Positions 1 to 32,000 of a DNA stretch of 32,000 nt are shown here, piece by piece; position 1 is the stretch's first letter; each line of letters opens with the position of its first letter. Below the pieces are notes generated by a model. That model did no database searches, was not told the DNA's origin, and saw only the letters and a program-made list of their open reading frames with translations. Origin of the DNA: Pseudodesulfovibrio mercurii (lineage in GTDB: Bacteria; Desulfobacterota; Desulfovibrionia; Desulfovibrionales; Desulfovibrionaceae); assembly GCF_000189295.2 (NCBI RefSeq), contig NC_016803.1, positions 1,230,001 to 1,262,000 on the forward strand, written 5' to 3'. Both the position numbers and the translations under genes were made by a program.

Positions 1-212
1 ACCCCGCCGTGGGGAATGGACAGGAAGCGGACGCGGGAATCCCGGCGCGCGTATTCGGCCAGGATTCCCGCAGTGTCGTCGCTTGAACCGTCGTCCACGG
101 CCACCACCTCGAAGTCCGCGCCCTCCTGAGCCAGGAGCGAGTCGAGCGCTCCGGCCACGGTGTCCCCGCAGTCAAAGCAGGGCATGGTCACGGATATCCG
201 GGGCGCGGCCAC
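1..212 (-). CDS. Glycosyltransferase family 2, N-terminal fragment that runs off the left edge
   Basis: This frame is absent from the ORF track because it leaves the window. Hand translation from GTG at 212 gives VAAPRISVTMPCFDCGDTVAGALDSLLAQEGADFEVVAVDDGSSDDTAGILAEYARRDSRVRFLSIPHGG, a typical GT2 N-terminus including DDGSxD. GGAGGG sits 8 nt upstream of the GTG. Confidence 0.6.
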   Translation of the reverse strand, partial: MAAPRISVTMPCFDCGDTVAGALDSLLAQEGADFEVVAVDDGSSDDTAGILAEYARRDSRVRFLSIPHGG

Positions 213-216
213 GGGA

Positions 217-1134
217 TCAGCCCTCCTGCGCCCGGCTTTCGGCCACGGCCGCCCGGATGCGGCAGACCGAGCAGATCTCGGCGCTGGTGGGCGAACCGCA
301 TTCGGTGCACGGCGCGAGCACCGCCCCGGTCTCCTTCTCCTGGCGGGCGAAGGCCGGTTTGCCGTTCTTGAGGAAGGCCTGGTAGAACTGGAGCTTCTGG
401 CCGGGGGAGCGGTGTTCCAGCTCGCCCCACAGCTCCTTGTGGCCGGTGAAGCTGGCCCCACCCGCATAGGGGCAGGGGTCGGAGTGGATCTCGATGCCCT
501 TGAGAAAGGCGTAATTGGCGGTCTCGTACTCGCTCAGGCGGAACAGGGGCTTGACCTTGCGCACGAACCCCTCGGACGCGGGCAGGACCGGGCCCTGGTC
601 GGACAGGTAGGCCGTGTCCCAGCGCAGGGTGTTGGCGAACAGACGGGCCACCTCGTCGTCCAGGTTGTGGCCCGTGGCCAGGACGTCGAAGCCCTCCTCC
701 ACGGCGATGCGGTTGAAGTGGTGTCGCTTCATCTTGCCGCACACGGCGCAGACCGGGCGCTTGACGTACTTCTTCACGTCCGGGATGGGCAGCCCCCAGG
801 CGGCCATCTCGAAGACGCGCAGGGGCAGGCCGTGCAACGTGCAGAAATCCTCGACCTTCCTGCGGGCCTTTTCCGAGGAGTTCGGGATGCCCAGGTCGAT
901 GTGCAGGCCGGTGACGTCGTAGCCCTGGAGCTTGAGTTCGAGCATGAGCGCCAGGGAATCCTTGCCCCCGGACAGGGCCACCAGGATGCGGTCCTCATGG
1001 GTGAACATCTTTTCCCGGCGGATGGCCGTCTCCACCTGCTTGGTGAAGAAGAGCGGGTAGCAGTCCGCGCAGAAGCCGGAATGGTGGCTCGGCAGGGACA
1101 CGTGGGCCGTCTTGCGGCAGCGGGTGCATTTCAT
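217..1134 (-). CDS. PP-loop ATPase of the TtuA/Ncs6-type tRNA 2-thiolation family
   Basis: Part of ORF 217..1419, trimmed to ATG at 1134 (MKCTRCRK). It has the SGGKDS PP-loop, an N-terminal CxxC...CxxC, a CAVCG cluster, PCPY, and a C-terminal CTECG...CSVC zinc-finger-like pair. It lies 11 nt downstream of a ThiS-like gene. Confidence 0.75.
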   Translation of the reverse strand: MKCTRCRKTAHVSLPSHHSGFCADCYPLFFTKQVETAIRREKMFTHEDRILVALSGGKDSLALMLELKLQGYDVTGLHIDLGIPNSSEKARRKVEDFCTLHGLPLRVFEMAAWGLPIPDVKKYVKRPVCAVCGKMKRHHFNRIAVEEGFDVLATGHNLDDEVARLFANTLRWDTAYLSDQGPVLPASEGFVRKVKPLFRLSEYETANYAFLKGIEIHSDPCPYAGGASFTGHKELWGELEHRSPGQKLQFYQAFLKNGKPAFARQEKETGAVLAPCTECGSPTSAEICSVCRIRAAVAESRAQEG

Positions 1135-1145
1135 ATGAGTACCCC

Positions 1146-1343
1146 CTACCCGGCCGACGTGACTTTGCGGACCAGGAGCTCGTCCCCGTGGACGAGACTG
1201 CGGTCCGGGGTGAGCAGTTCGCCCCTGCGGGCGACCAGGGCCATGGTGGGACGGAGCTGCAATTTGTTCAGCACGGCGAGCACCGAGCGCGTGTCGTTCA
1301 GCTCGATGCGCTTCCCGTCCGGTTCCAGATTGACAATGATCAT
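1146..1343 (-). CDS. ThiS/MoaD-like ubiquitin-fold sulfur-carrier protein (65 aa)
   Basis: ORF 1146..1379 trimmed to ATG at 1343, preceded by AAGGAGAA. Sequence MIIVNLEPDGKRIELNDTRSVLAVLNKLQLRPTMALVARRGELLTPDRSLVHGDELLVRKVTSAG. Size, pattern and position next to the PP-loop enzyme fit this family. The C-terminus is AG, not GG. Confidence 0.6.
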   Translation of the reverse strand: MIIVNLEPDGKRIELNDTRSVLAVLNKLQLRPTMALVARRGELLTPDRSLVHGDELLVRKVTSAG

Positions 1344-1500
1344 GGGTTCTCCTTTGCCGCAGGCCATTTTGACGGCCAACGACCGGGGGGACAGTAGCCG
1401 GGATGGCGGCCGAGTTCAACCCCGCCCGGCCCGGTCCGCCGACCCGGTCCGCCGGTCCGGGCCAAATGATGATAATTCGCCATAAAATTCAAAACCGCTG

Positions 1501-1530
1501 TTGACCCTAAAGTGTTCTATCGCCTATGCT
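1501..1530 (+). promoter_or_regulatory. Candidate sigma70-type promoter for the receiver gene
   Basis: TTGACC (1501-1506), an 18-nt spacer, then TATGCT (1525-1530), about 32 nt upstream of ATG 1562. Pattern match only. Confidence 0.3.
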
Positions 1531-1561
1531 CGTACCAAGGGCTAATTCCAAGGAGGAAGCC

Positions 1562-1933
1562 ATGAGCCAACCCAAAATTCTCGTAGTGGACGACGAAAAA
1601 CACATCCGCATGCTCTATCGGGAAGAACTGGAGGCGGACGGCTACAAGGTGGCCACGTCCGACGGCGAAGAGGACATCCTCGACGTCATCGCCAGGGAAA
1701 ATCCGACCATCGTCATTCTGGACATCAAGCTGGGCGTCAACCGTTCCGGCCTCGACCTGTTGCAGGAAATCCGCACCAAGGACCAGCAGATTCCGGTCAT
1801 ACTCTCGACGGCCTACGACTCCTTCCAGCACGATCTCAAATCCATCGCCGCGGACTATTACGTGGTCAAGTCCGTGGACCTGACCGAACTGAAGGACAAG
1901 GTCCGGATGGCCCTGAACAAGGCCGGCGCCTAG
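1562..1933 (+). CDS. Stand-alone response regulator receiver (CheY-like)
   Basis: ORF 1526..1933 trimmed to ATG 1562, preceded by AAGGAGGAAGCC. ILVVDDE, ILDIKL (phospho-acceptor Asp context), VILSTAY and a conserved K (VVKS). There is no output domain. Confidence 0.85.
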   Translation: MSQPKILVVDDEKHIRMLYREELEADGYKVATSDGEEDILDVIARENPTIVILDIKLGVNRSGLDLLQEIRTKDQQIPVILSTAYDSFQHDLKSIAADYYVVKSVDLTELKDKVRMALNKAGA

Positions 1934-1961
1934 CCGGACCATCCTCGACCGACCCGGAGAC

Positions 1962-1998
1962 GGACGCCTTACCACGCGGGAGGGCGTCCCGTTTTTTT
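1962..1998 (+). terminator. Rho-independent terminator
   Basis: GGACGCC (1962-1968) pairs with GGCGTCC (1983-1989) and is followed by CGTTTTTTT. Confidence 0.75.
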
Positions 1999-2024
1999 GC
2001 CCGGCCCGGCCTCGCGGCTATAAT
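1997..2024 (+). promoter_or_regulatory. Candidate sigma70-type promoter for the HD-GYP gene
   Basis: TTGCCC (1997-2002), a 16-nt spacer, then a perfect TATAAT (2019-2024). Pattern match only. Confidence 0.3.
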
Positions 2025-2113
2025 TGACAGTGGACGATTTTCATGGGTACCTGACAGGCTCCGGGGGAGAGGGCGTCCGGCCCCGTGCGCCCCGGCAAAG
2101 GCGGATCACACCC

Positions 2114-3082
2114 ATGACACAAGCGACCAAGGCGGAATATTTCCCCATCTCCCCGCTCATCCTGCGGCCCGACTTCAAGGTGCCCTTCGACATCTTCCTG
2201 CGCCACGACGACAGCCACGTCCTGTTCAACGCCAGCGGCCGGACCATGACCAAGGCCAAGCGCAAGGAGCTGGCCCTGGCGGGCATCGTGACCATCTACG
2301 TGGACAAGCGCTCCCGCAGGCTCTACCACGACTATATCCGAGCCAACCTCCTCGACCTGCTGGAGGACGAGTCCATCTCCCTGACCGAGCGCGCCCAGGC
2401 CTGGACCAACGCGGCCACGGCCCTGTCCAAGGAACTCTTCGAGACCAACCTGCCGGGCCCGGCCTTCAAGAAGCGCTACGTCCGCTTCCAGGAACTGATC
2501 CGCAGCAGCGCGGGCTTCCTCAGCTCCCCGGAACCGCTCCGGAACCTGACCCGGTTCATCGGCAAGGGGTACGAGACCTACCACCATGGCATCTCGACCA
2601 TGATCTACGCCGTGAACCTGATGCAGGAGTACAAGTTCGGCGACGACGAGGTCCTGGCCTGCGGCATGGGCGCCCTGCTGCACGACATCGGCCTGGTGGG
2701 CATGGACAAGGCCCTGCTCGAGACCGACCCCGCCGCCATGTCCCCGGCCAGCCGCCAGATATTCACCATGCACCCGCTCATCGGCGTGCGCGTCTGCGCC
2801 CACTTCGACCTGCCGATCATCGCCACCAACTGCATCCTGTTCCACCACGAGCGCATCGACGGCAAGGGCTACCCCACCCAGGCCTCGGGCGAGGAGATTC
2901 CCCTGCCCACCCGCGTGGTCGCCCTGTGCAACCGCTACGACGACCTGACCCGCAACCGGCCATACAGCCGGGCCGTCAAGCCCTTCGACGCCCTCAAATC
3001 CCTGACCGACGACAAGGGGCTGGTGGAGCCGGACATGCTCAAGCGGTTCATCAAGCTCCTGTCCAGGGCGGAGATCGTGTGA
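2114..3082 (+). CDS. HD-GYP domain cyclic-di-GMP phosphodiesterase
   Basis: ORF 2024..3082 trimmed to the first in-frame ATG (2114, MTQATK). LLHDIGL and HHERIDGKGYP signatures in the C-terminal half. The N-terminal ~150 aa is uncharacterised. Confidence 0.85.
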   Translation: MTQATKAEYFPISPLILRPDFKVPFDIFLRHDDSHVLFNASGRTMTKAKRKELALAGIVTIYVDKRSRRLYHDYIRANLLDLLEDESISLTERAQAWTNAATALSKELFETNLPGPAFKKRYVRFQELIRSSAGFLSSPEPLRNLTRFIGKGYETYHHGISTMIYAVNLMQEYKFGDDEVLACGMGALLHDIGLVGMDKALLETDPAAMSPASRQIFTMHPLIGVRVCAHFDLPIIATNCILFHHERIDGKGYPTQASGEEIPLPTRVVALCNRYDDLTRNRPYSRAVKPFDALKSLTDDKGLVEPDMLKRFIKLLSRAEIV

Positions 3083-3156
3083 CAACCCCCGGCACGGGCG
3101 GCCCGCCGGGCTGAAATCCCTTGCCGCCCCACCCCGTTGCATGGTAGCCGCTCCTG

Positions 3157-3798
3157 ATGTTCGACATCACCGCACAGGACATCCAGGTCTACCTGACCCT
3201 GGCGCCCGGCCTGCTCATCGCCCTGGTCTTCCACGAGGTGGCCCACGGCTACGTGGCCTACATGCTGGGCGATCCCACGGCCAAGTCCCGAGGACGGCTG
3301 ACCCTCAACCCCCTCAAGCACCTGGACCCCATCGGCACCCTGGCCTTTTTCTTCGTCCACTTCGGCTGGGCCAAGCCCGTGCCCATCAACCCCCGCTACT
3401 TCAAGGACCCGCGCAAGGGCATGATGTACACGGCCATGGCCGGACCGGGCATCAACTTCATCCTGGCCGCCCTGTTCGCCGGGGCGTTCCACCTCATGTC
3501 CCTGTTCAACCTGAACCCGCAGAACGCCCTGTACGCCGTGGCCTACTACGGGGTCTTCGTCAACCTGATCCTGGCCGCCTTCAACCTTTTGCCCATCCCG
3601 CCGCTGGACGGCAGCAACGTCCTGGCGTACTTTCTTTCCCCGCGAGCCGCCTACAGGTACATGTCCATGAGCCGCTACGGGTTCATCATCCTCATCGCGA
3701 TCATCCTGCTCGGGCGCTACACCGGGCTCGACATCGTCGGCCGGGTGATCGTCCCCCTGGTCCAGGGTCTGGGCGCCCTGCTGGGCGTGCCCCTCTAA
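3157..3798 (+). CDS. Site-2 protease family (peptidase M50) membrane metalloprotease
   Basis: ORF 3157..3798. HEVAHG zinc motif in the first TM segment, several hydrophobic segments, and [10 protein letters not shown] (the second M50 motif). Confidence 0.8.
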
Positions 3799-3822
3799 CC
3801 TCCAACCGCAGACCACTTCATC

Positions 3823-4812
3823 ATGAGCGAAAAACAACGAATCCTCTCCGGCATGCGTCCCACCGGCCCCCTGCACCTCGGCCATTACTTCGGCGTCATC
3901 GCCAACTGGCTGAAGATGCAGGAAGAATATGACTGTTATTTCTTTGTGGCCGACTGGCACGCCCTGACCAGCGAATACGCCGACCCGACCCGCATCAAGG
4001 GGTTCATCCCCGGCCTGGTCAAGGATTGGGTGGCCGCCGGACTGGACCCGGAAAAGTGCTCCATCTTCCAGCAGTCCCAGATCAAGGAACACGCCGAGCT
4101 CAACCTGATCCTGTCCATGTACACCCCCCTGGGCTGGCTCGAGCGCTGTCCGACCTTCAAGGACCAGAAGGAGCAGTTGACCCAGAAGGACCTGAACACC
4201 CACGGCTTCCTCGGCTACCCGGTGCTCATGTCCGTGGACATCCTCATGTACAAGCCCCTGGCCGTGCCCGTGGGCAAGGACCAGCTGCCGCACCTGGAGC
4301 TGACCCGCGAGATCGCCCGCCGGTTCAACCATCTCAACAACACCGACCTGTTCCCGGAACCGGCGGACATGCTCACCGAAGCGCCGGTCCTGCCCGGCCT
4401 GGACGGGCGCAAGATGTCCAAGAGCTACGGCAACTCCATCATGCTCTCCGAGCCGCTGGACGAGATCATGCCCAAAGTGCGCGGCATGAAGACCGACGAG
4501 AACCGGCTGCGCAAGTCCGATCCGGGCGACCCCGACATCTGCAACCTCTTCCCCTACCACAAGCTCATGACCGACCCGGCCAAACTCCCCGAGATCGTCA
4601 AGGGGTGCAGGGACGCGTCCTGGGGCTGCGTGGACTGCAAGAAGCTGCTCATGAAATCCCTGGAGGAATTTCTCACGCCCCTGCACGAGCGCCGCGCCGC
4701 CTGCACCGACGAGCGGGTCCGGGAAATCCTTGAGCAGGGCAACGCCAAGGCCCGCGCCTACGCCGTCAAGACCATGGAAGAGGTCCGCAAGGTCCTCAAC
4801 TTCGACTTCTAG
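3823..4812 (+). CDS. trpS: Tryptophan--tRNA ligase
   Basis: ORF 3823..4812. GMRPTGPLHLGHY (HIGH-type) and KMSKS motifs, with the size and overall pattern of a class I TrpRS. Confidence 0.95.
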   Translation: MSEKQRILSGMRPTGPLHLGHYFGVIANWLKMQEEYDCYFFVADWHALTSEYADPTRIKGFIPGLVKDWVAAGLDPEKCSIFQQSQIKEHAELNLILSMYTPLGWLERCPTFKDQKEQLTQKDLNTHGFLGYPVLMSVDILMYKPLAVPVGKDQLPHLELTREIARRFNHLNNTDLFPEPADMLTEAPVLPGLDGRKMSKSYGNSIMLSEPLDEIMPKVRGMKTDENRLRKSDPGDPDICNLFPYHKLMTDPAKLPEIVKGCRDASWGCVDCKKLLMKSLEEFLTPLHERRAACTDERVREILEQGNAKARAYAVKTMEEVRKVLNFDF

Positions 4813-4881
4813 GCGAAAACAGGCTAGGGTGACGCAATCCACCCGGACGAGACCGGGCCAAACCACCATCCAGGAGATTCT

Positions 4882-5310
4882 ATGACTGCGCAGAACGGCA
4901 GCACCGTCAAGGTACACTACACCGGCACCCTCAAGGAGGACGGCAGCCAGTTCGATTCCAGCGAAGGCCGCGAGCCGCTGGAGTTCAAACTGGGCGAAGG
5001 CATGGTCATCGCCGGATTCGAAAAGGCCGTGCTCGGCAAGTCCGCCGGCGACACCGTGACCGTGGAGATCCCGCCCGAAGAGGGCTACGGTTCCCCCAGC
5101 GCGGAGCTGGTCTTCCAGGTCCGCCGCGAACAGCTGCCGCCCACCGTGGAGCTGGAAGAGGGCATCATGCTGGAAATCCGCACCGAGAACGGCCAGCCCG
5201 CCTATGTCCGCGTGACCGAGTTCGACGACGAGCTGGTCACCCTGGACGGCAACCACCCCCTGGCGGGCGAGACCCTGGTGTTTGATATTGAGATCGTAGA
5301 AGTAGCATAA
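4882..5310 (+). CDS. FKBP-type peptidyl-prolyl cis-trans isomerase (SlyD/FkpB-like)
   Basis: ORF 4882..5310 preceded by AGGAGA. VKVHYTGTL...GxxFDSS...FKLGEGMVIAGFEKAV plus a C-terminal DGNHPLAG motif. Confidence 0.85.
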   Translation: MTAQNGSTVKVHYTGTLKEDGSQFDSSEGREPLEFKLGEGMVIAGFEKAVLGKSAGDTVTVEIPPEEGYGSPSAELVFQVRREQLPPTVELEEGIMLEIRTENGQPAYVRVTEFDDELVTLDGNHPLAGETLVFDIEIVEVA

Positions 5311-5330
5311 ATAATTAAACTTCGATTAAC

Positions 5331-5376
5331 TCCCCGCCTCTTGCTGCATCGGCGAGGGGCGGGGTTTCCTTTTTAC
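5331..5376 (+). terminator. Probable intrinsic terminator after the PPIase gene
   Basis: An imperfect GC-rich stem (CTCCCCGCCTC ... GAGGGGCGGGG) followed by TTTCCTTTTT. Confidence 0.45.
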
Positions 5377-5386
5377 GAGGCACGCC

Positions 5387-6562
5387 ATGAGCATATCCGA
5401 CCGTTGCTGCAACATCACCCCGTTCCTGGTCATGGAAATCAACGAAAAGGCCGAGGCCATGGAGCGCGCAGGTCAGTCCGTCATCCGCATGTGCGTGGGC
5501 GAACCCGACTTCGACACGCCCGAATGCGCCAAGAAGGCCGCCTGCCAGGCCCTTGCGGACAACAAGACCCACTACACCCACTCGCTGGGCATCCGCGAAC
5601 TGCGCGAGGCCATCTGCGAGGACTACGCGAAGCGCTACGGCGTGACCCTCGACCCGGACAACATGGTCGTCACCCAGGGCACCAGCCCGGCCATGCTCGT
5701 GCTCTTCTCCACCATCCTCGAACAGGGCGACAAGGTCATCACCTCGGACCCCTGCTACGCCTGCTACGACAACTTCATCACCTTTGCCGGGGCCGCGCCC
5801 GTCAAGGTCCCGGTCTTCGAGGACGACGGCTTCCAGTACCGCGTGTCCGCCATCCGCAAGGCCCTCGACCAGAACGACCGGATCAAGGCCATCCTGATCA
5901 ACTCTCCGGCCAACCCCACCGGGACCCTGCTGTCCGAGGAGCGGCTCAAGGCCATCGCCGAGATCGCCGAGGAGCACGACCTGTGGGTCATCTCCGACGA
6001 GATCTACCACGGCCTGGTCTACGAGGGAGACGCCCACTCCATCCTCGAATACACGGACCGCGCCTTTGTCTTCAACGGCTTCTCCAAGCTCTACGCCATG
6101 ACCGGCTGGCGGCTCGGCTACCTCATCGCCCCGCCCCACTTCATGCGCACCCTGCGCAACCTCTGCCAGAACTTCTTCATCTCGGCCAACACCATGGCCC
6201 AATGGGGCGGGCTGGCCGCCCTCAAGGAGGCCGGGCCGGATGTGGAGCGCATGAAGGCCACCTACAACAAGCGGCGCGTCTACATGCTCGAACGGCTCAA
6301 GGACATGGGGCTGCCCGTCAAGCACGAGCCCACCGGCGCCTTCTACGTGCTCGTGAACATGCGCCCTCAAGCCGCCAGGTTCGACGGCTCCTCCCTGGCC
6401 CTGGCCTACGACATCCTCGACAAGGCCCACATCGCCGTCACCCCCGGCATCGACTTCGGCCAGGGCGCCGAGGGCTACATCCGCTTCTCCTACGCGACGT
6501 CCATGGCTAACATTGAGGAAGGCATGAATCGGCTGGAACAGTATTTACAAGACTTCAAGTAG
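5387..6562 (+). CDS. Pyridoxal-phosphate-dependent aminotransferase, class I (aspartate/aromatic type)
   Basis: ORF 5387..6562. NSPANPTG and the SFSKLYAMTGWRLGY PLP-lysine motif. Confidence 0.9.
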   Translation: MSISDRCCNITPFLVMEINEKAEAMERAGQSVIRMCVGEPDFDTPECAKKAACQALADNKTHYTHSLGIRELREAICEDYAKRYGVTLDPDNMVVTQGTSPAMLVLFSTILEQGDKVITSDPCYACYDNFITFAGAAPVKVPVFEDDGFQYRVSAIRKALDQNDRIKAILINSPANPTGTLLSEERLKAIAEIAEEHDLWVISDEIYHGLVYEGDAHSILEYTDRAFVFNGFSKLYAMTGWRLGYLIAPPHFMRTLRNLCQNFFISANTMAQWGGLAALKEAGPDVERMKATYNKRRVYMLERLKDMGLPVKHEPTGAFYVLVNMRPQAARFDGSSLALAYDILDKAHIAVTPGIDFGQGAEGYIRFSYATSMANIEEGMNRLEQYLQDFK

Positions 6563-6586
6563 CCTCAAGAATCTGATCAATAAAAA

Positions 6587-6615
6587 GGGAGCATGACAAC
6601 ATGCTCCCTTTTTTT
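6587..6615 (+). terminator. Rho-independent terminator
   Basis: GGGAGCATG (6587-6595), loop ACAA, CATGCTCCC (6600-6608), then T7. Confidence 0.85.
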
Positions 6616-6649
6616 ACGCCTCATAGATTCTCCAACGCCCTCCCTCTTT

Positions 6650-6826
6650 GGAGCGAATCGGGTGCGCAGCACCCGACAGCGGCTCTCCGCACTCGCACCA
6701 GGCTTTCGAGAGTGGGTCAGCTGTGCATTTTCTTCCGGCCGCGACAACCGCAGCGTAGCCGTCTACGTGAGGATTGGCGCGGCCGGAAAAAATGTGCAGA
6801 TGGCCCGCTATCGAAAGCCGCCCCCC
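6650..6826 (+). repeat. Copy A of a ~177-nt structured intergenic repeat (candidate ncRNA or MITE-like element)
   Basis: Aligns by hand to the reverse complement of 30902-31078 with 6 mismatches over ~177 nt. It contains a 7-bp hairpin (6659-6675) and a 40-bp interrupted hairpin (6701-6743 pairing with 6778-6819), with an apical mini-hairpin at 6754-6767. Confidence 0.85.
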
Positions 6827-6842
6827 GCGTTCGCGTCCCTCC

Positions 6843-7457
6843 TCAAACCCGGATGTCCAGCCCCTTGTACGGGGCAGCGCCGGCCCCCACCACGATGCCG
6901 CCCGCATCAAAGAGGGATTGGGTATCCATGTTGGTGGAATACCACCAGGCCATGGCGTCGGTGGACAGGGGCCGGTTCATGTCCCGCTCGGACAGGCGGT
7001 TTTTGGCTGTGGCGGCGAGCTTGCCGAACTGGAGGGTGCGGCCGAGCTGTTCGACCTTGTCGGGGTTGGCCGCGAAATAGGCGTTGATCATGTCCTTGTC
7101 GGGATGATCGCCGACCACGGTGGCCGCGCCCGCCGGGTCGTAGGAGAGGCGGAACACGGTGGCGGTGTCCACGCCCAGGGCCGCGAGATCGGCCTTGACC
7201 TCGTCGTTCCAGGTTTCGAGCAGTTCGGCGTGGCGGGTCTCGACGTCGCCGAAGGTCAGCTGCCCGGTGGTGTCGGGCACGGCGTCGGCCAGAAGGTCGC
7301 GGAGATAGCCGCGCATGACCGAACCCGAGGCCGGGGACTCGTCCCGACGGGTTTTTGACTGTTCCGGGCCCAGGGGAAATTCGCTGTCCGGGGCGGTCTT
7401 CCTCGGGCGGCGATACGTGTACCCTTGTACAGCCTGTTCAATAGGTTGCGTGGCCAT
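6843..7457 (-). CDS. Hypothetical protein (204 aa), no recognisable domain
   Basis: ORF 6843..7457 is the only long frame here that is not a shadow of another gene. It has host-like composition. No motifs recognised. Confidence 0.6.
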   Translation of the reverse strand: MATQPIEQAVQGYTYRRPRKTAPDSEFPLGPEQSKTRRDESPASGSVMRGYLRDLLADAVPDTTGQLTFGDVETRHAELLETWNDEVKADLAALGVDTATVFRLSYDPAGAATVVGDHPDKDMINAYFAANPDKVEQLGRTLQFGKLAATAKNRLSERDMNRPLSTDAMAWWYSTNMDTQSLFDAGGIVVGAGAAPYKGLDIRV

Positions 7458-7536
7458 GGTGCCTTCCCGCGCAGGCGTTTTACCGATAAACCGCAGACGT
7501 CCACCCTATATTCTTAGCATGAAATGTACCATTCGA

Positions 7537-7566
7537 TTGCCAAGGGGCGAGAATCGAGGTTAGTAT
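7537..7566 (+). promoter_or_regulatory. Candidate sigma70-type promoter for the ComFB-like gene
   Basis: TTGCCA (7537-7542), an 18-nt spacer, then TAGTAT (7561-7566). Pattern match only. Confidence 0.25.
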
Positions 7567-7612
7567 GCCAGCACTCCTGGGAAAAACGGCAGCCGCAGAG
7601 GGAGGGCCGAAC

Positions 7613-7909
7613 ATGCTCAAGAAGCCGCTGAAGATACTCGGCGTGGATGTCTCCAAGATCGTCAACCGCAACGAACGGCGCGTGGCCGAACTGGTCCCGC
7701 AGATCATCGCGGAATATTACGAAGACTATATTTTCGAGGACCTGGACATCCAGGACATCTACGCCCTGGCCCTGAACCTGCTTCCGGCGGGCTACGCCCA
7801 GGCCGGGTCCATCGTGCTCTCGGACCGCATCTCGGACTACGAGATCCGCACCCAGATCCGCAACGCGGTGGAACGCGTCCTGGACAACCCCACCCGGGCG
7901 AGCGATTAG
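7613..7909 (+). CDS. ComFB-family (late competence development protein-like) small protein
   Basis: ORF 7565..7909 trimmed to ATG 7613, with GGAGGG 8 nt upstream. NRNERRVAELVPQII...DIQDIYALALNLLPAGYA matches the ComFB core pattern (N..E..V ... D..AlaLN.lpP.Y), although the cysteines are absent. Confidence 0.65.
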   Translation: MLKKPLKILGVDVSKIVNRNERRVAELVPQIIAEYYEDYIFEDLDIQDIYALALNLLPAGYAQAGSIVLSDRISDYEIRTQIRNAVERVLDNPTRASD

Positions 7910-7932
7910 GCCAACCCCGAGACCGACGAAAA

Positions 7933-7971
7933 ACGGCCCGCCATGTCCAGCATGGCGGGCCGTTTCGTTTT
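7933..7971. terminator. Bidirectional intrinsic terminator between convergent genes
   Basis: ACGGCCCGCCATG (7933-7945), loop TCCAG, CATGGCGGGCCGT (7951-7963). An A-run lies upstream and TTCGTTTT downstream. Confidence 0.8.
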
Positions 7972-7983
7972 CCGTTGCGGGGC

Positions 7984-10900
7984 TCAGGCCTCTTCCCGCC
8001 CGGTCCCCTTCCGCTCCATGGGGATGACGAACATGAGCAGGGCCGGGATGACGAACACGGTGAAGACCGTGGACAGGGCCAGGCCGCCCAGGACCACCGC
8101 GCCCAGGCCGCGATAGAGCTCCGAGCCGGGGCCGGGGGCCACGGCCAGGGGGAGCATGCCGAAGACCGATGTGGTCGCGGACATGTAGATGGGCCGCAGC
8201 CGGGTGCGGGTGGCGTCGAGCACGGCCTCCTTGTAGTCCATGCCCCGCTCGCGCACGTTGCCCAGGGACTGGTGGACGATGAGGATGGCGTTGTTCACGA
8301 CCACGCCGATGAGGATGACGAACCCGAGCATGGTCAGGATGTCCAGGGCCTGCGGGGCGATGAGCAGGTTTTCGAGCCTGAGCCCCAGGAAGCCTCCCGC
8401 GCCGGCCAGGGGCACGGTGAACATGATGATCAGCGGATAGATGAAGTTCTCGAACAGGGCGGACATGAGCAGGTAGGTGATGATCAGGGCCAGGATGAAG
8501 TTCCACTTGAGGGCGTCGCGGGTCACGGTCAGCTTGTCGGCCGCGCCGGACAGACGCACGGTCACGCCGTGCATGAGCCCGGCCTGCGTCACCTTGGGCA
8601 GGAGCTGCTGTTCAATGACCTCCATGGCGGACTGGAGCGGCATGTCCACGGGCGGAGTGACCTGGAGGGTGATGGTCCGCCTGCGCTCCAGGTGACGGAT
8701 CTGGGTCACGCCGTAGGTGTTCTCCATGGAGGACAGGGAGGACAGGGGCACGGCCCACCCCTTGGGGGTGGCCACCAGCTGGGAATACAGCTCCTCGGGC
8801 GTGGCCGCGTCCTTGGCCGAGGCCTTGAGGACCAGGTCGATCTTCTTCTTGCCCTCCTCCTTGAAGTCGCCCACGTTGCGGCCGTCCATGATCACGTCCA
8901 GCGCGGTGCCCAGGTCCTCGGAGGACAGCCCCACGGCCTTGAGCCGGTCGCGGTACGGGTGGAAGCGGACCTCGGGATAGAGCAGCTCCAGGGACGGGAT
9001 GGGCCGGATCTGGGCGCCGTGGATGGCCTGCATGGTCATGCCGAACATGGTCCCGGCCGCGGCCACCAACTGGTTCAGGTCGTCGCCCGAGAAGTCCACG
9101 TTGATGACCCTGCCCTCGCCCAGTCCCTGCTCGAAGATGGAGGCCTGGAGGGACACGCCGAACATGCCGGGGATGGAGCCGATGATGCGCATGAAGCCAG
9201 GGATGAGCGCCGCGCCGTGCTGCTCCTGGGTGGAGATGGCCCCGAACAGGTTGATGGTCGGCGCGGACACGTAGAAGAGGTCCTGCACGCCGGGCGCGCC
9301 GTCCACCTCCTTGCGGAAGTTGGGCTCCACCTGGTCGAAGATGTACTTGCCGATGTCGTCGCGCTCCTCAAAGGACAGGCCCGGCGGCGGGATGAGGATG
9401 TTCAGGATCAGATTGCGGTTGCCCTGGGGCAGATACTCCATCTTGGGGAACATGGTCACGACCATGACCACGGACGCGGCGGTCAGGGTGAAGACCGTGA
9501 GCAGGCGGCTCTTCCAGTTGTCGATGGCCAGGGCGAGAAGCCGGATGATCCCGTCGGCCAGCCTGCCGCCCAGGGCGGTCAGGGGCTTGAGCACCCGCTT
9601 GGCCAGTGAAAGCCCGGCCGGGGAGCGCGGACCGTCGGTCCCTTCCCTACGGCGCTTCTTGTTGTCCGCGATGCGGTAGAACTGGTTGGCCAGCATGGGA
9701 ATGACCAGGATGGACACGAACATGGACAGGGCGATGGCGCAGGTCACGGCGATGGCGATGTCCTTGAACAGCTGCCCGGCCTCCTGCTCCATGAAGACCA
9801 CGGGCAGGAACACGGCCACGGTGGTCAGGGTGGAGGCCAGGACCGCGCCCCAGACCTCGCTGGCCCCGTCATAGGCCGCGTGGAACGGGCTCTTGCCCAT
9901 GCGCCGATGGCGGTCCACATTTTCCAGGACCACGATGGCGTTGTCCACGAGCATGCCCACGGCAAAGGAGATGCCCGCCATGGAGACAATGTTCAGGGAC
10001 CGCCCGGCGGCCGCGAACATGATGAACGCGCCCACGATGGACACCGGGATGGACACGGCCACGATGATGGTCGAGCTGACCGACTGGAGAAAGACGAACA
10101 GGACCACGATGGCCAGGATGGAGCCGATGAGGATGTTGCGCTTGACCAGGTCGATGGCCCCGTTGATGTAGGGGCGCTGGTCGTAGATCCAGTTGAAGCG
10201 CACGCCCTGCTCGGCCAGTGGGCCGTCGTTGAGGTCCTCGATGACCTTGTAGACCCGGTCGGTCATGGTCAGGACGTTGATGCCCGGCTCGGGCCGGATG
10301 CCCACGACCATGCCGGTCTTGCCGTTGTGGCGCATGGCCACCGTGGGCTTCTCGTTGCCGCGCTCCACCGTGGCCACATCGCCCAGGGTGACGCGGTACT
10401 GGCCGGACGAGGAGATGACCACGGACTCGATGTCCTCCGGGGTCTTGAACTCGGCGGGGGTGCGGATGCGGTAGTCGCGGCGGCCCACGCCGAGGGTGCC
10501 CGCGGACACGGACACGTTCTCGCTCCTGAGCACGTTGATCAGCTCGGTGGCGGTCAGGTTGTAGGAGGCCAGCTTCACGGGATCGACGATGATGTCCATC
10601 TCGTCCTCGCGGCCGCCGCCCACAAACAGGTCGGCCACGCCTTCCACGCGCTCGATGTACTGGCGGACGTCGTTCTCGAAAAAGGTCTGGTAGGTGGTCA
10701 CGTCCCGGTCGTTGCCGGGCAGGGTCTCCATGGTCAGCCAGATGACCGGAGAGGTGGACGCGCCCGTGGCCGAGATGATCGGCCGATCCACGTCGTCGGG
10801 GTATTCCGGCACCTCGTCGAGCTTGTTGGACACGCGCAGCAGCGCCTTGTCGATCTCGGTGCCGATCTCGAACTTGAGGGTCAGCTCGGAGCGGGCGTTG

Positions 10901-11154
10901 TAGTTGGAGCTCTCCATCTGGATCAGGCCGGGGATGCCCTTGAGGACCTTTTCCTGCTCCTCGATGACGTCGCGCTCCATCTCGTAGGGCGTGGCCCCGG
11001 TCCAGGTGGTGGTCACGGTGATGACCGGCTCGGTGACGTTGGGGGAAAGCTGATACGGCAGCCCCATGAGGGCGACCACGCCGAACATGACGACGAGGAT
11101 GACGCCCACCAGGACGGCCACCGGCTTGCGAATGGAGGTTCCGACGATATCCAT
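7984..11154 (-). CDS. Efflux RND transporter permease subunit (AcrB/HAE family)
   Basis: ORF 7984..11154, 1056 aa. Twelve-TM/two-large-loop RND organisation and typical AcrB-like N-terminus (IRKPVAVLVGVILVVMFG). Confidence 0.95.
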   Translation of the reverse strand: MDIVGTSIRKPVAVLVGVILVVMFGVVALMGLPYQLSPNVTEPVITVTTTWTGATPYEMERDVIEEQEKVLKGIPGLIQMESSNYNARSELTLKFEIGTEIDKALLRVSNKLDEVPEYPDDVDRPIISATGASTSPVIWLTMETLPGNDRDVTTYQTFFENDVRQYIERVEGVADLFVGGGREDEMDIIVDPVKLASYNLTATELINVLRSENVSVSAGTLGVGRRDYRIRTPAEFKTPEDIESVVISSSGQYRVTLGDVATVERGNEKPTVAMRHNGKTGMVVGIRPEPGINVLTMTDRVYKVIEDLNDGPLAEQGVRFNWIYDQRPYINGAIDLVKRNILIGSILAIVVLFVFLQSVSSTIIVAVSIPVSIVGAFIMFAAAGRSLNIVSMAGISFAVGMLVDNAIVVLENVDRHRRMGKSPFHAAYDGASEVWGAVLASTLTTVAVFLPVVFMEQEAGQLFKDIAIAVTCAIALSMFVSILVIPMLANQFYRIADNKKRRREGTDGPRSPAGLSLAKRVLKPLTALGGRLADGIIRLLALAIDNWKSRLLTVFTLTAASVVMVVTMFPKMEYLPQGNRNLILNILIPPPGLSFEERDDIGKYIFDQVEPNFRKEVDGAPGVQDLFYVSAPTINLFGAISTQEQHGAALIPGFMRIIGSIPGMFGVSLQASIFEQGLGEGRVINVDFSGDDLNQLVAAAGTMFGMTMQAIHGAQIRPIPSLELLYPEVRFHPYRDRLKAVGLSSEDLGTALDVIMDGRNVGDFKEEGKKKIDLVLKASAKDAATPEELYSQLVATPKGWAVPLSSLSSMENTYGVTQIRHLERRRTITLQVTPPVDMPLQSAMEVIEQQLLPKVTQAGLMHGVTVRLSGAADKLTVTRDALKWNFILALIITYLLMSALFENFIYPLIIMFTVPLAGAGGFLGLRLENLLIAPQALDILTMLGFVILIGVVVNNAILIVHQSLGNVRERGMDYKEAVLDATRTRLRPIYMSATTSVFGMLPLAVAPGPGSELYRGLGAVVLGGLALSTVFTVFVIPALLMFVIPMERKGTGREEA

Positions 11155-11164
11155 CGTGGACCCC

Positions 11165-12232
11165 CTACGGCTGTTTCACGGGTTGCGCGGCCACGGGCTG
11201 CTGCGGCTGAAGCCGCTCGTTGCCCTTGACCACAACGTCCATGCCCTCCTGCAGGGTCTTGGACTTGACGCCCGCCTCCAGCCCCCGGTAGCCGACCACG
11301 AACACGGGCATGGGCACGGCCTTGCCGTCGGCCACGACCCAGACGACCACCTGGCCGCGGGTCGAGATGATCGCGTCGCGGGGCACGATCATGGTCTTGC
11401 CGCCCAGCCCCTTGGGCAGGACCACGCGCGCCTCCATGCCCTCGGCCAGGGAGCCGTCGTTGTGGACGCGGATCTTGACCGGGAAGGTGCGGGTGGCCAC
11501 GTCGCCCTTGGGGATGACCGCGAAGACCGCGCCGGGCAGTTCCTTGCCCGCCACCTTGACGGTCACCTCAAGACCGGGGCTGACCACGCCGAAAGCCTCG
11601 CGCGGGGCGTTGACGACCACGTCGAAGTCCTCGTCCCGGGCCATGACCGTGACCACGGAGCCCACGGAGACCCAGTCGCCGCGAAAGACCTTGCGCTCCA
11701 GGACCACGCCGTCATAGGGGGCGCGGATGGTCTTCTTGCCGCGCTCGGTGAGCAGCCGGTTGAGGATGGCTTTCGCCGCGATCATCTTCTTTTCGGAGGA
11801 CAGGGCGGCCAGCCGCTTGGAATCGTACTCGCCCTCGGCCACGGTGCGGCTCTGAAACAGCTTGGTGGTCCGTTCGTTCTCGCGCTTGGCCAGCTCGAAG
11901 TCGGCCTGGGCCTGGTCCACGAGGGCGCGGGCGTTGGCGATGCTGCTGTCCAGGATGTCCGAGGACAGGGTCAACAGGGGCGCGTCCCGCTTGACCCGCT
12001 GGCCGTCCTCCACGTCCAGGGACACGACCTTGCCCTCGACCTCGGCGGCCACGTTGGATATCTCGGAAAAATAGGCCGTGCCGATGAACTCGGTCTCCGG
12101 GGCCATGTCCCCGCTGGTGACCTTGGCCGTGACCACGGGGGACGGCGGCCGCTCGCCCCCCTGAGCGAAGGCCGTGGCGGCCAGCAGGACCGCCAGACAA
12201 AAGACTGCCGCACTCTCCAGGACTCTCACCAT
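11165..12232 (-). CDS. Efflux RND periplasmic adaptor (membrane fusion protein)
   Basis: Part of ORF 11165..12898, trimmed to ATG 12232 (MVRVLESAAVFCLAVLLAATAFA signal peptide). Has HlyD/AcrA-like lipoyl and beta-barrel segments (IRAPYDGVV, TVMARD). Ends 10 nt before the RND gene. Confidence 0.9.
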   Translation of the reverse strand: MVRVLESAAVFCLAVLLAATAFAQGGERPPSPVVTAKVTSGDMAPETEFIGTAYFSEISNVAAEVEGKVVSLDVEDGQRVKRDAPLLTLSSDILDSSIANARALVDQAQADFELAKRENERTTKLFQSRTVAEGEYDSKRLAALSSEKKMIAAKAILNRLLTERGKKTIRAPYDGVVLERKVFRGDWVSVGSVVTVMARDEDFDVVVNAPREAFGVVSPGLEVTVKVAGKELPGAVFAVIPKGDVATRTFPVKIRVHNDGSLAEGMEARVVLPKGLGGKTMIVPRDAIISTRGQVVVWVVADGKAVPMPVFVVGYRGLEAGVKSKTLQEGMDVVVKGNERLQPQQPVAAQPVKQP

Positions 12233-12744
12233 CACGCTCCCTTTTTTCCTATGTTTTTCCAAGGCTTGAAGACGGATATGAAAACCGTGGCCAGCAGGAT
12301 GGCCACCTGGACCAGTCCCCAGATGAAGTTCATCCTTTCGTTGTACAGGTAGGCGGCGTCGCCCAGGGCGCCGATGCCGAGGGCGCCCGAAATGTCCATC
12401 ATGGCCCGCTCCCACGGCCCGAGGCAGACCGTGCCGAAAACGATGGCCGAGACCGTGACCACCCACTTGAGGATGACCCAGCCGTGCTTGAGGAATCCGA
12501 ATCCGGTGAACAGGGAATAGGCCAGCCCGGTGAGCAGGCAGCCGAAGGCGCCGGGGATGACGACCACAAAGGTGTCCACGTGGTGGATGGCCTGGTTCAT
12601 GCCGTAGAGCACGCCCCCGTCCGTCACGCCCGGCTTGAGGAAATAGAGCAGGATCAGGGCCACGCCGCCGCCGACCCAGCAGGCCGCCGCGCAGATGTGC
12701 AGCCCCTTCAGCCACTTTTGTCCCGTGGTCCCGAGTTTCATCAT
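12232..12744 (-). CDS. Hypothetical integral membrane protein (~4 TM, 170 aa)
   Basis: ORF 12232..12813 trimmed to ATG 12744 (MMKLGTTGQKWLKGLH). Its start overlaps the marR stop (ATGA) and its stop overlaps the adaptor start (TGATG). Four hydrophobic segments. Confidence 0.65.
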   Translation of the reverse strand: MMKLGTTGQKWLKGLHICAAACWVGGGVALILLYFLKPGVTDGGVLYGMNQAIHHVDTFVVVIPGAFGCLLTGLAYSLFTGFGFLKHGWVILKWVVTVSAIVFGTVCLGPWERAMMDISGALGIGALGDAAYLYNERMNFIWGLVQVAILLATVFISVFKPWKNIGKKGA

Positions 12745-13247
12745 GAGCCGTCCTTGAGGCAACAGGTTGCGTCCAGGTGGGGTTCGATGATCTGCCACAG
12801 GACCCGTTTGCACACCGCGAACTCCTCGGGGTCCAGGTGCCTGGTGATCGCCGTCCGGCTCTCCAGGACGATCTCCAGGGTGAAGTCCACCAGCTCACGA
12901 CCCTTGTCCGTGATGTAGATGTACTTCACCCGCCGGTCCTCGTCCCCGGATTCGCGGCGCAGCAGCCCCTGCTTTTCCAGAGCCGCCACCAGCCGGCTGA
13001 CCCCGGTCTTCTCCTGGGAGAGCATGTCGCACAGCTTTCCCTGGGTCAGGCCGTCGGCCTTGTACGCCGGCAACAAGGCCCGCCATTGCTCCACCGTGAC
13101 CTTGACCCCGGCTTCGGCGAAGCGGGCGGCAAGGTCGTTGGCGAAGATGCGGGCCACCTTCCATGCAAGGAAGCCGATGGACTCCCTCGGATTCAATCGT
13201 TCGAGAAACATGGCGATTGTTGTATCTGCAACAAACACATGCGTCAA
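12741..13247 (-). CDS. MarR family transcriptional regulator
   Basis: ORF 12741..13247. Winged-helix pattern (LTQGKLCDMLSQEKTGVSRLVAALEKQGLLRRE...DRRVKYIYITDKG). The alternative start ATG 13211 (MFLERL) is equally plausible. Confidence 0.85.
   Translation of the reverse strand: MTHVFVADTTIAMFLERLNPRESIGFLAWKVARIFANDLAARFAEAGVKVTVEQWRALLPAYKADGLTQGKLCDMLSQEKTGVSRLVAALEKQGLLRRESGDEDRRVKYIYITDKGRELVDFTLEIVLESRTAITRHLDPEEFAVCKRVLWQIIEPHLDATCCLKDGS
13217..13234. promoter_or_regulatory. Candidate MarR operator (inverted repeat)
   Basis: TTGTTG-N6-CAACAA in the marR / helicase divergent region. A 6+6 repeat is not statistically significant on its own; only its position is suggestive. Confidence 0.3.
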
Positions 13248-13306
13248 CCCATTTTGGGCGGGTACACGGGTTGCAATAATAGGAGGATGCCTATACTGTT
13301 CACCCC

Positions 13307-16300
13307 ATGGAAAGATTCACCGCCGACCTGCACATCCACTCCCGTTTTTCGCGCGCCACCAGCAAGAACCTGACCATCCGGAACCTGGCCGCCTGGGGAC
13401 GCATGAAGGGACTTTCGGTGCTGGGCACGGGCGACTTCACCCACCCCGAATGGCTGGCCGAAATCGAGGAGCAGCTGGAGGACAACGGCAAGGGTCTGTT
13501 CGTCCTCAGGGAGCCCGACGGGCTGGAAAAGGAGATCCCGGAGTTCGAGGGGGAGATCCCCGGCCGGACCCGGTTCATGCTCGAAACGGAGATCAGTTCC
13601 ATCTACAAGCGCGGCGGCAAGGTCCGCAAGGTCCACAATCTGGTCTACATGCCCAACCTCGACGCGGTGAGAAGGTTCAACGAGAAGCTCGCCCAGGTGG
13701 GCAACCTGGCCTCGGACGGCCGCCCCATCCTCGGCCTGGACTCCCGCGACCTCCTGGACATGGTCCTGGAGACCCACCCCCAGGCCTTCCTGGTCCCGGC
13801 GCACATCTGGACCCCGTGGTTCTCCCTGTTCGGCTCCAAGTCCGGCTTCGACTCCATCCGCGAGTGCTTCGGCGACTATGCCGAGGAGATCTTCGCCATG
13901 GAGACCGGGCTGTCCTCCGACCCCGAGATGAACTGGACCTGGTCCGAGCTGGACCGCATCCGGCTGATCTCCAACTCCGACGCCCACTCCGGCGAAAAGC
14001 TCGGCCGCGAGGCCAACCTGTTCCGGGGCGAAATTTCCTACGAGGGCATCTACCGTGCCCTGCGCGGCGAGGGGCTGGGCCACAAATTTCTCGGCACCGT
14101 GGAGTTCTTCCCCGAGGAAGGCAAATACCACATGGACGGCCACCGCAAGTGCGGCGTGGTCATGGACCCCCACGAGACCATCGCCCGGGACGGCATCTGC
14201 CCGGTCTGCGGCAAGCCCGTGACCGTGGGCGTGTACAACCGCATCCTGGAGCTGGCCGACCGCGAAGAGCCGGTCCAGCCCTCGGGCGCGCCCGGCTTTG
14301 TCTCGCTCATCCCGCTCAAGGAAATCCTGTCGGAGGTTCTCGGCGTGGGCGCGGGGTCCAAGAAGGTCAACCACCTGTACATGAAGCTCATCCTCGAGTT
14401 CGGCAACGAGCTGGACATCCTCCAGCGGGTGCCCGCCGAGGACCTGAGCCGCTTTTCCTGCCACCTGGCCGAGGGCCTGACCCGCATGCGCGACGGCCAG
14501 GTCATCCGCAAGGCCGGGTTCGACGGCGAGTACGGGGTCATCTCGGTCTTCTCCGAGAAGGAGCGCGCCCAGATCAAGAACGGGGCCACCCTGATCCACA
14601 TCCCCCGGCCCGAGACCCGGCCCGATCCCGGCCTGACCGCGCCCTGCCGCGTGGTCTCCCGGCCCAAGGTCGAGGCCGTGCCCCTGGCCTACAACGACGC
14701 CCAGCAGGCGGCCATCGACGCCGGTCCCGGCCCGGTGCTCGTCCTGGCGGGCCCCGGCACGGGCAAGACCCAGACCCTCATGGGCAGGGTGGAGCGGCTC
14801 ATGGACGAGGGGGTCAACCCCAAGCGCATCCTGGCCCTGACCTTCACCCGGCGGGCGGCCCAGGAGTTGCGCGACAGGCTGCGCGCCCTGCGCGGCGAGA
14901 ACGCGGACATGCCCCAGGCCGGGACCCTCCATTCCCTGTGCTTCGACTACTGGAAGCACGCCTACTCCGAGACGCCCATCGTGGTCCCCGAGATCGCGGC
15001 CAAGAAGCTCTTCGCCGAGGTCAATCCCGAGTTCGCGGGCAAGAACCTGGACCACTACTGGACCAAGTACATCCTGGCCCGCGAGCAGCTGACCGAGCTG
15101 CCCGCCGACCTGGCCGACGCCCATATCAACTACGGCAACCAGAAGAACCACTGGGACCTGGTGGACTACACGGACCTTTTGGAATTCATGCTCGAACAGT
15201 CCGGCGCGCCGACCTTCCACATGCCCTACGCCCACGTGCTGGTGGACGAGGTCCAGGACCTCACCCCCCTGCAACTGGCCGTGGTCCGGGGCATCGCCGG
15301 TGCGTCCGGCGAAGGGCTGTTCTGCATCGGCGACCCCAAGCAGTCCATCTACGGGTTCCGGGGGGCCGTGAGCGACGTCCAGACGCACCTGAACGGGCTC
15401 TGGCCGAACATGGAGCAGGTCACCCTGACCGACAACTACCGCTCGGGCCAGGTCATCCTGGACGGGGCGGGCAATCTTTTCCCGGACTCCCCGCGCCTGA
15501 TCGCACGCAGGGACGTGGACGCGACCATGCACCTGTTCGAGGCCCCGGACGCCATGCGCGAAGCCACCTGGATCAGCGACAAGATCAAGGGGCTCATCGG
15601 GGCCACCAGCCACTCCATCGTGGACAGCGAGGGGGCGGGCGATCTGGCGCCGGGCGACATCGCGGTGCTGGTCCGCTTCAAGGCGCTCATCCCGGTCTAC
15701 GAGAAGGCCCTCAAGCGGGCGGGCGTGCCGGTCTCCACCCCGGAGCTGGAAGGGTTCTGGCAGGAGCCGCGCGTGGCCGCCATCCTCAAGGCCGCCGAGC
15801 ATTTTCTGGGCATGACCCTGTCCGGCGTGGAGGACACCATCGAGATCCCGGACCACATCCTGGCCAAGGGCCCGGTGGGGCTGGCCGCCTTTCTCAGCGA
15901 GACCCCGCCGTTCGACCAGTTCTTCTGGGAAAGCCGCCAGTTCAAGGAACTCAAGAAGGAGTTCGACCGACGCGGCGGCTGGCAGGGACTGGTCAACTGG
16001 GTGTCCCTCCAGACCGAGCTGGAGCTGGTCCGCAAGACCGCCGAGAAGGTCCAGATCATGACCCTGCACGCGTCCAAGGGGCTGGAATTCGAGGCCGTGT
16101 TCCTGCCCGCCTGCGAAGAGGGCATCCTGCCCTTCGCGGGCATGGACCTGCTCACCGCCAAGGTCACCCTGACCCCGGGCCGGGGCCAGCGGTTCTTCGA
16201 GGAGCGTCGGCTGATGTTCGTGGGCATGACCAGGGCCCGGCGCAACCTCTATCTCAGCCACGCCGGCCAGCGGCAGCTCTTCGGCAAGACCCTGATCCTG

Positions 16301-16405
16301 CCGAGGTCGCGCTACCTGCGGGAAATCCCCGAGAACCTCCTGACCCGATCCACACTGGCCGCGCGCAAGGTGACCAAGGAAAAACAGCTCGGCCTGCTCG
16401 ACTAG
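13307..16405 (+). CDS. Fusion protein: N-terminal PHP-type endonuclease Q-like domain plus C-terminal UvrD/Rep superfamily 1 helicase
   Basis: ORF 13307..16405, 1032 aa. N-terminus: ADLHIHSRFSRATS, GTGDFTHPEW, NSDAHS and the zinc-ribbon-like CPVCGKPVTVGVYNRI. C-terminus: helicase motifs AGPGTGKT, VLVDEVQD, DNYRSG, TLHASKGLEFEAVF, VGMTRAR. Confidence 0.85.
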   Translation: MERFTADLHIHSRFSRATSKNLTIRNLAAWGRMKGLSVLGTGDFTHPEWLAEIEEQLEDNGKGLFVLREPDGLEKEIPEFEGEIPGRTRFMLETEISSIYKRGGKVRKVHNLVYMPNLDAVRRFNEKLAQVGNLASDGRPILGLDSRDLLDMVLETHPQAFLVPAHIWTPWFSLFGSKSGFDSIRECFGDYAEEIFAMETGLSSDPEMNWTWSELDRIRLISNSDAHSGEKLGREANLFRGEISYEGIYRALRGEGLGHKFLGTVEFFPEEGKYHMDGHRKCGVVMDPHETIARDGICPVCGKPVTVGVYNRILELADREEPVQPSGAPGFVSLIPLKEILSEVLGVGAGSKKVNHLYMKLILEFGNELDILQRVPAEDLSRFSCHLAEGLTRMRDGQVIRKAGFDGEYGVISVFSEKERAQIKNGATLIHIPRPETRPDPGLTAPCRVVSRPKVEAVPLAYNDAQQAAIDAGPGPVLVLAGPGTGKTQTLMGRVERLMDEGVNPKRILALTFTRRAAQELRDRLRALRGENADMPQAGTLHSLCFDYWKHAYSETPIVVPEIAAKKLFAEVNPEFAGKNLDHYWTKYILAREQLTELPADLADAHINYGNQKNHWDLVDYTDLLEFMLEQSGAPTFHMPYAHVLVDEVQDLTPLQLAVVRGIAGASGEGLFCIGDPKQSIYGFRGAVSDVQTHLNGLWPNMEQVTLTDNYRSGQVILDGAGNLFPDSPRLIARRDVDATMHLFEAPDAMREATWISDKIKGLIGATSHSIVDSEGAGDLAPGDIAVLVRFKALIPVYEKALKRAGVPVSTPELEGFWQEPRVAAILKAAEHFLGMTLSGVEDTIEIPDHILAKGPVGLAAFLSETPPFDQFFWESRQFKELKKEFDRRGGWQGLVNWVSLQTELELVRKTAEKVQIMTLHASKGLEFEAVFLPACEEGILPFAGMDLLTAKVTLTPGRGQRFFEERRLMFVGMTRARRNLYLSHAGQRQLFGKTLILPRSRYLREIPENLLTRSTLAARKVTKEKQLGLLD

Positions 16406-16545
16406 AGCAGGAGGCGGTACAGCCCGCGCTCGTAGACCCAGCAAACGTTGCGGGCCGCGGCGCGCGGCAGGCCGAGGCGGCGCAACCGGCAGAAGACATG
16501 CAGGGGGTTGAACCTGTGTTGGCAATATTCGCGAAACGTGGTCAT
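16402..16545 (-). CDS. Possible small protein (47 aa), unknown function
   Basis: ORF 16402..16620 trimmed to ATG 16545, with GAGG 8 nt upstream (MTTFREYCQHRFNPLHVFCRLRRLGLPRAAARNVCWVYERGLYRLLL). Its 3' end overlaps the helicase stop by 4 nt. It could be spurious. Confidence 0.35.
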   Translation of the reverse strand: MTTFREYCQHRFNPLHVFCRLRRLGLPRAAARNVCWVYERGLYRLLL

Positions 16546-16595
16546 ATGCGAAACCTCGGCAAATCGTTCATCGTCCAAATAATCCAGCAATAACC

Positions 16596-17444
16596 ATGCC
16601 CCGAAATCCCAAGTCAACAAAACCGGCGGGTTCCCCGCCCGCCCCCGGACCAGACCGGCAAAAACATGCCGGTTCCGACACCCTGTCCGTGCGCCAGGTG
16701 GAGGAAAAATGGGGCGTGCGCTTCCCCTTCCCCCTGGCCGCTCCCTCGTCCGTGCTACGCGCGGGCCTGGCCGAGAACAGCGTGTTCCTGGCCGACTATT
16801 TCCCGGAAATCGCCATCCTCTTCTTCGAGACCGAGGCCTGCCTGGCCTACACCGAGGAGGACATGCCCCCGAGCCTGGCCGACCTGCCCTGCACCTGGCA
16901 CGTGCACATGCCGCTGGACCTGCCGTGGCAGGCCGGGTTCGAGACCGTGTGGCGAAAGATCGACGGGCTGGTGGACAAGCTCGCCCCGGTCTCGCCCCGG
17001 GTCTACGTGCTCCATCCGCCGACCGCGCCGGACATGCTCCTGCCCCTGGCCGACCGGCTGCGCGACAAGGGCGTGGACCCGGCCCGCTTCCTGATCGAGA
17101 ACGTGGGCCAGTGCAACCTGACCCGGGTCTGGGACGAGGTGGTCGAGGGCGGCTACTCGGCCTGCCTGGACATCGGCCACATCCAGGCCTACGGCCAGCG
17201 CGACATCCTGCAACTGCCCGGCCTGTGGGACCGGGTGCGTATGCTCCACATCTACGGGGCCGAACGGGACATGCGCCACTGGCCCCTGCGCGAGCTGGAC
17301 CCCGTGGGCCAGGTCCTGCTGCGGGCCATGCTCGACCGGGCGTCGGACTTCACCGTGACCATCGAACTCTTTCGCAAGGAGGAGCTGTTCGACTCCCTGG
17401 ACCTCCTGGGCCGATGGTTTGCCGACTGGAGCGAAAAAAAATGA
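16596..17444 (+). CDS. TIM-barrel (xylose isomerase-like / AP endonuclease 2 fold) protein, possibly cobamide-remodelling phosphodiesterase CbiR
   Basis: ORF 16596..17444. Its stop overlaps the cobU start (ATGA). The CbiR call rests on my recollection of this family and its cobU linkage, not on a diagnostic motif. Confidence 0.55.
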   Translation: MPRNPKSTKPAGSPPAPGPDRQKHAGSDTLSVRQVEEKWGVRFPFPLAAPSSVLRAGLAENSVFLADYFPEIAILFFETEACLAYTEEDMPPSLADLPCTWHVHMPLDLPWQAGFETVWRKIDGLVDKLAPVSPRVYVLHPPTAPDMLLPLADRLRDKGVDPARFLIENVGQCNLTRVWDEVVEGGYSACLDIGHIQAYGQRDILQLPGLWDRVRMLHIYGAERDMRHWPLRELDPVGQVLLRAMLDRASDFTVTIELFRKEELFDSLDLLGRWFADWSEKK

Positions 17445-17950
17445 TCACATTGGTGCTCGGCGGCAACAAATCCGGAAAATCCGATTTCGCCCTCGATTTA
17501 TTGGCCCGATGCCCCGGTCCGGCCCTGTTCGTGGCCACGGGCAAGGCACGGGACATGGAATTTCGCGAGCAGATACGCCGACACCGGGTCAGCCGGGGGC
17601 CGGAAATCGAAGTGATGGAAACGGCCGAGGACTTGCCTCAACGGCTTCAAAAGGCTAAATTCTCGTTTCCGGCCATTCTGGTGGACAGCCTGGACTACTG
17701 GTTGTTCGCCTGCGGCGAGGCCGGATGCGAGCCGGACAATGTTGCGGAATTCCTCGGAGTTCTCAACGACTGGGGCTCCACGGACTTGATACTCGTCTCC
17801 TGTGAGACAGGGCTTGGACCGTTGCCCGCAGGCAGTGCGGTCCGGGCCTTCGTGCGGAGCCTCGGCGCGCTCAACCAAGCTGTCGCCGTGCGGGCCGACC
17901 AGGCGTACCTGGTGGCGGCCGGCTTGCCGTTAACCCTGAAACAGGGATAA
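17441..17950 (+). CDS. cobU: Bifunctional adenosylcobinamide kinase / adenosylcobinamide-phosphate guanylyltransferase
   Basis: In the frame of ORF 16709..17950, starting at ATG 17441. MITLVLGGNKSGKS P-loop, FVATG, ILVDSL, and about 169 aa, as expected for CobU/CobP. Confidence 0.85.
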   Translation: MITLVLGGNKSGKSDFALDLLARCPGPALFVATGKARDMEFREQIRRHRVSRGPEIEVMETAEDLPQRLQKAKFSFPAILVDSLDYWLFACGEAGCEPDNVAEFLGVLNDWGSTDLILVSCETGLGPLPAGSAVRAFVRSLGALNQAVAVRADQAYLVAAGLPLTLKQG

Positions 17951-17953
17951 TAC

Positions 17954-18949
17954 GTGGCACTTTTCCGACAACTTGACGACCAGGTCGATCAACTGCTCGG
18001 CCTGTTCAAGAAAGAAGACAACTGGCTGATCGTCATCAACGCCGACCCGGACGCACTGGGCTCGGCGTTGGCCCTCAAACGGATCATGACCCGGCGGGTG
18101 AACGCCGCGGCCATCGCGCAGATCAACGAGATCAAGCGCCCGGACAACCTGTCCATGATCCGCTACTGCCGCATCCCCACCCAGAAGCTCATCCCGAACC
18201 TCGCGGCCCAGTACGACAAATTCGCCCTGGTGGATTCCCAACCCCACCACAACCCCGAATTCAAGCCCTTCCAGTTCACGGTGGTCATCGACCACCACCC
18301 CATCCAGCAGGAGAACCTGGTCAGCGCCGACTTCGTGGACATCCGGCCCAAGTACGGCGCGGTCTGCACCATGATGACCGAGTACCTGTACAACATGAAG
18401 ATCCGCCCGGCCAAGCTGCTGGCCACGGCGCTCATGTACGGCATCCGCTGCGACACCAGGACCTTCGAGCGCGAGTTCATCGACGCGGACATGGCCGCCT
18501 TCAAGTACCTGAGCAAGTTCGCGGACTCCAAGCTGATGAACCGCATCAGCCGCAGCGAATTCCATCTGGACTGGATGCGCTATTTCTCGCGCGCCTTCTA
18601 CAACCTGCGGCGCATCGGCCACGGGCTGTTCGCCCACTGCGGCAACGTGGACAACCCGGACATCCTGGTCATCGTGGCCGACTTCTTCACCCGGGCGCAC
18701 AACGTGGCCTGGGTGGTGGTCTCGGGCACGGCGGACGACAAGCTGGTGTGCATCTTCCGGGGCGACGGGCTCAGGCGCGACATGGGCACCATGGCCCAGA
18801 AAATCATGAACGGGCTCGGCTCGGCGGGCGGGCACAAGCAGGCCGCGCGGGCCGAGGTGGAGCTGTCCGCCCTGGACGGCGTGGACCCGGAAATCTTCAT
18901 GCTCAAGCGCCTCGGGCACGGGCGCAAGTCGCCCATCCGCAGAATCTGA
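17954..18949 (+). CDS. DHH/DHHA1 family phosphoesterase (NrnA-like)
   Basis: ORF 17954..18949 (GTG start, 3 nt after the cobU stop). Motifs NADPDALGS (DxD), VDSQ, VIDHHP (DHH), GIRCDTRTF, and GGHKQAA (the DHHA1 GGH). Confidence 0.85.
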   Translation: MALFRQLDDQVDQLLGLFKKEDNWLIVINADPDALGSALALKRIMTRRVNAAAIAQINEIKRPDNLSMIRYCRIPTQKLIPNLAAQYDKFALVDSQPHHNPEFKPFQFTVVIDHHPIQQENLVSADFVDIRPKYGAVCTMMTEYLYNMKIRPAKLLATALMYGIRCDTRTFEREFIDADMAAFKYLSKFADSKLMNRISRSEFHLDWMRYFSRAFYNLRRIGHGLFAHCGNVDNPDILVIVADFFTRAHNVAWVVVSGTADDKLVCIFRGDGLRRDMGTMAQKIMNGLGSAGGHKQAARAEVELSALDGVDPEIFMLKRLGHGRKSPIRRI

Positions 18950-18964
18950 CTGTCCCAGCGGGCC

Positions 18965-19048
18965 CGATTGCCGCGTTGCCGCGAAAAAATCAGCCCCTCA
19001 CGTATCGCGCCATACGCTTCGGCCCTGATTTTTTCTTGCGCCCTGCAC
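18965..19048 (+). repeat. 84-nt terminator-like structured repeat, copy 1 (also the likely terminator of the DHH gene)
   Basis: Shares the blocks CGATTGC[C/T]GCGTTGC, CCCTC[A/G]CGTA, TACGCTTCGG, TTTTTTC and GCGCC[C/T]TGCAC with 30034-30117. Nested hairpins (18989-18993 with 19025-19029; 19001-19005 with 19012-19016) are followed by T6. Confidence 0.6.
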
Positions 19049-19108
19049 CCGAACCCCCTGGAACAGCCAGCTGTTTTCCTATAAAAAAACGAAAAAAGAG
19101 CGGAACGA

Positions 19109-21775
19109 ATGTCGTTAAAAGAACGCCTCAATTTCGATAAGGACCCGCTGTACCTCATCGACGGTACCGCCCTGCTCTATCGCGCCTTCTACGCCCGCGC
19201 CGACCTGTCGCGCTCGGACGGGTTTCCGACCAACGCCATCAACACGGTCATGCGCGTGCTCATGAACCTGCTCAAGGACGAGGACCCGCTCCACGTGGGC
19301 TTCGTCATGGACGGCAAGGGGCCGACCTTTCGCAACGCGCTGTACGACGGGTACAAGGCCAACCGCCCGGCCATGCCCGAGCCGCTGGTGGAACAGGTGG
19401 AGCCCGTGCGCCGGGGCGTGGGGCTGCTCGGCATCCCGCTGCTCGTGTCCGAGGGCGTGGAGGCGGACGACTGCATATGCTCCCTGGCGGACCGCTACAA
19501 GGCGGAGCGCCCGGTGATCATCCTGGCCACGGACAAGGACATCAAGCAGTGCCTGGACGACCAGGTGGTCATGGTCAGCCAGATGGGCCGCAAGGAGACC
19601 ATCCACACCCTCGATTCCTTCCGCGAGGCCGAGGGCATGGAACCCGCCACCTGGCCGGACTTCCAGGCGGTCATCGGCGACTCGGCGGACAACATCCCCG
19701 GCATCCCCGGCGTCGGCCCGGTGACCGCGCGCAAGATATTCGCCGCCACCGGCCCCACCCTGGAGGAGCTGCGCGACAACCTGGCCTCCCTGCCCGACAA
19801 GCTGCGCGCCAAGGTCGAGCCCGAGCTGGACCAGGTCTTCACCTACCGCCAGCTGACGCGCATGAAGACCAACTGCTGCGAGCAGGCCCTGGATTTCTTC
19901 CGGCTGCAGACGCCGGACCTGTCCGCCCTGAACGGCTATTTCGAGGAATACGAGCTGCGCGGCCTGCAACAGCTCCTGCCCAGGAACACGGCGGCCGCGC
20001 CCAAGGCCCCCCTGGCCGAGACCGTCAAGCAGGCGGCCAAGGCCACGCCCAAAGACGGCATGCTCTCCCTGTTCGGCGACACCATGGCCGCACCGGACAA
20101 GAAGGAGCCGGAGCAGCCGCTGGAGGTCAACGTGGCCGCCACAGTGGACGACCTGCCCGACCTGGGCGGCGAGGACGTGGGCCTGACCTTCGAGGACGAC
20201 GCCTTCTTCCTGGGCGTGAACGGCGCGGAGTACCGCTACGCCGGTCCGGCCGGGGAGCTGGTGCGGGCCGTCCAGCACGCCTCGATCATCGCCACGCCGA
20301 GCGTGCAGGACCTGCTGCGCGCGGACCCGGCGTGGGGCTACATTTTGTCGAGCCAGTGGTTCGACCTCAGCCTGGCCGCCTACCTGCTCGACCCCGAGTC
20401 GCGCAACTACACCTGGGCGCGGCTGCGCCAGTCCATGTTCCAGGACGGCCGCCCGGAGTTCGCCGAGGCCGCGCGCGGGCTGCATCCCCACTCCCAGGGG
20501 CTGGCCGCCCTGGCCTACATGACCGGCATCCGGGGCCAGGTGGAGGGGGCGCACCTGAACACCCTCATGCGCGAGCTGGAAATCCCGCTCATCCCGGTGC
20601 TGGTGGCCATGGAGCGGGCGGGCATCTCCATCGACGACGCGGCCTTCCAGGCGTTCCTCAATGACGTGAATGCGCAGCTGGACGAACTGACCCGGTCCAT
20701 CATCGGGTACGCGGGCGAGGAATTCAACATCCGCTCCAGCCAGCAGCTGGCCGTGGTCCTGTTCGACCAGCTCGGCATCAAGGCCGGGTCCAAGACCTCC
20801 ACGGGGCTGCGCTCGACGGCCAACCAGGTGCTCGAAAAAATCCGCGACCAGCACCCCATCGTGGACGCGGTGCTCGAATTCCGCATGCTCGAAAAGCTGC
20901 GCTCCACCTACCTGGAGCCGCTGCCCAAGATGGTCGGCGAGGACGGCCGCCTGCACACCCATTTCAACCAGCTGTCCACGGCCACGGGCAGGCTGTCGAG
21001 TTCCCAGCCCAACCTCCAGAACATCCCCATCCGGGGGGTGCACGGCCCGCGTATGCGCGCCTGTTTCAACGCGGCCGAGGGCAACATGCTGGCCGCGGCG
21101 GACTATTCGCAGATCGAACTGCGCGTCCTGGCCCACTTCTCCAAGGACCCGGAGCTGATCGACGCCTTCCGGCACGACGAGGACATCCACGCGCGCACGG
21201 CGGCGCTGATCCACGACAAGGACATCTCGGCGGTCACGCCCGACGAACGGCGCGGGGCCAAGACCATCAACTTCGGCCTGATCTACGGCATGGGCGTGCA
21301 GAAGCTTGCCCGCGAGCTTCAGATCAAGCAGACCGAGGCGCAGGAATTCACGGAAAAATACTTCGCCAAGATGGCCACCCTGAAGGCGTACTACGACACG
21401 GTGGTCAAGGACGCGGAGACCCACGGCTTCGTGACCACCCTGGCCGGACGCCGCCGCCTCCTGCCCGAGCTGCATTCCCGCAACAACCAGCTCTCGGCCC
21501 AGGCCCGCCGCCAGGCGGTCAACACGGTCATCCAGGGCTCGGCCGCCGACATCATCAAGATGGCCATGGTCCAGGCCCACAAGGACAAGCGCCTCCGCGA
21601 ACTGGGGGCCCAACTCATCCTCCAGGTCCACGACGAACTGATCATCGAGGCCCCCGAAGCGAACATCAAGGAAGCGGGCGGGCGCCTACTGGAAATCATG
21701 CAGACCGTCGCCAAACTGGACGTCCCGCTCAAGGTGGATATGGGGGTTGGGAAGAATTGGGCGGAAGCGCATTAG
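19109..21775 (+). CDS. polA: DNA polymerase I
   Basis: ORF 19109..21775, 888 aa. 5'-nuclease domain (LIDGTALLYRAFYA, GIPGVGPVTA) and polymerase motifs (DYSQIELRVLA, RRGAKTINFGLIYG, QVHDELI). Confidence 0.97.
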   Translation: MSLKERLNFDKDPLYLIDGTALLYRAFYARADLSRSDGFPTNAINTVMRVLMNLLKDEDPLHVGFVMDGKGPTFRNALYDGYKANRPAMPEPLVEQVEPVRRGVGLLGIPLLVSEGVEADDCICSLADRYKAERPVIILATDKDIKQCLDDQVVMVSQMGRKETIHTLDSFREAEGMEPATWPDFQAVIGDSADNIPGIPGVGPVTARKIFAATGPTLEELRDNLASLPDKLRAKVEPELDQVFTYRQLTRMKTNCCEQALDFFRLQTPDLSALNGYFEEYELRGLQQLLPRNTAAAPKAPLAETVKQAAKATPKDGMLSLFGDTMAAPDKKEPEQPLEVNVAATVDDLPDLGGEDVGLTFEDDAFFLGVNGAEYRYAGPAGELVRAVQHASIIATPSVQDLLRADPAWGYILSSQWFDLSLAAYLLDPESRNYTWARLRQSMFQDGRPEFAEAARGLHPHSQGLAALAYMTGIRGQVEGAHLNTLMRELEIPLIPVLVAMERAGISIDDAAFQAFLNDVNAQLDELTRSIIGYAGEEFNIRSSQQLAVVLFDQLGIKAGSKTSTGLRSTANQVLEKIRDQHPIVDAVLEFRMLEKLRSTYLEPLPKMVGEDGRLHTHFNQLSTATGRLSSSQPNLQNIPIRGVHGPRMRACFNAAEGNMLAAADYSQIELRVLAHFSKDPELIDAFRHDEDIHARTAALIHDKDISAVTPDERRGAKTINFGLIYGMGVQKLARELQIKQTEAQEFTEKYFAKMATLKAYYDTVVKDAETHGFVTTLAGRRRLLPELHSRNNQLSAQARRQAVNTVIQGSAADIIKMAMVQAHKDKRLRELGAQLILQVHDELIIEAPEANIKEAGGRLLEIMQTVAKLDVPLKVDMGVGKNWAEAH

Positions 21776-21837
21776 AACAATTAGGGGGCTTACTCACACT
21801 TTCCCATATAACTAGCCAAAAGGCCCTGACAGCCTAT

Positions 21838-22704
21838 CTATGTGATATTTTTTATTCCGGTAGCCGTTATATGTATTAATGAGCTCTCACCCAAAGCATT
21901 TATTTTGTATTCAGGAAATCCTTTTAAAAACGACCGGTTACAGCTCATCGCATTAACATAGTCACGCATACTCTCAACATCTTTATGAATAGTAAATTGA
22001 ACTATTCTAGATTCTCCTTCATCATCTACTATTTCTAATCCCCCATTCTTAGTTTTTTTATTTAACTTATACACTTGGCATTGTACTTCAATCTCTTCTG
22101 ACCCTTTTCTTTGCTCATCATTAACTTTATACAGTTGACAATTGTTTTCATCGATAGAAAATGAACCTAAAACTCTTTGCGATTCGTCTTCAATATTCTC
22201 AAACAGAATTGAATTGGGACCATTACTTCCAATTTGTTCAGCTAACCCAGTAATATCTTTGCTTAATCTATTAGCCGCCAGTAATACACTATTATTTACT
22301 GTTATTTCGCCGTTGTTAACAACGATCAGATTTGTTGAATTTGGCGAATTATCAATTTCTGGGCTTAACGGTTTACCTGTAAACTTGAAATGCTCAACTG
22401 CAAATTTAATATATTCAAAAGTAGCTGAAAATAACTCCCAAGAGTATGAATTGATAACTGGAGCGATCAAAGCTGCAAATTGAGGTATATCGCATGTGAT
22501 AAGTGTTTCTAACGACCCCTGCTTCAACTTTTCTAAATAAATTTTAGGCTGTGGAAGTCGATATTTTGACGAAGAATACTTTTCGAATGATTTAGTAAGA
22601 CAATAATATGATGTCGTCTCAAGACCACTTAGAAGGCTAATAGTTGCTGATAAAATCGGTTTACCTTCAAAATCTCCGCCCTGAGCATACAATCTGATTC
22701 TCAT
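21838..22704 (-). CDS. Orphan hypothetical protein (288 aa) encoded in the AT-rich islet
   Basis: ORF 21838..22713 trimmed to ATG 22704 (MRIRLYAQGGDFEGKP), with GGTGGG upstream. It is the only long open frame in the islet. No catalytic, nucleotide-binding or TM motif recognised. Confidence 0.7.
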   Translation of the reverse strand: MRIRLYAQGGDFEGKPILSATISLLSGLETTSYYCLTKSFEKYSSSKYRLPQPKIYLEKLKQGSLETLITCDIPQFAALIAPVINSYSWELFSATFEYIKFAVEHFKFTGKPLSPEIDNSPNSTNLIVVNNGEITVNNSVLLAANRLSKDITGLAEQIGSNGPNSILFENIEDESQRVLGSFSIDENNCQLYKVNDEQRKGSEEIEVQCQVYKLNKKTKNGGLEIVDDEGESRIVQFTIHKDVESMRDYVNAMSCNRSFLKGFPEYKINALGESSLIHITATGIKNIT

Positions 22705-22744
22705 AAATCCCACCGTTTTTTAATTTATACGTAGTTGATTTTTA

Positions 22745-22750
22745 ATTATA
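22745..22750 (-). promoter_or_regulatory. Possible -10 box for the orphan gene
   Basis: Perfect TATAAT on the minus strand, about 41 nt upstream of ATG 22704. The AT-rich background makes chance matches likely. Confidence 0.2.
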
Positions 22751-22988
22751 TGTCCAATTAATTTTAAAAACTATGTATAAAAATCTATTTCAGTTATCTC
22801 TCCGTCGGGCCTAGAACTGACGGAACGGCGGAGCAGTTCTTCGAACCTTAGAGAGAGCGGAGCGGGCGACTGTAGCAGAAACGGAACGGTCTGAGCGGAA
22901 GCTAGGAGCGGCTTGCGTAGCCCGCGCAGCGGCTTTCCCGCCCGCGGCCCGGCCTTTCGGGAAGCCGCAGGCTTGCCCTCTTCCGCTT

Positions 22989-23016
22989 CCAAAGAAAAAG
23001 CCCCGCTGGGCGGGGC
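22989..23016 (-). terminator. Rho-independent terminator of the substrate-binding protein gene
   Basis: GCCCCGC (23000-23006) pairs with GCGGGGC (23010-23016). On the minus strand it is followed by CTTTTTCTTTGG. Confidence 0.7.
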
Positions 23017-23082
23017 CTTCCTTTATTCTTCTCTCTTGCTCTTCTCTTTTCATTCTTGCTCGAAGGCGGACCCCGGCGACCG

Positions 23083-23886
23083 CTATTGCCGGACCACGTA
23101 CTTCCCTATGATGTCGTCGATCCGGCCCTCTGCCTGCATCCGCTTGATGACCTCGTTGAACTCGGGCAGCAGGTCGGCACAGGGGCAGGCGCGGCTGATG
23201 AGCAGGTGGAAGGGCATGGCCTCCAGGGAGACGTCCGTTTCCACGATGCGGCCCGCCACCCCGCCGTCCTTGATGAGCGGCCAGGCCGCCAGGGGCCACT
23301 CGATGGCGATGTCGCCCCGGTGGTTGGCCAGCATGAGCCAGACGTTCTTGAGCAGCGGGGAGTCGTAGGTCTTGATGCCCCTTGAGCGGATGTATTTGTC
23401 GTTCCAGCCGTTGCCGTGGTAGGTGACCACCACCAGGGCCAGGCGGTGGATGTCGTCGATGGAGCGGATGGCGCGGATCTCGGCCAGCTTGGGGTGGTCC
23501 ACTGTGGTGAAGACCTTGAGCTGCTTCAGGTAGAAGGGATCGTCGTGGGTGGCCGCGTAGACCAGCCGCTCGGCCGTGGGCACCGTGATCATGGCGTCGG
23601 CCTCGCCGTCCCGGACCAGGGCCTGACAGCGGCTCCACGGATAGGTCCGCCACGTGGACTCGATGCCCAGGCGTTCCAGGGCCTCATGGACGATGTCGTA
23701 GAAGAAACCGGTCATGACCCCTTGGTCGTTCCGGGTGAAGAAGGGCCAGTAGTCGGGATAGACCACCTTCAGCGGCTCGGCCGCCAGGGCTCCCGAAGCG
23801 AAGACCAGCAATGCGGCGGCCAGGCAAAGGGTCGCCCGCATCCGTCCGGCACGGCCGGACAATCTTCGCAAGAAATAGTGGAACAT
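23083..23886 (-). CDS. Periplasmic substrate-binding protein (SBP_bac_3-like, amino-acid ABC/sensor type)
   Basis: ORF 23083..23886. Signal peptide MRATLCLAAALLVFASGALAAEP (ATG 23841 may be the true start). PDYWPFF and YPWSRCQALVRDGEADAMI fit family 3 SBPs. Confidence 0.8.
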   Translation of the reverse strand: MFHYFLRRLSGRAGRMRATLCLAAALLVFASGALAAEPLKVVYPDYWPFFTRNDQGVMTGFFYDIVHEALERLGIESTWRTYPWSRCQALVRDGEADAMITVPTAERLVYAATHDDPFYLKQLKVFTTVDHPKLAEIRAIRSIDDIHRLALVVVTYHGNGWNDKYIRSRGIKTYDSPLLKNVWLMLANHRGDIAIEWPLAAWPLIKDGGVAGRIVETDVSLEAMPFHLLISRACPCADLLPEFNEVIKRMQAEGRIDDIIGKYVVRQ

Positions 23887-23960
23887 GCTGCAACGGTAGC
23901 AGATTTTTACGGTCAGTCAACAAGATACGGCCTCTCGCAACGAGAAAAATCATGCGGATG

Positions 23961-23986
23961 AAAAAGCCGCCCGAAGGCGGCTTTTT
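23961..23986. terminator. Bidirectional intrinsic terminator downstream of RND pump 2
   Basis: AAAAA GCCGCC CGAA GGCGGC TTTTT. Confidence 0.8.
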
Positions 23987-24009
23987 CAAATCCATCCGTC
24001 CATGTCGGA

Positions 24010-27000
24010 CTATTCTTCCTTCTTGTTGGCGATGCCCTCGCTCCGCAGGAACCGGCCGATCCACGAGCCCGCGCCCTGGATGGCGGTATACAGGGACGGG
24101 ACAACGAGCACGCCGAGCACCGTGGCCGCGATCATGCCTCCGAAGACCGAGGTGCCGAGCGCGTGGCGGCTGGCCGAACCGGCGCCCGAGGCCCGGACCA
24201 GGGGGATGACGCCCAGGATGAAGGCGAACGAGGTCATCAGGATGGGCCGGAAGCGCAGAGAGGCCGCGGCCTTGGCCGCATCCAGGATGGACATGCCCGA
24301 GTCGTGCTTGTCCTTGGCGTACTCCACGATCATGATCGCGTTCTTGGCGGCCAGGCCGATGAGCATGACCAGCCCCACCTGGGCGTAGACGTTGTTGTCC
24401 AGCCCGCGCATCCACTGGGCCGACATGGCCCCGAAGATGCCGAGCGGCACGCAGAGGATGACCGCGAACGGCGTGGTCCAGCTCTCGTACTGGGCGGCCA
24501 GGACCAGGAAGACCATGACGATGGCCAGGCCGAAGATAAGCCCGGTCTGGCCCCCGGCGGCCTTCTCCTGGTAGGCGATGGCCGTCCAGTCGTAGCCGTA
24601 CCCGTCGGGCAGGTTCTTTTGGGCCACGTCCTCCATGGCGGCCATGGTCTGGCCCGAGCTATACCCGGCCGGGGTGGCCGCGTTGATCTCCACCGTGCGG
24701 AAAACGTTGTAGCGCTGGATGTACTCCGGGCCGGTGATGCGCTTGGCGTGGCTCAGGGTGGACAGCGGGACCATCTGGCCCGTGTTGGAGCGCATGTAGA
24801 ACCGGTTCAGGTCCTCAAGCCGGGTGCGGAACTGGGACTCGGCCTGGGCCATGACCCGGTAGGTGCGCCCGTACTTGTTGAAGTCGTTGATGTAGTAGCC
24901 GCCGAGGTAGGTCTGCAACGTCTTGAACACGTCGGAGATGGGCACGCCGAGCTTCTTGACCTTGTCGCGGTCGATCTCCACGAAGTACTGCGGCACGCTG
25001 TCGCTGAAGGTGGTGAACAGGTTGGCTATCTCCGGACGCTTGGACGCCTCGGCCATGTACTGCCTGGTCACGGCGGCCAGATCGGACACGGTGTTGCCCG
25101 AACGGTCCTGCAACTCGAACTGGAGCCCGCCCGTGGAGGACAACCCCGGAATGGGCGGCGGCGCAAAGCCCATGACCACCGCCTCCTGGATTCCCCAGAA
25201 CGCCTTCTGCGCCTTGCCCATGATGGACTTGAGGGACAGGTCGGGGGTGGTCCGATCGGCCCAGTCGTCGAGGACCACGAAGACCGCCGAGGTGTACGAG
25301 GAGTACGCCCCGGTCAGGAGGTTGAAGCCGCCGAGCACCACGTAGTTGTGTATGCCCGGCGCGTCCTTGAGGTAGGCCTCGATCTTGCGCATGACCCCGT
25401 CGGACCGCTCCAGGGACGCGCCCTCGGGCAGCGAGGCGTTGATGATGAAATACCCCTGGTCCTCGTCCGGCACGAAGCTGGACGGCAGGATGGCGAACAG
25501 CCCGCCGCAGGCCCCCACAAGCACGGCCACCACGAGCACGCCCATGAAGGCGCGCCGGACCATGGCCGCCACGGCGGCGTTGTAACGCTTCGTGACCCAG
25601 TCGAAGGTGGCGTTGAACTTGTCGAAAAACCAGCCGAGCGGCCCGCGGATGGGCTTGTACGGCCGCAGGATCAGGGCCGACAGGGCGGGCGACAGGGTCA
25701 GGGCGTTGACCGACGAGATGGCCACGGACACGGACAGGGTCAGGGCGAACTGCTTGTACAGCTGGCCGGTGATGCCGCCCATGAAGGCCACGGGGATGAA
25801 CACCGCGATGAGCACCAGCGTGCTGGCGATGACCGGGCCGGTGACCTCGCTCATGGCCTTCTTGGTGGCCTCCTTGGGGGTCATGCCCTCCTCGTCGATG
25901 TTTCGCTGGGTCGCTTCCACCACCACGATGGCGTCGTCGACCACGATGCCGATGGCCAGGACCAGGCCGAACAGGGTCAGTGTGTTGATGGAGAACCCGA
26001 GCATGGGGAACAGGGCGAAGGTGCCGATCAGGGAGACGGGCACGCAGACCATGGGAATGATGGTCGTGCGCCAGTTCTGCAGGAAGATGAAGACCACCAG
26101 GAAGACCAGGATCAGGGCCTCGTACAGGGTGGACATGACCTCTTCGATGGACGAGTTGACGAACCGGGTGGTGTCGTAGGGGATGGAATAGTGGACCCCC
26201 TCCGGGAAGTACCGGGACAGGTCCTCCATGGTCGCCCGCACCTGGCTGGCCACGTCCAGGGCGTTGGACCCGGGCAGCTGGTAGATGAGCATGGAGGCGT
26301 TGGCCTTGCCGTTCAGGCGGGCGAAGGTGAAATAGTTCTTGGCCCCCAGCTCCACCCTGGCCACGTCCCGGATGCGCACGGTGGACCCGTCCGCCTCGGC
26401 CTTGAGGATGATGTTGCCGAACTCCTCGGGATCGGCCAGCCGCCCCTTGACGCGCAGGGTCATCTGGAACTGCTGGTCCTTGGGCGTGGGCGGCATGCCG
26501 ATCTGACCCGCCGGGGCCTGGGTGTTCTGCTCCTCCACCGCGTTGATCACGTCGCTGACCGTCAGGTTGTAGGCGGCCAGCTTGTCCGGGTCGAGCCACA
26601 GGCGCATGCCGTAGTCCAGGTCGCCGAACATGTTCACGTCGCCAACGCCCTCGATGCGCCGGAGCGCGTCGTAGAGGTTGATCTTGCCGTAGTTGTTCAG
26701 GAACAGGGTGTCGTACTCCGGCTTGTCCGAGGTCAGGGAGACGATGAGCACGAATTCCGGCGACTGCTTGAGCACGGAGATGCCGGTGTTGCGCACCTCC
26801 TGGGGCAGCTGGGGTGTGGCCAGGTTGACGCGGTTCTGCACGTCCACGGTGGCCAGCTCCAGGTCGCGGCCCAACTGGAAGGTCACGGTCAGGGACAGGG
26901 AGCCGTCGTTGGCCGAGATGGACTTCATGTACATCATGTCCTGGGCGCCGTTGACCTGCTCCTCGATGGGCGCGGCCACGGACTGCTCCACGGTGGCGGC

Positions 27001-27162
27001 GTCGGCGCCCGTGTAGGTGGCGCGCACGGACACCGACGGCGGCGAAATCTGCGGATACTGGGCGATGGGCAGGGCGAACAGGGAGAGTACGCCCACCAGC
27101 AGGATGATGATGGCCACCACCGAGGCGAAAATGGGCCGGTCAATGAAGAAACGGACGAACAT
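24010..27162 (-). CDS. Efflux RND transporter permease subunit (AcrB/MexB-like, HAE1)
   Basis: ORF 24010..27162, 1050 aa. N-terminus [24 protein letters not shown] is typical of AcrB-family pumps. Confidence 0.95.
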
Positions 27163-27165
27163 GGG

Positions 27166-28431
27166 CTACTCCGCCGCGGTCTTGGCCCCGTCCTGTCCGC
27201 CGGCGGCGGGCACGGGCGCGGGCACGCTCTCTTCACTGTCCTGGGCCGAGGACGCGCCCGCTTCACAGCCCTGGGCCGCTGGCTGCTGGGCGTCGGGATC
27301 CATGGGGACCACCACCGGCTTGATCTTCATGCCCGGCTTGACCCGGTTGATGCCCTCGGACAGGAGCATGTCCCCGGCCTGGACGCCCTCGGCGACCACG
27401 GCCAGGTTCATGGACTCGGTGCCGAGCTTGACGGGCTGGTTCCTGATGGTCCCGTCCGGGTCCACCAGGTACACGGACTTCATGCCCTGCACGTCCATGA
27501 TGGCGCGCACCGGGATGACCACCGCGTTCTTGTTGTTGGCGACGCACACCCGGACCTTGGCGTACTGGCCGGGCTTGAGCAGGTCGCCGGGATTGGGGAA
27601 GAGCACGCGGATGCCCAGGGTGCCGGTCTGCGGGTCGATGGTCGGGTTGACCATGTCGTAACTGCCGGGCTCCTCATACTCGCTGCCGTCGGCCAGAATC
27701 AGGTGGATGGGCCGCTCGCCGGATTCGCGCGCCTTCGTGTCGCGCATGGCCCGGATGTAGTCCGTCTCGCTGACGTTGAAGCTGACGTAGACCGGGTCTA
27801 TGGTGGAAATGGTCGCCAGCAGGGTGTTCTCGCCCTGGCCCACCAGGTTGCCCACGTCCACCTGCACGCGGCCGATGATGCCGTCGATGGGCGAATAGAT
27901 CTTGGTGTAGCCGAGTTGGATGCGGGCGTTCTCGACCTTGGCCTTGTTGTCGGCCAGCTGGGCCTTGTAGGTGGCCGCCTGGGTCTCGTAGCTCTCGTAC
28001 TCGTCGCGGCTGACGACGCCCTCGTCAAAAAGCTTCTTGAACCGCTGCAAGTCCTTGGCGGCCTTGGCGTAGAGGGCCTGATTGTATTCCAGGCCGGACT
28101 GGGCCTGCTTCAGGTCCTCCTCGAACGGCTTGGGATCGATGACGAAAAGCAGGTCGCCCTGCTTCACGCTCCGGCCCTCCTCGAAATTCTTCCTGATCAG
28201 GAAACCCGCCACCCTGGCCCGGACCTCCACGGTCTCATGGGCGCTGATCTGGCCGACCCACTCGCCCCAGATGGGCACGTCGCGGGTCAGGGCCTTGACA
28301 ACCTTCATGGGCACCGGTTCCTGCTCGACCGCCTGATCCTTCTTCTTGTCGCCGGAGCACCCGGCCAGGACCAGTGAAAAGAGCAGAACGACACAACTGA
28401 CCGTCACGGAACGCAATACTGAGCTCACCAT
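27166..28431 (-). CDS. Efflux RND periplasmic adaptor lipoprotein (AcrA-like)
   Basis: ORF 27166..28431. LAGCSG lipobox, coiled-coil hairpin region, IYSPIDGIIG. Ends 3 nt before the RND gene. Confidence 0.9.
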   Translation of the reverse strand: MVSSVLRSVTVSCVVLLFSLVLAGCSGDKKKDQAVEQEPVPMKVVKALTRDVPIWGEWVGQISAHETVEVRARVAGFLIRKNFEEGRSVKQGDLLFVIDPKPFEEDLKQAQSGLEYNQALYAKAAKDLQRFKKLFDEGVVSRDEYESYETQAATYKAQLADNKAKVENARIQLGYTKIYSPIDGIIGRVQVDVGNLVGQGENTLLATISTIDPVYVSFNVSETDYIRAMRDTKARESGERPIHLILADGSEYEEPGSYDMVNPTIDPQTGTLGIRVLFPNPGDLLKPGQYAKVRVCVANNKNAVVIPVRAIMDVQGMKSVYLVDPDGTIRNQPVKLGTESMNLAVVAEGVQAGDMLLSEGINRVKPGMKIKPVVVPMDPDAQQPAAQGCEAGASSAQDSEESVPAPVPAAGGQDGAKTAAE

Positions 28432-28659
28432 CTCGAAAACCTTGCGTTATGGTATTGTGAAAAAATTCCTCTCATCATCATGGGCAATTGTGCCCACCTT
28501 AGCCTCTTCGCGCAAGTATGTATACCGGTTATTTTCACAGAATGCGTATAGTTGCGTCATGACGGCGCGGTTCGACCGATGCTCCCGTATTGACTCCGGC
28601 CCGGCCAAACCGTACTTATCGGTCAGCGACAACCGCATTTCATCAGCACGGAGAGGAAA

Positions 28660-28947
28660 ATGGGCGAAAACACCTGCAAAGAAAACCCCATGAAGGGCAT
28701 CCCACTGGGCATCAACTTCACCACCTTCATCTACTCCCTGTCGTCCTCGGCGCTGGTCGCCCTGGGCGAGGCCGCCGATCCGGGCTCGGGCAAGGTCGAG
28801 TTCAACAAGGAGCTGGCCAAAAACACCATCGACGTGCTCGGCATGCTCAAGGAAAAATTCGACAACGGCCTGGACGCGGACGAGAAGAAGCTCCTGTGCG
28901 AGATTGTGTACAATCTGCGGATGGCCTACGTTAACAAGACTAAATAG
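28660..28947 (+). CDS. DUF1844 domain protein
   Basis: ORF 28660..28947 preceded by GGAGAGG. FTTFIYSLSSSALVALGE...DVLGMLKEKF...LRMAYV matches my memory of the DUF1844 pattern. Confidence 0.7.
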   Translation: MGENTCKENPMKGIPLGINFTTFIYSLSSSALVALGEAADPGSGKVEFNKELAKNTIDVLGMLKEKFDNGLDADEKKLLCEIVYNLRMAYVNKTK

Positions 28948-28958
28948 CGGGAAAACCA

Positions 28959-30014
28959 ATGTCTCAGATCATCAAGGCCGGGCTGGTGGGCGTCACCGGC
29001 TACACCGGCATGGAACTGGCCCGGCTCATGGTCCACCACTCCTCCATGGAGCTGGTCCGGGCAACCTCCCGGTCCGAGGCGGGCAAAAAGCTCGCCGACA
29101 TCTACCCCTTTCTCAACCGGCTGCCCCTGGGCGACCTGGTCATCACCCAGCCCGACGCCGCCGACCTGGCCGAAGAATGCGACGTGGTCTTCCTGGCCGT
29201 GCCGCACAAGACCGCCATGGAGATCGCGGCCGAGCTGATCGAGGCGGGCGTCAAGGTGGTGGACCTGTCCGCCGACTTCCGCATCAACGACAAGGCGGTC
29301 TACGAGGCCTGGTACAAGGTGGAGCACACCCGCGCCGACCTGCTCAAGGAGGCGGTCTACGGCCTGCCCGAGCTGTACCTGGACCGGATCATGGGCGCGC
29401 GGCTCATCGCCAACCCCGGCTGCTACCCCACCTCCGCCATCCTCGGCCTGGCCCCGGCGCTCAAGGCCGGACTGGTCGAGACCTCGGACATCGTCATAGA
29501 CGCCAAGTCCGGAGCCTCGGGCGCGGGACGCGGGGCCAAGGTGGGCAACCTGTTCTGCGAGGTGGCCGACTCCTTCCGGGCCTACGGCCTGCCCACCCAC
29601 CGGCACACCCCGGAGATCGAGCAGGAACTCTCCAAGCTCGGCGGGACCGACATCACGGTCTCGTTCAGCACCCACCTGCTGCCCATCGACCGGGGTATCC
29701 TGTCGACCATCTACACCAAGCTCAGGGCCGAGACCTCCCTGGACGCGGTGCACGCCGCCTACACCGAATTCTACGCCGACAAGCCGCTGGTCCGCGTCCT
29801 GCCCAAGGGGCAGCTGCCCGAGACCCGCTTCGTGCGCGGCACGGTCTTCTGCGACATCGGCCTGGTGGTCGATCCGCGCACGGGCCGGCTGATCATCCTG
29901 TCCGCCATCGACAACCTCTGCCGGGGCGCGTCCGGCCAGGCGCTGATGAACGCAAACCTCATCTGCGGCCTGGACATCGACGAGGGGTTGCCCATGGCCC
30001 CGATGATGCCCTAG
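28959..30014 (+). CDS. argC: N-acetyl-gamma-glutamyl-phosphate reductase
   Basis: ORF 28959..30014. GVTGYTGMEL NAD-binding N-terminus, active-site ANPGCYPT, SGAGR, DNLCRGASGQA. Confidence 0.95.
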   Translation: MSQIIKAGLVGVTGYTGMELARLMVHHSSMELVRATSRSEAGKKLADIYPFLNRLPLGDLVITQPDAADLAEECDVVFLAVPHKTAMEIAAELIEAGVKVVDLSADFRINDKAVYEAWYKVEHTRADLLKEAVYGLPELYLDRIMGARLIANPGCYPTSAILGLAPALKAGLVETSDIVIDAKSGASGAGRGAKVGNLFCEVADSFRAYGLPTHRHTPEIEQELSKLGGTDITVSFSTHLLPIDRGILSTIYTKLRAETSLDAVHAAYTEFYADKPLVRVLPKGQLPETRFVRGTVFCDIGLVVDPRTGRLIILSAIDNLCRGASGQALMNANLICGLDIDEGLPMAPMMP

Positions 30015-30033
30015 CAGGCTGTTGAAAAACGCA

Positions 30034-30117
30034 CGATTGCTGCGTTGCTTTAAAAACGGCAAACCCTCGCGTACAAAAGAGTACGCTTCGGTCTTGCCGT
30101 TTTTTCGCGCCTTGCAC
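30034..30117 (+). repeat. 84-nt terminator-like structured repeat, copy 2 (also the likely argC terminator)
   Basis: Has the same conserved blocks as 18965-19048. Outer stem 30056-30062 with 30094-30100 and inner stem 30069-30074 with 30081-30086, then T6 (30100-30105). Confidence 0.6.
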
Positions 30118-30181
30118 TCGCACGCTATTGCACAGCCTGCGGGAGGAGACAAAAGTAAATGGCAACAGCACCGTCGGAAAT

Positions 30182-30214
30182 CAAAGGCCGTCGTTCAGAC
30201 GGCCTTTTCTTTTT
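30182..30214 (+). terminator. Second strong rho-independent terminator in the argC-nitroreductase spacer
   Basis: AAAGGCCGTC, loop GTTCA, GACGGCCTTT, followed by TCTTTTTT. Confidence 0.75.
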
Positions 30215-30278
30215 TCCGGCAGTGGTTATATTGGTGGGAGATATTTTCACCCCGACCGACAATCCGGAGGATATACAT

Positions 30279-30890
30279 ATGGATTTCAACGACATCCTTG
30301 AACGGCGCAGAGCCATCAACTTCTTCGATCCCTCCCAGGACGTGCCCGACGACCTGCTGCGCACCGTGCTGGCCGAGGCGGGCAAGGCCCCGTCGAGCTT
30401 CAATCTCCAGCCGTGGAAGGTCAAGGTCGTCCGCGACCCGGAACGCAAGGCCGCCCTGCGCGCCCTGGCATTCGACCAGGCCAAGGTGACCGAGGCCCCG
30501 GTGGTGCTCATCGTCCTGGCCGATCAAGACGGCTGGAAGGAAGGCAACCCCACCTTCGAAGGCCACTTCAAGCACAACATGAAGCCGGAGCAGCGCGATT
30601 ACCTGGTCAACTCCGCCAAGGCCCTGTACGGAGGCTCCCCGGACGCCTCCCTGGCCTTCGCCACCAAGAACGCCGGGCTGTTCGCCATGTCCTTCATGTA
30701 CGCGGCCTGCGCCCATGGCCTGGACACCCACCCCATGGACGGCTTCGACCGCGATGCGGTGCGCAAGGAGTTCAATATCCCGGACAACTACTGGCTGGCC
30801 ATGCTCATCGCCGTGGGCCACCGCACCCCTGATTTAGTCGTCCACCCCAAGGCCTGGCGCCAATCCGTGGATGAGATGATTTTGAAGTAG
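30279..30890 (+). CDS. Nitroreductase family protein
   Basis: ORF 30159..30890 trimmed to ATG 30279, preceded by GGAGGA. ILERRRAINFFD, APSSFNLQPW, and a typical ~200 aa length. Confidence 0.85.
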   Translation: MDFNDILERRRAINFFDPSQDVPDDLLRTVLAEAGKAPSSFNLQPWKVKVVRDPERKAALRALAFDQAKVTEAPVVLIVLADQDGWKEGNPTFEGHFKHNMKPEQRDYLVNSAKALYGGSPDASLAFATKNAGLFAMSFMYAACAHGLDTHPMDGFDRDAVRKEFNIPDNYWLAMLIAVGHRTPDLVVHPKAWRQSVDEMILK

Positions 30891-30901
30891 GCGTTTGGAC
30901 G

Positions 30902-31078
30902 GGGAGCGGCTTCCGATAGCGGGCCATCTGCACATTTTTTCCGGCCGCGCCAATCCTCACGTAGACGGCTACGCTGCGGTTGTCGCGGCCGGAAGAAAAT
31001 GCACAGCTGACCCACTCTCGAAAGCCTTGTGCCAGCGCGGAGAGCCGCTGTCGGGTGCTGCGCACCCGAATCGCTCCA
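30902..31078 (-). repeat. Copy B of the ~177-nt structured intergenic repeat (inverted relative to copy A)
   Basis: The reverse complement aligns to 6650-6826 with 6 mismatches (hand alignment). Confidence 0.85.
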
Positions 31079-31094
31079 GAAAAATTGAAGAAGG

Positions 31095-31133
31095 AAAGGC
31101 CTTCGACTCAACACCGAGTCGAAGGCCTTTTTT
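31095..31133. terminator. Strong bidirectional intrinsic terminator
   Basis: AAAGGCCTTCGACTC (31095-31109), loop AACACC, GAGTCGAAGGCCTTT (31116-31130), then TTT. Confidence 0.85.
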
Positions 31134-31195
31134 ATGTGCTTGCGCCCCGCGAAGCGGATAGGAAAAGTTTAGGAAGGGAGAGGGGATGGGGGTCC

Positions 31196-31251
31196 GGGGG
31201 AAGGGGAGAGGGAAAGCCCTTTTCCAAAGGGTTTCCCTCTCCCCTTCCCCC
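31196..31251. repeat. Long polypurine/polypyrimidine hairpin (about 26 bp)
   Basis: GGGGGAAGGGGAGAGGGAAAGCCCTTT, loop TCC, AAAGGGTTTCCCTCTCCCCTTCCCCC, with one bulged G. It lies 18 nt downstream of the csaA stop on the minus strand. Confidence 0.7.
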
Positions 31252-31268
31252 GGCCGCCGGAGGCATTC

Positions 31269-31604
31269 CTATCCCAACTTGAGGCCGTTGGGGCAGGGTT
31301 TGTCGGGGACGGCGAGGACGACGCCGTCAGGGCGGTAGAAACCGGTGACGAGGCATTCGGAGCGCATGGGGCCGATCTGTTTGGGCGGGAAGTTGACCAC
31401 GCCGACGACCTGTTTGCCCAGAAGTTCTTCGGGGTTGTAGAGGGCGGTGATCTGGGCGCTGGACTTGCGGGTGCCGATGTCCTCGCCGAAATCGACCAGG
31501 AGTTTGTAGGCCGGGACGCGGGCCTCGGGAAAGGGCTCGACCTTGACGATGGTGCCCACGCGCAGTTCCACTTTTTCGAAATCGTTCCAGGATATGGTTT
31601 CCAT
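31269..31604 (-). CDS. csaA: tRNA-binding domain protein (CsaA/EMAP-like)
   Basis: ORF 31269..31661 trimmed to ATG 31604, preceded by [39 protein letters not shown]...[11 protein letters not shown]. Confidence 0.85.
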
Positions 31605-31660
31605 CGGGGGTCCTCCGGTTGCGGTGTGTTCGGGTGGGGGTACCATGTTTGCACGGCACA

Positions 31661-31688
31661 AGAAAGGGGGCCCGAAGGCCCCCTTTCC
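31661..31688 (-). terminator. Intrinsic terminator of the right-edge membrane protein gene
   Basis: GGGGGCC, loop CGAA, GGCCCCC. On the minus strand it is followed by TTTCTT. Confidence 0.7.
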
Positions 31689-31714
31689 GGCTATGGGAAT
31701 GGAGTGTGTGGGAA

Positions 31715-32000
31715 CTATTTACGGACCGCGTAGGCCGAAGCCCGGCGGATCAGAGCGACCAGGGCGAGCACGCCCAGGACCATTACCAGGGTGAGATGGG
31801 TCCACTCGATGGTCAAGATGGCGGCCGGGTCCAGGGTCACGCCGGGCAGGTTGCGGTAGACGCGCAGCAGGCCGGAGACGAGCAGGCCGCCCACGACCAC
31901 GGCGCGGGCCAGCCCCAGGCCGGTCAGGGCCAAATGGTGCTTCCAGGACTTGAGCCAGTTGACCAGGACCAGGGCCGCCAGGAACAGGAGCGCGGCCCCG
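31715..32000 (-). CDS. Hydrophobic membrane protein, C-terminal fragment that runs off the right edge
   Basis: The track lists 31715..31933 from a TTG. Hand translation shows the frame stays open to position 31999 (...[29 protein letters not shown]...), so the gene continues beyond the window. Confidence 0.5.

Follow-up and report, generated by a model that had tools for sequence, protein, structure and literature searches.

An undescribed family of modular, non-coding dispersed repeats in Pseudodesulfovibrio whose fold is preserved on one strand

Two copies of a repeat at convergent gene ends

The window (the whole 32,000-nt stretch of Pseudodesulfovibrio mercurii DNA analysed here) contains two inverted copies of a 179-nt sequence that are 24 kb apart and 97% identical: copy A at 6649-6827 on the plus strand and copy B at 30900-31078, which is placed on the minus strand because the two intervals are complementary to each other (Table 1). 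Most of the six differences between the copies fall in the 5´ module or at the stem base, and a search of the window with a covariance model for the family returned these two copies and no more. The terminator upstream of copy A (6582-6613) is shared by the convergent aminotransferase and 204-aa genes and is kept in P. hydrargyri and P. thermohalotolerans, whose orthologous loci are without the element. A contig from a short-read assembly that corresponds to positions 4703-6687 of the window (Logan SRR3926152, L001) stops 39 nt inside copy A, a typical assembly break at a multicopy repeat.

Table 1. Positions of the repeat copies, their modules and the adjoining features in the window
Feature	Position	Strand	Description	Remarks
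Native bidirectional intrinsic terminator	6582..6613	.	A5, 9-bp stem, T7; 35 nt 5´ of copy A	Perfect 14-nt inverted repeat
Copy A	6649..6826	+	Modules A and B, without R2 or T modules	Covariance-model score 202 bits sense, 70 bits antisense
Module A of copy A	6649..6700	+	Helix P1 (6651-6654 / 6682-6685) around hairpin 6658-6676, then linker	Consensus fold
Module B of copy A	6701..6819	+	~45-bp hairpin; conserved apical internal loop ACCGCAG / UGAGGAU; mini-hairpin 6753-6768	
Convergent gene at copy A	6843..7457	-	204 aa, Pseudodesulfovibrio-specific hypothetical protein	Stop ~20 nt from element 3´ end
Convergent gene at copy B	30159..30890	+	Nitroreductase family	Stop 15 nt from element 3´ end
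Copy B	30900..31078	-	Module A 31027-31078, module B 30908-31026	Covariance-model score 204.6 bits
T module	31095..31133	+	Hairpin AAAGGCCTTCGACTC / GAGTCGAAGGCCTTT, then TTTTTT	16 nt from copy B 5´ end
R2 repeat	31144..31266	-	ATGCCTCCGGCGGCC, near-perfect G/A-rich hairpin (arms 31189-31221 / 31226-31258), ...TAAACTTTTCCTATCCGCTTCGCGGGG	

The element consists of a 50-nt 5´ module (module A) followed by a 120-nt hairpin (module B), and the two often lie inside a ~366-nt mosaic with the order R2-T-A-B. The preliminary description had reported a 177-nt repeat; the two copies are real, but the unit repeated at copy B is longer, a 366-nt mosaic that recurs as one block (30900-31266, aligning as a single unit to at least 15 loci). 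The mosaic is laid out as the stop codon of a gene Y (or the terminator of Y), R2, T, module A, module B and the stop codon of a convergent gene X, and takes up the interval between the stop codons of convergent genes. The T module in the window (GGCCTTCGACTC...GAGTCGAAGGCC, with T6 on the plus strand) is a canonical terminator for the plus-strand nitroreductase gene. Homologues of T, of the form GGCCYYYGACTC-N6-GAGTCRRRGGCC with compensatory changes, were found in 284 kb only at 17-23 nt from copies of the element, which therefore often travels with its own bidirectional terminator. R2 represents a second repeat family (ATGCCTCCGGCGGCC, a G/A-rich hairpin, then ...AAACTTTTTGTCGCCGCTTCGCGGGG). 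A stop codon or the T-run of a terminator usually lies 0-10 nt before the start of its members; the one in the window begins 2 nt past the stop codon of a tRNA-binding-domain gene, and 21 of 30 R2 matches lie directly upstream of the element on the same strand.

In 32 of the 39 hairpin-bearing copies of the family, the element 3´ end is followed within 100 nt by the end of a convergent gene (median of the 32, ~6 nt), and a convergent stop codon lies within 23 nt in 24 of the 39, the usual spacing being 0-25 nt. On the 5´ side, a pyrimidine-rich spacer is nearly always present, and a terminator hairpin lies 10-35 nt from the element 5´ end (10-19 nt in at least half of the copies). The far side of this hairpin carries an uninterrupted A-run, and the hairpin is therefore a canonical terminator serving the convergent gene encoded on the opposite strand. 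At copy A and at the copy in P. methanolicus, the 5´ hairpin is the native terminator of the locus; at many other copies it is a homologue of T. Given the polarity of the terminator and the abutting convergent stop codon, the strand that is surely transcribed is the antisense strand: the one transcript that certainly exists is the mRNA of the convergent gene, which runs to the terminator and carries the antisense version of the element. No promoter was detected upstream of or within the element by a sigma-70 scan or by inspection by eye for sigma-54, and the 5´ flank is not conserved save for the terminator and the pyrimidine tract. At two loci (L008 and L044), the element lies antisense between two co-oriented genes.

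Module B is not itself an intrinsic terminator, as it has no U-run, being followed by GCCGC and variable sequence in the sense direction and by UUGUGC in the antisense direction; termination is instead the part of two separate hairpins, at 6582-6613 and 31095-31133. The genes that the copies abut are ordinary ones without functional relation (including nitroreductase, TyrRS, amidase, serine dehydratase, DctM, Kup, HydF, histidine kinase and glutamine synthetase III), and the absence of a common function among them speaks against a gene-specific regulator. A role in supplying stop codons, or a preference for one of them, was also discarded: TAG ends 13 of the 24 closely abutted genes, which is no enrichment because TAG makes up 52% of background stops. 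The long high-GC3 ORFs across the family loci end in 74 TAG, 40 TAA and 28 TGA codons; TAG as the commonest stop codon is unusual for a GC-rich bacterium.

A dispersed family with a fold preserved on one strand

Searches with nhmmer and the covariance model identified ~40 further copies, which come from P. karagichevae, 'D. caledoniensis' lm2024, P. methanolicus and several metagenomes; one complete genome has at least 10. When one genome per species was scanned for exact 18-mers, two records proved to contain true copies, Pseudodesulfovibrio karagichevae 9FUS and 'Desulfovibrio caledoniensis' lm2024 (nine loci each), and all matches outside these two records were due to chance. A gapped pattern scan of metagenomes contributed 16 additional loci with 73-93% identity. 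The ends of the element are sharp, with TGGAGCGATTCGGGTG at the 5´ end and CTATCGGAAGCCGC at the 3´ end. The unit begins TGGAGCGATTCGG and finishes CTATCGGAAGCCGC, sequences that are not inverted repeats of each other; the palindrome is confined to the internal module B.

The preliminary description had not recognised any standard RNA family, and our searches agree. Rfam 15 gave no match at the gathering threshold across the whole window, and relaxing the cutoff to E ≤ 10 or E ≤ 1 brought up, for the window and seven diverged copies, only sub-threshold matches to generic hairpins (miRNA precursors) or of a terminator-like kind. BLAST against plasmid and phage collections gave no match to the element either, leaving it without a known counterpart in Rfam, plasmids or phages. 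Four matches in a scan of viral contigs were all due to chance, and a literature search found no description of this repeat family. A protein-coding element was rejected, as the indels are not multiples of three, the substitutions track helix covariation and the ORFs are high-GC artefacts. The window copies are members of an undescribed family of non-coding, modular, dispersed repeats in Pseudodesulfovibrio.

Some copies are arranged in compound structures. On one 219-kb metagenome contig, L042:1803-2311 and L045:557-1117 each contain four to five tandem units of module A plus spacer, with periods of ~83 and 97 nt, followed by a single hairpin module. At L063:12148-12464 and L072:867-1100, head-to-head pairs of elements surround one perfectly palindromic terminator, each element facing a stop codon.

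Copy A has a folding energy of -109.1 kcal/mol on its plus strand, compared with -71.0 +/- 4.7 kcal/mol for dinucleotide shuffles (z = -8.2; none of 200 shuffles equal), while the minus strand folds more weakly (-99.5 kcal/mol, z = -5.5). The minimum-energy fold contains the long helix predicted earlier (6701-6743 with 6778-6819), as well as the 5´ hairpin (6659-6675) and the apical mini-hairpin. The four wobble pairs listed in the preliminary description (6713/6807, 6717/6803, 6724/6796 and 6725/6795) are indeed T/G on the plus strand, and a fifth G-U pair (6753/6768) is found in the apical hairpin. As also described, the A to G change in copy B at the equivalent of 6814 converts U-A to U-G and keeps the pairing; across the family (alignment columns 82/196) this pair is UG in 18 copies, UA in two and GC in three, making U-G the commonest form.

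Structure statistics for the family were obtained from 23 full-length copies, for which RNAalifold predicted 60 pairs, with compensatory double changes in 19 of them. Standard pairing was observed in 97.8% of helix cells, compared with 90.7% in shuffles (0 of 500 as high), and dropped to 36-45% in a control in which the 3´ partners were slid by 1-3 columns. The covariation score was 0.200, against 0.075 in shuffles, and again none of 500 shuffles reached the observed value. The further copies thus retain the helix far more often than they break it, the outcome on which the claim of a selected helix had been made to depend. The non-Watson-Crick cells, read on the strand that is plus in copy A (the sense strand), comprise 156 G-U, 8 A-C (which would read as G-U on the opposite strand) and 23 others; 18 pairs have at least one G-U and seven have an A-C. 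Because of this imbalance, one and the same structure is 97.8% canonical in the sense strand and 87.0% canonical in the antisense strand, and the mean folding advantage of the sense strand is 15.6 kcal/mol. The argument from strand-specific G-U pairs, made initially from two copies, thereby holds across the family, and the strand it named is strongly supported: the fold preserved by evolution is that of one strand only. DNA energy parameters prefer the sense strand as well, as RNA parameters do, so that energy does not separate RNA from single-stranded DNA, and the folded molecule could be single-stranded DNA instead of RNA. Helix preservation, strand asymmetry and the absence of a known match all favour the original proposal of a structured RNA or an ERIC/MITE-like element over random intergenic DNA.

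The hairpin of module A covaries (CGGGTG/CACCCG, CGGAAAG/CTATCCG and CGAGGGGG/CCCCCTCG), and the middle of the long helix is swapped wholesale among subfamilies (TTCCGGCCGCG/CGCGGCCGGAA, CGAGGGTCCGCC/GGCGGGCCCTCG and CCAGGGGGC/GCCCCCTGG). Near-invariant parts are the base of the helix, a tandem UG/GU step and the apical loop ACCGCAGCGUA[hairpin]UACGUGAGGAU. An invariant inverted pair, CGTAG...CTACG, sits at the apex, at the inner 3´ end of each arm, the arms themselves not being self-palindromic. One subfamily with a 55-nt apical insertion gains an extra arm and shows a larger strand difference, folding at -133 kcal/mol in the sense strand against -107 kcal/mol in the antisense strand. In one copy (L034:1837-2014), the apical ~35 nt are flipped compared with all other copies, consistent with recombination between the arms.

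Distribution of the family and possible explanations

The intergenic site between the aminotransferase and 204-aa genes differs among species. The element is present there in the window and inverted in P. methanolicus, with its 3´ end abutting the aminotransferase stop codon. P. hydrargyri, P. thermohalotolerans and P. indicus are without it; in these three species R2 occurs solo, two inverted copies occupying the site instead (intergenic regions of L080-L082). This comparison of filled and empty sites is one between species at a single orthologous site. On the P. indicus-like contig (L082:3913-5044), the aminotransferase orthologue appears as two overlapping ORFs of 121 and 270 aa, maybe a frameshift or a pseudogene.

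Sequence variants are also distributed across loci and species. In two copies (L011:1057-1318 and L079:3653-3913), the long helix is split at its base by an 82-nt insertion made up of small hairpins; the two, at different loci in P. karagichevae and P. methanolicus, share it at 92% identity. The 55-nt apical insertion is found in five copies from two species. One P. karagichevae copy (L027:3353-3484) is decayed, with five A-C and eight other mismatches; the copies that follow the homologous gene at L008 and L044 are canonical and belong to different subfamilies. Identity among copies is 85-97%, whether they are compared within or between three genomes, and the single homologous coding stretch between two of these genomes is just 67% identical. 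The family is probably a non-autonomous mobile, or at least duplicative, element, though the conservation of the unpaired motifs could equally mean a host function under purifying selection. Neutral insertion leaves the strict orientation toward the neighbouring gene unexplained.

We also looked for a partner enzyme and for marks of insertion. Within 2.5 kb, no copy has a gene for a transposase, a reverse transcriptase or a Y1-HUH enzyme. A search of 573 kb of loci with an approximate IS200 TnpA query gave no match resembling a Y1 transposase, and no multicopy neighbour protein adjoins the copies. Comparison by eye of the flanks of ~30 copies revealed no consistent target-site duplication, the one TTAA/TTAA case (L020) appearing coincidental, and no fixed insertion target was found in the flanks. 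The orientations of the 10 copies in the complete genome (+,-,+,-,-,-,+,+,+,-) show no replichore bias, with the origin assumed to be near position 0.

The explanation we favour, with a confidence that stands about halfway, is that the element is a non-autonomous, modular, dispersed structured repeat that has been propagated or duplicated beside 3´-end terminators and whose fold is needed on one strand of a single-stranded intermediate. The fold of the sense strand, as RNA or single-stranded DNA, would be the target recognised by a putative trans-acting propagation machinery. Because this fold would be what the machinery recognises, selection would act on propagating lineages rather than on every resident copy, and such selection would explain together why compensatory changes run through whole subfamilies, why G-U pairs are asymmetric and why an old copy has decayed. 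A resident copy would, as a side effect, place a weaker antisense hairpin, often along with a terminator, in the 3´ UTR of the abutting gene.

A structured RNA from the sense strand (plus for copy A) was proposed in the preliminary description; on this explanation the family would be a set of structured small RNAs or cis-antisense RNAs, which would act through conserved loops that bind, for example, a protein or, alternatively, by pairing with 3´ UTRs bearing complementary sequence. We regard this as unlikely. Covariation and G-U asymmetry do fall on the sense strand, and the tandem 5´-UG-3´/3´-GU-5´ motif, the invariant unpaired motifs ACCGCAGCGUA...UACGUGAGGAU, the insertion of extra arms with the core left undisturbed, as in structured RNAs, and the high sequence conservation across species would all be in line with such RNAs. 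Transcription in that direction is poorly accommodated by the setting, however: there is no promoter-like sequence upstream, where the flank is unconserved except for the terminator and the pyrimidine tract; a terminator hairpin lies directly upstream in the sense direction; and the element, having no terminator of its own, would read antisense into the next gene. The antisense placement between co-oriented genes at L008 and L044, the equal preference of DNA parameters for the same strand and the decay of one copy also count against a small RNA.

The strand that is surely transcribed could be the functional one, with the element serving as a cis-acting 3´ UTR cassette that stabilises or terminates the mRNA of the convergent gene, an explanation that seems to us just as doubtful as that of small RNAs. 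The order along the mRNA would be stop codon, reverse-complement hairpin, reverse-complement module A and T terminator, and the A-C mismatches of the antisense hairpin would prevent excess helix stability or cutting by RNase III. The placement fits well, with a stop codon 0-25 nt from the hairpin in most copies, an A5-7 run of the T hairpin on the sense strand that becomes a U-run for the convergent gene, T found only beside the element in 284 kb and a mosaic that fills the convergent intergenic space between stop codons. The mismatches themselves do not fit: any type would serve to weaken the hairpin, yet the non-Watson-Crick cells are 156 G-U, 8 A-C and 23 others, and compensatory change maintains the helices. 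The host genes are functionally unrelated, and the sister species without the element at the same site have no obvious replacement other than R2.

Less probable still is a terminator-seeking non-autonomous mobile element that would spread via a folded single-stranded intermediate of the sense strand or, alternatively, a sense RNA that would act as a multicopy antisense regulator of all mRNAs with a complementary 3´ UTR. The intermediate of such an element may be RNA that is copied back into DNA, or single-stranded DNA handled by an enzyme not yet linked to the family. The element may be a bacterial counterpart of SINEs or a hitch-hiker on targeting like that of class C introns and, by bringing its own bidirectional terminator, may reshape convergent genes at their 3´ ends. 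A chance palindrome or a segmental duplication without a family, which two copies in a 32-kb window might by themselves suggest, has a negligible probability and was rejected in view of the ~40 copies in several species, a fold with z = -8.2 and covariation that exceeds all controls.

Significance and comparison with known systems

Small dispersed repeats belong to the least understood components of bacterial genomes and, to our knowledge, almost nothing has been described for the sulfate-reducing Desulfovibrionaceae. The present family is unusually informative because three signals are legible from sequence alone: strong covariation, a near-absolute strand asymmetry of G-U pairs and a strict placement rule (terminator hairpin, spacer, element, convergent stop codon). 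These signals are not all in agreement, in that the strand with the selected fold is antisense to the sole transcript certain to be made. Either a putative enzyme propagates the repeats through a single-stranded RNA or DNA intermediate, or the repeats serve as antisense or 3´ UTR modules; the interest of the family would be higher if a single-stranded intermediate or a partner enzyme proved true. The family also yields a covariance model that can be used for annotating Pseudodesulfovibrio genomes, and accounts for assembly breaks.

Some systems with folded single strands share features with the element. The retron msr-msd region resembles it in having small 5´ stem-loops followed by one long hairpin, over ~170-250 nt, but the element belongs to a multicopy family and has no a1/a2 inverted repeats conserved across copies. 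A retron non-coding RNA was rejected, as the downstream neighbour is a convergent housekeeping gene and not a reverse transcriptase, and a GGAGCG/CGCTCC closure is present in copy B only. Integron attC sites are also imperfect palindromes of ~120 nt right after a stop codon, with the folded strand antisense to the upstream ORF and mid-helix structure conserved above sequence. Unlike them, the element lacks RYYYAAC and GTTRRRY core sites by inspection. There are no AAC...GTT cores at the hairpin base, and the copies occur singly, dispersed among housekeeping genes and facing either way, with no cassette arrays, so an attC site was rejected. Class C group II introns insert shortly downstream of an intrinsic terminator, in the sense of the terminator; a hairpin and a 10-35-nt T/C-rich spacer are found in this position 5´ of most copies of the element. 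Sharp ends, the absence of target duplication and a fold selected on the sense strand are further similarities. The element differs in having no domain V/VI, no GUGYG 5´ end and no ORF, and a group II intron was rejected, given no Intron_gpII or group-II-D1D4 matches at E ≤ 10 and a length of 177 nt that is far too short.

Among small mobile repeats, PATEs derived from IS200/IS605 are recognised by subterminal hairpins that resemble each other at the two ends, by a 4-5-nt target that stays fixed 5´ of the left end and by an orientation tied to the direction of replication. The element was rejected as a PATE, as its 5´ hairpin is unrelated to the base of the long hairpin, its 5´ flanks are pyrimidine-rich but not fixed and there is no strand bias. 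The likeness to MITEs raised in the preliminary description stands insofar as this is a dispersed palindromic repeat, but a classical MITE was rejected for want of terminal inverted repeats (the ends are TGGAGCGATTCGG and CTATCGGAAGCCGC) and of a target-site duplication. ERIC/IRU, YPAL/RU-2 and Correia (NEMIS) elements are closer: at 120-170 nt, they too form a long imperfect hairpin, lie intergenically in 3´ UTRs and have subfamilies with internal insertions, and, because G-U pairs occur on one strand only, they and the element form orientation-dependent RNA hairpins. They differ in their terminal inverted repeats and TA target duplication, neither of which the element has, and share no sequence similarity with it.

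REPINs are REP doublets that form hairpins and are mobilised by RAYT Y1-HUH transposases. Like REP/BIME and REPIN sequences, the element is a dispersed extragenic repeat at gene 3´ ends, often between convergent genes, with hairpins of ~100-120 nt whose outer arms are conserved and whose variable middle shows compensatory changes. Both form mosaics with other short motifs, cause no target duplication and contain an inverted GTAG...CTAC pair, here at the apex. In contrast to REP and REPIN sequences, the arms of the element are not REP-type palindromes, GTAG is at the inner end of the arm and not at the 5´ end of a REP, there is an asymmetric 50-nt 5´ module, copies number in the tens and not the hundreds, and no RAYT gene lies beside any copy. 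On the best reading of these likenesses and differences, the element would be an interspersed structured repeat comparable to REPIN, BIME and ERIC.

What the first reader, a model, noticed from the sequence alone, without database searches (positions are those of the whole stretch)
21776..22800. Compositionally foreign 1-kb islet with a single orphan ORF immediately after polA
G+C drops from about 61% (hand count, 21601-21700) to about 33% (22201-22300) directly after the polA stop and recovers near 22800. The islet holds one 288-aa minus-strand ORF (21838-22704) with its own AT-rich upstream region. I recognise no family, catalytic motif, P-loop, TM segment or signal peptide in the protein. 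I see no integrase, transposase, tRNA or obvious target-site duplication, so how it arrived is unclear. A lone foreign gene in an otherwise housekeeping neighbourhood is the pattern seen for compact defence, abortive-infection or toxin cargo. That functional guess is pure inference. This is my top candidate for the undescribed element in the window.
Basis: partly seen in the sequence, partly recalled or inferred. Interest (0 to 1): 0.8.

Follow-up and report, generated by a model that had tools for sequence, protein, structure and literature searches.

The report
Phage-derived lone gene after polA
A 1-kb AT-rich insert right after the DNA polymerase I gene of Pseudodesulfovibrio mercurii carries one gene from a rare, unnamed protein family that otherwise sits beside the repressor of Mu-like phages or next to known anti-phage systems, so it is most likely a captured single-gene phage-exclusion factor, though nobody has tested this.

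Summary
Window 21776-22785 has 33.5% G+C against 64.6% elsewhere (z = -13) and holds one real gene, 21838-22704(-), 288 aa (DND132_1147, Pseudodesulfovibrio mercurii ND132).

It is not an orphan. Exhaustive HMMER finds about 50 divergent full-length relatives (23-35% identity). With them AlphaFold gives pLDDT 94: an N-terminal helical alpha/beta domain with no solved-structure match, plus a C-terminal OB-fold. No polar residue is invariant, so it is probably not an enzyme.

The slot is a cargo hotspot. Two sister species are collinear up to the polA stop and again from about 22786, but carry other low-GC cargo there. One cargo is PADLOC candidate defence system PDC-M11.

Of 13 homologue loci:
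- 4 lie at the repressor end of Mu-like phages, one of them beside a ThsB TIR gene.
- 2 are other phage contigs.
- 2 are integrase/primase elements.
- 1 directly follows a Kiwa pair.
- 1 adjoins a type I R-M/SIR2 operon.

A sister subfamily (hhalign E 2e-28) weakly matches candidate PDC-S42.

Best reading (about 0.55): a horizontally captured, repressor-linked phage gene acting as a non-enzymatic single-gene exclusion or abortive-infection factor, analogous to BstA. Function and mechanism are inferred only.

The parts
21776..22785 (.). Low-GC cargo islet (1010 bp) occupying a variable slot between the polA stop codon and a conserved right-flank element
   Evidence: G+C 0.335 against 0.646, z = -13.2. 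Homology to the sister species L003 and L004 stops at 21774-21777 and resumes at 22786-22790.
21838..22704 (-). Cargo gene DND132_1147, 288 aa plus stop. It belongs to an unnamed family of about 290-aa two-domain proteins.
   Evidence: ORF. 100% identical to a P. mercurii hypothetical protein. 53 homologous cluster representatives, nearly all full length. AlphaFold2 with the family alignment gives pLDDT 93.8 and pTM 0.89.
22225..22704 (-). N-terminal domain, residues about 1-160: strand, 26-residue helix, hairpin, 35-residue helix, small hairpin, helix. It carries the conserved GSLD, W89 and NSPGA motifs.
   Evidence: Secondary structure of the model. Conservation. None of the 50 listed PDB Foldseek matches covers the whole chain; the consistent ones are short OB-fold proteins. 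A borderline thioredoxin profile hit (E 0.009) was not backed by Foldseek and is treated as chance.
22096..22224 (-). Acidic beta-rich linker region, residues about 161-203 (median pI 4.6 across the family)
21841..22095 (-). C-terminal OB-fold-like barrel, residues about 204-288. Topology is b1 205-215, b2 220-226, b3 232-239, helix 247-252, b4 257-268, b5 274-287. The motif C-x-I-Y-x-x-N-[KR]-x-[TS]-x-x-G-x-L-E spans b1, the b1-b2 loop and b2. NALGE lies in the b4-b5 loop.
   Evidence: The topology is my reading of the model's secondary structure. Foldseek PDB hits are SSB/Rim1, RPA32, Stn1 and the Lys/Asp-tRNA synthetase anticodon domain: about 85-100 aligned columns, probability 0.9-1.0, E 5e-3 to 0.1. 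G221 is invariant and F237, G272, E273 and N215 are at least 90% conserved. Sub-threshold Pfam DUF7947 hit at residues 204-249.
22705..22785 (-). The gene's own upstream region (10-27% G+C): Shine-Dalgarno GGTGGG at 22709-22714, a perfect TATAAT at 22746-22751, and a 13-nt inverted repeat (22724-22736 / 22769-22781) bracketing it
   Evidence: Sequence and inverted repeat I4. The consensus promoter scan found no full -35/-10 pair on this strand, so the promoter is inferred, not shown.
19109..21775 (+). polA (DNA polymerase I, 888 aa). Its stop codon is the left edge of the slot.
   Evidence: ORF. 88-89% DNA identity to L003 and L004, ending exactly at the stop codon.
22786..22894 (.). Conserved right-flank element (about 78-80% identical in both sister species). 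It marks the right edge of the slot.
   Evidence: A possible stem-loop structure rests on only three sequences. No Rfam match.
23000..23016 (.). G+C-rich hairpin with T-runs on both strands. It is the likely terminator of the SBP gene and would insulate the cargo gene from read-through.
   Evidence: Terminator scan and sequence. The minus-strand reading GCCCCGC-CCA-GCGGGGC followed by TTTTTCTTT is my own reading of the sequence.
23083..23886 (-). Periplasmic solute-binding protein gene (SBP_bac_3), the conserved right-hand neighbour
   Evidence: Pfam E 7e-13. Syntenic in L003 and L004.

Best explanation
The islet is horizontally acquired cargo sitting in a variable slot just downstream of polA. 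The gene belongs to a sparse, unnamed family whose usual home is temperate mobile elements. There it is most often the gene downstream of, and co-oriented with, the CI/c-type repressor, above all at the repressor end of Mu-like transposable phages.

I propose it is a single-gene superinfection-exclusion or abortive-infection factor. In ND132 it would be expressed from its own AT-rich promoter.

The proposed mechanism is inferred, not shown. The protein has no invariant polar residue, so it probably acts by binding rather than catalysis. The conserved face of the C-terminal OB-fold (the b1-b2 loop motif N-[KR]-x-[TS]-x-x-G, the b4-b5 loop NALGE, aromatic Y212 and F237) would recognise a phage-derived ligand. 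That ligand could be single-stranded DNA, a replication intermediate or a phage protein. The long-helix N-terminal domain would mediate oligomerisation or the downstream block. This is analogous to BstA, a 307-aa two-domain prophage protein encoded downstream of cI that acts at sites of phage DNA replication.

The gene most likely arrived by homologous recombination through the conserved flanks, not by a site-specific recombinase.

My confidence that it is foreign cargo from a phage-borne family is about 0.95. The figure of 0.55 given for this explanation applies to the anti-phage role. For OB-fold ligand binding as the mechanism I would say about 0.3.
For: Shown:
- The composition is extreme.
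- The gene is real: 53 relatives and a model with pLDDT 93.8.
- The slot is variable. L003 carries an unrelated gene of about 200 aa and L004 carries PDC-M11A (E 1.8e-135), PDC-M11B (1.5e-41) and an AAA_17 gene at the same position, all low in G+C.

Contexts in 13 distinct homologue loci:
- Four are Mu-like phages with repressor -> (0-2 small genes) -> member, divergent from Ner/MuA/MuB. In three of them (L088, L095, L097) the member is followed within 206-501 bp by the contig end. Independent assemblies of these three break at the same distance (206/206, 241/240, 501/501 bp).
- In the fourth (L106) a ThsB TIR gene follows the member (PADLOC 1.1e-69).
- An HTH + S24 CI-like architecture (each Pfam hit just below its cut-off) lies 34 bp upstream of the closest relative, and its homologue lies upstream of another.
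- An Xre gene lies 31 bp upstream in an integrase/primase element.
- KwaA (6.9e-66) and KwaB (7.9e-110) precede a member by 238 bp, between housekeeping genes.
- A type I R-M operon with an embedded SIR2 gene (PDC-S65, 1.2e-214) lies about 1.5 kb upstream of another member, with three small genes between.

Other support:
- Member genes are markedly AT-rich relative to their flanks in the four chromosomal or GC-rich loci (0.33-0.38 against 0.54-0.61) and lower than the flanks in all nine loci checked.
- The core family and the P0050/P0064 subfamily align at hhalign probability 99.8, E 1.8e-28. That subfamily hits PADLOC PDC-S42 at 2e-5 and 8e-5.
- OB-fold similarity, and only glycine is invariant.
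- Whole-length structural matches to three uncharacterised phage proteins at E 2e-8 to 5e-7. One contains DUF6575, a domain named among the validated E. coli anti-phage systems in PMC9519451.
- Precedents for repressor-linked exclusion genes: BstA (PMC8585504) and Mu-like phage Fc02 (PMC9936078).
Against: - No experiment of any kind supports a function.
- The query itself matches no PADLOC, Pfam, NCBIfam or PHROG model above threshold.
- The PDC-S42 link is indirect and weak. It covers about half of the model and goes through a subfamily only 20-25% identical to the query. PDC candidates are themselves mostly unvalidated (PMC12988326).
- A place in the repressor operon also fits lysogeny regulation or other lysogenic-conversion functions.
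- OB-fold E-values are modest (5e-3 and weaker). The OB domain is near neutral (median pI 6.2) and carries conserved acidic residues (E224, E273), which is not typical of single-stranded-DNA binders.
- The BFVD matches have TM-scores of only 0.34-0.43 and rmsd of about 9-11 A. The probable LE1 counterpart shows no sequence relationship.
- Expression in ND132 is not shown.
Confidence: 0.55

Rival explanations
1. It is a lysogeny-module accessory protein that serves the phage itself, for example by modulating repressor activity, induction, or transposition or replication choice. On this reading the ND132 copy is a stranded fragment of a mobile element with no current role for the cell.
For: Seven of 13 homologue loci place the gene downstream of a CI/c/Xre-type repressor. 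An OB-fold could bind the phage's own DNA ends or replication intermediates.
Against: Members also occur with no repressor or phage genes nearby: after Kiwa, beside R-M/SIR2 and in the ND132 slot. The ND132 ORF is intact, with a Shine-Dalgarno sequence and a -10 box. The partner repressors belong to different types (HTH_19 only, HTH_3 + S24, short Xre), which argues against a specific protein partnership.
Confidence: 0.15
2. It is a phage-encoded gene with another host-directed role. Examples are a counter-defence protein, an inhibitor of a receptor or pilus, or an SSB-like recombination accessory factor. It would not be an immunity protein in its own right.
For: It is phage-borne in at least six loci. 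One locus lies in an early region with RecT and a PLD nuclease. The OB-fold resembles SSB and RPA. Anti-defence genes also cluster in accessory regions, which I state from general knowledge.
Against: Lone chromosomal copies between housekeeping genes and beside defence systems are hard to explain for a counter-defence gene. No Pfam SSB or recombination-mediator signal was found. The repressor-side position implies expression in the lysogen rather than early in lytic infection, which is an inference from Mu gene organisation.
Confidence: 0.15
3. It is a solitary toxin or growth-arrest protein, perhaps a remnant of a toxin-antitoxin pair, kept silent by the AT-rich context.
For: It is a small, foreign, AT-rich single gene. 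One homologue fragment lies in an island with PIN toxins.
Against: There is no toxin-family signal in Pfam, NCBIfam or PADLOC. No antitoxin-sized partner is conserved among the loci. No catalytic-type residue is invariant. The gene is intact in ND132 without a partner.
Confidence: 0.05
4. It is an artefact: a chimeric assembly, contamination, or a non-coding AT-rich spacer that happens to contain an ORF.
For: The composition change is abrupt and no mobility signature is present.
Against: Two other read sets assemble across both junctions at 100% identity. There are 53 homologues with full-length collinear alignments. The co-evolution-driven model has pLDDT 93.8. Sister genomes show the same slot occupied by other cargo.
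Confidence: 0.01

Closest known systems
BstA (prophage BTP1 of Salmonella; Owen et al. 2021, PMC8585504)
   Same: It is a single gene of about 300 aa with two domains and no recognisable enzymatic motif. [quoted passage not shown] One domain is a predicted nucleic-acid binder. It is found in diverse bacteria at low frequency.
   Different: There is no sequence or fold relationship. [quoted passage not shown] The query gave no hit in PADLOC or Pfam at all; I did not confirm that those libraries contain a BstA model. No aba-like self-immunity element was looked for. BstA's defence function is demonstrated and this family's is not.
PADLOC candidate PDC-S42 (single-gene putative defence candidate, found by guilt-by-embedding, unvalidated)
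   Same: The length is similar (model 302 positions). The P0050/P0064 subfamily matches it collinearly at E 2e-5 and 8e-5. That subfamily is homologous to the query's core family over 269 columns (hhalign E 1.8e-28).
   Different: The query itself and 50 of the 52 family members tested do not match the model. The matches cover only about model positions 46-222. I could not obtain PDC-S42 sequences to compare directly.
Lambda RexA/RexB and other repressor-operon exclusion genes (including the olg1 and gene 10 exclusion genes of Mu-like phage Fc02, PMC9936078)
   Same: The genetic logic is the same: an exclusion function transcribed with, or beside, the prophage repressor, so that it is made in the lysogen (for Fc02; Rex from general knowledge).
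   Different: No RexA or RexB model matched in Pfam or PADLOC, and no RexA-like structure appears among the 50 listed PDB Foldseek matches. There is no membrane partner gene. The Fc02 proteins are much smaller (7.9 and 20.7 kDa).
OB-fold single-stranded-DNA-binding proteins (bacterial SSB, yeast Rim1, RPA32, Stn1) and the tRNA-synthetase anticodon-binding OB domain
   Same: The C-terminal roughly 85 residues have b1-b2-b3-helix-b4-b5 topology and superpose on these structures (probability 0.9-1.0, target-normalised TM 0.43-0.53 for the SSB/Rim1 chains and lower, 0.13-0.32, for the longer RPA, Stn1 and synthetase chains). Conserved aromatic and basic positions lie on b1, the b1-b2 loop and b3.
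   Different: There is no sequence match to Pfam SSB or tRNA_anti. E-values are only 5e-3 to 0.1. The domain is near neutral, with conserved acidic residues. The large N-terminal domain has no counterpart in these proteins.
Pfam DUF7947 (PF25679), and DUF6575 (named in a validated E. coli anti-phage system, Vassallo et al. 2022)
   Same: DUF7947 aligns to OB strands b1-b3 (residues 204-249) in the query and is the only Pfam family that recurs, in 6 of 52 members. A DUF6575-containing siphovirus protein is the best whole-length structural match (E 2e-8).
   Different: DUF7947 scores 14.2 bits against a 27-bit cut-off. No member matches DUF6575 by sequence. The structural match has TM-scores of only 0.34-0.42. 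I could not determine which E. coli system carries DUF6575.

Membership tests
PADLOC PDC-S42 | Significant match of the protein to HMM PDLC05015 | tested here: not met
   The query has no PADLOC hit at E <= 10. Only 2 of 52 family members match, at 2e-5. The link is indirect, through profile-profile homology.
PADLOC PDC-S42 | Embedding in or adjacency to known defence systems (the guilt-by-embedding criterion) | tested here: inconclusive
   The ND132 copy has no defence neighbour in the window, but its slot holds PDC-M11 in a sister species. Homologues adjoin Kiwa, ThsB and R-M/SIR2. No statistical enrichment was computed.
Pfam DUF7947 (PF25679) | Score at or above the 27-bit gathering threshold | tested here: not met
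   14.2 bits, E 0.048, residues 204-249. The best family member reaches E 0.0035.
Pfam DUF6575 | Sequence match to the Pfam model | tested here: not met
   It does not appear among the hits of any of the 52 members at E <= 0.1. The only link is a structural match to one DUF6575 protein in BFVD.
BstA | [quoted passage not shown] | tested here: not met
   No KilA-N hit in Pfam and no hit of any kind in PADLOC. I did not confirm that PADLOC v2.0.0 holds a BstA model. The predicted fold differs.
BstA | Location downstream of, and co-oriented with, the prophage repressor | tested here: met
   Met for the family: 7 of 13 homologue loci. Not met for the ND132 copy, which has no repressor nearby.
BstA | Abortive-infection phenotype with an aba self-immunity element | not testable with these tools
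   This needs phage infection assays.
Lambda Rex-like exclusion (RexA/RexB) | Homology to RexA, plus an adjacent RexB membrane partner | tested here: not met
   No hit of any kind in Pfam or PADLOC. No RexA-like structure among the 50 listed PDB fold matches. No conserved partner gene.
SSB / OB-fold nucleic-acid-binding proteins | Five-stranded b1-b2-b3-helix-b4-b5 barrel | tested here: met
   Model secondary structure at residues 205-287 and consistent Foldseek hits to SSB, Rim1, RPA32 and Stn1. This shows fold resemblance only.
SSB / OB-fold nucleic-acid-binding proteins | Sequence membership (Pfam SSB) and single-stranded-DNA binding | tested here: not met
   No Pfam SSB hit in any member. 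Binding activity cannot be tested here.
Site-specific genomic island, transposon or integron cassette | Integrase or transposase, tRNA or att target, direct or inverted terminal repeats | tested here: not met
   No tRNA, no border repeats beyond chance-level 9-15-mers and no mobility gene among the window ORFs scanned. attC structure was not specifically modelled.
Defence/cargo hotspot (variable slot between conserved core genes) | Conserved flanks with different, compositionally foreign cargo in related genomes | tested here: met
   Three species carry three different low-GC cargos between the polA stop and the conserved element. One cargo is PDC-M11. Only two relatives were available.

The most novel reading that the evidence does not exclude
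The family is a new class of non-enzymatic, single-protein anti-phage immunity. It is spread mainly by Mu-like transposable phages as part of their repressor operon. A dedicated OB-fold senses a phage replication intermediate or protein, and a previously unseen helical N-terminal domain carries out exclusion or abortive infection. The polA-downstream slot of Pseudodesulfovibrio would then be a small defence hotspot that swaps such single-gene modules by flank recombination.
Probability: 0.3. Interest if true: 0.7.

Novelty: new variant of a known kind. Interest (0 to 1): 0.5.

Why it matters
If the family is an immunity factor, it would add a compact, non-enzymatic defence protein with a partly novel fold to the known repertoire. 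It would also show that Mu-like transposable phages use the repressor end of their genome as a defence-cargo site, much as lambdoid phages do with rex and bstA.

In practical terms, this work turns an unannotatable 'hypothetical protein' into a testable candidate. It now has a confident structural model, a defined set of conserved surface residues to mutate, and homologues in phages whose hosts may be easier to work with than Pseudodesulfovibrio.

The finding also marks the polA-SBP interval as a hotspot worth surveying across Desulfovibrionaceae for further cargo.

If the protein turns out to be a phage regulatory accessory, the finding is of only local interest.

Tried and rejected
- **Direct family assignment.** Pfam, NCBIfam, PHROGs and PADLOC on the query gave nothing above threshold.
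- **Word-indexed homology search.** The single-sequence search returned only the protein itself. With the family alignment it returned almost only the P0050 subfamily.
- **Single-sequence AlphaFold.** Useless, pLDDT 34.
- **PDB profile search.** It gave only a borderline thioredoxin hit to residues 6-107 (E 0.009). Foldseek did not recover thioredoxin and there is no CxxC motif, so I treat it as chance.
- **Pattern-based locus scans.** Scans of IMG/VR with A5, P0018 and P0006 found nothing. The metagenome scan gave only six loci.
- **tblastn against annotated collections.** No match in phages or plasmids.
- **P0051 (1750 aa) as a possible domain fusion.** It is a PPC-repeat surface protein, so the hit is spurious.
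- **Leptospira phage LE1.** LE1-0037, chosen by length as the probable Q6NE06, has no sequence relationship to the family (hhalign probability 0.3) and no Pfam domain.
- **Which Vassallo system carries DUF6575.** The text does not say, and the term is absent from the two supplementary files held.
- **A conserved partner gene.** None was found, apart from CI-like repressors.
- **Border signatures.** Target-site duplications, terminal inverted repeats, tRNA and Rfam all gave nothing. The mir-193 match inside the ORF is chance.
- **Literature.** No paper in the library mentions DND132_1147, DUF7947 or PDC-S42.
Full report
**1.

A sliding G+C profile shows 0.58-0.70 up to about 21800, 0.30-0.36 from 21800 to 22800, and 0.64 again from 22800. 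The stretch 21776-22785 has G+C 0.335 against 0.646 for the rest of the window. That is 13 standard deviations below the 572 other 1010-bp windows (minimum 0.575), and it is the only patch below 50% in the 32 kb.

The ORF 21838-22704(-) encodes 288 aa. A GTG three codons upstream is possible, but the ATG is preceded by GGTGGG at 22709-22714. Third-position G+C is 0.26, against 0.93 for polA and 0.91 for the solute-binding-protein (SBP) gene.

There is no tRNA, no Rfam family and no border repeat beyond chance-sized 9-15-mers. The window genes I scanned are ordinary chromosomal genes: DHH, polA, SBP_bac_3, two AcrB pumps, an HlyD protein, a nitroreductase and an aminotransferase.

The protein is identical to hypothetical protein DND132_1147 of Pseudodesulfovibrio mercurii ND132. 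Two Logan assemblies of other read sets (SRR3926152, SRR3926153) reproduce window 21244-23263 and 21674-22981 at 100% identity across both junctions. An assembly chimera is therefore very unlikely.

**2. The protein is real and belongs to a sparse family.**

The word-indexed search of 5.8 billion proteins found only the protein itself. The exhaustive phmmer search of 1.84 billion cluster representatives found 53 with E <= 1e-3 and 42 with E <= 1e-10. Identity is 23-35%, and nearly all are 280-300 aa and collinear over the full length. One hit, P0051 (1750 aa), is a PPC-repeat surface protein and is spurious.

The alignment shows the motifs GSLD, W89, NSPGA, C-x-I-Y-x-x-N-[KR]-x-[TS]-x-x-G-x-L-E and NALGE. 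Only G221 is invariant. The positions conserved at 90% or more are G9, L25, S64, W89, N215, F237, G272 and E273. There is no P-loop, no HExxH and no invariant acid, base or nucleophile, so an enzyme is unlikely. This is an inference from conservation.

No Pfam, NCBIfam, PHROG or PADLOC model matches the query above threshold. The only recurring weak hit is DUF7947 at residues 204-249, in 6 of 52 members, with a best E of 0.0035.

**3. Structure.**

Without an alignment AlphaFold fails (pLDDT 34). With the 52-sequence alignment it gives pLDDT 93.8 and pTM 0.89. The model has three parts:
- Residues 1-160 form an alpha/beta domain dominated by two long helices (18-43 and 75-109).
- Residues 161-203 are an acidic beta-rich linker.
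- Residues 204-288 have the order b1-b2-b3-short helix-b4-b5, which is the OB-fold topology.

Foldseek against the PDB gives no whole-chain match. It does give a consistent series of OB-fold hits to the C-terminal domain (SSB, Rim1, RPA32, Stn1 and the Lys/Asp-tRNA synthetase anticodon domain) at probability 0.9-1.0 and E 5e-3 to 0.1. The conserved motifs map to b1, the b1-b2 loop, b2, b3 and the b4-b5 loop, which is the usual ligand-binding face of OB-folds by general knowledge.

Foldseek against viral models gives three whole-length matches at E 2e-8 to 5e-7. They are a DUF6575-containing siphovirus protein, a myovirus protein and Leptospira phage LE1 Q6NE06. TM-scores are only 0.34-0.43. 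The probable LE1 gene (LE1-0037) shows no sequence relationship. DUF6575 is listed among domains newly implicated in phage defence by the E. coli functional selection (PMC9519451), but I could not find which system carries it.

**4. The locus is a variable cargo slot.**

A scan of one genome per species with the PolA C-terminus returned two close relatives with 90-91% PolA identity: Desulfovibrio caledoniensis (L003) and Pseudodesulfovibrio karagichevae (L004). Both are collinear with the window at 88-89% DNA identity up to the polA stop codon. Both are collinear again from window 22786-22790 onwards, first through a conserved element of about 105 bp and then through the SBP and efflux genes. 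Between those points each genome has different low-GC DNA:

| Genome | DNA in the slot | G+C | Content |
|---|---|---|---|
| ND132 (window) | 1010 bp | 0.335 | the 288-aa gene, minus strand |
| L003 | about 734 bp | about 0.39 | one gene of about 200 aa with no family match |
| L004 | about 2.1 kb | about 0.39 | three genes |

The first two L004 genes match PADLOC candidate system PDC-M11 (M11A E 1.8e-135, M11B E 1.5e-41). The third is an AAA_17 P-loop protein.

So the gene is not conserved at this locus, and the slot carries candidate defence cargo in a sister species. With no recombinase, tRNA or repeats, exchange by homologous recombination through the conserved flanks is the simplest route. 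This is an inference.

**5. Where the family lives.**

I obtained 13 distinct homologue loci.

- **Four Mu-like transposable phages.** A c-type repressor (HTH_3/HTH_19, in one case with an S24 peptidase domain) is followed in the same orientation by 0-2 small genes and then the family member. The module is divergent from Ner (HTH_35), MuA (Mu-transpos_C), MuB (AAA_22) and GemA.
  - In three of them (L088, L095, L097) the contig ends 206, 501 and 241 bp after the gene. Independent assemblies break at the same distances, which fits the physical phage end.
  - In the fourth (L106) the member is followed by a ThsB-type TIR gene (PADLOC 1.1e-69).
- **The closest relative, P0002.** It lies 34 bp downstream of a 249-aa protein with an HTH + S24, CI-like architecture. 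Each Pfam hit is just below its cut-off. The homologue of that protein lies upstream of P0006, in a phage early region with a DrmC-like PLD nuclease, a nucleoside deoxyribosyltransferase and RecT.
- **L099.** An Xre repressor lies 31 bp upstream of the member, divergent from a primase and two tyrosine recombinases. L091 is a similar island with PIN genes.
- **L107.** A phage contig with a small terminase, a lysozyme and Prim-Pol.
- **Two chromosomal defence contexts.**
  - In L092, KwaA (6.9e-66) and KwaB (7.9e-110) are followed after 238 bp by the member, between an aminotransferase and a LigB gene.
  - In L084 and L104, a type I R-M operon with an embedded SIR2 gene (PDC-S65, 1.2e-214) lies about 1.5 kb upstream of the member.
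- **Two loci are uninformative.**

Member genes are markedly poorer in G+C than their surroundings in the four chromosomal or GC-rich loci (for example 0.33 against 0.56, 0.35 against 0.59 and 0.34 against 0.61), and lower than the flanks in all nine loci checked.

**6. Link to a catalogued candidate.**

Two members, P0050 and P0064, match PADLOC PDC-S42 collinearly at E 2e-5 and 8e-5. To avoid circularity I aligned the core family (A4, 40 sequences, without that subfamily) and the subfamily (A5, 16 sequences) separately. hhalign gives probability 99.8, E 1.8e-28, over 269 columns.

The query is therefore a distant relative of a subfamily that touches PDC-S42, but it does not itself match that model. 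PDCs are guilt-by-embedding candidates and most are unvalidated (PMC12988326).

**7. Interpretation.**

Shown:
- The islet is foreign single-gene cargo in a variable slot.
- The gene encodes a genuine, well-folded two-domain protein.
- Its family is carried mainly by temperate phages and integrative elements, typically in the repressor operon, and sometimes beside known defence systems.

Inferred:
- It acts as a superinfection-exclusion or abortive-infection factor made in the lysogen, or here from its own promoter.
- It works by binding through the OB-fold rather than by catalysis.

The best-documented analogue is BstA. It is 307 aa, has two domains, is encoded downstream of cI and presumably shares its promoter, and acts at sites of phage DNA replication (PMC8585504). 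Mu-like phage Fc02 also carries exclusion genes in its repressor transcript (PMC9936078). There is no homology to either.

The rivals are a phage-serving lysogeny accessory protein, another host-directed phage gene such as a counter-defence or SSB-like factor, and a solitary toxin. None is excluded. The chromosomal copies that lack any phage genes count against the first two. The lack of a partner gene or a toxin motif counts against the third.

**8. Verdict.**

It is not a categorically new kind of element. It is a new, unnamed family within the known kind 'prophage- and island-borne single-gene defence candidates'. It has a partly novel fold and a clear, testable hypothesis.

Noticed in passing
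window 22786-22894 (also L003 7934-8040 and L004 9325-9435): An element of about 105 bp is conserved at 78-80% in all three species and forms the right edge of the cargo slot. RNAalifold proposes stem-loops with a few compensatory changes, but only three sequences are available, and there is no Rfam match. It could be a small RNA, a 3' UTR or a recombination landmark.
   Followed up: partly
L003 8246-8452(-) and L004 9639-9878(-); absent from window 22895-23079: Both sister species have a small cysteine-rich gene (68-79 aa, ending ...CYFCSRECHTR) between the slot and the SBP gene. ND132 has lost it, so its interval is about 335 bp shorter. The gene has no Pfam or PADLOC hit.
   Followed up: partly
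L003 7320-7922(+): The cargo in the same slot in D. caledoniensis is a different gene of about 200 aa, with about 39% G+C and no Pfam or PADLOC match. It is a second uncharacterised candidate from the same hotspot.
   Followed up: partly
L004 7263-9353(+): In P. karagichevae the PDC-M11A/B pair is followed by a third gene that overlaps M11B by 20 nt. It encodes an AAA_17 P-loop kinase-like protein (Pfam E 1e-13). This may be a three-gene version of the candidate system.
   Followed up: no
L106 5223-8749: The repressor-side module of a Mu-like phage carries, in one direction, an 82-aa protein with a weak Cas2-like match (E 2e-5), a 199-aa protein with a weak methyltransferase-like match, the family member, and a ThsB TIR protein. 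No ThsA was seen in the fetched stretch, which runs about 1 kb beyond ThsB.
   Followed up: partly
L084 395-6546 (also L085, L087 and L104): A SIR2 gene (584 aa, PADLOC PDC-S65 at E 1e-214) is inserted between hsdS and hsdR of a type I restriction-modification operon. Two small unannotated genes (134 and 66 aa) lie between this operon and the family member.
   Followed up: no
window 22724-22736 and 22769-22781: A 13-nt inverted repeat (12 of 13 complementary, 32 nt apart) brackets the putative -10 box of the cargo gene. It could be an operator for an unknown regulator or simply an effect of AT-richness.
   Followed up: no
window 12919-16593(+): The longest ORF in this stretch (1224 aa) has no Pfam hit at E <= 1e-5. 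Long ORFs overlap it in another frame and on the other strand (13307-16405 +, 13244-16525 -). In this high-GC genome the real gene may be one of those.
   Followed up: no
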